Of a stretch of 64,000 nucleotides of DNA, positions 1 through 64,000 are shown one piece after another. Source of the stretch: Setoptus koraiensis. Lineage: Eukaryota > Animalia > Arthropoda. The DNA lies in NCBI GenBank assembly GCA_048013815.1, contig CM106586.1, positions 13,330,001 through 13,394,000 on the forward strand, read 5' to 3'. Within the stretch, counting starts at the first letter, position 1; each line of letters begins with the position of its first letter. The notes below the pieces were generated by a model that did not search any database, was not told where the DNA came from, and worked only from the letters and a program-made list of their open reading frames with translations. The position numbers and the translations under genes were made by a program.

Positions 1-3000
1 AGGCGCACGATGCAACTTTCGCCACTATCGCCGGCATCAGCGGCTTCTCAAGTGCTAATCTGGGCTGATTCGATTGTGATCGCACGGGATCAAATTTGAA
101 TTTGAGAGCCGTTTGAATAGCGCGAGCAATTATGGGATTTTCATTTTTATCCCATCCTGGCCCGGCCTGGCCCGCCACAAACCTAGCACCAGCACAAACC
201 CAGCACCAGCACAACTTAACTAACCGAGTTAATGCGCTAGACGACGACAAAAACGATTAACACGGGCCAAATTCACTTAGGTACTTACTCAGTGCCCAAT
301 CAATGGGACAGGATTAAGGATGATGACGAAACTGATTGAAATCGCTCGCTTGCTTGTCGCGGTTGTTGTCGTCGCGGTTGCCGCTTGTTGTTGTTGTTGT
401 GTCCGACAAAAACGACGATGCTAATCTTGTTCTTTGTGCGCCTAGCAGCTCCATCGCAAATAAATAACCAGAATCGCGATAACGTGGCCGCTATCGCCCA
501 ACGGCATCTGACAATATTGTTGTTAACACCGATCAACAAAACTCTCGAGCAACATGCTAATTTTGACCGTTATCTTTGCCGTTTGCTCAACGTTATCCCC
601 TTATCAACTGTGCGCGTTCGACTATGATCCACTCTGATCCTCTGCGATCCACTGCCCAAAGCCACACAAATGTAAATATGTAAATGCCGAGAGAAGCCAG
701 CACTAAACCACTGAGGCCCGCGCGCACTCAATATCGGCTATTCACACGTGAATACGCCGTTGGTCATACTGTATTTACCTGTCGGTGCAAGCCAGTGCTT
801 TCGATTTACAACTATCCAGTTCGTGGCAACAACCTGTGCCCAAACTGACACCGATGAGGCTGATGATGATTTACTCTCTCTCTCTCTCTCTCCCCCTCTT
901 GCTTCAAAAACTGATCATTTCCACTGAGCGCGCTGTTGTCAAAAAACGATCAACAAAAAAGAAGATTCTTCCACGAGATAAATTGGCATCGAGTGTGTGT
1001 GTGTGTGTGTGATTGACCAGCGATATCCACTGCTGGCCACTGATAAACAGATCAACAGATAGCAACCTATAGCCGAACGCTGATTCCAAGCCAAATCAGC
1101 TATCGACCGAATTGCTGATTCGGTTGCAGCAGTTGGGCCACTGGTGAGAATTGAAATAGATTTTTTTCTCTCATTCGCCTCTATTATTTTGTCGTCATTA
1201 TATGAATATTATTATTTATTATCGTATATTCCTCGTTCTCATTAGTTAGCTGTGCGTCGTGCGTCGTCGTGTTGGTGGTTGCTTTGTTGGTATTGTCGAC
1301 AGCATTAGCATTCATATCATGTGTATATGAATAGCAGTGGCATATGAGTGTGTGAGTGTGTATGTGATCATTTAGAATCTGGAGCTTCCCTGTCAAGTCC
1401 ACTAACTAACGGCACCAGCATTGAACCAGCAACACCAGCGTGCAATTGGCCTGGTCTGCAAAAGGAACTGTAGGTGGTCCAAAGTGTGTGTCTCCGGTGA
1501 AAATATTACCAGCCAAGGAGCAGCGAGAAATAAAAGACAATTCAGGGGATAGTTCAATCACCGTCATTTGCGTCGCTGCTTATAGGTCGTCGATGATGGG
1601 AGGTCAATTGTATATGACTGTCTCTACCAAGAAACCAGGACAAACTGAATTCACGGCCCATGCGATAACGCTGCTGCGTCCAACGGATGCTGGCCGATTA
1701 TTTGTCGAATTATTCATTGTTATTATCGCCATTTAATCATCGCCAACAGTGTTCAACATTGATATCTTTTGTATCTCTTCTTTTGTCTTCTGCTTTGCCT
1801 GTTCACCTATCTCCATAGTCACTGCGTACACTATGTAGCTCACATGGCTGGTATTTGTCGCAGTTTCGACAACAACCTCGGGACAACGGGACCACCCGAC
1901 AGAAAACAGTGTAGACGATGATGAATTGTAACCTAAATTGTGACGTTGTTAGTCCAACAGCACAGACACATTTCATCATCAATTTTTCTGTTGCCTAATC
2001 AGTGCCATTGTTGCTCTTGTTGATATAGTTTCTGCTGCTATCTACCTGAACAGAGCACAAGATTTGTAACTGTAAACACTGTTTTGGTGAAATAAATGGT
2101 GATTTAGAAATTCAGTTTAGCAAATCAGATCTAATTGATTCTCTCAATCCGCTAACACTTTGCAGACTGACAGCTTTAACGCTGGCCAGACTTGACTAGA
2201 GCACAAGCAATTTGTTATAATGCAAATGAGCTCTCTCTGCCTCTCTCGACGCTGTGTGTTCGTTCGTGACGCTGACCCTTGATGGAATACAAGTTGACAT
2301 TATTTGTTGCCAATCCGATGCCTTTTGTCTATTCTTTGGCCTGCTAAATACGTTTAATTTCAACTCACAACTCACAACAGTTGAACGAATACAGTATGTG
2401 CAGAGTATCAACAAGAGAAATCATAACAAAAGAAACTGGAGCAGATATTTCCTTTCATTCCATCTGACTTTCAGAATTGTTAGTGTTGCTGTTAGTGTTG
2501 CCAATGTTGATATTATTGCAACCAATACAATGACTTCACTTTGTCAGTAATATCGGTATATATCGACATATAGATATATATAATGCAGTAGTGTGAATTA
2601 TATACTAATTCACTATGGGCGGTCTCATTTAAACTAAATGATCTCTATTCTTTTCTCTTTCTATTCCAACTTGCTTACTTTACACACTAGATATTAGATG
2701 TATTTTCCAATTCATTGATGGAAGCCAACAACAACAACATTAACAATTTGAGCAACGCAGCCAAACGTTACAATCATTTCTGTTACGCCAATCATATCTG
2801 ATATGTTATATTTAGTTGGTTCACTAATATGTACTCTGATACGACGTAGTTTACATTTAGAGCACAAAACAGCAACAGCAACAACGACAGCAACAACAAC
2901 AAAATGGTCATTTAGTCGGTGGAGACATTGTTTCTAGTTTAGTCTAGAGTCCAGAGTTGATCTTGATTTGTTTTGATTTGATTTAATTTGATCTGGCTCG

Positions 3001-3428
3001 TAGTGATTTGATTCGATTCAGGCAGTAAATTATCCTCCTATAGATCAATTCACAAGCACACAGGTACAGGTTTGATTTGATTCGCAATAAAGACAATGTT
3101 GATTTAAGTTAATCGGTATTAATTTTCCTCTCTTCTAATCCAGTGTCCATAACTATTATTACTGTCGTCGTCTAATACTTGTTACATAATCAATGGATAA
3201 TTATTGAAATAAATTCCTTCATTTACAACGCATAATATATCCAAATCAACCTACTTATTTTCGATCCTATCTAACAACCTTGTATCTTGAGAGAAGTTGG
3301 TTTACTTTTGACGTTTGATGAGAGTTTACTGTTCTTGGATGGAGTGTTGATGATGTCTAGATGTCATAGATTGCTGACTATAAAGTTAATGATTAAACCC
3401 GAGAACGGCAGAAAACTTTCAAACTACG

Positions 3429-3436
3429 CGCCATTT
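3429..3436 (+). promoter_or_regulatory. YY1/Pho-type motif (CGCCATTT) in the SYF2 promoter region
   Basis: CGCCATTT lies ~150 bp upstream of the SYF2 ATG, a common housekeeping-promoter motif. This is a motif match only. Confidence 0.3.
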
Positions 3437-3579
3437 CGGTTGAAAAGAAATGTAGAAGTTTTTGTAAACAACGCACTTGAATCGTATTATATACCTACGA
3501 ACAGACAATCTTCTCCTGCTGGACGTATTTATTATATCATTTTCTACTATTCACTAATTAATTATCACAATATTAAAAT

Positions 3580-4230
3580 ATGGAGGACAAATTAGCCAAG
3601 TTTCGCGAATTGAAAAGACAGCGAGAAACAGCGAGTAAGTTGAATCACATTGAGGTGCTCGAGGAGCGAAGGAAGGCCCAATTGCCTGCAAATTGGGAAA
3701 AGAAACGCGAATGGACAGAGAAAAAAATCCAAGAAGAGGAAGAACGACTGAAAGCTGAGGAAAACGGCCAAGATTACGAAAGATTAAAGCTGCTCCAGGT
3801 GCAATCAGACGAAGCCGAGAGGTGGGATAGAAGAAAGGCAAGCAAAAAAAGGCCAGATCCTGGGTTCTCAGATTATGCTGCAGCCTCCATCAGGCAACAC
3901 GATCGTCTGGTTAAACAAATAAAGCCAGATCTCGAGGCATACGAAGAACTGAAGAAAAAGGTTGGCGAAGAACTGTTTTACGCTAAGGCAGACACTGTTG
4001 TTCATAATGTCATCAAGGATTCTCCAAAGGATATTGACAGAATGGTGGAGGATGTAAATAAGCAAATTGAAGTCAGGAGCAAGCATTCGCGTCGAAGGAA
4101 ATTTGACGATGACGCAGATGTAGACTACATCAATGAAAGAAATATGAGATTCAACAAGAAACTGGAACGCTTCTACAACAAATACACCGAGGAAATCAAG
4201 CAAAATCTCGAAAGAGGTACTGCCATATGA
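3580..4230 (+). CDS. SYF2: Pre-mRNA splicing factor SYF2, intronless, 216 aa
   Basis: ATG 3580 to TGA 4230. Family motifs PDPGFSDY, RRRKFDDDADVDYINERNMRFNKKLERFY and the C-terminal EIKQNLERGTA are present. AATAAA at 4242-4247. Confidence 0.97.
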   Translation: MEDKLAKFRELKRQRETASKLNHIEVLEERRKAQLPANWEKKREWTEKKIQEEEERLKAEENGQDYERLKLLQVQSDEAERWDRRKASKKRPDPGFSDYAAASIRQHDRLVKQIKPDLEAYEELKKKVGEELFYAKADTVVHNVIKDSPKDIDRMVEDVNKQIEVRSKHSRRRKFDDDADVDYINERNMRFNKKLERFYNKYTEEIKQNLERGTAI

Positions 4231-4386
4231 TATTTGTTGGCAATAAAATTTTTTCGAATTTTGCGCCCAGAAACAACAACAAACCAACGTTAGATGAGAA
4301 TGAAGAGACTAATTCGTTCATTTGTGGTCGCGATTAAACAATTTCGCACATCAAGCTTATTTTATATCCGACAGACCTCACTCACA

Positions 4387-4686
4387 ATGGCCACGCAGTT
4401 ACCATTAAATAAAACCGTGTCTGCCAGGCCTCCTGACAAGGGCAGTTTCCCTATTGATCACCTGAGTGAATGCAAACAAACAATGATAGACTATTTAAAA
4501 TGTCTGAAAGACAGTAAGTTCCAGGGAGACAAGTGTCGCGAATTGTCGAAGCAATATCTCAAATGTCGAATGGACAACAACCTCATGGCAAAAGAGGAAT
4601 GGAAGTACTTGGGCTTCAAGGATGATAGCAGCGAGGCCACAATGCCCACAGGATTGAACACAACTCATGGCCAATCGTCCCCATAG
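4387..4686 (+). CDS. COX19: Cytochrome c oxidase assembly protein COX19 (twin CX9C), intronless, 99 aa
   Basis: ATG 4387 (inside the track ORF 4294-4686). PPDKGSFPIDHLSEC-x9-C...C-x9-CRMDNNLMAKEEW is diagnostic of COX19. AATAAA at 4729-4734. Confidence 0.94.
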   Translation: MATQLPLNKTVSARPPDKGSFPIDHLSECKQTMIDYLKCLKDSKFQGDKCRELSKQYLKCRMDNNLMAKEEWKYLGFKDDSSEATMPTGLNTTHGQSSP

Positions 4687-5131
4687 TGGTATTCATGCGA
4701 TCCAGTTTCATATCTTTAGTGAATTCTGAATAAAAATAGCCTCTATGCACTTGTATTTATGTACTCGGATTAGTCAGCGACATATAGATTGATATGAATG
4801 GTGTTACGCCCAAACAATGTGTTTATTCGTTCCTAAAGGCGTTCGAATATGCAACCAATATCTCAGTGGATTCACTATTGATAAGTTAAAACTAGCTGCA
4901 CCATTTCGAATGTGCGTGAGCCACTAGAAGAGACTAAATTTGCGTGAGACGATAAATTATTCATATCGGAATAAATGTTTAAGACAAATAACATCTATAT
5001 TTTCATCCAGATATTTCAATCATTCTAGAAGTCTCGTAGAAAATAGACCAGTGGACAGAATAGTTTGTTGTTGGCATTATCTTCTTGAACCTTACCAAAT
5101 CGTTTATCAGACAACAACAGAAAAGCACAAC

Positions 5132-7285
5132 ATGTCTGGTAGTGTTGTTATTTGCTACAAACTGATCGATAGCAACCCACTGGTCGACAAATTGTATTGG
5201 TCTTCTAACATGGACACATTCATCAGGCAGTATTATTTAGATTGCTTCGCTCAGTTAAGTGACCATCCAGTAGAGACTTTTTTTGACTTTGGTTTGCGTT
5301 TTGTAGGCGCCCAAAAAAATGATCCGAGCGAAAGCGACACAGGATCATTCGATTCAGCATGTAATCAGCAACAAGAAGACGTGAATATCGATAATCCTCA
5401 GATAGTCTCTAAAGAAAATCTCGAAGAGACTCATCTCAGATATAGATCTTATAGAGATGACAGATTATCGCCGACAAGGAGACACAAAGGAGATGGAATT
5501 ATAACGCTGAGAGCAAAAGACAAAAGACGCATACGCTATTTCAATATATTCTATCGTTTTATTGATCTTTGGACCCTGATGCATGAATTTCTGGGTATAA
5601 TAACCACCTCACCTTACAGCTATTATTCGGGTGGTCAATATGCTCTTGGCAAGGCAAGATCAGCACAAATGCTGATGACATTTTTGTTCTTCGGTAACTC
5701 TTATCTTGTTACAACAAAAATGAACAGAACAACCAGTCAGTTCGGCTACACAAATCATATAGAGCCATATGTCAGTCGTAGACAAGCGGCCATTGAGGGC
5801 AGAATAATCAATTTCGACATCAGTGGGCGAGCCTCGAAAATAAAATCACGAGTCTCATTTATTATCATATACTGTCCATTGATTTTAACTGCAGCCATGA
5901 TTTGGAGTCTTGTGTTTCAATTGGGCTTTTCTTCAGACACACCTGGCAAGGCGACAACTGGCGCAAGTTCGTCACTACACAACACCAGGCCTAAAGTAGT
6001 GACAAAAGAATCGACATTGATTTGGTTCGGGATCTATTCTATTTGGGCGGGTACTTCATTGGCACGTCTGTATTTATACGTTTATTATTTTTCAGTAATT
6101 TGTAGCACATTCACTGATGAATTCAAGAAACTCAACATAGATTTGACAAGATTGGCCTCGCACCTCGCTTTGGATCTATTCATCAACAACAATGATGGAG
6201 CAATGCCATTCATGTCTAATAACGATATTGTTGACAACGATGATATAAATAATCCATTGAATCATATAACGCCTCGATATAAAACTACCAGGACACGTGA
6301 AAGGCGCCCCAAAATAAACATCTCCGTCGATACAAATCTAGAGGCGTGTGTAAAGAAGAATCAAGGCAACAAAACTAATGGGTTTAAGAGGCCACACTTG
6401 AATGCATGCAGACCATTGATTGACTTGTATTTGCGTTACAATGAATTGTGCGAGCTCGTTCATAAATCAGACAAGTATTGGTCGGAAATATTCAAATATT
6501 ATTGGCTAGGTAGCTTGCTTTGTCTGAGTCTAACACTTTTCTTCTTGTGTTACGTCAAAGTGGAGTCAGTGGCTGCGTTTAATTTTATGTTTATCACATT
6601 CTGTTTGTTGTCGCTCATATATATAATATCCAATAGTTCTATCGAACTATCGCAACAAGTAAGTGACAAATATAGACAAATAACTGTAAACTGCGAGTGA
6701 TTGTGTCTAACACGAGACAAACAATAATTGTTACTGTTACTGTTGATCCCTCTCGATAGGTGTCCGCTCCAACCGATGTCCTCGAGTACATATTGATGAA
6801 TGTAAAGTTACCTAGCCAAGTGCATCATTATGTAAGTTTGATCAAGATTGTGAGTCATTAGTGCGCCTTCGAATTATCAAATATGTCAAAATTTATCAAT
6901 TGATCCATTGAACCCTTTAACATAATTGTCGTTGCTACTACTATCAGGTGAGGGATTTCTATGAAGAGAGTAAAGGAGATTACGTTGGATTTACAACGAA
7001 GGGTATCAGTGCTCAAGTTATGAATTTCAGAGGCATTGTTTGGGTATGTATTGTGTATTCGTGCTAACTACTGTTAATGAGTATCTACTGTGGTTCGTTA
7101 TTTATTGGACAATATCTCCAACAACATTTTCGATGATACACTAACCAATGCTCACCTCATCCACATACCAGATTTTCAATACCTTTATCACGACCTTTCT
7201 TGTTTATGCCGAGATCTTTCTCACTGTGGTCAAACGCCACAAGGTGTCCTTCACTCACTTGCACGCACAAGAAGACGAAGTGTGA
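5132..7285 (+). CDS. Gustatory-receptor family (7TM chemoreceptor), 4 exons: 5132-6658, 6760-6831 (or -6849), 6948-7043, 7172-7285; ~602 aa
   Basis: Long multi-TM first exon containing YNELCELVHKSDKYWSEIF. Three phase-0 GT-AG introns follow: GTAAGT 6659..GATAG 6759; GTAAGT 6832 or GTGAGT 6850..ATCAG 6947; GTATGT 7044..ACCAG 7171. Splicing gives an open frame ...ELSQQ|VSAPTDVLEYILMNVKLPSQVHHY|VRDFYEESKGDYVGFTTKGISAQVMNFRGIVW|IFNTFITTFLVYAEIFLTVVKRHK...*. C-terminal phase-0 introns and the VGFT motif are hallmarks of arthropod GRs. Confidence 0.8.
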
Positions 7286-10200
7286 TATATCGGGCCAACC
7301 AAATCGGTTCGAAACAGATCCCGGCTCGGAACAAAACTTCGACAAAATGAGCTTGCTTATCAACGCGTCACACGACAGTTGAATGGAAAATATTTAGTAG
7401 CATGGAGTACGAAAAAAGTGCAACGACGAAGAGAAAATTTCAGCAGGGTGTACCCCGATCGCCAAATAACCGACTGCATATAAAACAGAAAAAAAATTCT
7501 AGATATGTCCCACTTCCTCACAGGCTCATAGTCATAGAGGGCCTCGCGAATTTGAATTTCGCCGCAATGAAGAGGACAATATCACGACCAATCCACGATT
7601 CCCTAGAAAGATAGATTTTCCGAAAAAGAGGTTTACCTTGTGAGTCAACTTAACACCTTATTTCATGATCGTAGCGACCTGATTATCATCTATCCACCGA
7701 AAAGGCCAGATTTCTGCATGATTTCTACCGAATTATAGCAAGAATAACCACCGATTCTGTTGGCCCGACCAATTCGAACGTAGGTATCAGCGAGTGACAG
7801 GTATTATGGGCCTAGTTAAAGTCTCTGGGAAGTTCATTGAAACCCTCCCCTAATGTATTTTGTGTTACACACACGGCAATGGGGTCGACAAGAATTTTTT
7901 CAATCGATCCATGAGTGTTTGCTAATTCTTGTTTGAAAGCTGATACGTATCGTCCATTTAAATCCACAACAGCGACGCTGAATTCCGAGAGTATGCACCA
8001 TTGGCCCCATTCCATTTCCAATGCATGATGGGTTGTTTCAAGTTGGGGATTGTCATACAATCACAGGACGCTATCTCATCATGTCGCCCGAACTTGTCCT
8101 ACGAACTTCTGATGGACGTATGATGTCCCCATGATGCTTACAACTATAGCTTACAATAGACCAAAAAGTACAGGCGAATCTTAAAGAAAAATTGAAGCTC
8201 GGCTCGGACTTGAGGCGGAAGCATTTTATTGAGATCTTTCATCTATTAACTTTCCATGCGTTTTTGTTTGTGAAAAATGCTCTACAAGAGAAATTTTCCA
8301 TGATTATTCTAAGCAGAATAAATATTTCCGGGATGGATCAAAAATATTTGTGATCCGTGCCATCCTTGCTACTAATGATCATCTGACGATCTGCTCATCT
8401 TCATAACATAGCCATGTAAAAATAGTGTTTCTTTCATCACAAGTTCGTAGTAGTGATTGGGGGAAACTAGGAAACAGCTTTCCCGAATGGAAAAGCCCGT
8501 TTCCCTTCCCGTTTCGCGCTATGGGAAATCGGCAGGCAAGGGCCCGGGGAAACTCAGCGAGGATAATTCGTCGACAGAAGAAGCAACCACAACACAATAC
8601 AAAGAAGACCGTAGCTGACAAGCCTCGATGCTGGAGCTCAAGTTCTCAATAATAGGCATCTCCTACGCGGGCAACTTCCATCGCCTGCCGAGTCCAATAT
8701 CAGTCTCTATCAACCAGTCTCAACATCGTCCCATCAGCAACTAGCTCCGCAAAATGGTGAGCAAAAGTATAATATGTATCCGCTATATAATAAATAGCAA
8801 TATGCACAACACTTGCGGTCTCGAAATAAAAAGCCCATCCTTAGAGTGAGGCCGCGACGCGGCAACAAGTCGGCATTATGTTATCATCATATAGCAAGAG
8901 CCGCGGAGAGGGAGCGCGAAGAGAATTAAATAAGCTAGAGAGATAATAATAACGACGATGGCTAAATGGCAACATGGTATAAGGCAAAGGTAATTAATTC
9001 ATGTTGCTCCTTGATGATAATTTGTGTGTCTGTATTTGTGTCTTTTTATTGGTTATTATGGCGTTAGGTTAAGGCGAATCTCTTTTGAGTTTCGAGGCTT
9101 GTTACTTGTTTGTGTGTGTTTGTTTGTTGTAATATCATCATATCTATCATTTTTAAAGTATAAAGTGTATCAGAGATAGGAGATGGGAGATAGGAGTGAG
9201 CACAGTGTGTGTTTGTGTGAATAATGACCAGAGCGAAGGCGATAAAAGATTAATGCAAAAAGTGTCCATGTTTATGTAATCCACTCTGCGAGAAGCCACG
9301 GCAGCCACAGCCACAGCCGCGGCAGCAGGGGCAGAGCCAGGCCAAGGTGAGCCTCGAGAAGAAGCTGCGAGCGTGAAGAGAATTCGAAGCAGAAGCAAAG
9401 AAGCGAGCCAGCGAGAATCGGCTGCTAGCGCCAGTGCAAAGAGGAGACTAGTAGCAGCTTAGGCAGCATTGGAAGTGTGTCTAGAGTTAGATTAGATAAT
9501 CAACGTTGGAGCTGTAATCTCATCGCAGAGGTGAGCAGTAGCTTTAAGCCAAAAAGTCATAAGCCAATAATTCATATTGACCTATGCAATTGGTCACCTA
9601 GTTAATACTTGTCATTTGCTAACAGCGGCAGCGGCAGCAGCAACAGCAACAACAACGACATGTCGTCTACCTGTTGCGTTTGGCGCTGGTGCCAGTGGTA
9701 GTGGCAGTTGGAGTTGGGGGATCTTGTGCTGCTGGGCAAGTTCAACTTGTTTCCATCTATCCATCTATTAATTTTTCCTTTCTCATACTTCTTCTCCTTC
9801 TTCTTCGTCTCTTTCCCTTCTAGACTATTAATTCTTTCAAGCCAGCCAGCCGGCCGGCCGACTTGAACAGGACCAATGTAAACAAGTGCGATAACATTAA
9901 ATTCCATTAGTCAAGATGTGGCAAAAGTGTATATTAAACAGCATTAATATATAGCTGATTATAGAGAGAGAGAGAGAGAAAGAGGGAGAGAGTATAAATA
10001 AGAAAGGCATAGAGATAGAGAGAAGGACGGGAATTGGAATTGCCCGATTTGAAGTAAAATGACAAATAAATTCATCTCGTCTTGTCTACTCTTTGCACTC
10101 TCTTGATAGGGCCGTCATCTTGATAAAAACATTCCGATAATTCCAGATAATTCCACCCTCGACCATTATCGCTGCCTGTGATATTCACAACACAGTGCCG

Positions 10201-11068
10201 CCGTTTATAATAATAATAATAAGTTATAAGTTAATGGCCCGTTTATTATCCAAAGGGGCCAAACGATTGTGCATTGGCGATAGTCGGGCGAGTTGCGCTT
10301 TGTTTGTTGGTTTTGCTTCGCAGCAAATAGACGAGCCACAAACTAACAAGTGAGTGCGACTGTAAACAGAAAACTTTTTATCTCTGGCTAGACCGATACG
10401 CACAACGACACACGCAACGACACACACAACGATACTCGCAACGACAATATTACAGCCCGTAATTTACAGGTAAATACAGTGAATATCTCAACTACAGTTA
10501 TGACTAAAAACAACACAGATAAACTATAAACTCGACAACTGTACAACTGCACTACCACTGCTAGCCCCACTACTACTGGCGGTAATATTCCTAATTACCG
10601 CATTGGCATAACTGCCACAGAATTCACTTTTAATTAATAATAATAAATAAAATACTCGCCCACGCCAATATCAAAAATATCAAAACAATCATACGCAATC
10701 GGCACATTCAGCAAGCCGACACTAATCAACTGCTAATTGGCACTAACTTAGTCACACAGTCGCTGCTATACATTTGTTTCTATTGGTGGTATATCATTTG
10801 CCTGCCTGCCTGCTTGCTAGTTTGCCCGTTTGCCAGGTTATCGCTGATTTATTTTAATATTTTCAATAGAGCAATGAATCATTTGAAAGTTTTTCGTTAT
10901 TCGTTTCTCGTTCGTTGTTGACAACTGTCAACTCGTCACCTCGACAAGCTCTCACTCGACTTGACTCGCGATCAACTTAATATTCGGCAATCGTGTCGAC
11001 TGGCAAAAAACTGTCGCCAACGATCGCTGACAAAGTCAATGGCAGTGTCAAATCAAATTAAAATCAGC

Positions 11069-13561
11069 TCATTGTGCGCTGACTCGCTGCTCAATTGGTC
11101 GTTTCGACAACGGTGGCGCCACCTTTGGCGGGCCTCTCCTGGTCTTGGGGCCGCTCGTTTGTGCCAGTGGCCTCTTTGGCGACGATGCGTTGTCGTCAGA
11201 CGATTTTAAGTTAATCACAAATGGGTCATAATTGTTGCCTCGATAATTGGCGGGCTGTTTTCGCGGGGGGCGATTGCCACCGCCGCCGCTGCCGCCGCCG
11301 CCATCCATCAGCAACAACTTGTTGCTTATCATTTGTCTCGAATTGAGTTCGAGCAATTTCGTGCAAGCATTAACCATCGCTCTGCTGGTTACATGCTGAA
11401 GGAAATTGTCAACAAACCGGCGCGTACTGGCAACACTCAGCGCATCTCTATTATCTCTGAGACTCTTGTAAGATCCGTTGAAATAACGGCAATAATCCAG
11501 GGCGTCATCTCTGTGCAACACAACACATTGTTTGGCCCTCGCCATGGCGGCCCCCTGTTTTCGCATTGAATAAGCACATTGATCTGTCTTGACAATTTGA
11601 AAATAGTCCATCACCACTCGCTTCAATACCTGTGCCTTCTCGTCTCTGCTGGCGTATTTTGTCAACATTAATTGCTTGACGTTTTTGTCGCTGACATATT
11701 CAAAAAAAGGATTTGATTTCGACGCCTCGACCATGTCTTTGGTGGTGGCACGAGCCCAATCGTTCCAAATCTTGCTCTGTTGTCTGTCTGTCTCGTCTTG
11801 TGGCGAGTCGCCTCTTTGAGTGCGTCGCAAACCGGATGGCCCCAGCTGCAGCTCTTTTTTGCTCGATACCCTGCCGGGATTGCCCGTCGATCTGGCGAGC
11901 CGACCCTCGTCGACGGGACTTCTGGATCGCGCCGGTTGTTGTACCGGCTGCTTGCCCGTCGAAGCCATCGGTTTGCCGTTTCCGCCGGCCACTCGCCGCC
12001 GATCTAGCTCGTTCTCGGCTCTGGGCCGGTTTCTCGGGGCACTCTCTTGTCTCGCCAGGAAATTGGTTGCCATTGGTGACACTTTCCTGGCCTCTTTTTC
12101 ACCGCCAGGCGGCCTGCTCGCGCCGAATCTCGCCTGATCTTGGCTGGTCGGGCTTTTGTTGTTGCTGTTGGTGGTTGGCGATTGATTGAGGCTGCAACTG
12201 GGCGCCGGAGAAATTGCCAGCTTCTTGCTGGACACAGAGCCCTCAGGAGAGGACAGCAATTTTCTATTGCCGGTAGGCTCTCTCTTTCTGTTTGCCTGAT
12301 AATCCTGATTGGGGTCACTTGCCGCCACTTTGCTCGCTGACCGATTCAACAATGGGCCCACTTGGCTACTTTGGCGAGCGAGCGGCCCAGTTGGCGAAGG
12401 CGTCCTATCGCCGCTCATCTCATCATCGCTCTCGAGCGATCTCTTGTAACGTCTGACAGGTTGTTGCTGCATATTGTTGCTGTTGTGAGCCAATCTGTTG
12501 TTGAACTGATTGCCCGTGTCTTGCTGCACGTAGGGATTGTTTTCCCTCGTGACGTAACCATTATAATTGGCCGCTTCCGGCGGCTCGTAATCGTTGAAAG
12601 CTTGTTGGTGGCGTTGATTTAGCGCTGGCGGGGCATCGTCCACGGGCATCTCATCGGCGTAACTGTCGCCCGTCGGGTGAGCGTACCGAGGCGCATTGTA
12701 GATCCGGTCAATTGGCGCTCTGTCGGCGTAACCGTTGCCCGTCGGGTAGCCACGCGGCGGAGGGTAGGCCTGCTGCGGCGGAGGGTAGGACTGCTGCTGC
12801 GGAGGGTAGGACTGCGGCGGCGCAGAAAGTTGCTGCTGGCCGTTGCCGTATTGAGCCGGATGTTGTTGTTGCTGTCGTTGTTGTTGTTGTTGCTGCTGGC
12901 GCTCGCGAAGTATTCGTCTGACCTCTAGCTCGACCATGAGATCCTCGTCGTCCACATCCTCGTAATTGTTGGCCGTAACGGGTCTCGGGATGGGGAGCGC
13001 TGCACGCGCCGCTTGCCGGTCATCGGCTACCGGTGCCGGGTTGGCGCGAAAGTTGTTTGGCGCCCTTGCGACAACATTGTGCTGGGCAGGAGTGGCGCCC
13101 CCGCTCGGCACCGAGGCCGGCGAGTTGTTGTTGAGCTCATACGGCGCGTTGCCGTTGCTGCGATTGTTGGCGTTGTTGTTGGCGTTGGTGGGGCCGTTGT
13201 TGTTGTTGTTGGTGGGGCTGTTGCTGTTGTTGTTGGTGGGGCCGTTGTTTGCGTTCCTCAGCAGTTTTGAGACCTCGTTCACCACTCTGTTCACTATCTG
13301 GTTTTCGTTGATGGCCGGACCGTTGCGCCTAACGGGAGCTCGCCTGTTCACCTGGCGACGGCCCCTGTTGACTCGCCCACGCTGAGAGTTGTTGCCACCA
13401 CCGCCGCCATTGCCACCGCCGCCGCCGCCCCCTCCGCCGCCGCCTCCGCCGCCGCCGCCACCGCCGCAACATGATACAAGAGCGGGCAATAGCAGCGACG
13501 CAATCACCAGGCAGGCTATCCATTTTAATTGTTTGCTCTTTGTAGTGGGTGTCCAATACAT
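11069..13561 (-). CDS. Orphan secreted precursor protein, intronless, 830 aa (signal peptide, poly-Gly, Asn-rich, Gln/Pro/Tyr repeats, RRYKR site, C-terminal 4-Cys helical region)
   Basis: 2.5-kb uninterrupted ORF. First ATG at 13561 gives MYWTPTTKSKQLKWIACLVIASLLLPALVSC, a hydrophobic signal-like segment. Putative polyA signal (TTTATT on the + strand) at 10848-10853. No family recognised. Confidence 0.8.
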   Translation of the reverse strand: MYWTPTTKSKQLKWIACLVIASLLLPALVSCCGGGGGGGGGGGGGGGGGGNGGGGGNNSQRGRVNRGRRQVNRRAPVRRNGPAINENQIVNRVVNEVSKLLRNANNGPTNNNSNSPTNNNNNGPTNANNNANNRSNGNAPYELNNNSPASVPSGGATPAQHNVVARAPNNFRANPAPVADDRQAARAALPIPRPVTANNYEDVDDEDLMVELEVRRILRERQQQQQQQRQQQQHPAQYGNGQQQLSAPPQSYPPQQQSYPPPQQAYPPPRGYPTGNGYADRAPIDRIYNAPRYAHPTGDSYADEMPVDDAPPALNQRHQQAFNDYEPPEAANYNGYVTRENNPYVQQDTGNQFNNRLAHNSNNMQQQPVRRYKRSLESDDEMSGDRTPSPTGPLARQSSQVGPLLNRSASKVAASDPNQDYQANRKREPTGNRKLLSSPEGSVSSKKLAISPAPSCSLNQSPTTNSNNKSPTSQDQARFGASRPPGGEKEARKVSPMATNFLARQESAPRNRPRAENELDRRRVAGGNGKPMASTGKQPVQQPARSRSPVDEGRLARSTGNPGRVSSKKELQLGPSGLRRTQRGDSPQDETDRQQSKIWNDWARATTKDMVEASKSNPFFEYVSDKNVKQLMLTKYASRDEKAQVLKRVVMDYFQIVKTDQCAYSMRKQGAAMARAKQCVVLHRDDALDYCRYFNGSYKSLRDNRDALSVASTRRFVDNFLQHVTSRAMVNACTKLLELNSRQMISNKLLLMDGGGGSGGGGNRPPRKQPANYRGNNYDPFVINLKSSDDNASSPKRPLAQTSGPKTRRGPPKVAPPLSKRPIEQRVSAQ

Positions 13562-14162
13562 GATTGGCAACAGGTTTTGCTGTTCAGGCTGGTGCCGCTT
13601 GGAAGTGCAACTTTATTATTTATTATGCTGCCGCTTGGCGGTGAACAGAAACACTGTCAATGGAATGGCTATCGCTGGTGCCAGTCGGATACAAATCAAT
13701 TGCACTCGGTCAACTAATTAATCCTTCTCCTTTCACACCTGATTACCATCTAATTATCTTATTTTCAATTATGCGCTGTGTTTGTGCGATTATAATGACG
13801 TATGCAAATTGCGCGCCGTTCGAAGCGCGTCTCAATTCCGAATTGACAATTCGAATGCTGTGCGATCTATTTAATGTAATTTTAATTCTAATAACGATCT
13901 CAATGAATGAATACGCCAATTCGCTAGTTGTAAGGCTAGCTGTAAATCCAATTGAATGCAATTTAGTTCAGTGGCCGCACAACCACTGGGTGCGTCATTT
14001 AAAACGTGTTGCGTAATCGCTCGCTGTGATTGTCAGTTTTTCTGTTGTTGTTCGTTGTTTCGGTCGTCGGTCGTTTGTGGACAACATCAACGACAGGTAC
14101 GGTTAGTGTGCGGATAGTTGCATGTGAGAGCAATGAGAGCGCCATTGCGACTTGCGCTTTTT

Positions 14163-14224
14163 CGTTGGCTCGTCGTTGGCTCGTCGTTGGCTCGTCGTTG
14201 GCTCGTCGTTGGCTCGTCGTTGGC
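14163..14224. repeat. Tandem 11-mer (CGTTGGCTCGT) x ~5.6
   Basis: Read directly from the sequence. Confidence 0.9.
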
Positions 14225-16964
14225 AGGGGCAACACAATCAATCATGCGCCGTTGTTTGTATTTATATTTTTATATATAGATCGGTTTGCATGGGGTGCGG
14301 CGAACCGAACAAAGCTGCAAAAAAACGAGAAAGAAGCTCCGACACAATGAGTGGCTTTAAATAGACACCAACTAAACTGAGACTGACGATGACGTAACAA
14401 CCACGGTGGCGCATGAATATTTGTGGCTATTTTTTGTTGCTGTTTGGCGCTGTTGTTGCATTGTTGCACTTTTCAAATCAGTGTCTCGCCAGCCGTGCAT
14501 CGCGGATATGCAATCTCGAATGCGACGCCAGTTGGCCGGCCCCATATCGGTGCGGCATGCGATCGTTTCTATTCTAATACCAACACTATTCACGAACACT
14601 ATTCACGAATACTGGCTAGTGAGCGACGAGGGGACGTTGCCACTGGGGCGCCCCACTTGCAATATTTTCTCGTCGCACCGACCGAGGCGCCATCTGCTCT
14701 CCGGTGCCGGTTTGCAAGTTGTCCGGTGCGACCACCACGAGCGAAGAGCCGTCTGTCACTTATTGAACACACCGACGATGATACTTGGGCGCTGCTGCAG
14801 ATTGGCGCAACAGGTACCGGGCAACTGCATTGCACACAATTGGCCCGAGTGGCCACCAGACGGCCACCGCAAAAAGGTGCCTTCGTCGAGCCATAAGTCA
14901 TAAGTCATAATAAATCATTTTGGGCGCTTCTCGTCTGGACACACAAGCGCAAGAATTCTCGCAAATTCGCTCACTCGTGATTAGGCCGCCAATTGGGCGC
15001 AGAAATGAGATTTTTGCGAAGCGCTAAGTGAAATTTCTTCAGATTTCTCATGTCATTTTTCATTCACAGCATGCCTCATTTGTGTGCTCGAGCCTCTGTT
15101 AGCGGTGTGTCGGTCTGGCCGACTTGTAGGTGCAAATATTCAAAATAGCTGCGCCTAATGACTCGCACACTGCTCAGGTAGCAAATAAATAATTAGTTTT
15201 TTTCGCTCGCTCGCTGTTTGGTGGTTCGTTTCGCGTCGCCCGCCAACCTCGCCAATTTCATCTTGTTCGCATGTTGTTATTCGGGCTCGCATCAGACACC
15301 TCACTACTGGCTTACAATGTGTTTCAGTTTCAACAACAAGCAACAACAACATTTGGCATGAAACAACAAGCCATTTGTTTTGCTTTTGTTTATCGTCGTC
15401 GTTTATCTCTTATCGCGCTCAAGACAGCCGAACATTGTCGCCCACGTCGATGGAAATAAATACCGTATAAATAGCTAAATAGATATGAGTTGAGGCGATG
15501 GCGAAGCTATCGATGGCAAGCTAACAGCGAACTTGCCGAGCCACAAGTGTGTGTGTGTGAATGACTAATTTTTCTTATTATTTTTTGACACTCTATATAT
15601 CAGCGACGGCGATAGAGTGATAATAATAGCAATGCTCTTATAATGGAATGCAAATCTTTGTTTCGGCTTTGTCTGCCATAATGATAATAATAAAAGGCGC
15701 CGTTAAATAACTGTAATTGTGCGCTCTCCAATGATTTATGCTGTCGCCTGATTATTATTACATAATGCAAATAGCGTCTTTAAATGGGTTGCGCTCTATT
15801 TATTTATTTTTTCTTTCTTTTTTCAAAAGCTCTCTGGGCGACACCCTTGAGTTTGCTTTGACTTCACTTACTTACTTGTTGGTTTCGTTTTTTTTCCTTC
15901 GTTCTGATTCAGATATTTTCTCGCTTGTCACTCGCGAGTAGCGACTCGCGACAGTCACGGCGCACAACCAGCGAGAAAATTGTCAAGCGAGAAAAAGGCT
16001 CTTTATCAGGTGACAACCATAAATCAAATCGATAACTATCGGTCAATATATCTATGCGAAAACATTGACAGTATTGATAAGGAGTCGGCGGGTCATGTTC
16101 TCACGTTTAGCGTGCGTCTATTTGAGAAATATCTGCGTTTATCTGCGCAAGAAAGAAGCAACAACCGGCCGAGATTGTTGGCAGTTGCAGTTGCGAGCGG
16201 CGCCCTCCTTCGAATGTGTGTGTGTGTGTATAAATTAATCTTTCTGCACTCATCTTGTTCTGAGCGCTGCGACCGTCAAGCCGAGATGGCGCACCGAGAT
16301 ACACACATATATCAAAATAAATAAGAGCTTTCCGAAAAATAAGCGCCCAGCCGAACGCGATTCAACATGAATGAGAAGCCTTCGCAGATCAAATCAACCG
16401 AACTCGGGCGAGATGACGGACATGTCAGATTATGTTGCCAGATATTCACTTGCGGCGGCGGCGGCGGCGGCGGCCAGTTTATTATTATCGCCAGCGAGTT
16501 TTGCGAGTCAAAACTCTTGACTCGCCGTACCGCAGCTCGGTGTAACTAACACAATCAGCTGACGGGCCGAGGTGGCCCAAAGTGTGTCTCGCTGCTGGAT
16601 ATCGACAGCACGCCAGTTGCGTAACGTGTTAATCTAGCCAGCTAGCTGTACAGGCGCTCAGCTGGCTTATTATCGCCGTCTGATAATCGTTGCATGTATC
16701 ATGTTATCGCGCAATGTTGTGTCGCGAATGATAATAATGATGACGGTAATAATAATAGTGATAATAGTAATAATAATAGTGATAATAATAATATTGGCGG
16801 CACTGCCAAGAGACAAATAGCTAGACAGAGAGATGGCTCGTTGCCTGAATGAACTGCGAACGGCGCTCCGAATTGCGCAATCATTGACACCTATCGAGGA
16901 ATAAATAAAGATTCGGCTCTCGAAGTTGTTACGTAAGCGAACTGGCACGCAACCAGCACAATCA

Positions 16965-17002
16965 GCGGCTCACCTGTTCAGCCGGCTGAACAGGTGAGCC
17001 GC
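16965..17002. repeat. Perfect 38-bp palindrome with two inverted CTCACCTG sites
   Basis: GCGGCTCACCTGTTCAGCC|GGCTGAACAGGTGAGCCGC. Confidence 0.95.
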
Positions 17003-19274
17003 CAATGCCCGACAGAGAGACCTATAAGCGCGCCAAGCTCACCCTATAAGCAGCTATGTGCGGTATATATGCGGTGCAGTATATATGTAGTTGCCAGTCG
17101 CTTAGCAGGCAGTTAAATAATACACTGTTGTAATAAAGGCGATAATTGAGAGCGACCCGATGCCGGCGACTCATTCCGATTGATATTAATGATCGGGCTG
17201 CCAGTCGGAATCGCTCGCAATCGGCCGACGAGCCAGCCAATTCACAGCGAATCGCATCGGCCGGCCAATGGCCACGGCAAATCGCTTGCGAATTGCGAAT
17301 CGGCTCGTCGAGCCGACACAAGCGACACGCAAACTGTATCGTCAAGATGGATGGATTACATGGAGAAGCGATTATAAGCACGCTGGTGGACGGATATTCT
17401 CAGTGAGCGTCATCTCGGTGAGCGTCATCTCAGCGAGCGTCAGCGGGATTAAATGGAGGCCAGCCAGTAGAGTCAATGGGCAGCCGCTGGCAGCGTCAAC
17501 TCGCCGGCGATTATCACCTCTTTTGAAATATTGTATACGGAGGCTCTCAGTAAATTTTTCTCTCTCGTCATCCCCTGCCGGGCACACACACAAACACTCA
17601 GGCAAACATGAGAACAAACATGAGCCGGCTACAAATCACGTTGCCCTTCTGTTTGTCCAACTAATAAGTGAACTTATTTTAATTACACTAACGAGCGCTT
17701 GGCGCCGCAACGAGATTATTTTGAAACATGTTGGCTCGTTTGTTGAGCATTCAAAGAATTTTAATTGTTGCGCAATTGCGTTATCAGCTCTCGGGTGTCG
17801 TTCGTCAATTGTCATCGTTCGCGCGCCGTCCCAAAGCCGCGCCCGTCCATCTATCAATTCTCAATTCTCAATTATCAAACCGACAAGAGTTGCGCAACAG
17901 CAACGACCTATGCAAAGTGCATGCCCAAATGTCATTATTTTTCGTCACAGCTGATGATGAGTCACGGCAGCGCCACTTTGCGGCGATAACTAATCAGTCA
18001 CATGACGCAATATCATTCATCTGGCATTTGTCAAATATGCCAGATGAACGAAATTGTGCTCAACACATTAAACACACACACACATTTCGATATATCTGGA
18101 AGAATCGTATCGTCAATTAATAGTAGACCTGTTTCATCTGCTTCACCGAATCGGCCGCATCATCGAGATGCCATCATCGAGATGCCGCCATCGAGATGCC
18201 GCCATCGAAACCGGATGCCGGCCGGCCACCAAAAGAGCCGGTTGTCAAACCGGTTTGTTGTATAGTAATAATGCCGACTGAATTGGCGCTCCGAATATGC
18301 GCACTATTGGTCAATTTCTTGACAAAACTTTTCGCTCGTAAACAAATGACCACCCGCAAGACAAGTGCAAAATTCAAATGTGTGTACACACGCAGAATGG
18401 GGTCGCTCGCATTTGCATACATATTATGTATTGCATAACTTGTGTAACATGAGCGATTGTGCGCAACTATCGCCGCCAGCGACCGCTAGGGGCGAAACAG
18501 CGGGCCCGAAATGAGACTGGCCGAATCGACGAAATATCACACAAAAAAGTCACAAAAAAGTCACAAAAAGTCAAAAAAAAGTCACAAAAAAGTCAAACAC
18601 AAAAATGTCACACCGAAATTGGGGACAGAGCTAGCGCGGACGTTGCCCCCTGATTCCGAACTGCTGGCCCGGCTCGCGATGATGCAACCCGGTGTGACAC
18701 CCGGTGCACAGGTGATCGGGTATTTCAAATACCGTATTTGGGTGTGATTAATTGGTGAGTTTTATTGGAAAAAAAAGAGCAAATCAAACTGTCAAGCGTG
18801 CGCTGTCATTTGTAAACCAATGCAACCGGCTTGCAAAATCTTGCGCATCAGAGAGGTATAGCGAGGTAGCGATAATGGTGGCGAGGCCCAAAATTGGGCG
18901 CGCTCACGATGCCAATTGATGGCGCGCAAGAGATAAGCGAGATCCCATCGGCAGATAGATTTCGGTTGTTGTTTTGATTGTTTCGGTGGAAAAGCAACAA
19001 GCGAGCGAAGAATTCGGATGGAAACAAAGCGTTATTTGCAACAACATTAGCAGCGAGTCTCACCACCCAATTTATTATATTTTCTGTGTATGTGTGTGTT
19101 GAACATAATAATGGGCCAATTTGCTCATTCAATCTGGAGCGAGCGAGCCGAGATTGAATTGCCGTGAATTGTTGACGATGGGCCAGACAGGTTAGCCGGG
19201 ATGAAGACGTTGGACAATGATGATTATTTAGGCAGTTTATCCGCGGGCAAGCTCCTGTTGTTTTGGCTGGCCGC

Positions 19275-19646
19275 TCGCATAGTTGTTGCCCTCTCTGGCT
19301 GTTGCTGCTGTTGTTGTTATGTAATTGTTGTGCGAAAAACAACAAGAATTAGATCATAATCTCGCCTTTGGTGATTATTGTGTGTGTGTGTGTGCGATTA
19401 TTACGTTACAACAACACAAGTGGCGGCTACCGATTAGCCGGAGCGCGAGCAGTCCGACGCAAGCGGCCAGCGAAATTCTTCGCCTGCCGGCTAATCTATC
19501 CAGTAGATCTGGTTATCTAATATTTAATCTAATTTCGGCTGCCAGCCAGCCAGCGAGCCAGTGAGCCGGCCGGCTCGGAATTCGCTCGGCAGCGCCATTT
19601 AATCTGGCTGCTGGCTCAAATTCATTGTCGGCCATGTTATTGTCGA
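19275..19646 (+). repeat. Donor copy of a dispersed inverted duplication (372 bp)
   Basis: Aligns end-to-end with the reverse complement of 24224-24708, with about 4 substitutions plus indels. Confidence 0.97.
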
Positions 19647-19866
19647 GTCCAGCGACCACCTTTAATCATGCCGGTCATCACTGCCGGCCGAGCCTGATTA
19701 TCACTAGCTCCGATCAGCGCACAGCCAGCGCGATCATGATGCAACAAGTGGCCGCTCGTCAGCTTGATACTATTAATTAGCTGTTAAAAACAAAACAACA
19801 TTCTATTAATTTATCTGAGCGTCGCGTCATTGTTCGGTCTGTCCGTGAGCGCACGAGCGCATGAGC

Positions 19867-19916
19867 CAGGTAGCACAGGTAGCGCTCAGGTAGCGCTCAG
19901 GTAGCACTCGGGTAGC
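19867..19916 (+). repeat. Tandem CAGGTAGC array (4 exact CAGGTAG plus one CGGGTAG)
   Basis: CAGGTAG at 19867, 19876, 19887 and 19898. Confidence 0.9.
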
Positions 19917-21730
19917 GTTTTAGAAATTTCAGGTGAGTTCGGCGAATTCTCGGCAAGTTCGGCAAGTTCGGCGAATTCGGCGGATTCTTGGCGAATTCTC
20001 CGGGCGCCGAGAATTCAAATGGCGAACGTCGCACCGCCGAGTTGTGTGCTCGTCATCGATGCCTTCTCAATTTGTTGTTGCTGCTGCTGTTGTCCGTTGC
20101 CCATTAACTGCTTATTAACTGTGCTGCTATATCCAGTAAAGTACTCATCGTGTAATTGTAACATCAGCAGTCGATTGGCCGGTCGTCCAGATAATCATCT
20201 CTTGCGTAACATGCTTCTGGCTACCGTAGTGTGGCCGTTGCGACACACACACACACACACACACAAGCAACAACAAGTTGTCTCAATTATCGCGCCAAAC
20301 AATCTAACTTTTTGCGAGTCTGGCCGCACTAATCACCGTTCAGTGTGACCGTTGGTGGCCCACTCATCAGCCAGCAACCTCTAATTGGGGGCCGTTCGAG
20401 TCACCTGTGTGGCCTCTCATGTCTCGAGTGGCTGTGCTGTCTTTGCTTCCATCGGGCTCACCTGTCGCGCTCTGTCGGCCGCTCGACAAACAATGACCAA
20501 TGGCCAGGCGGTTGTGCCAACAAATTTTGTTGAACAAAATGCCGGCTGAACAAAATTGTGAGCAAGTTGCTCGCTGCTCGAATTAGTTATTTTTTATCAC
20601 TATTATTGCGAGCTATCACTGTTATTATTGCAACAAGCGGCTCGTCATTAGTAGCTGCTGCAATGGGCACAGTCAGTGCGCGAATGTTGATCATTAGATA
20701 ATAATAATCATAACAAATAGAATAATAAGTAATTGATTACTGTTGCGCGCTATTCATTGAATAGCTGCATTAATCAAGCGAGCCGCTTAATTGTGGCACA
20801 AGTCTCATCTCACAATCTTGTCAGACGGCGAGACAGCATCATTATTGCGTAATAGTCTTGGTTGCATGAATGCTGTCTCGACAAGTTTGTTTGTTTGTTA
20901 ACAAGAGAATCGCCGAGCAACGATTAATAGAGAGCAACAGACAGACAGAGAGAGTCAAATTAAATATAAATTAAATTGCGGCTCGCGCCGAGTCGCGCGC
21001 CACCTTCAACTCTCGTCATGATCAAGTTTATTTCCATCATTAATACATATCATTATCTCATGCTGCTACACAGGCTGCTCATGCATGTAGGCATGTTTAT
21101 TATTACGTAACAACATCACTGTTATTATTACTATTATTATTGTTATTGTTATTGTTGTTATTATTATTGTTGTTGTTGTTGCTGTTGGTGTTGCTGTTGC
21201 GCATCACTATGTTGCTAGCTATGCGTTTGTTAGCAGCCGAGTAATAGAAGCCGGTAATTATATCCTTGTCCGATTGGCCAACTCACCTGTTGGCCGCATC
21301 TTAAAGTGCAATGTGCAAATCAGTGCAACATATCCAAAATCCAAAGAGCAACATGTCGTAAAAGCGTCATAAGTCCAGTCGGCGGCGGCCGCGGCCAATT
21401 CAATTAGACTGCACAGAGCTGGCTGTTTGATTAATTCAATTAGACAAATCTTTCAATTGCGTTGTTGTGGCCATCGGTTGGGCCGCGGATCGGTCCGATG
21501 ACCAACATCCTGTCACTGGAATGTCCATCTCTTGGCCACACGATTCTTCGTCTGTTTGTCTTGCGCCGGGGCAAACATAATTAGCGCAGCAGTGCCTTGT
21601 TGTCCATCATTTGCGCCTCGCATCCCGAATTGGCCAACGAACGGCCGGAATGGCCGAGTGGCCGGGCCAATGGTCATTTCAATTTTAATTTTAACATTGG
21701 CCAGCCAATAAATATCGCATTAGCACCTGC

Positions 21731-21813
21731 AGTGCGACTCGCATCAGTGCGACTCGCATCAGTGCGACTCGCATCAGTGCGACTCGCATCAGGGCGACTC
21801 GCATCAGGGCGAC
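21731..21813. repeat. Tandem 15-mer (AG(T/G)GCGACTCGCATC) x ~5.5
   Basis: Read directly from the sequence. Confidence 0.9.
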
Positions 21814-21878
21814 GGGCGCCGCAACGGGCCGGCCATGGGCACAATAATGATCAAAGTGCGCAAATTGCCAAACGTATA

Positions 21879-21920
21879 ATAACGCAAATTGCGCAATATA
21901 TATTGCGCAATTTGCGTTAT
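21879..21920. repeat. Perfect 42-bp palindrome with two ATTGCGCAAT (C/EBP) sites
   Basis: ATAACGCAAATTGCGCAATAT|ATATTGCGCAATTTGCGTTAT. Confidence 0.95.
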
Positions 21921-24201
21921 ATAACATGTAATAGCTGGTGGCATGCAAGCTGATATTTCGTATAATAACAATAATGAATTCAAATATTTAAATTCATGCT
22001 CCGGTGAAAATTGCCAACGCATGCCGGCCTCACAGGCTCTCGCTCGCGTATCGCACACTGTGGGCGCGCCAAGCGACTAACCCGGCGACTAATTGCCATG
22101 ACTTGCGCCGGCCTATTATGTAACAATATGCAGCTTATTATGTAACAATATGCCAGTATTAATATTCATAATATGCGCGCCGCGCCGCGCAGAGTGATCT
22201 AGTTACCTGTGCGCCGGCTCATCGTGTGCGCTATTGAACGGCGTTGTTGTTGCCGCTGTTGTTGCCGCTGTCGTTGTTGCCGCTGTCGTTGTTGGCGCTG
22301 TTGTTGTTGGCGCTGTTGCTGTTGTTGTTGCGGTCGTTGTTGCTGTTGGGGCTGGCCGGCATCGGACAGTGTGAGAGATGTTGCAAATTGAATTAGCGTC
22401 GCTCACTCATCCACTCAGCTGTGCCATTCACCTGTTCTAGTCAGCTGAGTCAGGCGGCGTTGTGAGTGTTGGGTAAATTGTTTGCTGTTACGCTCAATTT
22501 GTTGTAAAAAATGCCGCTCGCTTGCTGCACACGAACTGCATCATCATCATCATCATATCACTGCATCGCACACAATCGCTCGTCCGCCGACTATTGCGTC
22601 ATGCAATGCACACTCAACAGCAACAACAGCAACATTGCATAAACACATTACATTATTATTAAATACGCACACACACAGGTGAATCCATCTACGAGGTGTA
22701 GTGACGCAACAGGCCTGTCTCCTGTCGCCAGTTGCCTGCCGCTGTTATGACTGCAGACGCATAACAAACTATTATTCAGCATCGCATTTTATCCGCTGGC
22801 TGCTCTATTTGAATCATTTATCAGCCAGAGACGGTCTCACCTTTCCGGTGCTCGGCTGGCATTCGAGCCAGCAAAACTTCTCTGATGGCCGACGATTTCT
22901 CGCTTGTGCCCGCGACCACGACGGGCCACGAAGGTGCCAACAGGTGGCAACATGCACTTGTTAAATTTGCTCCGTCGTCGTTGTTGTTGTTTCTGTTGCG
23001 CTGTTGTTTATGATCGGGACGACGTTTACAACAGCGACAGCAACAACAACAGCGGCAACAACAGCAGCGGCAACAACGGCACCAGCAACAACAACAACAG
23101 CGCCGAGAGCCGCTGCTCTACAAGACAAATTATTAATTGATTTCATTCATCATCGTTCATCGGCAATGTGCACCTCGGGCCACTCACCACACGACTGGCA
23201 TTTTTCACTTTGCTTGCGCTCGCCTCGCAACTCTTGTCAGTCAGACCAAACTGTGCTCCTGTCGGCATGAGCACCACTGCACCATTGCACCATCGCGTCA
23301 TTGCACCACGGCACCAATGCGGCGGCGCATGGCCAGTTACGTAAGGTGCAATGAAATACGTCGCGTATAGTGATAGTAGCGGGCGATGAGTGAGCGACGA
23401 CAACAACAACGACAACAACGACAGCAACAACAACAACAACAACGCCAGCAACAACGACAACAGCAGCATCGCGGCACAACGAATGCAAATCGCTCGATTG
23501 TAACTGTAACAAATGGCGCTCGCAAACATTGTGAGTCACAATTTGTGACGCTGAACGGGCCAAACAATAGCGGCCTATATCGAACAGGATGTTGCTCAAT
23601 GTCAAGCTCTATAGGGTTGAGACAGGGGCAAAAACACTTGTCGAAAGAACGTTCTCTGGCGGGTTGTTTCTCTTTCGTTTCTGGTTATAGGCGAATAAAG
23701 AAATCTGTGAGCGGCACGATCAACAAGTGACCGTGATAACGCTTCAGTCACGACTTTATAAATGCTAATGTCTCAATTAGCTATCCGGCAATCAGTTGGC
23801 TGGCTCGCCAGCGAACAGCGACCCCGGCCGAGCCGGCGAAGCTTTCGGACCGAGTCAGCCAACGAGCCATTGTAGCTGCGTCGTGAGCTGTTGTGATGGC
23901 ACCCAATTGTAAGCGAAATTTCGCGTTTTGAAGTGAGCATCGGCCAGCCGATTTGTTTGCAGAGTTGTTTGTATGCGTTATTACAAACAAATGATGGTGC
24001 TCATTGAGAATCAATTGGCGAGGTGTGACGAGGTGTCACCTGTGTTCAACTGTGACAAATTGTACAAAATCCTCTGGCTAGACTGTTCTGGCAAGACCGC
24101 TTTGGCGAGACTGGCCAGCATTGGAGGGGACATTCGTGCGGTGGCCGTCAGACTGCACTGCTGTCGTGGCTGATCGCAGCTTGTCCACTTGGCCATCAAT
24201 T

Positions 24202-24226
24202 TGCGATCAATCGGTTTCGTTTGTCG
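24202..24226 (+). repeat. Left 25-bp direct repeat (target-site duplication) TGCGATCAATCGGTTTCGTTTGTCG
   Basis: Identical to 24704-24728. Confidence 0.95.
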
Positions 24227-24555
24227 ACAATAACATGGCCGACAATGAATTCGGGGCCAGCAGCCGGCAGCCAGATCAAATGGCGCTGCCGAGCGAATTC
24301 CGAGCCGGCCGGCTCACTGGCTCACTGGCTCGCTGGCTCACTGGCTCGCTGGCTCACTGGCTCGCTGGCTCACTGGCTCGCTGGCTCGCTGGCTCACTGG
24401 CTCACTGGCTCGCTGGCTGGCTGGCAGCCGAAATTAGATTAAATATTAGATAACCAGATCTACTGGATAGATTAGCCGGCCGCTTGCGTCGGACTGCTGA
24501 CTGCTCGCGCTCCGGCTAATCGGTAGCCGCCACTTGTGTTGTTGTAACGTAATAA

Positions 24556-24606
<51 letters not shown>

Positions 24607-24708
24607 AATCACCAAAGGCGAGATTATGATCTAATTCTTGTTGTTTTTCGCACAACAATTACATAACAACAACAGCAGCAACAGCCAGAAAGGGCAACAA
24701 CTATGCGA
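24224..24708 (-). repeat. Inserted inverted copy (485 bp) of 19275-19646
   Basis: Reverse complement of the donor with expanded (TG)n and 8-mer repeats, flanked by exact 25-bp direct repeats. Confidence 0.97.
24559..24604. repeat. (CA)23 microsatellite
   Basis: Read directly; lies inside the inserted inverted copy. Confidence 0.9.
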
Positions 24709-24728
24709 TCAATCGGTTTCGTTTGTCG
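24704..24728 (+). repeat. Right 25-bp direct repeat (target-site duplication) TGCGATCAATCGGTTTCGTTTGTCG
   Basis: Identical to 24202-24226. Confidence 0.95.
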
Positions 24729-26439
24729 CTGGCGCTTTCGTGCGCCAAGCGTTTCGTCTCGTACTCGTCTGATGACAGTTGGCCTCGTTGTCGAGAGAAG
24801 AGGCAAGACAAGACGAGACGAAGAAGAGAAAAAGGCGAGAAAAAGACGGGAAAAGTGCGAAAAAAGACGAGAAAAAGACGAGAGGAAGCCATATAAATAA
24901 TCTTTTCAGTGTGGCTGTCGTCGCTATTTAGGAGGCACGTTCATTGTTGTCGAGTGTGCAAATATTGTGACAATATGCGCGCTGTCATCGATTGCAGCAG
25001 TCCAGTCATTGATAGTGGCCGATGAGTGCGACACAACGCAATCTCTCCTCGGCATAATGGACCAGAGTTGTTTTGGGCAGTGAAAAGCGAGCCGCTGAAA
25101 AGAAATTCTTTTCGACGGCGATTCGTTTCGTTCGTTCAGTTCTTTTCGGCCGCTTTGTGGCGATTGTTGGCGCTGAGTTGCTGCTAAAATTCAAGTTATT
25201 AATAGATGGACAGACAGCGCATATGAAGCGCATATAATGAGACATGAGTTAGACAAGTGGAATTTGCACAAAAACAAAACCATGCAGACACCTACAAAAG
25301 GAAACACTGCAACCTGTTGCTCGCTTGCAACCTGGGCAGCGTCGCCTTGTGTGTCGATCGGACGGCGACTTTGGCACTTTGCACTGATCGAGCACTGATA
25401 ATATGTTCGCACCTCGCAAGCGGGCATATTATGGCAGCAAACGAGCTGGACACAATCATCATTCTTCATTCCGATCGTTCTCACTCTAATTCTTTTCAAT
25501 TCTTTAGAAAAAAATTCTTTTCACTGTCTGCTCGCTCGGCAGCGAGTCTTGCTCTCGAGCCTTTGAAACTGTTGGTCCTTCGAGCGGCGAAACCTTCGAG
25601 CGGCGAAACCTTCGAGCGGCGAACCATTCGAACAGCGAACAGCGAGCGGCCGAACGGGCCAGTCGGGCTTCTTTCGGCCAGTGATGATATCAGCGCTGAT
25701 TGCTGTGTGCATTTACGACACTGGCCTCACTAATGGTCAGTCGTTGGCCAGTGACTGTTTGCCACTGAAACGATTTGACGTGATCTGATTTAATTAACAG
25801 GCACTGGCTTCCCGTTGGCCGCCGTTCAACTCCGGCTGGCCAATATTTGTCTCGCCGTCCATTTAGCGCCGCATCAATTCATCGAGCGTCGTCGTCTCGT
25901 GTCCTTGTTATGACGGCCACTCTAACCTCCGTCCAGCCAGCCATCGGCAACATCAATTTGGCCAGCCGTCCAGCCCTGTCCAGCGTCCAATGTCCAGCGA
26001 TATCGTCGTGGCCGTCGTCGCCGTCGTCGCAAGTTTATTTATCGTCGCAAGTCGCAGTTCGCAGTTGAGTTTGCATACAGACCAGACTTGGCCAGCCGCG
26101 CACACTTACGCAGGCATACGCAGCGAGCAGAAAAAGAAGCTTCTCGAGTCGACAATCTCGACGGCGAAGCTCTCGTTGGCTCGCATTTCGTCCACGCTTG
26201 CGGATAAACTTGTGCCAATACAATCGCCGGCTCAACTTGTGCGCGCCAAACACAAATTCGACGGAGGCAGACACACGGCGCGCAAGAATCATTTGCAGAC
26301 AAATTTATCCACAAAGTTTAACAAGCGTGATCAATTTCGACGATAACGAGCTCTCTCTCTCTATTTTGCCTCGGGCCGCGAAACGTTTGACGCGCTTCTT
26401 GGGCTCGACATTCACTCGACCACTGCCCCTGCACTCAGG

Positions 26440-26525
26440 CCTGCCCTCACCTGAGCTCGCCTGCCCTCGCCTGCCTCACCTGAGCTCGCCTGCCCTCACC
26501 TGAGCTCGCCTGAGCTCACCTGAGT
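26440..26525. repeat. Compound tandem repeat with four CTCACCTG sites
   Basis: CACCTG at 26448, 26477, 26497 and 26517. Confidence 0.85.
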
Positions 26526-29500
26526 TGTGCCAGCGCAGTTGGTGCCGTTGACACCGCGCTCGACAAATCTTGTGTCGAGACGATCTTGCCTCAGACCTCA
26601 GATCTCATTTCGGACGATCGGCTGAGCTCGGTCACGCTGCCCGGCAGCGGCTTCCGGCACGAGAATCGGCCCGCTGCCGGCCCGCCACTTGTTGCTCGCC
26701 CTGTGCCATTGCGGCGACACGCGAGCCACTTCCGGCGGCGGCGGCCGGCATCGCCGTGCAATCAGAGAGGGGCGCAGCGGCGCCGATTGAGTCGTCACAC
26801 CGACCGTCTTGAGTTATCATCGGCACTGTCGGCCGGAACAATGATTGAGATGTGCGTTGTTTGTTATTGGTCGGTGCGTTACTCCCAAAAATACAATGGC
26901 CCGCGAAATGGCTCGCGAAATGGCCTGCGAACTGGCAAACTGGGATGGGGTCAGCGTTGCCGCTGGAAATTGAAATCGGAGCCTTAGAATGGCGAAAGAA
27001 TTGAATGCGTCAGCCGTTGGTCGGACGTCTCAAACAATGGACCGCGACACAATGATAGATCGGCGAGCTAGATGGATCGGCGCCATTAGCTGGAGTTAGC
27101 GATTTGCCAAGAGAAGCGCCGACTGGCCGCTTGCGTCGGCCCGCTCACATCATGTCCGACTGCTGGCTGGATATTGAGCAACCAAGGCTAACCACCTATA
27201 TACAATTTGTATAATACAAATGATGATATTAGCGGCGATGGGATCTCGCTAGAATGAATGAATAATTATCGATGGTACCGCACCCGCTCGCAACGACAGC
27301 GCCGGCAACCAGCGGCCACAGCAACGACGACGGCAGCAACAACAAGTGCATTGTTTGGCGAGAGGGCACTGCATTAGCGAGCACTCGAGTGGACAGAGAT
27401 GGCACAAACAGAGAGAGAGAGAGAGTGGATAATTAATAATGTCGGCATCGAGCGAAAGAAGCATCAACAAAGAGAAGAAGCCAGCGGCCGACAGCGACGA
27501 CCGACAAGAAGAAGTCTCAATTTTGTTCTCGATTGAGCGCGCAGCAACAACAGCAACAACGGCAACAACAAATCACAATCATAAACTGTATGCAAATGAG
27601 CGAACAAGTTGCGTATCCATGACTGTTGGTGGTTGCGCTCATCACCGAAACCGCATTCGAACAGTTCGCAAGCTGCGAGCAGCGAACTGCGAACTGGCAA
27701 CGGCGAGCCGGCCCGAAATTCGAGATTCGCCATTCGAAATTCGAAATTCGAGAAGAGAGCAGACGCGCAAACGGACCATGCGCAGCGAAAAACAAATGAA
27801 ACAAAGAACAAAGATTTCCATTCTTGTTCGCTTGATTGAAACTTTATTATTACTCACTTATTACTTATCATTACATAACACACAATTACAGAGAGACGCG
27901 CCACACTCACTTGCGAGCTTTGTTAGTGCGGCCGCGGCCGGCAAATTGCTGCTGCTAACAATCGACCAAATCAATTATCTTTAATAATCTTGTTCAACAT
28001 GATCAATTAGGCACACACAATGCTCTTGACCACCATCTTCGAATTCGCCATTCGTCCAGCACACGCTCGCTCGAATTGGCGCCATTCTCATTCTCGTTCG
28101 CATTCGAACTCTCATTCGAATTCTCGTTCGAATTCGAATTCGCACTCGATTCTATTCTCGTTCGAGCCGGCACACTTACTTACTTACACCTGTTGCTGGT
28201 GCACACACAATCGGGCACACGGTGCGCCGTTTGATTTGCTTGCAATCAATTGCAGGATTGTGCGCGGCGCGCAATCAGAAACATTGCACATGATTGCTCA
28301 TCTCAGTGATGCAGTCAGTCTATTGAATTCTAGCAGAATTCAATAGACTGTGCCACACGGCCAAACTCATTATCTCTCCAATTATTGTTGACTTCATTAG
28401 CGACTCGCCTGTCGTTGTTGACTGTATTAATTTGTTGGTCGAGATGCTGTGCGCGAGATCCTGTGAGACATGCAAATTCTTTTCTGTGCCCATCCATCAC
28501 TCGCGCACCTACTATTTGCACATGAATCGGTCGCATTGTTGCGCTGACATGGGCTGCGATGGGCGCCCCATCGCATAGCTCGGACATTGTCCGGCGCGCT
28601 CGTGACGCCATCATCTCGTCAGACTTTGCGGCTTTGAGGCTCTCGCATGACTCTCACATGATATGACAGCTCAATGAATTGGCTCATTAGTGGCGCTGGC
28701 CAGGGTGCACACAGCTGACAACGAGTCACGGCCGGCAATTGGACGCATCAACTTAAGCGGTCTCGACATAATGTTGTGGTGCCGGCAACCATTCAATTCG
28801 GGCCGAGCGTGACCGCGCAGTCACGACTCGTCGGGCCGCCAACGATCGGGCCGCCAGCAATCGGGCCGGCGGCGATCGTGGCGCCGTTTGCGTTGCGCAA
28901 CAGGCCACTTGGCGCTTGCTGCAGCACAGGCTTGCGACTTGCCATCGGTAATTGGAGCAAACAGGGCGCTTGTGTGAGCTATGAGCCGAATCCATGAATG
29001 GATTCGCGTGCCACTCGCTGCCCGTATAATACGGGCCTTGTAATACGGGCCTTATAATACGGGCCGTATTGTCGGTTGCCCGTTGGGCGTCGCTCCGCGA
29101 GCGGGCGGACGGGCCAACAAGCGGCCGTGGCGGGCGCGCAGCGACGGTGAACGGGCAACCAACAATATGCGGTGTGCCCGGTCAGTGTGCCACAATTGCT
29201 GGTTCACAAACGGCGGCGGCGGCTCAAGTTGCCAGCGGCCGTGAGAGATGCCAACAGTGATAATGAGCGCTCGTCAAGTGCTCACAAGCCACAAGCTAAA
29301 CGTATGTTTATATGCGTTCCATTCAATTAAGTTTGATTTGACAACGACAGCCAGCTGATCCGATTCTTGCCATCGGGCAAACTGACGCAAGCAAGCGCAC
29401 GACGACGACGACGACACGCCGAAATGTCTACAACTCACTGACCATCATCTCACCTGTGCGCAGAGCGTGTGTCCACAAACAATCCACAAGTGTGTCCACC

Positions 29501-29917
29501 GACACACACACACACACACACGGGCAAGAATGTGGCATTTGTGTGCGCTCACCTTGATACAATAAGCCACTCAAAGTCAACAGGTTGCCCGCTCCAATTG
29601 TCGGTGCTGCCGGCGGGCTTGCCCGACGGCCGGCCGACCTGTCGTTGCTGTTGCTGTTGTTGCCGTTGTTGTTGTTGCTGTTGTTGCTGTTGCCGGTCAG
29701 CCGAGCTGGCAGTGGAGTGGCCAAATCGCGTCAGGTGACGACGAGCAGTAGTCGAGTCCGCGTGCAGTGAGCGCGCCGAAAAACAAACCACTGACCACCG
29801 ACCAGCGGCCATTGGTCTGTCAAACAAATAAACTCACCTGTCACAATCGCCGCACTTTGCGCCAGGTGAGGTGGGCGTGCGGGCCGAGCTGTGGGCCGGC
29901 CGGCCGGCCGTTCAACG

Positions 29918-29997
29918 TTGCACAACATTGCACCACATTGCACCACATTGCACAACATTGCACCACATTGCACAACATTGCACCGCACTGCACAACA
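29918..29997. repeat. Tandem 10-mer (TTGCAC(A/C)ACA) x ~8
   Basis: Read directly from the sequence. Confidence 0.9.
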
Positions 29998-32900
29998 AGG
30001 CCGCTCAACGGCGTGTGCAATGTTGCGCAATGTTGCCGCTGTCCGGTCATTAGCAAGTGTCAGTGGTCATCATCTCGTTACCAACTTGCGCCCGTTAATG
30101 TCAGTTGTGTGTGTGTGCGCTGATAATTGGCGCACACAAACACTTGTAACTCGCAAGTCATGAGCCGGTGAATACTGCTCAACATTTCACACCTGAGATT
30201 GTCGGCCCGAGATATTCGCGGCCCGATATCAGCGATATTCACAAGCAAATATCGCGCAGCAATCAAGTTGCTCGACCGATTTCATCGGGTGCTCTCATCA
30301 ATTCATGAGGGCATTTGCCAGCGTCACAAGCGTTTAGCAGCATCCGGTGACGTTGAGCCATGACGCAAACAAGCAGCGTTTGTGTCATGGGCGAGGGGGC
30401 CAAGTGAAAAATTCTTGGAGTGGCGCCACATGCGCGCTTGTTTCGGATGAGCGAGAAAAGAAAAGAGCCCTAAAAAAGGGACAAAACTGCGCTCATCGCG
30501 CCGGATAGCTGTGCCCGTGTCAGCGATCTTTTGCTTCTTTTCATCGTTTATTTGGCGGGTTTAAAGCGTCGACGGTGTCCGTGGGGCCCAGATATGTCAG
30601 CGGGGTATAAACATATTTGAGGTTAGGTAGCAGCGCACTGACACACCCACTTGTCAATCAGTTACATCCGCTTGTTTATTACACGCGCTCGACTGTGCGC
30701 CCGACTCTGCGGGCCTTTTGGCGTCTACGCAAACTCGCTCGTACCCTGTCTTGCGCTGGGCACTGCCTTTGGGCAACCGGGTATTTTGGTGTTTCGGAGT
30801 GACGTAATGGTGCCTGTTGGCAAAGCGAATGTGCCCACTATTGTCTATGTGTTTATGTGTAAAAGTTCACGTGCGCAAAACAATATTCACACATCTGAAA
30901 AGAACGTCTAAAAAGAATATCTAAGAAGGGGGGGGGGATTTATGGGCAGTTACGCGCGACTCGCACGGTGCGAGGTATAGGCAGGTAGAGAGCGTTTGAT
31001 GCGAGTTGTTGTTGTTGTTTGCTGTTATTGTCAGTGTCGTTGTTGTTGTTTGTGTAGTTGCCACTAAATGTGTGTTATTGCTGTGTGCGCAGATAAACAA
31101 CGAGTTGTCGTTGGTGGTGCCAGCAACATCAACAGCAACAGCGCCAGACAAACAAGCTGGCGAGGAGCTGCCAGTTTTGCGCTTACGTCAGGCCCATTTC
31201 AGGTGAGCTCACTCGCCGTGAGCCGGCTTGTCGGCAGCATTGTTACACGCCCGAAGATACCTGTTCACCTGTTCACCTGTGCGGCTTGCCGGCGCTTGTG
31301 CGAGCTGTTTGCTGGCTCGTTTGTGAGCTCGGCGGGCTCGGCGAGCGATCGGGCCGGTCGACATCAACAAATGCGAACGTTTCTCTGTGAGGCTGGCGTT
31401 AGAGAGCGACGCAATAGATAAAACTATAATCATTAGAATTATAATTACAATCATGTGTGCATAATGAGTAAATATTTATAGCAGCCGCGGTATTGTGCGC
31501 GGTCGGACAGTCATTTTTTCTGCGAATTGCCGTCGACGAGCTGCAAATGAAATATTATACTTAGTTTGCCAGCGAGTGTGTGTGTGTGTGTGTTGTAATC
31601 AGCAGTCGGAGCGGAGAAAAGAGCCAGCCGAGATACGAGCGATAGAAGCTGCTGCTGCTGGCTCGCCAAAATCAGCAGCAAATCACTATAAAACGCACTA
31701 ACGTCATGCGCAAACTCTATCTCGCGAGCGCCACACACAGGTGAGCCAAACAGACCGACAGACGGACGGACAGACAAACAGAAAGCCATAGAGACAGGTG
31801 AGCGAGACAGTGGTTGGCTTGACGTCAGATGCCCAGCGAGCGCTGCCTTCCCCTTGTCTAGTTTCGCTCCAGTGGCAACTCGACAGGGGGCAGGCATTGC
31901 GCACGCTCAGTAGCGTCCAGGTGAGACGAAAACACTTGTTGTTGTCGTTGTTGTTGCTGCTCGATTGTTGTTATTAGTTAGCAAGTGGCGGCAGTTTGCA
32001 TTCGACTGATTCGCTGGCTGGCTAGCTGATTCGCGAATTTCTTTCTCGCTGCGCATCTGATCGCAAGCCGAACATCGCTCATTCGTTCGAAAGCGACAGC
32101 AGCTCGCATCTTTCGCCAATTGATCGCATTTCAACTCACTGTAAGCGCGTGCCCACTCATCACGACAACCACAACCAACAACAACAACGAAAACAAACAG
32201 CAGCAGCAACAACAACATCCAGACAAAACTGACACAACACGCGCGAGACGGCACGACAAGTGCAACAGTCTGCTCAACAAGTGACAATCGCCGATTCGAA
32301 TCACTGTCAGACTCCGACGAGATACGACACAAAATAAATTCCATTTCGACACGCCAACACACACCGAGAATCGCAGCATGAAGCACGTGTCCAGTGATCT
32401 ATAAGACCGCCAAATATTTGCATACACAATCAACAATAAGACTGAAAAGGAGTAATAATACAATAATCGCCAGTGAGCATCAAGTGAATTTGTGACACAT
32501 CTGCAACAATAGCCGCGCGTGAATAGCCACGTGTGAATAGTTCGTCCGTCCGGCTCGGCTGGCGCACTCTCGACAGGGGCCCGGCCTCTAATCTGTTTTG
32601 GGGGTAAGTAAAAAGTGACTGTTTGCTGACACAAACGAACACAAGTGACAAGTGCGAAATGGGCTGCCGCAAATTTGATTGTCGACGCCAGAAATCAGCG
32701 GCCAGCCATTTCAATTTGTCAGCTGGCGGCCAATTGAAATGGCGGCCAAAACAGTGGACAGGTGAGTGGCTCGCCGCTGATCGCTGACCTGTCCACTGGC
32801 TGTGAGAGTGTCTCGTCAGAGCGAGTTCAGCAGGTAGTTAAAGGGTTATTTGTGAGCAAACATAGCACATACAGCCAGACACAGTTGGCCAGCAAAGAGC

Positions 32901-33132
32901 GTGAGAATTTTCACTGAGTCGACGATGATTATAATGATTGTTTGCTCAATAAATATCCAACTGTCCGTCAGGTGAGTGTGTGTGTGTGTGTGACTTACCT
33001 GTGCACGGCTTATGTTACATAAGCGACTCGAAGTGTTGCTTGTATCGCCACTTGAGTTGTTGCGCTTTGAGTGGCTGGTCTTGTGGCTGGTTGCTGCCGG
33101 CTCGCCGATATGTCGGCTTGCGATCGGTCATT

Positions 33133-33197
33133 TGCGATTGCTCGATGCGATTGCTCGATGCGATTGCTCGATGCGATCGCTCGATGCGATCGCTCAA
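33133..33197. repeat. Tandem 13-mer (TGCGAT(T/C)GCTCGA) x 5
   Basis: Read directly from the sequence. Confidence 0.9.
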
Positions 33198-33813
33198 TCA
33201 GGCGGCGAGCGATCGATGAGCAAGTAGATCACGATTGGCCGTTGCGTGATTTACATGTATTACGGCCTGGTTGGCCGTTGGCACGAAGCAACAATCAGCG
33301 CAAAATATCCGGTGTGCTGTTGTGTTGTGGTGGCCAAAACACAGGGCTCATTTTATCGGAAACTTATCGGCTCGAGCGGCTCGAATGTGTGCCTTTGTGT
33401 CGTGCCACAAGCAACTGTTTCGTGCCACATGGCCCCATGCCAACAGCCCGAAATAATGCCCGAAATAATGCTAGAAATAATGCCCAATCTATCACACGGC
33501 CACGACACACACAGTGAGTGACCGTGAAAGTTTGCCAAACGAGAGCATGCCGATCTTATCGGACAATAAACACACAGACAGTCAAAATAGATTAGCGATC
33601 GATGATTCATTGCGACCGCTCACCTTGGCCGCTCGGGCAGACGCGACGCGCCGCATCATTAACTTCTCATTAACGAGTTCATTATTCTGTTCTGATTCGC
33701 TCATTCATTCACTGGCAGCAGCAGCAGCAACAATAAGGACATAACAACCAGGATTTGCATAGCGGCAAATAGAGACGCTGAGCGATTAGTCAGTCCGGCA
33801 TTTGCGTCTATAT

Positions 33814-33880
33814 ACAACAACAGCAGCAACAACAGCAACAACAACAGCAACAACAGCAACAACAACAGCAACAACAACAG

Positions 33881-33921
<41 letters not shown>

Positions 33922-33924
33922 CAA
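33814..33924. repeat. Non-coding (CAA/CAG)n tract upstream of the dei-like gene
   Basis: About 110 bp of mixed AAC/AGC triplets with no supporting ORF. Confidence 0.85.
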
Positions 33925-34554
33925 CAGGTGAACGGCTAAGCGGATTAATAGCTCATCGTCATTGTTTGGGTCGTCTGTTTGGCTAGCATTGGCTGGCTGG
34001 ATTAGCCCTGGCGGGCGCTAAGTTTGCGAATTGCTGTTTTATAATAATAGCCATGGCTCCACCTTTTGATTGAGCTTAGCCACAACTACCTGTTGGCCAT
34101 GTTTGTTTGTCTTGCCAGCCCATCCAAGGTCCAGCGGTTGTTTGGTTTGCGTTGTTGCGCAACCAGCACTTTACAATTGTATTAAGCAAATATTGACTAT
34201 TCACCGACAGACTGGCCGCCATTGAGCACGGCAGCAATTGGATCACACGAAGCAGCAATTGTTGTTGTGGTCGTTGTTGTTGTTGTTGTTGTTGTGTCGG
34301 AAGCAACAACAGTTATCAGCAGCAGCAGCAGCAGTCTATTTTATATTCACGCAGAGAGATTGTCGCACAAATATTCACACACACAAATATTCACACACAA
34401 AACAAAGTGTTACAATCAGCAACGATTAAATAACAAACATACAAATATCGCCACCGGAACAGGAGCGAGTCAACACACGAATTGCATAACACTGACATTG
34501 AATCAACACAACAATATATCGCAACAACAATTAAAACATACAACAAAACACAAA

Positions 34555-35007
34555 ATGGACGCCGTAGAACAGCGCCCCCTTCTAGATCAGCTGGGCAGTT
34601 TGTTTGATGAGCAAACGTTCATTAGTGATCTACTGTTAGACGAGGTCAACAATCATACGTCATGTAACGACCAGCACGACCACATGAGCCACGTTGTTAC
34701 AAGCTGCTGCTCACCTGTCACAAGTGCCTACTGTGACGACGACGATGTCGATCAAATGTTGGCCGGCCTAATGAGCGTTCACGATTCTCACCACCTAAAC
34801 CACATTCACAGTAGTATTCACCATAGTCATCATCATCACAATCATAATCATCATCATCATAGTCATCATCATGCCGATCTTAATCTCAATCTTAACAGAG
34901 TGGGCGAGCATGACGCAACAGCAACGGCAGAAGATGACCTCTATGAGGAGCTGAGGTTCTTGAAGGAGCCCGAAGACGACGAGTCCATGACGAGGGGCTC
35001 GCCACCG

Positions 35008-35038
<31 letters not shown>

Positions 35039-35244
35039 TCGTCACATCGTCCACCGGCACGGGCTATCATGACGATGCCACATATCCGATTATGCAATCA
35101 AACAGTCACTCAGCAATCAACAGTGTCAACACGACCGCCATTGACGGCCAGCACGAGGACACAAACACAAATCTGGTCTCACAAACACAACTGTCGCCAC
35201 ACTTGCACCACCACCACCAACAACAACAGCAACAGCAACAACAG

Positions 35245-35282
<38 letters not shown>

Positions 35283-36105
35283 ACAGCAACAACAAATCGA
35301 GCTCGAAAACGCTCTAGATAGTGAGTCGCCAGCAAGTAAGGTCAAAATACCAGCTTTAGATAGGTACAATTTGCGCGAAAAGTCGATAAAGAGTCGCATC
35401 GAGTGCGAACGCAAAAAGAGGCGCACAAGTGTGATTATAGCAACGGCGGACAGCAACACAACAACCAACAGCAACCATAAGTCACCGCTGCTGCTGACCA
35501 GCAACAACATCAAATTGCCGGGCCAGCAAACAACGGCCAGTGCAATGGAGGCGAGCGAAGACAATAGCGAAAACCAGACCAACACCAGACAGCGCCACAA
35601 ACAGGTGAAACAGCCCGCCAACAAGAAACAAAAGCTTCAACAGAGCTCAAACAACGCTGATGTAACAACAACAACAACAGCAACAACCACAACAACTACA
35701 AGCAAAAGCAAGGCGCCACCGTTGAGCAAATATAGGCGAAGAACGGCCAACGCCAGAGAAAGAAACCGAATGCAAGAACTCAATCAGGCCTTCGAATTGT
35801 TGCGCAAGGTTGTGCCGCACACACTCATAGAGTCGCTGGCAACAGGTAGCTGTGCCAGCGTCACCAGCGACGGGGGCCTCAGCTGCGGCGGAAGTAGCTG
35901 CGGCGACGGCGAGAACAAACTAACAAAAATAAATACTCTCAAATTGGCCAAAACCTATATTGAGGCGCTGAGCGAGGTGCTGAACGAGGACGACAGACAG
36001 CGGGGCAAACGGGAACAGCAGCAAGCCGGCTCGCCCGATGGCCAGCAGCGGTCGGGCCTTGCAGCGAGGGTGTGTCCACACCACGGGCCGGTCACCACCA
36101 CCACC

Positions 36106-36141
<36 letters not shown>

Positions 36142-38373
36142 AACAAAAACAAATCATCAATGAATGGCGCAACGCATAAATTATCAGTAACAGATAGCAA
36201 CGACCACCGTGATAACAGCAGCGACAAGCAATCAATTAAACTAACTAGCAATCAAGGGGCCAGCACGGGTAATACAAGACTTGAGCCGGCGTCATCGTCG
36301 TCGGATGGCCGCCAGGTGAAGTCATCAGGAGCAGCTCACAACCATGATAATAATCTCATAGAAACAGATACTCAACAGCGGCGGCGGCAGCAGCAACAAC
36401 GGCAACAACAGCAGCAACAAACTAAACAAAATGATCAAATGGTGATTAACAACAACAGCAACAACAACAACAACAATCAAATCAATCAATCAGCGGAGGT
36501 GCGCCACCACCTAACAGACGCCAACTGCGTCGTGATGCAATCGATGCGCCAACACGACGGGCCAACATATCAAAGCGAGCGAGAGCAACAACAAATCAGA
36601 GCGGCCGATGACGCAATAGCGACCGTGATGCAAAGTCGTCATGATCAATTGAGCGACTCGCCAACAATGTCCTCACCTGGTGGCGTGTCCATAGCAACGG
36701 CGATTAGTCAGCAGCTGCGACAGCAGCAGATTTCGCACAGCGGCAACAGCAGTTTGGCCATAGTTCCGGTCAATGAGAGCATGCCAACGGCAGCATCATC
36801 GCCGCAAACAATAACCGCGCCAACCACGGTGGCCAATCAACTGCAACTGCAGCAGTCAATCGGTTGCGCCAATAATAACAGCGGCAACAACAGCAATTGT
36901 CAGCGAGAAAACGCCAGCCAGCAAATAAACAACAGCAACGAGAATCAATCAACAGGTAATCAATCAATGATGCTGATGATGCAACAGCAGCAGCAACAGC
37001 AGCAGCAGCAGCAATCCATCTTGTTAACATCTAATCAGCATGCGATAATTGGTTGCATCAATCAAGAACAAGTGAAACAAATGCAACAGGTGAACAATCA
37101 GCAGCAGCAGCAGCAAACGATTCTAGTCACAAGAAACCAACAGCAGCAACAGCAACAGCCCCAGACCATTGCAGTGGCCATCTTGGGTTGCATTCCAGCC
37201 TCAATGTTTCAAACTGCTGCTGCTGCTGCTGCCACTAACCAGCAGCAACAGCAGCAAACAATTAATAGTCAATCATCAATTACAATTGATGGCAACAATT
37301 TGATTGGCGCAAAATTAGTGCAATTAGCGAGCGGCCAGCAACAGCAACAACTGACCAGCGCAACAATCAACAACGGCCACACAATTAACATCAGCAACAA
37401 TTCAAGTCAAACAATATATCAGCTGCAACAGCACACCAATCACCTAGATTTTGCCACTGGCCAAAGGCAAACAACTTGTCAACAACAACAACAGCAACAA
37501 CAACAGCAACAACAACAACAACAACAACAACCAACAACAACTAACAACAACAACACGCAATGCAACGGTGCCCAAGCAATGCAACTAATTAACGCTAACG
37601 GACAATTTAATCATTTCACCATAATGAGGCCAGCACAATTGATACAATTGCAGCAGCAGCATCAGCAGCCCCGAACAACCACTTGTAACAACATATCAGC
37701 AACTATTATAGGTCGGCAGCAGGTGAGCAGCGGTTTGCCTGCGACAACTATCACCACTGCACCAACAACAACAGCAACAACAACAACTAACAACGCCAAC
37801 AACTGCGCCATGTTGCACAACAACCAACTACTGCTGCTGCAACAGCAACTGCCCGATAACAATCTCGCCAGGCCACCTACAACAACCATGTGCATCAACA
37901 TTGACCAACAGCAGCAACAACAACTGCTCTTACAATCAAATCAACTGCAGCAACATCAACAACAACAGCAGCAACAACAACAACAATTTCAAGTGCACCA
38001 GCAGCACTTGTTTGCGTCAATGGGCAAGCAACAACAACAGCAACAACAACAGGAGCACCAATTGGACGTACGCCAACTGCTAACCAAGTTCAGCAATCAA
38101 CTTGTTGCAAAGCGCTCGTTGCACAATCATCACAACGGGCCCGCTAATCAAGGCCACCAGCCTGTGCAAAAGAAAACGTATCGTTTCCATAACTACGACG
38201 ACATTCCCGACATCCAGGCCATCAATCAATCGACGGCCCTGGCGGCCACTATGTCAATTAACCAGCAACAGCGCAACCACCATAACAACAACAATTGTTC
38301 CAGTAATAGGCCCTCGTCGCGCGCCTCTAGCGGTCACACAAGCTGCTCTGTGTCGCCCGCGCAAACTCTCTAA
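34555..38373 (+). CDS. dei: Delilah/taxi-family group-A bHLH transcription factor (atonal superfamily), ~1272 aa, extremely Q/N/H/T-rich
   Basis: [36 protein letters not shown]...[18 protein letters not shown] (about 35710-35982) matches the Delilah signature [16 protein letters not shown]...KLTKITTLRLA, with the long loop typical of the family. First ATG 34555, TAA 38373. AATAAA at 39078 and 39086. Confidence 0.87.
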
Positions 38374-39077
38374 TTGTTGTTGTTGTTGTTGTTGTCGTTG
38401 TTGTTGTTGTGTCTACAAACAAAGACTATTTAAACTGCTCCAACTGTAGTGTGCAACGGACAACGACTCAACGATCAGCTGATCGGTGCAACCGCAACAA
38501 ACAATGACAAGTGTGATGATTGAACAAAACCGGAGGACAAACAAAGGGGGACAATACTCAAAGTGTGCCGAGTGTTGCCTAACCAACGTGCCGCCTATAA
38601 ACGCACCGCGGGCCGGTGTCGGGCGCAGGCGACGAGCGCGGTCGCCGCGCGCTTATAGGTCCAACTATGCATATCACGGAATGTCCGAATCGGTGGCTGC
38701 TTTGGTCGTTGCTTTGGTTGTTGCGCTCGTTGTTGAGCTTGTTGTTGATGTTGTTGTTGTTGTTGCCAGTGTCGGACGGCAGAGGGTAGCGCTGCCGAGA
38801 GGCGTTGACAGGCGCAAGATTGATGGATTGCCGATCGATTGGAGACACACAAGCAGCGCGTAAGTGACTCGCAACAACAACGACAGCAACAACAACAGCA
38901 ACTACAACAACCACAACAACAGCGGCAGCAACAGCAACAACGACAACAACAGCGACAACAACGGGCAACAACCGAGCAACAACGGCAACGATATCGACGA
39001 CTGCAACAGCCACACTTTTATAGGCTGGCTAGGTGAGCGTGCGTGCGTGCCAACGAGAGGCCATGAAAACCAAACCA

Positions 39078-39091
39078 AATAAATTAATAAA
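39078..39091 (+). terminator. Tandem polyadenylation signals of the dei-like gene
   Basis: AATAAATTAATAAA about 700 nt after the stop codon. Confidence 0.5.
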
Positions 39092-39526
39092 CAACAAGTG
39101 TTTCCAGCGACGATGACTCGATCCGGCGGAGCTTCGTTCTTCGCCCCTCTCGATCTTTTCTTTTCCCTTCGTCTCGTTCTTTCCGTTTCCTTCGTCTCGT
39201 TCTTTCGGTCTGCTTCGTCTCGCCTCGTTCTTTGGGTCTCGCCAGTTGGCCGTTGCAAATGCATGCGCGTCTGCTCGTAGCCCACTCTCGAGCGTCGACA
39301 GCTCGACTCGCAACTTTTGCCAGCGGCTCGGTCTTGCCAGTGGCTCGGATGGTGCTGAGTCGAGCGCCCGCTCTCGTTAGGCAGGCAAACTGGAAAAAGG
39401 CGCGAAACAAGTGCTTGCAAACACTTGCTCTCGACAGTCGATTGTCAGTCACCAAACAGCACTGACAAGGCCGCTGTGTCGACGCGAATCGCACAGGTTA
39501 ATTGCCAGAGGCTCAGGCCAAGTTTT

Positions 39527-39579
39527 GATATTGTGAGCGGGGGGCTCACAATATCGCAAGTCGACTTATAGGTAAGTCG
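39527..39579. repeat. Two adjacent hairpins (12-bp stem with G5 loop; 7-bp stem with 4-nt loop)
   Basis: GATATTGTGAGC-GGGGG-GCTCACAATATC, then CGACTTA-TAGG-TAAGTCG. Confidence 0.85.
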
Positions 39580-40539
39580 GTCTAATGACTTGCGAGCTGA
39601 TGAAGTCGATGGGTTTATTTGTGTGTCTCATTATAAACAAACATACATAATAAACGAGCGAGATTTCGTTTCTTATTTACTTTTTGGCATTCGCATAAGC
39701 GTACACACAATCGCACAGTTATCTCGTCTCGTTCATCAGCCGCCACTGACAACGGTGCCAAAACTCAGCCAATTAGCTTGCCACAAGACACTCGTTACCG
39801 TTATTTCTTGTTTGTGTTGTGTCGTGTTGTGTTGTGTTGTGTTGTGTGTCTAAATCTAACAAGACTAACACTTGTTGCAAGGGCTGCACTAAAGGTGCAG
39901 TTACGTCACTGGTGACTCGCTGACACTTGGCGCCTGGCTGGCAACTTGCAGCCAGTTGATTTCGACTTTCAGATCAAATTTTATTTCAACAGCAACAGCA
40001 AACAATCTCGGTGATGTCAGTGAGTCAGTGCCAGACTCGAGAGCCAGTCGTTAAGCCCACTACAACAACTACAAATACAACCACGGCTCCTCCTTTATCG
40101 CTGACGCCCCCACACAATTTTGATCGCATTTAATGTTTGTTTCATTGTAGTTTCTCGGTATTTGCTTGATAGTTGCGGTTTTCGTTGCTGTTGTTGTTGT
40201 TGTTGCTGTTGCTGCTGTTGCACTCACCGATTCAATGGAAACAACACAAAACAAAAATTAATCAACTTTGTCTGTGTGTCGTGCCAGTTAACCGTTTAAA
40301 AATGAGCGACCAGCAAGGTCGCATGTTCATTATCAACCAAACCAGGTCCAATCTAACAACCAGCAACCAGCCGTGATTTCAATCTTAAATCGCTGACAAT
40401 CACTCTCTTGCATTGTTAGTGCGCGACCTACCTGTTGAGGGGCTGGCGGATGCCAACATTTTAACAGCGCCACCTTTTGTCATCGAACATAACTACTGCA
40501 TGCAATCAAGCACTGATCGCAGGCACGGTGGGCGCAGTC

Positions 40540-41451
40540 TAGAGGTGCGCTCCTATATCCACGGCCAATATCCGATCCGTTTGAAAAAAAAATTCTAGAT
40601 TCGATCCGTCCATGGATATCCGTATATTTTGAAAAGAGAGTCACGGATTATCCACGGACATCTGCGGATCATCCGTGGATTTGGCACAGAATTGCAATAT
40701 CCACGGCACATAAAATGCAAATTATCCGTGGATCCGTGGATCACGGATAATTTGCATCGTACATGCTCCATCTTTACGCTCACCGATACTTTTAAGCCGT
40801 CTCTACGCTCACTTTAATGAATTAAAGGATTCAGCGCTCACTCTTGCTGTTTGTATCTCGACGCTCACTCTTGGTGTTTGCATCTAGACGCTAACATTCT
40901 CCCGATGCTAACATTAGTCTTGACTCCAGTATGAGTCCCGATGATAACCAACTGTCGACATGGGTGAGGATCGAAAGACCGAATATCAAAAGACCAAATA
41001 CGTTTGACCGAAAATCGAATGAGCGAATACGTTTGAACGAACGTCGAAAGGCCGAGCGTTTATTTGGTCGAATGTTACAAATGCCCGAACATCAATATAA
41101 ACTTAATATCTTCCTCTATCAGACTCTGACGATACGTTTAATATGTTGGCTCATGATGGGCGAAAACTCTTCGACAGTTTTGTTAGGTCTATCCATATAG
41201 ACTTCAAGAATCATCGCTCCGAGACGAGTAGAAGCTGTTCTTGCATCCTCACCTCGTTGGATTTTTCTTGAATCCGTGGATATTCATCAGTATTCACGGA
41301 TGTCCATGGATATCCGTGATTTTTTCTAAGATTTTCAATCCGTCCGTGGATAATAGGCGCTTAAATTTGGCGACCCGAGTCCGATCTGAGTCCGCCGCGG
41401 ACGGATTTTCGACGGATAATCCGCGGATTCAGATCGGACCACGCATCTCTA
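40540..41451. mobile_element. Non-autonomous hAT-like DNA transposon derivative (MITE-like)
   Basis: Imperfect terminal inverted repeats TAGAGGTGCG (40540-40549) and CGCATCTCTA (41442-41451; reverse complement TAGAGATGCG). Dense subterminal ATCCG/ATCCGTGG/CCACGGA repeats at both ends (40557-40750, 41290-41440). No transposase ORF. No matching 8-bp target-site duplication. Confidence 0.6.
40715..40757. repeat. 16-bp-stem hairpin inside the hAT-like element
   Basis: ATGCAAATTATCCGTG-(11 nt)-CACGGATAATTTGCAT. Confidence 0.9.
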
Positions 41452-42089
41452 CTGCACACAAATATTAACGATGGGCGCCGTCTCGTTTATCGCAGCGCGC
41501 AAAAAATGCCACTAAAGTCCGCCAGTTGATTGCAAATTGGTATCGTGTAGTCTGTTGCGTTGCGATGATCAGTTGGTGCGATCATCGTACATTTTAAGTA
41601 ACTTTTGCAGCTATTATTTGCAGCTAAACAGACCACCACTTGTTGGACTCACTTAATTTGGTGCACAACAGTGCACAGAGCGACGAAAAGTGGTGCAAAT
41701 CGGTGCAAAATGGTGCAAAATGGTGCACAGCTATCCAGTTTGTGACCAATGGGCAATGGCCTAATGGGCTTGCCAAACGACTGCCAAAAGTGAACAAGAG
41801 ACTGTCGTGGGTCATGACGATGCTCGAGACATTACTAATTAGTGAGACAGCGAGAATTCAGGCTAGCAATGTCATCAAATTAATGAGAGTTTGCCTGGCT
41901 TGGCCAAAGTGAAAAGTAAGTAGCTACTAGGCGATTCTTTAATTAGTGTGCGTCTAGTCTATTTTGCTTGCCCTCTGGCAGCTCGATGCCGAGACGCTAA
42001 ACAAACTTGGATTCGCCATTGATTTCTTCTCTGCCATAACGAGCGCCGTCTATTTGTTTGACGTTTGACGTCTAGCTTGTTGTTGTTGT

Positions 42090-42124
<35 letters not shown>

Positions 42125-42604
42125 TTGTTGTTAATGATGGTGGCGCTGGCATCGTCTGGGCGGCATGAGTTTGCGACGCAATCAGATAATAGACAAAAAT
42201 TAATATTATCACTATTATCGAGTTCCTGTTGAGTGAGATGCTGTATCAACACACACACAAACACACTCACAAATACAGATTAGATCATGCTCAATGAATT
42301 AAACCAACCAGACGACGCTCAATTGAAAGAGAGTGCAATAAATCAAGTGCAAGCGCAAGTTTGCATGATGCGATTAGAATAAGAAATGACAACAAGTCAC
42401 CTTGTCGTTGTTGTTGATGTTAATTGATTTTTACATTTGTTGGCTGCTTTGGATTGGCCACTTTGCTTCAGAATAGTCGCTTCACCTTCAACTTTTCTGT
42501 TGCGTTCATTTGTCAAACTCACTGTGAGCAGCTAAGACGAAATAACTTTCGCTCTATCAACAGCACAACTTAGTTGTGTATTTATAGTCCGAGCATGAGA
42601 CGAG

Positions 42605-42635
42605 CTCATTTTATCATGAGCAATGATAAAATGAG
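42605..42635. repeat. 13-bp-stem hairpin
   Basis: CTCATTTTATCAT-GAGCA-ATGATAAAATGAG. Confidence 0.9.
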
Positions 42636-45570
42636 TCTGTGAGCAATTAAAATTAACAACGCAATTGTTGCGATTAGAAGCGTCAGAAATTAAAAATTAG
42701 TCAGAGGCGCATGTGGCCATGGTTTCGGTGAGCGGCAACTTTCGGTATGGCAACTTTTGCCGGCTACTTTTAGTCGGAATCGCCCAGCGAAGCGGCTCAA
42801 TGGAACGCAACCCGATTTAAGTGAATTGTTTGCAATCGTTGGTCGCTATTCGCTGAGCTGGTCGCACTCAAGGGGTCGGGTATGCCGGCTCGCCGGCGGT
42901 GCCCAACACTGCCGGCACTGCCGACACGAAATAGGGCTACCGGCGCCACCCGCGCACAATCGGGCGACAGTGAAACTATTGTCTCATTAGCGGGAGTCAC
43001 TTGTTGCCTTTTATTGGCGCTGTCCTAAAATGTCAGCGGTCATTTGCTGGTCATAAATAGTTTGTGTGGCCATACTTGTTTGATGCGGCTCCGCCGATGC
43101 GCCGTTCGTCGGGCAAATGGTCGTATGGCACAACAAGTGCCGCGAACACCATTCAATGGCAACAGCATCAATTGCTAGATGCTGGCTGGCTGGCTGGCAG
43201 GCATTCTTTTTTCGTTGGCACGATTTGTCTCTGTGTGAGAATTATTTAAATTTATCATATAAATTCAAATGGCTCTCAATGTGCTTGCGCCGATGAAAAT
43301 AAGCTGGCACCTAAAATAGAGATGATTATATGATTTATTGGCTGCTTGTGTGAGGCGAGTGTGGTGGTGGCCCTCGCAATCTTCGCTCATATTCGTCGTC
43401 ACGGGAGGCATCACAAGTTAGTCAAGTATATTAATGTGCGCTAACTAGATATTTGATCAATTCAGTGGTTGCATGGGTCTTGCATTGGTACACATACAGA
43501 CACATTACATTGGGCAAACAACAACGACAACAGCCATAGAATACGATGATTTATTTGCCTCTATGCGCCTTTATTACCTGGCCGTATGTGCACTACACCT
43601 GTCGTCGTTGTTTCTTGCTGTTGTTGCTGTTGCTGCTGATGTTGTTGCTGTTGCTGTTGTTGAGTCGCAAAACAACAATTTTACTGCTTGTATGATGATG
43701 TAATATGACCATAACAACAACTATGGCTATACTCTCAATCTTAACAGTGGACAGGTGAGCAATAGTGGCCACTAATCACACAACTTGTGCTCATCATCGT
43801 TCTAAGCGACAAGACTCCCATTTATCTGTCCATCCCAATTTATTATTTAAAATTATTATTCAACTAATTCAACTAAATAGAGATCATCATGACGTCAAGA
43901 GCAAAAATCAAGTCACACACCCGTTTCGGCACTCATCAAAGACACCTGTATCATCGTGATAAGTGCACACATTACTTGTTGGCCTCGATAATTTTGTGAA
44001 TGGTTTGATGGAATGATTTTTTTTATAATTATCCTCATTCACCCTCGAACACACACGGCCAACGGCCAGCAAAAGTTTTGTCCAAGTATGGCGAGCTTGC
44101 TTGTTGATTCATTTTATTGGTTGCTTTTCATTGCCAAACACGACGAATTGACCAGTTGTGCTCACCATCGAAAAGTTTTTCTATTCCTTTTTGCCCGACT
44201 CCGGCCAACAATCGATGTTGCGTGGCTCGAAGTTACAAAAAGCGTAATAATTTCGGAACTGTCAATTGCCAGATCATTAGGGATGTCCAGTGAATAATGA
44301 TATTTTGCGATGGTGCACAAGTTGATACAAAATAGATACAAATTCTAATCGATAGTGCTTGCAAGCAGCACACAGATCGTACAGGGCCCTCAAGTGGATT
44401 TAGTGACTCACTAAAAAAGTAGTGACTCACTAAAAAAAGTGGTGGCTCAAGTACAGGTGAGGTGACTGGTGAATCTGCCAGGAGATTTGAGACCAGAGAG
44501 AAGATTCGATACCAGAAAGAAGCGTTGAGCTGCCTTCTCTCGAGCCACTGGTTGCTCATGGGTGCCATCGCGTAAGTTTGCGTTCGCTTGTATGGAGAGC
44601 GAATGCGATAATAATAATAATTGTTTTGCGAGACTCACCAAACAAACGGTCATCCATTTGTATTTGAGTGAGCGTTTGTGCGCATTTTCGTTCTTGTTTG
44701 TATCGGTGTTTAGCAATTAGAGCAGATAAACTAGAGCAAGATCGATGATACACAATCGTGTGAGTTATATATTATCGCGCAACAGGGCAGGCAAACAACA
44801 TGAGTAGCCGCACTGGCCGCCACCGATCCCCGGGTGGCGCAATCAAAACAGCTCACCTGGTGGTCGCACCTGATCGGCCGGTTTGTATGGCAAACTGGTC
44901 ACTTGAATATTAAACGCTAACAGCAAGTATAACATTGGCGATGGCTGTTGTTGGTGGTGGAACAAGCGCAAAAGAGCCAACAACAATTAGTGGCCCTCTT
45001 GCGGGGCGCTTCCGTAGTGCGATGTTTCATGCCAAGATAAATCACCTCTCTCACTCACCTGTGTCATGCATGTTGGTTCAAGCGATAACCACTGACTGCT
45101 GATGAAACGCTTGTTTGTATGTTGCGCAAATGGTCGCTTGTTTGTATCTGTCGGCCGATATGAACAGTTGATTTTGTGAAAAATCATACTCAACGACGAT
45201 CATCGTACGATTTTGGGCTGCCGAAAATTGATTCCGAGACACAGCGTCATTAGCTGCGGTTTCGCAGCAGAGGCTGGCGTCTGCTCGGGCATCGTAGACC
45301 TCATGCATGCGAGCGTCGATGTTTTTCTTGGCTAGGTGTGCCGGAGCAATTAGGTAAATGGTTAGCTGTGTGCTGTGTGTGAGTTATTGGATTTGAAATA
45401 TATGGCAAGATGAGATTATCCATCATTGCGATGATGGTCGCAAAGTCGCACAATTTGCAGCAGACTGGCGCACGATTTGCCAGCGCGTCAAGGCGAGATT
45501 CGTCTGTCAAATTATTGTGTCATTATTGTTGTCGCTGTCACTGGCAGCCCGTCAGCTCAATCTCAGCCAT

Positions 45571-45634
45571 ATATCAGCCGAATATCAGCCGAATATCAGC
45601 CGAATATCAGCCGAATATCAGCCGAATATCAGCC
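45571..45634. repeat. Tandem 11-mer (ATATCAGCCGA) x ~5.8
   Basis: Read directly from the sequence. Confidence 0.9.
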
Positions 45635-46360
45635 ATGCGTCAGCTCGATCGAGTGCTCGATTAGTCAGGCCGAAGCCTCTGTAAACACACTCATGGCGCA
45701 ATGTTTATTCAGAGGATTCAAAGCTAGCCGCTTGCGCAATAATGGATATACTGCAAATGGGCCATTGTTTTCCTGTTGACACCAATGCGTCAGTTTTGCT
45801 GTTGCGTAACATGCCTTTTGAGTGTTTGTTTGTTTGCTTGTGAGCAAAGGCTTAGCGGCGGCTGATTTGCGCGACAATCCACTAGTCAGCTAATTAGTCT
45901 CTCTCGTCTTGCAGCCTGCAAGTTACAGACATTACGTCACAACGGTCTATCCGGTATGACCACTGTCGCCCGCATAATACCTACACACGCATTCATACAT
46001 GCGGTATGAGATGCGCGATATGACATGAGTGCCGGATATATCGCGCTCTGCAAAGTGATTGCTGCGTCGTTGGCGCACAATTTCCGTTGTCTCTCCGCAC
46101 CGGATGTTGCGCTCGTGTCCAATTGGTGCGCGCAAGGCTGCGCTGCCGCTCGGGCCGGATAAACTCGTTGACGGAGTGGATCAGTTGCGGCCCAACTGTG
46201 TTTTTAATGCCTGCCTATGTGCTACTTATGTACTTAAATATCTGATAATAACCTTTTACGTTATCATAGAATGTAACGTTCGGCTCGATGCTGCGCTGCC
46301 AAAACTAGCGGCGACCGTTCAAACTAACTACCAGTTAGTTTCTATCGATCAATACCGGCC

Positions 46361-46436
46361 CGGCGACAATCAACGGCACCAGCGGCGACGACAATCAACG
46401 GCACCAGCGGCGACGACAATCAACGGCACCAGCGGC
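46361..46436. repeat. Tandem 25-mer x 3
   Basis: ACAATCAACGGCACCAGCGGCG recurs at 46366, 46391 and 46416. Confidence 0.9.
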
Positions 46437-48211
46437 GGCGCCAATTGTCAACTCGTGCCATCCCCAACAGGGACTGCAAGTACAGCCTAACTCGCCCTGA
46501 AGCTCGATGCTCCCCATCGAGTGGTCTAGATGGCGCCACTTCGGCCGGCGAGCCGCAGCTGGGCACTCGGGTGCCCGGCTGCAGGGTGTTGTGGTGCGCA
46601 ACTCGCGGTACGCAAGACGCCAGCAACTCTTGCCGAGGCTCTTGTCGGGCTTGCCGATCCGCTGATATAACTTGGTTGTTGGTGCAAGTTGATTTGTGCG
46701 TTTATATCTATGGAGTGGCAGTAGATTTGCAGTTTCCAGTTTTGGTCACGAGCTGATGAGCGCTTGCGCTAGGTTCATTCATGTTTATAAGCGATGCAAT
46801 CGTCAATGTGCAACAATGTTAGCGTGCGCGTGCCTAGTCTCACTACTCGGCTTGTGATAGTTATGTAACACATGTTACAATTCATTAATCCATCGACAGC
46901 GACAACTCGAACAGCAACGGCGACAACAACAACAACGACAACGACAACGAACACGACAACATCGACAACGCCGACAACTGCATCAACAGCGAACACACAG
47001 CGGCCAGCATCACACAGTGATAGGCATGTTAGCCAGTGTCGCAGCGCCAGCTTCCGGTCAGTCCGATTTGAAATTGTTTAGAATGGTAGTTGACAAAAGA
47101 GATACATAGTTGACCTAGTTGTGCGCGGCCAGTACGCAGTTCAGCCAGGTACCAGGCAACCGTGGTGGCCCCAAGTGTCACAAAGCACAATCATCGCATC
47201 GAATGGTCGAAAGCTGGCTCAGTGAGAAGTTTGAATTTGCGAGTTGGCCCATTCAAACCAATTGCGACAAATTAACCTGCCCAGGGCTGACGATTTCAAC
47301 GATATGATACCTCAACGATATGATACTTCAACGATATGATATTTCAAATTTGAATCTTCCTCACACAACAACTGGCGTCCGAGCTGCGTTTGCATCGTCG
47401 TGAACATCGTGAACACTGTGAATCGCACCCAGCAGCCACAGCCGCAAGTCACAATCGGCGCAAGGTCATCACTTGATCGCGAGTCGCCCCACCAGCAAGA
47501 CGACAAAATCAGCATCGTGCCTCGTGATTGATAGTGCCAAGATCGTTATCTCGCATTTGCCATCGACGTGGCGCTCTTTTTGTGGCGCCCCTTTTGTGAC
47601 GTGAGGCTGCCCCCTTCCGAGAATTGGATAATATAATCATTTATGGTCAGCACACACACACACTCACTCACCATTCATAGCAATAGCAAAGAAAAATGCC
47701 AACAACGACGACAACAACGACAGCAACAACAACAACAAGCTGGACGACAGAATCAATGATGCAATGCAACAACAACAAGAGCTATTAAATCGATTGAATT
47801 GAATGAAAAATTTCATCAGAGCGTGCTTGTCGTGGCAGCCGGACAACAACAGTCAATAGGTTCAATAGCAGGCTAGTCAATAGCGAATAAATTGAATAAA
47901 TCCATTCAATTTCTGAGCTGGCCATATCTCTGCTTCACTGTGTTCCATTGATACCTATGGGTGAATATTGCCAGCAGCACTAGATAACTACAACTCTTGC
48001 ATAAGGCTCATGTAAGTCGCCCCATCGCTTCGTTGCAAGCGGCTTAACGGTATTTCAGGCCGATCATTTATATATTGAATATATATTGAGATATATGTTG
48101 AGATCATAAGTATACAATAATGATGATATGTGGCGTGTGTGTGTCACAATAACATCAATGGGGCCCCAGTGATTTATCAAATCGATGCAATCAACGTACA
48201 AGAAAGCGACC

Positions 48212-48247
<36 letters not shown>

Positions 48248-50968
48248 GAGCGAGCGATCACCAAATTGTTACATCGCAGCATACCTATTACACATTTATA
48301 CACATATATATATTATCGTGGGCCCACTTATCGCTCAATAGCCGCTCAATTCAGCTGATATTCACCCGTGAATTGGGGCACGGATGCGATTTGCTTGTAA
48401 CGACGCCATTTAGTTCATGAAATCCCTGTAGCTTGCCTTGTAGTTGAACTTATACACAACAACTTATACCTCGCCCCTAAGAGGATCAGTCTTTCAATCG
48501 ACAGCACCAACAATCACGTCTTGAGTACACCCCATCTAATCAATGGTGATCTGCCGAACTCGCAGACAACGACGCCAACAACGACAACGATACCTCGGCT
48601 CACTGAAATGGGCCCAATGAGTGACCCAACGAGGCTCGAGACAGTGTGAGTGAATTATATCCCGACTGTAGTGCGCAATTACTTACTGCCGGCCGCCAAG
48701 CTGGCCTCATAAACACTTGCTGTGCGCCAAGTTAGAATTATAAAGCCAAAACAAAGGCAAACAGAAGCTGCTAGCGAAGCCAGTATACAGGTGAAAGAAG
48801 CTGCCAGCCAAAGAAGCAAAAGAACATCACACACACACACGCTAAAGGTAATATTGTCAAACAATACACTTATATATAGATATATATCAATCAGGTGAAG
48901 CAATTGATGATTGAAGCAAGCCTACAAGCCATCGCTAGTAAATTACTGGCGCTACTAATTTTGTATTTGCTACCGTTCTCGTCTGCTGGCCACTTGTACG
49001 CATTGTGTAACCTGTAACCTGTAACGTATTGCATCAAACAACAACTTCTAATGGCCAGGTAAAAGGTAAGTAGTGCGTTTGTGTGTTCAATTTGTCTTGG
49101 ATTTGTACCTATTTGCACCTATTTGTTGTTCTATTGCTTTTTGGGCCTCTTCTGGGCGCCTGTTTATCTATGCCGAGGCCCTTTTTGCCCCTTTTGCCCC
49201 TCTTGCCCCTTTTGCCGGGCCATGGCTGCTTGTTGTGCGCTGCTGCTGTTACGTAATAGATGAACGCTACGTTGCTCGGTTATTGTATTGGCCTCTCTAC
49301 TGCGTGCGTGTGTGTCACTCAATGATGAGCGTCGCAAATGACTGTCGTACACCAATATCAGCAGCTAGCCAGTAACAGCAACAACGACAACAGCAACAAC
49401 AACAGCAACAGCAACAACAACAGCAACAGCAACAACAACAACAGTCACTGGAGCGATACGTAAATACGTGGCGACGCGCAGATAAAAGCGCGAGTAGAGG
49501 CCGGCCGAAAAACAAAGAAACAGATGAGAAATTGGGCCACCAGCTAGTGTCTGCTACCTGTCCGTTGCTTGCCATAAGTAGTGTTACGTAACGCACGCTG
49601 CCAGCGCAATAGACTGACACAGGGACAAGACAGCAGCGCGCGCCAAGGTAATGCACTGATTACAATTGATCAATCCTCTCTATCTCGCTGGCCGGCTTGA
49701 CAGACGGCCCCCTGGCCGAGACAGGTCGCTCGTGAGCTGATGCCACTAACTAAACAGCAGCTAACCGGCGTATAAGCAGCCTCACCTCTAGGCTGGCCCC
49801 ACATTTAGGTTGGCCCCACATTTAGGCCGGCCCCACATTTAGGCCGGCCTTACCTTTAGGGCTTGGGCCTCACCAGCGACTGGGTGCGCGGGCCAGCCAA
49901 CGTGAGGCCGGCCCAGAGCAGAGGCCGGCCTAAAGCAGCTGAGCAGCGAGCCACAGAACCAAACAAAGCCACTGTTTATATGGATTTATACACAGATTGT
50001 GGCCCATCAGCCAGGCCCTGCTGGCATCCGGTATCGGATACATGCCCTAAACTCCCCAGGGCTGCACCAGCGAGCGAGTGTGTGTGTGTGTTAAACAAAT
50101 AGGAGCCCCAGCAGCCAATCTGTCTCGACGGTTGGGGCCCAATAATAACGCACTGTGGGCTGCAAGCTGTCCAAATAGCGCTGGCCGCCAGCCAGCTAGC
50201 CAGCCAGCCGAAAGTGTAAATGTATTGCGCAACTGCGACTGTGTGTGTGTGTATTCACCTGCTGCAAACAGAGTTGGATTTTTTCGCCCTTGTCGCCGGT
50301 GTTGCCGTTAAATGGATTGGAGCCAGCTAGCTTGGCGCGATGCGAGCGGCCCCAATGCCCGAGAAACAGAGGCCAGCGCAGAGGGAGCGCGAGGGAGCGA
50401 GGGGAGCGAAGCCAGGGAGCGGGGTTTTGTAAGAGCGAGCTGAACAAACAACAGCGTGTGTTCGTTAGTTATTGTTGTTGCTGCTGTTATTACGTCACAC
50501 AGTGGTGGTATTATTATGCGATTCGGCCACTTTGCCGGCCAACCGACCGGCTCACTGGCTGGCCTCTGTTTCTGCTGGCCGGCTGGCCGCTCGCCCGCCG
50601 CTCAGCAGCGGGCCCCAGCGACCAGCTTGGCCACTTGGCTGGCCGTGCCTTTTTTGCCACTGGCCACCGGCTCTCGCCGTGTGACCTGCTTGTGTGTTTA
50701 TATAGAGAACGGGCTGACCGCATTCACCTGGCCGATACAAACACAGGCACGGGTAATGGCGCTGATGACGAGGCCGCTGTTCCGGTGCGCGCTTTATGAG
50801 TTTTTGTCTTGTCGCGCCCTCTCTGGCTCGCTCACTGTTTCGCTCTTTTGTTTGTTTGGGCAGTGTCAGCAGCCACTTGCCCTGTTGTGTTTGTCGCCGG
50901 TGTTTGCAGCGCCGGTGTCTCTATGCGCCCTCTAGGTCGCAACGCCGCTACGTCACTACGTCACTATA

Positions 50969-51100
50969 TCGCAGCGTCGCTATATCGCAACGTCGCTATG
51001 TCGCAACGTCGCTATGTCGCAACGTCGCTATATCGCAACGTCGCTATGTCGCAACGTCGCTATATCGCAACGTCGCTATGTCGCAACGTCGCTATATCGC
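50969..51100. repeat. Tandem 16-mer (TCGCAACGTCGCTAT(G/A)) x 8
   Basis: Read directly from the sequence. Confidence 0.9.
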
Positions 51101-54100
51101 TGCGGCGCTGTATGTGCCGCTGCGATACAGTGATATATGTATACAGCGATATATCGCTGACGGCCACCGCTCGCATATTATGGGCCCCATACACCGCTGG
51201 CCGCAGCACAAGGTACAAGCCAGTGGAGTATCGAGTGGGGCCAGAAGTGGCCGCTGTCGCGTTGTTATTGTAATAATATTATTTATATATTAATATATTT
51301 ATATATATAAAGAGGTCAGAATGTCACCGCTGGGCGCTGCTGCTGCAGCCGCCGGCCCCATTGGCAGCACTGCGTCGCCACCGGGCTAAGTGTTGCGCCA
51401 ACACCGGCCCCCTCAATTACCGTTAAATTTTCACCCCTTTGGCCTGTCCGTGGGCGAGCCAGCCGATGACCAATTCGCGCGGGCCAAGCTCGCCACCAGC
51501 GACTAACGAGTGTGCGTGTGTGTTGCGTAATATCCATCCACCGTTAATATATTCAGCAAAAACAACAGCATCTCTCGCTGGCTGGCTGGCTGGCTGGAAA
51601 TCGCACTCGCATACAAATGCACATCCGTCATGCATGCCCGATGTCATCAGTATCTAGAGATATCGTGGCGATGATCAGTTAAACGGTTGCAAACGAAACA
51701 ACCGCTACGCAGGCAAGATTGCACCGTTTAACGTTTGATATATTTACTTGATACGCGAGAGCAAAACACCAACCAACAGCCAGCTAAGTGACGCCGTATA
51801 ACGCAGCCAACTGGGCCCCTTTTTTCGCCCTTCAGCCTGCTCAAAATTACCACTGGCGGCCCCATTTCAGCCAAATGCACAAATGCGTTACCTGGTGGTT
51901 GCGTTAACAATCTGCGGCGTTAATAATGTGACTAATTGGCCACTGCTGCCTCAACACAATCCACTCGGCCGCTAGAGGGCCCCGTCGACAAGCAATAATT
52001 ACTGCTGCTGCTGCTGCATACGCGACCACACCGAGCGGCCGCTGGATAGCGGTTTCGCCGAGCGGTTGCCCGTGCCGGTGCCGGCCGGCACAGGTAACCG
52101 GTCAGCCGGCCGTCACAGGTAACCGGTCAGCCGGCCGGCCGGCCGGTCAGTGTGCGTGTGTGTGCAAGGTGCGCAAACGCAATCAATCTTTGGCCCGTAT
52201 CGCAAAACGGACACAGTGGCGCACAGTGGTTTTGTCGTTTGCTGGTGTGTCAATATTTACCTTTTCACATAAACAAATATACGCCACTTAAAGCGACCAG
52301 TTGGGCTCAAACAAGTCAACTTAACTGGCCAAATGGCTTAAATTGAATAGGCCCGACTGATTAGATTAGATGAAGTGCTAAACGGGTCGGCGCAGCGCGG
52401 CCACAGCTTTCGCTCGGACGCTCGAGGTTTGAAGTTTGACGTTTGAAGGCAACAGCATCGACTGATTAGCGATGAATATTGTCGTCGCGGCCTGTTGTTG
52501 CCAACATTGACGGTGGTGGGCACATGACAGCTGATTGTGACAGTTGCCGGACAGCATGTTAGACGGACGGCGCCAGACAAGTGACAGCAGTGACAGTTGA
52601 GTGTTGAGTCGATCAATACTCGCTCGCCTCAATTGATAGAGTCGTTTGATTTGCGACAGACTCATCACTTGTTCACACGCACACGCAGCCAGACTTGGCC
52701 AGCTAAATGAAGTCATTAGGACATGTCGTGATGCAATCACGCGGTCACACAAAATCGTTTGTGCATCACCTTGCGGGGGTGTCGCTGCCGTCGTTACCTG
52801 TGCGTGTGTGTGTGTGTGTGTGTTGCGTTTATTAGCGACCGTTAACATTGATGTTACGTAATTGTATTGTATGCTGGTGGCAGAGTCATTAAGTCGCCTT
52901 GTCGCATTCATCTTGCGCAGCGGGTCGCTCGGTTGTTGCCGGCCAAACATTCATTACGTAACGAATGTGCTCATGAGTGTGTGTGTGTAACAACAACAAC
53001 AACAACAACAAACTTTGTAATGGGGCGCACACTAATCGTTGTGTGTGTGTTGCAGTGTGTTATGATTGACCGCGGCTAGGTGTTGGTTGCACAACTTGCA
53101 ACTATTACGCAACTATTACCAACAAACACTATATGCCAGTTGCCAGTTATAATGTAATGTTGCGTAATAGTGTCAGCGTGGCCAGGCCGTTGTTGCGTCA
53201 AGTGGCAATTATTGCGCAACTAAAGCAGCCGCATTGTGTTGCCGCCAGTGGTTGTTGTGGCTTGCGGCAGCGCGTCAAGTGGCGCTAAGAGACCAATAAA
53301 CTGGCCCACTAACGGCCAGCCCAGCCCAGCCCAGCCCAGCCTGTTCAGCCGGCCAACAAGTCCGTCTAGCGGTCAGCCAACAAGTCAGCCCAAGCGGCCA
53401 ACTGGCCAGTCAGACACAATGCCTAACGGAGCACGTGCCAGCTAACCGTTAGTTCGGGTTGTGTCACATTGACAGCGTAACGGTGCCCATAGATGATAGC
53501 CGCATTGTGAGCGAGTGTGTCCATGTCAATTAGCATATTCATTTGCCATGCGAGACAGGCCGGCCCAGCCACCGGCGCCGCCCTGACTCACATACGTAAT
53601 CGGGGACACCCTGGCGGACAACACCGGCGGCTAGTTGTGTGCGTCCAAAAGGGCGCCATTGTTACGCTGATGCAAAGGAATTGCAAAGCAAGTGCAAGCC
53701 GGCGCAAACAGTTGCAAGCAACCCTATGTCTGTATCATAACTGTGCCCACTAACAAGCTGTCAATGGGGGGGGGGGACGATTTTCGACGATAGGCTGTCG
53801 ACGATGTAGCAAGCGCCTGTCGTGCAGCGACACTGACAACTAGGTTACCTTGTGAGCAGCCCTGTGCCAATGTCACAAGTCAATAGGCGCTAGAGTCGCC
53901 AAAGTCGCTAGGTGCACTAGTTGCGCGGCACAGCCAAGTTGTGCGCCCGAAATTGTGGCACAGATGTATAAATGTAAAGTGGCGCTGGCAATACAGTAGT
54001 AATTACAATAATTGCAATAATTGATAGAGCGGCCACCGACAACCAACCGCATACATACGGACGGATAATGTACGGACATGGACGGTTATATACGGATGTG

Positions 54101-54372
54101 TGAGCGGATATACCGGTCCGCGGCGGCTCATCCGCATATATCCGCACATATCCGCACATGTCCGCACATGTGCGCATATATCCGCATATATTGGTATGCT
54201 AATGGTGCCCGCTATGATTGTTATTATGCGGCTGTAGAGGTGTGTGTGCGGTCCGTAAAATAATTGAGCGAATAAACATACCATAATAAACGTCTAATAA
54301 TAAAGCATCGCGGCGCCGAATAAGCCGAATAGGCGGCTTGTGATCGGAATTTGCCTGGATCAATTGGCTGGC

Positions 54373-54406
54373 GAGCCAATCGAGTCGAGGCCGGCTCGAT
54401 TGGCTC
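54373..54406. repeat. 12-bp-stem hairpin with inverted CCAAT boxes
   Basis: GAGCCAATCGAG-(10 nt)-CTCGATTGGCTC. Confidence 0.9.
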
Positions 54407-55507
54407 ACAGGCTGGCGCGCCCGCGCTCAAAACTTTATTGAGTTGATAATTAGGCCAGCTCAATGGGCCATTCCACTCCAATCCACTCGAGACAAATCTA
54501 CGCTTCGCTTGTGCCCCAATCTTTTGCCTCAAAAAGAGATTGGCGACTCGCGCGCCGAGCGGCGCACCCGCCAGAGGGCCGCCACTTAATTGCCGCTCGG
54601 CGCCCATTGTTTGCACACCAGCCAGTGGGCCAGTGAGCCAGCCAGCGGGCCAGCGAGCCAGCGAGCCAGCGGGCCAGCGGGCCAGTGAGCCAGTGAGCCA
54701 GTGGGGCCCGTCATCGGCTTGACTCCGCGCGCGAAACGCTCGACGGGACATTGTTTATCGGGCGGCTGGCAGTTTGTTTATTAGTTGTTTGCTTTTGAGC
54801 ATTTGCCAGCGGTTGCAGCCGATTTAATTTTGCGATTGTGAGCCGCCGATTCTTTAATAGTTTTTCTGCACAGCCAGCCCAACTGTGCACAATTGAGCAA
54901 TTGTTGGCCTGGCCTGCGGGTGCCCGGTCGCTCTCGTGCGCCGGCCCGCAGCGGCCCAAGCGAGCGCGCTAAATACCATGGCGCGACAAGGGCACTCTCA
55001 AAACCAATAAATAACTTATTGCTCTATTTGTGTACCGCGGACCCGCGGTCTGGCGGCCAAAAAGGGCGACGCAACCGGCGCTGCCCAAAGCGACACTCGT
55101 CTGTCTGTGCGGGCCATTTTCTTGGCCGCCATTCGATGCGCCAGTCGATGCTCGCCCGTTCGCTTGGGGCCCGGCGCCGTGCTGAGCGAGCCGATAATTA
55201 TCAGGTAATTATTGCGGCAAAATGCATGGGCAATCGTTTGTTTATCGGCTCGCCTCTACAACATTATTGTGGCGCCGTAGCTCGTGCCGATGCATTGCAT
55301 GTATGGCATATGTGGCATGTATAATGCGCATCGGTATGAGTGGTCGATCGATCGCTCCTAGCGACTGGCGCCCTCTATGCTATATCCATCCAAGACGCCC
55401 CCACTAGCTCATAAAACAATTGATATTTATGCACTGCGCCACCGGTGGCGTGTGAGTGTGTGTGTGTGTGTTTATAAATTGTAACGGGATAGCAGCCCAG
55501 CCCCGTT

Positions 55508-55540
55508 TAGTTGCAGGTTACGTAATATAACCTGCAACTA
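55508..55540. repeat. 13-bp-stem hairpin overlapping a TTACGTAA site
   Basis: TAGTTGCAGGTTA-CGTAATA-TAACCTGCAACTA. Confidence 0.9.
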
Positions 55541-58218
55541 TACAATGCATGTTATATAATATGTTTTGTTAGTCTGTACCGGTATAGGTTTAAACAGGTT
55601 GCACGCGCACACTTTTTAATCATTTGAGCGCTGTCACGTTACGAGCAGCGGCCCGTTACGTAAGGCCGGCAAGTTAATCATCAATCATTGGATATTCCCG
55701 TTGCGCGTTTTAGTTTTGTTGCTAGTTTTTGTTTGTTTCTCCTCTGGCGCGTTCCGTTCGTTGCACATTCTGGGCATCTGTCTAACGCATGAGCACTGCA
55801 CTGATTTCATCGAGCGCCATGATTTATATATATGTAAATATATATATATATATCGTGTATCCGACTGATATTGTGAGAGGCCAGGGCGCCGAGCTACTGC
55901 CTTTGTTGCTCATTGGACCATGTTCGTGTGTCCCGAGAGCGTGCCACAATACCGAACAATTGTCAACCATGTGCATCGTGTGTGCACGGCACAGCACAGC
56001 ACGGTCGGGTCGATTATCAAGAGTTTATCTAGATACACTCTTGATACATACAATATCTTGATGTATACGAATATCTGGGCCTCGGGTAACCAGCGACCGG
56101 TCGGCACAGTGCGGCACGACGCGGCGCACTGCGGCACAGTTGTGGGCACAGTGGGCACAGTGGGCACAGCGGGCACTGTGAGGCGCAGTCGCTGGTGTCG
56201 GAGGTGCGGGGCCTCACTTTTGGCGGCGGCGCTGGCTGGCGGTAGCAAAGTGACGTAGTTATGAAGAGTGATTAGTAAACATCGGCCGGCCGGGAGCGGC
56301 GCAGCGTTATTAGCGGGCGAGCAGGGCGACGCGGAGGCACATAGAGAGGGGGATAATAAGTAATGTGCCGTGATTAATTCTTTTCATCGCATAATGGGAC
56401 ACAATGCAGACAGGCGGACAAATAGACGGCCAGACAGACAATCGGTGGAGCAGAGTGAGGGCGCCAGCGACAAGCCAGCAATTGTTATGTAACATGTATG
56501 TGTATAAATATAAATGCTGGCGCATTAGGCGCGCACCGTTGCCGTATTTGCATTGGCCGGCCGGCCGGCTGGCCAGCGCGCAATTACCAGCGCCCGCTGG
56601 CTGATTATTGGCCCCACAAAGCAACTTTTGGCGCTACTCTGGCGCTACTCTGGCAAGCCTGCGCGGCCGCCGGATGTGCAACAAAAAAGCGAGTGTTAAT
56701 CCAAATCACGTGCACTATATTCATTTATGCTCGTGCAAGTGTGTGTGTGTGCGTGTGTGTGTGCGCGTGCACCTGTGGAAACAGAGACGATATTTATACA
56801 GCTCGCGAACGCGCATATAGCACCGCAATGCAAACGGATAAACGCGCGAACAGCATCATATGAGCATATAAACGTATAAACGTATGAGCATAAAAGCATA
56901 CAAACGCATAAACACGGCGAGCGTGATTGTACTCTCATCAGCGACCCTCGGCGACGCATCCGTGGGGCCCCAACGCGCCCCCCGAAGACGATGCCGGCGC
57001 GATACCGCTTGCCGCTTGGCTGCTTGCGCGGCTGCCCGTCGGCTACACAAGCGCCCGCCGCTAATGAATATATAGCTTATCTGCTAATCTGGCCGGCCCG
57101 CGTCGCTGTGCGCGGCCCCGTGCGACAATCCCGCCCGCACTTTATTCCGGCCCCCTTTGCCCGCGCGCCCGGTCCTCTCACCGCCGGCTGTCCGGCTGTC
57201 CCGCTGTCTGACAGTGCGACAGTGCGACAGTGCGACAGTGCGACAGTGCGACAATACGACAGTCCGACGATACGACAGTCCGACGGTGCGGCACACACAC
57301 ACGCCCGCGCAAACAGACCGGCGGGCAGTCTGATTGGCGGCCGGTCCGGCTGTCCGGCTGTCCGGCGGTCCGATTTTAGGCTGTCGGGCCGGCCGGCCCT
57401 CTGGCCAAACCGCCTAACCAGCAAGTAATTAGCTGCGCAATTATTAGGTCACACTCCAACGGGCTACCTGGCCTTGCTCCGGTCACCGCAGTCCGGTGGC
57501 GGCGCTGCGGCCGGCGAGCGGGCGCACGTTCTGTGCCGCCGCGTACCCGGCGCCAAATATCCCCTGACAAGTCGGTGTGAGCGGCATAAGCTCAGAAGCC
57601 GGCCAAGAAGTGGAGCAGGCAGCCTTTACATTAAATAGATTTGGGCCGCCTGCAGCGCCGAAGGCCGATGGGGCTAATTATTACATTGCGTGCAGGTTTT
57701 AGCTCAATCAACGAAAAGAAGCAAGAGGCCAAAAAGGACGAGACTGGGCGCACTCATCGGTGAACTGTGAGGCCGCACAATAAAACGCTACAGTGGGTTG
57801 GGCGCCCAGCGCGATTCGGGCGCACCTAGCGGATAATTGAGAAGGGCCGGGCATTCGTAATGAATGTATCACATGTATAAACAAACAGGCCCAAGCACAC
57901 TTGTTAATGATTCGGCTCGCTCGGGCCGCGCTGCAATTGTGGGCCGGATCGCGCTGCAATTTTGTCGCAATCGCCGACGGTTGTGGCGCGCGCGTGAACA
58001 GCGCCAAATTGTCGCCGCGAACAGCGCCAAATTGTCACCACGAGCAGCGACAAATTGCCAGCACGCGCAACGGCGACTAGTCACCACGAGCAGCTGACTG
58101 TGAACAGCACGACGACGACAAATGTCACTGCAAAAACGTCTCGGAGACGCCCGGCGAGCAGGCGCTTGGTGCGGGGGCCGGCGTACAGCGATTGTCGCCG
58201 GCGGTGCACTTGCCACAC

Positions 58219-58278
58219 ATCCAGTGGCATATCCAGTGGCATATCCAGTGGCATATCCAGTGGCGTATCCAGTGGCAT
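58219..58278. repeat. Tandem 12-mer (ATCCAGTGGCAT) x 5
   Basis: Read directly from the sequence. Confidence 0.9.
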
Positions 58279-59560
58279 CGGGGCGCGGGCCGGATTGGGG
58301 CGCGCTGCTTGCTGGAGCGGAAAATAAGTATAAGCAAGCCGGCGGGCGCCGGCGCCCGGCGAACAAAATTGGATTAGATTAGAGCAGGCAATTTGCTGCT
58401 GTAATAATAATTATCTGTGTGTCTTATCCAATATCAAAATTGATATATATGTAATTGACATATCGAGCGGGCGCATTTGAAAATTCATTTGTTTGGACTG
58501 TTTGGCTGGCTGGCGCTCGCTGTAATTCAGTCAGTTGGCAGCCAGTTTGTTGGCGGCAGTCAATTTGGCTGCTGCGTCTGACATTGCCGGCGCGAGTGAG
58601 ATATGACGATGACTAGCAATGGCATCGCAATTATCCGTTCGCCAGTCGTTTGTTGCCACTGGCTGACAGTGCAAACAAATGACGACCGCTGCCAGGATAA
58701 TCCATTTACTTTGTGCCCGGCCGGTTTTATCTTACTTGGCGCTTGTTGGGGCCGGGCGCGCGTGTAAGCCGTTTGTAGTTGGCCATTGGCGGCGGCGGCG
58801 GCGGGGGCCACGGCCACGGCGGCAGCGGCGATCATCGATGCGAGCCGGACGCCGCGCGACGGGCGACGGATATAAATTGATTGGACACACACATTGATGA
58901 TAGATAGTGGCACGAGTGGAAGCCATTTATCGGTCCCAGTGAATTCATTAACTAAATTACTGCCGCCACCAAGCGGCGCCGGCCACCAGCTCGCAACGCC
59001 AACTGTGGTACCACGACATACACGACATGAGCCTTTTAACATGAGCCGGCCGGCACGAGATATTTAACATTATTATTATCATCATCATTATTGCTGCTGC
59101 TGCTGCCGCTGCTCGCTCGCTGTTACTATTATGTAGATTTATATCGGCAATAAATAAGACAATACTGCAAGATAATAGTTGGCGCCCCTGTTTATATAAC
59201 AAATGTGATTTGTGATGTTGCGTAATGCGCTCGCCGGCCCGGCGGCGGCTTGATTCGGCGGACCCGAGTCAAGTGCTCTCTCGATCCAGTGGCCACTGGC
59301 GAGCAATTTGATGTGATAATGTAATATGTGTGCTCTTTGGCCATATCCGCGTCTCGATATAACGCTGGTGCCCTGCAACCGGCCCTCCGGCCGCCAACCA
59401 AAACAATAACAATAATAATATTATTAATAATGATCGAGACCAAAGCGGTGCAGCCACTTTTGGCCACACTGGCCAGCTTGCACGTTGCGGCAAGTTGACA
59501 CTCTAGCGTCCGCTTCAAGTGACCACTTTGCGCGCGCCGGGCCCGCACGCGCTTGTCGGT

Positions 59561-59678
59561 CGGGCTGGGTCGGGCTGGATCGGTTTGGGTCGGGCTGGGT
59601 CGGGCTGGATCGGGCTGGATCGGTTTGGGTCGGTCTGGATCGGGCTGGATCGGTCTGGATCGGGCTGGATCGGTCTGG
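59561..59678. repeat. Degenerate 10-mer array (GG(G/T)(C/T)TGG(G/A)TC) x ~11
   Basis: Read directly from the sequence. Confidence 0.85.
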
Positions 59679-59759
59679 CCGGGAGGGCCGGGCGGACCGA
59701 GCGGGTCCCACGAGCGCACAGCCCGACCAACGGGGCGAGTTTATAGGCACAGGCACGGG

Positions 59760-59787
59760 AGTAGCTCATGCACTCCCATGAGCTACT
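59760..59787. repeat. 11-bp-stem hairpin
   Basis: AGTAGCTCATG-CACTCC-CATGAGCTACT. Confidence 0.85.
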
Positions 59788-62700
59788 GCCGAGCTGCCCG
59801 AAGTGTAGTTGTGGCTGGCAGGACAAGGGGCGACGGGCGACGGGCGAAGGGCAAACGCGACAAGGGGCCCCCGACGAAACAACAAGCGCAAAACAAGAGA
59901 AATCAAGTTAAATCAATCCATTAGTTTTATCTAGACCAATTTATCTCGTAGTTTATGCGACTCACAGCTGCTGAAATAACTACACTTCATTTGTGCACTA
60001 CTTAGCTAACCGCACTGCCAGCTTAGTTTTGGGCCAAATATCTGCTGCAAACACTGGCACCCCTTACTACACACACACACACACACTAGTACTGGTAACA
60101 GGCGCAAGGGGGTCACCACTTGATCCGACTTAACAGGCCCAAAATAGAGTCGGGCCCCGGCTGGGAGGCGCGCCAAGTGGCAGCAAGAAGCAGTGAGTGA
60201 TGGCACAATTGTCGTTGCGTCCATCTCGGCCGCCCATCTCGTCTGGCCGAGATGGTCCGCGCGTCGGCCCGCCAGATAAGATGGCCCGTGGGCCGGCCCG
60301 CGTGCTTGTGCCCGGCCGGGCGTCTCGGCCACTGTGAGCGGCGGCGGCAGCAACGTGATGCAAACAACAACTGACATGATTTAGAGGCCAGAAATGGTGC
60401 AAATCCAACATGACACAGCGCCACTATATATACACCACATAAATTTATGGAACATTTGACCGGCGACCGGCGGCTAGGTATCCGAGGGACGCGCGGTTGC
60501 CGCAGCGGAGCAGCGAGCGAGCAAGCGAGCGAGAGTTTGGCAGACAGTCTTGGGCCATTGGCCCGGCATGAATGATGGCCGACGCCAGATAAGGGCCGAA
60601 GGGTCTGAGGGGGCGCCCCTCGCCAGACCACAACAAATTGGGGCCGGCAGCGGCGAGTTGCCACTTGCGAGCGCCAGATCAATTTTACACGGCCCGACAT
60701 GGAGGAGTCAAATGAAATCGCCACACTCTCAAGCTCACTCACGTGTCCACTGAAACAAATCTTTTCCGCCATCCGCCCCCGCAGCGGGCGCCTGCAAATA
60801 TCCGCGCACACCGACACAATGGGCGCGCACAATGGCCATAATGCGCAAACAACATTCTTTAATGGGAGCCCATAAAAGAGATAAGCAAATCTCGAGTCGG
60901 CCCGCGGATGAAATGAAATTTCCAATTGTGTTGCTGTGTCTAATGAATGGGCCAGCGTCGCCGAGTTGCGCCACAAAGTGCAAAATTGAATCCCCCAAAA
61001 TCAATGGTCGATGGCGCCCAGATTCAGCAACGGCCTCACGATGTTCCGCACGCACCATCTGGCGGCCAATGTCTGCCAGAATCCAGTGGCCTGGCCGGCG
61101 CACAATTCCGGCCAGTCGCTGGCAATAATCTGGCAAAGCAATAATCAGCGCCCCCTTCGTCCGGCGCGATATTCTTGACTCAAGAATCTTGAGGCGGCCG
61201 CTCGGCGCGCCTCGAAAACGCCGCCAATGGCGGATAATAATTTATTTCTTGCTTGGAATTTGCTCTCGCCGAGCGCGTGCCTCAGCGCTGGCCAGGCCGT
61301 TAGGCTGCTGGCTGCTTGGCCCAATTTCTCGACTTTGTTAGGTTTCACAAATTTGTCAAATTTGTCAAATTTATCAAATGAGCCGCCGCACAAGCACGCG
61401 CCAGCCAGCCAGCCAGCGCACTCATGATACTAAAAGATAATTTACTGTCATGGCGGCGCATTTAGGTTTCGCTCGCGCCAGGGGGCTCCGCTCGAGCTTG
61501 GCACATCTGGGATATTTCGCCGTCGGGATGGTTCGCCGTTCGGCTGGCTCGCCGTTGGGATATTTCGCCGTTCGGCTGGCTGGCCGTTGGGATATTTCGC
61601 CGTTGGGATGGAGTTCGCCTTTGCCCATTTCGTGCCCGTTGAAACAACAACTTCTTTCGGCTCGCCCAGTCGTCGGCTCGGCGCGCGCCTGTCAGCCTAC
61701 GCAATGGCTGGCCCGTGATGGAGCGACCAGTGACCCCACGGCGGAGCGGCCCAGACGACGACGTTGCGACGAGGGGCCGGCTCGGGGGAATTGACTTCAT
61801 TTAGGTGCGCGCGATGCGAGCCGGCCTCTGTTTGCACAACAGGCTCGTTGCTGGCGATATTTCGAGATTTCGCTCGCCGGCAACGGCCTCACGGAATCTC
61901 GGTGCGGCGCCCGTTTGTCCGGCGCAGCGCGCCCCACGAGCCGGCGGCAAACAACTCGATTTGCAGCCCGCCAGCGAACTCGATTTGCGGCCCGCCAGCG
62001 AGTCGCGCGAAACGTCTCGCGAGACTCGCCGGCGCGCTAACAAGCGGCCCGCGTCGCCGGCCGCGAATTTCGCAGCCGCAGCCGCAGTCGCACGTGAGTT
62101 TCGAAGCCGCTGCAAACTGCAACGAGGGCGCCCCAACGAGGAACCTGAATTTTTCGTTCGTTGACTTGAGTGCGGCATGCACGCGGTCCGGCCGGCACGG
62201 GTCGATCGTGCCGACAGCCCGATACCGGGCGCCCGCAACGCTTGTTCCGAATGCCCCGGGGGCGTTCTCTTCGGGCCGGAAGATCGATGGTCGTGTCAAG
62301 TGGGCCTTTTGGGTTTTGTGTTTTTTGCTCGGCGTGTCGATGTGTCGTGTCGGCTTGTCATCGTGTCGCGCCGATCAGACAAGACGAGCGCCGCCGCCGC
62401 TGCAAGCAAGCGGATAGCGGCCAGACCGGCAAAATTGGAGTAGGTTTCAGTGTCGATATTTACAAGTTGTATAACGCGAAATAGAGAGTTTATTGCGCAA
62501 AGATTTATCGCTCTCGTGCCACCGGTTGGACAGACTGTGTCACGAGCTTTGTGTCGGGTTTGCACGCGTTTGCCAGCGGGAAACCTGATCGCACGCACGC
62601 ATCATTGGCACATTTGGTGCCTGGCAGCGGTTGACCCGTGCCCAGTTGGGCCAGTCCGAGACGATTTGTCAGCCATCGAGTGGCCAGCGGGCCGGCGCGT

Positions 62701-63099
62701 GAGCGGCCCACCGACCAAGGCCAAAGACTAAAGATATTTACATACTGTCGTTGTTCAACAGAATCTGTTGTGGGGCTCGCGCGGTGGCCAGCTCGCTGAC
62801 ATTTGCTCTGGACAGCTCGCTGTTGGTTGCCTGTTATGGCGAGGCTTTGTTGTGCTCGGGCACTGGTCATTTGCATATGAGTGCACACAACAACAAAAAG
62901 GCAACTCGCGCAGGCAAAATGTTACAATAAACAGTCTTTAGTTGTGTTATTTGCCTACTGTGCGCCACAACACCCGACAAAATATCATATCATCATCGCT
63001 TACGCCGGCAACATATTGCGCAACGTATGCCGCCGTCGTTGTGGTCGCGGCGGCGGTTGTTGTTGTTGTCGCTGTCGTCGTTGCCGTTGTCGCTGTTGT

Positions 63100-63132
<33 letters not shown>

Positions 63133-64000
63133 TGTTGATGTTGCGGCATCACGGTCCGATCGTGACGATCTATCGACTTAGTGACCCTCGCTGCGTGCTT
63201 GCAACATTCTGCAACGCGACAACCAAACCAAAACACCTACTACTGGCGCCCCAAAACGACGAGCCGCCCAGGCGACTAGATCAAGACTTTGCGCCATGTG
63301 CGCCGGCCCCAATGAGCCGTCGCGTCGATATAAATTCAGCTCGCTCGGCCTTACGAGTCCTAGGAGTTAGGACAGCCAGCGACAGATACAAAGTCAGCGA
63401 CACAGATAACCGGCAATAACAAATATCCCGCATATCCCATATCTCCCGCATATCACACATATCCCGTACATCAAACTGACGATGCTGTAGGCATCGAAAC
63501 TTTGACTTATGTGTACGCTACTGTGACGCGACTATTTTCCTACGCGGTTTGTTGCGACATAACAGATATGGAAACATAACTCATGCTCTATTTCATTGTT
63601 GGCATTGTTATTATAAATTTATCACCATTATGCAACCAGTCACAATGGCCCTCCATTCATATAACTGCTATGTAACCGCATAAATGAACGCAAACCGGGC
63701 CCCACATAAACCGCCGACGCACACATGACTAACTGCATGGAAAAACCATTTGCCGCTACTTCCTGTGCATAGCGACTGTACATACATACGTATATGCCAG
63801 CCCGATTGCATGCAATCCAATCGGATCCCCATGTATTTTTCTATTTTCATATAGAAATCACTCTAATTCTAATCATCCCCCGGCTCGCCTGTATCAATGG
63901 TCCGTACAATGACAAACCCACAAATGACTGTGCCCACGACAACAACACCCATGACAATTTGCAGTACCTGATAAAAGCGGGCCCAGCAACGGACCCAATG

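What the first reader, a model, noticed from the sequence alone, without database searches (positions are those of the whole stretch)
24202..24728. Templated inverted insertion of a segment from 5 kb away, flanked by an exact 25-bp target-site duplication with junction microhomologies
Seen: 24227-24703 is the reverse complement of 19275-19646, bounded by identical 25-mers (24202-24226 and 24704-24728). Both junctions share bases with the donor: TCG on the left and TGCGA on the right. There are no TIRs, no poly(A) tail and no ORF. Established: long TSDs plus microhomology plus a nearby template are signatures of template switching (FoSTeS/MMBIR) or polymerase-theta-type templated repair at staggered breaks, not of DNA transposition or classical retroposition. 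Inference: a transposon-independent copy-paste of cis-regulatory DNA inside a developmental gene's upstream landscape, i.e. a route to shadow enhancers.
Basis: partly seen in the sequence, partly recalled or inferred. Interest (0 to 1): 0.8.

Follow-up and report, generated by a model that had tools for sequence, protein, structure and literature searches.

The report
Copy-paste repair scar in mite DNA
A roughly 480-base stretch of non-coding DNA in a gall-mite genome was copied backwards from 4.6 kb away and pasted in while 25 bases of the landing site were duplicated; this is a clean but ordinary scar of error-prone DNA break repair or replication, not a jumping gene, and nothing shows that it acts as a gene switch.

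Summary
Window 24227-24703 is an inverted copy of 19275-19646, with 4 substitutions in 352 alignable positions and five repeat-type indels. It is bounded by an exact 25-mer at 24202-24226 and 24704-24728 that occurs nowhere else in the 48.7 Mb held. Homology with the donor runs 3 nt (TCG) and 5 nt (TGCGA) into the two 25-mers.

Only these two copies exist on the two chromosomes, and the donor's flanks are single copy. I found no terminal inverted repeats, tail, tRNA-like part, RNA family or protein domain. The best reading is therefore a one-off, DNA-templated, microhomology-primed insertion. It arose either by Pol-theta-type end joining at a break with ~25-nt 3' overhangs, or by an MMBIR/FoSTeS template switch that returned 25 nt behind its departure point. 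The sequence cannot separate these two.

The genome is very probably Setoptus koraiensis (Eriophyoidea). Pol theta is present, and I could not detect Ku, XRCC4 or a third DNA ligase.

This scan has already noted the same scar type at six or more other places in this genome. I could not test reads, an empty-site allele or a genome-wide count. Known kind, low interest.

The parts
24202..24226 (+). Left copy of the duplicated 25-nt landing site. Its last 3 nt (TCG) are also present at the donor edge (left microhomology).
24227..24703 (+). Inserted inverted copy of the donor (477 nt). Homology including the microhomologies spans 24224-24708.
24704..24728 (+). Right copy of the duplicated 25-nt landing site. 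Its first 5 nt (TGCGA) are also present at the donor edge (right microhomology).
19275..19646 (-). Donor (template) segment, 372 nt. It has no flanking direct repeat and lies in single-copy surroundings.
24311..24425 (+). GGCTCRCT 8-mer array, 14.4 units in the insert against about 3 in the donor (+88 nt).
24559..24604 (+). (CA)23 run in the insert, 30 nt (15 CA units) longer than the donor's run.
24252..24277 (+). Cluster of 3 of the 4 substitutions plus 8 extra nt near the left end of the insert. No third template for it exists in the window.
34222..38373 (+). Context only: a 1383-codon ORF with a class II (NeuroD/Twist/TAL1-like) bHLH domain, about 9.5 kb downstream of the insert.

Best explanation
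This is a single, fairly recent DNA-templated copy-paste event made by error-prone break repair or replication restart, not by a mobile element.

Inferred course: a free 3' end at the target, ending ...GTCG-3' on the top strand, paired through TCG with the opposite strand 4.6 kb upstream. It was extended for about 370 nt across the donor, probably with slippage in the repeats. Its new 3' end ...TGCGA-3' then paired with the complementary TCGCA on the other side of the lesion, 25 nt behind the point of departure. Fill-in left the 25-mer on both sides of the insert.

Two lesions give the same product. One is a two-ended break with ~25-nt 3' overhangs repaired by Pol-theta-mediated end joining, with hand-over to a more processive polymerase. 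The other is a collapsed or stalled fork followed by an MMBIR/FoSTeS template switch. I rate them about equal.

Shown: the anatomy, the copy number, the absence of mobile-element hallmarks, and the presence of a Pol theta gene. Inferred: the order of events, the enzymes, and that the repeat-length changes arose during copying.

The copy has no demonstrated function.
For: Exact 25-mer pair, unique in 48.7 Mb. The inverted copy is 98.9% identical over 352 positions. Microhomologies of 3 and 5 nt sit exactly at the inner ends of the 25-mers, which is where the priming 3' ends would be; joint chance is about 1.5e-5.

Only two copies exist, and the donor flanks 18300-20700 are single copy. No TIRs or notable hairpins, no tail, no tRNA or Rfam match, no Pfam domain.

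The donor is only 4.6 kb away. A donor chosen at random in 48.7 Mb would fall within 5 kb about 2 times in 10,000.

A Pol theta gene with helicase and polymerase parts is present. Ku, Ku_N and XRCC4 were not detected, and only two ATP-ligase domains were found.

Literature:
- The MMBIR model states that a return behind the collapse point gives a duplication, and it allows inverted templates (PMC2621351).
- Breaks with 46-nt 3' overhangs give tandem duplications; in Ku- or Lig4-deficient cells these carry microhomology and sometimes in-cis templated inserts (PMC5730883).
- In the mite Tetranychus urticae, end joining is mainly Pol-theta-driven and produces templated insertions. LigIV was not found in Eriophyoidea, and Pol theta is conserved across Acari (PMC13571142).

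Similar scars are noted elsewhere in this genome (unchecked AI notes).
Against: An insert of about 370-480 nt is much longer than typical Pol-theta templated inserts, which are tens of nt.

No reads, no empty-site allele and no outgroup were available. The polarity of the repeat-length changes and the reality of the junctions therefore rest on a single consensus assembly of more than 100,000 pooled mites, built from PacBio CLR reads with Flye and short-read polishing (PMC11920263).

About 2.9 Mb of unplaced scaffolds were not searched for further copies.

The junction geometry is equally compatible with an RNA template.
Confidence: 0.8

Rival explanations
1. Retroposition: a local, non-polyadenylated transcript of the donor region was reverse-transcribed at a staggered nick pair by LINE machinery (target-primed reverse transcription), which leaves variable target-site duplications.
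For: A 25-nt duplication is within the range LINE machinery produces (general knowledge). Microhomology at both junctions also fits TPRT. The genome holds at least 56 RVT_1 matches, many in long open frames, and 5 APE-type endonuclease matches. The paper reports 1.29% LINEs.
Against: No A-rich or simple-repeat tail at either end, and no polyadenylation signal near either end. The donor is only 4.6 kb away, which random retroposition would give about 2 times in 10,000. There is no evidence that the donor is transcribed. Other scars noted in this genome have 0.7-1.6-kb flanking duplications that TPRT does not make (unchecked notes).
Confidence: 0.06
2. An unrecognised low-copy non-autonomous transposable element, of which 19275-19646 and 24227-24703 are two copies.
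For: It has a flanking direct repeat like a target-site duplication. About 5% of the genome is unclassified repeat. The unplaced scaffolds were not searched.
Against: Only two copies exist in 48.7 Mb, and the second has no flanking repeat. No TIRs, hairpins, tail, tRNA-like part or coding capacity. A 25-nt duplication fits no cut-and-paste superfamily. The apparent ends coincide with microhomology to the target, which is not expected of element termini.
Confidence: 0.04
3. Assembly or pooling artefact: the insertion is a chimeric or minority structure fixed in the consensus by Flye and polishing of CLR reads from a pool of wild mites.
For: The assembly is a consensus of more than 100,000 individuals with 1.13% heterozygosity, built from CLR reads and polished with short reads. 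Repeat lengths in such assemblies are unreliable.
Against: The two copies differ by substitutions and indels, so this is not a collapsed or duplicated read pile. Assemblers do not generate an exact 25-nt duplication of the landing site with microhomology at both joints. Missed-adapter CLR chimeras give immediate fold-backs, not a 480-nt piece taken from 4.6 kb away. Coverage was about 496x.
Confidence: 0.05
4. Capture by ligation: a free DNA fragment excised or broken out of the donor region, or of a sister copy, was ligated into a staggered break after fill-in, without templated synthesis.
For: It would give the same gross structure of insert plus duplicated overhang.
Against: The donor is still in place. 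Both joints show microhomology (3 and 5 nt, joint chance about 1.5e-5), which points to annealing-primed synthesis and not blunt ligation. The classical ligation pathway (Ku, XRCC4, LigIV) is not detectable here.
Confidence: 0.04

Closest known systems
Tandem duplications with in-cis templated inserts formed by Pol-theta-mediated end joining at breaks with long 3' overhangs (paired-nickase experiments in mouse ES cells, PMC5730883)
   Same: The stretch between two staggered nicks is duplicated. There is microhomology at the joints, and an extra insert is sometimes copied from nearby DNA. The outcome is favoured when Ku or Lig4 is missing, which matches the apparent lack of these genes here.
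   Different: Experimental inserts are short (tens of nt) and come from within a few hundred bp. Here about 370-480 nt were copied from 4.6 kb away. The initiating lesion is unknown.
MMBIR / FoSTeS template switching (PMC2621351)
   Same: Priming is by microhomology. Templates can be in either orientation and nearby. Early synthesis has low processivity. A return behind the departure point duplicates the flank.
   Different: It is described mainly for kb-to-Mb human copy-number variants with several switches. Here there is a single small switch with a 25-nt flank, and there is no evidence on replication.
Pol-theta-driven end joining with templated insertions in the spider mite Tetranychus urticae (PMC13571142)
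   Same: Same mite superorder (Acariformes). End joining there depends on Pol theta and not on LigIV. Junction microhomologies are 1-4 nt, and templated insertions were seen.
   Different: Those are small Cas9-induced germline events in another mite. No long inserts with duplicated landing sites were reported in the passages I read.
LINE-mediated retrocopies and SINEs
   Same: Variable-length target-site duplication and possible junction microhomology.
   Different: No tail, no internal promoter or tRNA-like part, two copies only, and the donor is adjacent.
Gene movement by filler-DNA patching of double-strand breaks in grass genomes
   Same: Natural copy-and-paste of unlinked or nearby DNA into a break, with short junction homologies and sometimes duplicated flanks.
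   Different: Plants, not an arthropod. These are usually direct or unlinked copies.

Membership tests
Microhomology-primed templated insertion (TMEJ / MMBIR class) | The insert has an identifiable template elsewhere in the same genome, and that template is retained | tested here: met
   The donor 19275-19646 is still present and is 98.9% identical over 352 nt.
Microhomology-primed templated insertion (TMEJ / MMBIR class) | Short identity between the target ends and the template edges at both junctions | tested here: met
   TCG (3 nt) and TGCGA (5 nt); joint chance about 1.5e-5.
Microhomology-primed templated insertion (TMEJ / MMBIR class) | Target shows a deletion or duplication of variable size, not a fixed-length duplication | tested here: inconclusive
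   This event has a 25-nt duplication. Variability (43 nt, 49 nt, 0.7-1.6 kb) rests on unchecked earlier notes only.
Microhomology-primed templated insertion (TMEJ / MMBIR class) | Dependence on Pol theta, or on Pol delta/Pol32 for MMBIR | not testable with these tools
   Only the presence of the gene is shown: a POLQ helicase ORF plus a DNA_pol_A ORF at C1:19.99 Mb.
Cut-and-paste DNA transposon / MITE | Terminal inverted repeats | tested here: not met
   No inverted repeat pairs the two ends of the insert.
Cut-and-paste DNA transposon / MITE | Short target-site duplication of a length fixed for the superfamily (2-10 bp), and multiple copies | tested here: not met
   The duplication is 25 nt. 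There are two copies in 48.7 Mb, and one has no duplication.
Non-LTR retroposed copy / SINE | A-rich or simple-repeat 3' tail next to one flanking repeat | tested here: not met
   The ends read ...CAACTATGCGA and, on the other strand...CCATGTTATTGTCGA.
Non-LTR retroposed copy / SINE | Internal Pol III promoter or tRNA/7SL/5S-like head, and many copies | tested here: not met
   ARAGORN found 0 genes, no Rfam family came near its threshold, and there are two copies only.
Non-LTR retroposed copy / SINE | Variable-length target-site duplication, and LINE machinery in the genome | tested here: met
   25 nt is within the LINE range. RT and APE-endonuclease matches are present.
Helitron | No target duplication, 5'-TC...CTRR-3' ends with a 3' hairpin, insertion between A and T | tested here: not met
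   A 25-nt duplication is present. The 3' end is TGCGA, with no hairpin beyond chance.
Shadow enhancer | Two separate regulatory modules with overlapping activity on the same gene | not testable with these tools
   No expression, chromatin, binding or conservation data. Only the position upstream of a bHLH ORF is known.

The most novel reading that the evidence does not exclude
Eriophyoid mites such as this one have lost the whole classical end-joining core (Ku70/80, XRCC4, LigIV) while keeping Pol theta and Rad51. As a result, microhomology-primed copy-paste with duplicated landing sites (25 nt to more than 1 kb) has become a main way their streamlined genomes gain and move sequence. This locus would be one small, clean, non-coding example of that process.
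Probability: 0.3. Interest if true: 0.6.

Novelty: new member of a known kind. Interest (0 to 1): 0.25.

Why it matters
On its own the event matters little. It is a tidy natural example of a scar type already explained by Pol-theta end joining and MMBIR models, and no function has been shown for it.

Its value is as a data point. The junctions are unusually legible: an exact 25-nt flank, 3- and 5-nt microhomologies placed exactly where the priming 3' ends would be, and a retained donor 4.6 kb away. The lineage is one where published work points to Pol-theta-dominated repair and loss of LigIV. A genome-wide catalogue of such events, together with a confirmed loss of Ku, XRCC4 and LigIV, would make a long-discussed link testable in an animal: the link between loss of classical end joining, genome streamlining and insertion-type mutation.

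Tried and rejected
My planned 1.8-Mb scan for other local duplicates with flanking repeats was not done, and I could not read the other events named in earlier notes.
- An exact search for the 25-mer in public metagenome contigs found nothing.
- The word-based protein search with the bHLH region gave only 45-56% identical unnamed hits. NCBIfam gave nothing. The Atlas search stayed below 0.9, so the bHLH subfamily is unresolved.
- Rfam, ARAGORN and Pfam on overlapping ORFs were all negative.
- Folding of both junctions and both donor edges as single strands gave z-scores between -1.1 and +0.8, so no hairpin signal.
- A search for a third template for the 24252-24277 patch found none in the window. 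The clustering of 3 of the 4 substitutions there has P of about 0.025, which is suggestive only.
- The idea that all repeat expansions lie in the derived copy is not significant. Four changes make the insert longer and one makes the donor longer, and there is no outgroup to give polarity.
- The bacterial promoter/terminator scan is meaningless for a mite and was ignored.
- A self-comparison of the whole window found no other dispersed duplicate.

Full report
OBSERVATION

The window sequence shows the 25-mer TGCGATCAATCGGTTTCGTTTGTCG at 24202-24226 and again at 24704-24728. A pattern search of the whole genome held (48,755,295 bases, two contigs), allowing up to three mismatches, finds only these two sites. 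In the window it is the only exact direct repeat of 20 nt or more, outside simple repeats and tandem arrays, with partners within 3 kb.

Between the two 25-mers lies an inverted copy of 19275-19646. A global alignment gives 352 alignable positions with 4 substitutions, or 1.1%. It also gives five length differences. Relative to the donor the insert has:
- +8 nt at about 24254-24261;
- +88 nt in a GGCTCRCT array (14.4 units against about 3);
- -20 nt (AGGCGAAGAATTTCGCTGGC, flanked by GGC on both sides in the donor);
- +7 nt (a tandem GACTGCT);
- +30 nt in a CA run.

Homology runs from 24224 to 24708. The last three bases of the left 25-mer (TCG) and the first five of the right one (TGCGA) are thus shared with the donor edges, and donor and target flanks are unrelated beyond them. 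With a per-base match probability of 0.25, the chance of 3 + 5 matching junction bases is about 1.5e-5.

WHAT IT IS NOT

BLAST of 24202-24728 against the genome finds only the donor for the unique parts. The other 40-odd hits cover only the 8-mer array or the CA run. A 2.4-kb query around the donor (18300-20700) is single copy apart from the insert. A self-comparison of the 64-kb window finds no other dispersed duplicate.

No inverted repeat joins the two ends of the insert. The junctions and donor edges fold no better than shuffles. There is no A-rich or other tail at either end, no tRNA-like part, no Rfam family near its threshold, and no Pfam domain in the short low-complexity ORFs that overlap donor or insert.

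The donor copy has no flanking direct repeat, so the copy at 24.2 kb is the derived one. These results fail the defining features of cut-and-paste transposons, Helitrons and SINEs.

ORGANISM AND ASSEMBLY

The two contigs are 24,221,962 and 24,533,333 bases. The published chromosome-level assembly of the eriophyoid mite Setoptus koraiensis has two chromosomes and an N50 of 24.53 Mb (PMC11920263). An earlier, unchecked note of this scan had also called the genome a gall mite. I take the genome to be S. koraiensis on the match of sizes.

Three points from that paper matter here:
- The assembly is a Flye consensus of PacBio CLR reads (about 496x) from more than 100,000 pooled wild mites. It was polished with short reads, and heterozygosity is 1.13%.
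- 5.8% of the assembly (about 2.9 Mb, 563 scaffolds) is unplaced and is not in the genome I could search.
- Repeats make up 13.8% of the genome, including 1.29% LINEs.

Three consequences follow. Repeat lengths are uncertain. "Two copies only" applies to the two chromosomes. The 1.1% divergence between the copies is about the same as allelic diversity, so the event is young and may be polymorphic.

MECHANISM

The microhomologies sit exactly where the priming 3' ends would be. A top-strand end ...GTCG-3' can pair through TCG with the donor's opposite strand. Copying then yields ...CAACTATGCGA-3', whose last five bases pair with TCGCA-3', the end of the bottom strand on the other side. Fill-in then leaves the 25-mer on both flanks.

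Two lesions give this product. The first is a two-ended break with about 25-nt 3' overhangs. The second is a stalled or collapsed fork whose nascent strand switches template and returns 25 nt behind its departure point.

The MMBIR paper says outright that a return in front of or behind the collapse point gives a deletion or a duplication, that templates can be used in inverted orientation, and that early synthesis has low processivity (PMC2621351). In mouse ES cells, nickase-made breaks with 46-nt 3' overhangs give tandem duplications. [quoted passage not shown]

The dominance of slippage-type differences (five indels to four substitutions) fits error-prone copying, as does the cluster of three substitutions plus 8 extra bases within 26 nt near the left end (P of about 0.025). 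No third template for that patch exists in the window. Without an outgroup, however, the polarity of the changes is unknown, and later microsatellite mutation or assembly error could explain the length differences.

LINEAGE CONTEXT

The genome has a Pol theta gene: a 903-codon ORF with DEAD, Helicase_C and POLQ_helical domains is followed 350 nt later, on the same strand, by a 745-codon ORF with DNA_pol_A at E = 1e-95. Rad51 is found at E = 3e-128.

By the same six-frame method I found no Ku core (PF02735), no Ku_N (PF03731) and no XRCC4 (PF06632). I found only two ATP-dependent ligase domains, one strong and one marginal. Caveats apply: the tool's control genomes are prokaryotes, so there is no eukaryotic positive control. 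The unplaced scaffolds are missing, and fast-evolving genes can escape detection.

Published work agrees in part. In Tetranychus urticae, end joining in the female germline depends on Pol theta, loss of LigIV has no detectable effect, and junctions show 1-4-nt microhomology and templated insertions. In the same study LigIV could not be identified in Eriophyoidea, while Pol theta is conserved across Acari (PMC13571142). T. urticae does have Ku70 and Ku80, so their apparent absence here would be a further loss. Loss of classical end joining has been linked to compact genomes and to insertion-rich evolution in Oikopleura and in several parasites (PMC6635534).

RIVALS

Retroposition by LINE machinery would give the same junction geometry, and the genome has reverse transcriptases and a few APE-type endonucleases. 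But there is no tail and no polyadenylation signal. The donor is also only 4.6 kb away, where a random donor would be that close about 2 times in 10,000.

An unknown low-copy transposon is not excluded by the unsearched 2.9 Mb, but every hallmark tested is missing.

An assembly artefact is unlikely. The copies differ from each other, and an assembler does not create an exact duplicated landing site with microhomology. I could not test this with reads.

Capture of a free fragment by ligation is disfavoured by the microhomologies and by the retained donor.

THE BIOLOGICAL CLAIM

Donor and insert both lie in a roughly 20-kb gap. On one side is an 833-codon ORF on the minus strand (11069-13570). 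On the other is a 1383-codon ORF on the plus strand (34222-38373), whose residues 505-583 form a bHLH domain (Pfam E = 3e-14). That domain is closest to NeuroD1, Twist1 and TAL1 among solved structures and has an unusually long loop. Its subfamily is unresolved.

So "upstream of a probable developmental regulator" is fair. That the copied segment is regulatory, or that the copy acts as a shadow enhancer, is untested and cannot be tested with these tools.

EARLIER FINDINGS OF THIS SCAN

The same stretch was noted once more (s1-330921). Other notes, some followed up by other agents, describe the same kind of scar elsewhere in this genome:
- an inverted neighbouring-gene fragment between 43-bp direct repeats (s1-338176);
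- a patchwork of copied gene pieces with 49-bp repeats (s1-352479);
- an inverted Ras-like gene piece in ING3 (s1-342997);
- whole-gene copies with 0.7-1.6 kb of duplicated landing site (s1-325870, s1-318748, s1-352477).

They are leads, not evidence. If they hold, flank lengths from 25 nt to 1.6 kb favour template switching with a variable return point over staggered nicks for the class as a whole.

NOT DONE

No reads, no empty-site allele and no sister genome were available. My own genome-wide scan could not be run.

VERDICT

This is a real feature and a clean example of a known scar of microhomology-primed templated repair. The regulatory part is unsupported. Novelty: new member of a known kind. 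Interest: 0.25.

Noticed in passing
whole genome G000 (C1 and C2): The classical end-joining core is not detectable by six-frame Pfam search: Ku (PF02735), Ku_N (PF03731) and XRCC4 (PF06632) give no match. Only two ATP-ligase domains are found (C2:5490517-5491125, strong; C2:6826905-6827117, marginal). Rad51 and a two-ORF Pol theta gene (C1:19991017-19996319) are found easily by the same method. There is no eukaryotic positive control, and the unplaced scaffolds were not searched.
   Followed up: partly
window 24311-24425, and at least 40 other places in G000 (for example C1:9221951-9222068 and C2:13384620-13384703, which is window 54620-54703): Arrays of the 8-mer GGCTCACT/GGCTCGCT recur across both chromosomes at 72-92% identity to the array in the insert. 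This looks like a common minisatellite motif of this genome.
   Followed up: no
window 22243-22353 against 23028-23103 and 23393-23471: Between donor and insert lie GTTGTTGCCGCT-type arrays facing CAACAACGACAG-type arrays. They form imperfect inverted repeats of 55-79 nt at 70-82% complementarity. They might stall replication, but I found no link to the event.
   Followed up: no
window 21730-21813: A near-perfect 15-mer tandem array (CAGTGCGACTCGCAT, 5.6 copies, 98% matches) in the same intergenic gap.
   Followed up: no
window 50975-51081: A tandem array of 16-nt period (CGTCGCTATRTCGCAA-like) that gives many exact 20-mers repeated 64-80 nt apart.
   Followed up: no
window 11069-13570 (-) and 4940-6700 (+): Long ORFs of 833 and 586 codons with no Pfam or NCBIfam match. 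The first was already noted by the scan as an orphan secreted-protein candidate (s1-330868). SYF2 splicing factor lies at 3580-4230 (+).
   Followed up: no
window 35692-36021 (+): The bHLH domain of the 1383-codon ORF has a loop of about 30 residues rich in Ser, Gly and Cys between helix 1 and helix 2, much longer than in NeuroD1 or Twist.
   Followed up: no
G000 C2:0.27-1.05 Mb and C1:3.06-3.27 Mb: Most reverse-transcriptase and APE-endonuclease matches cluster in these two regions. One match lies in a 4778-codon open frame (C2:931802-934186). This suggests retroelement-rich islands on otherwise repeat-poor chromosomes.
   Followed up: no
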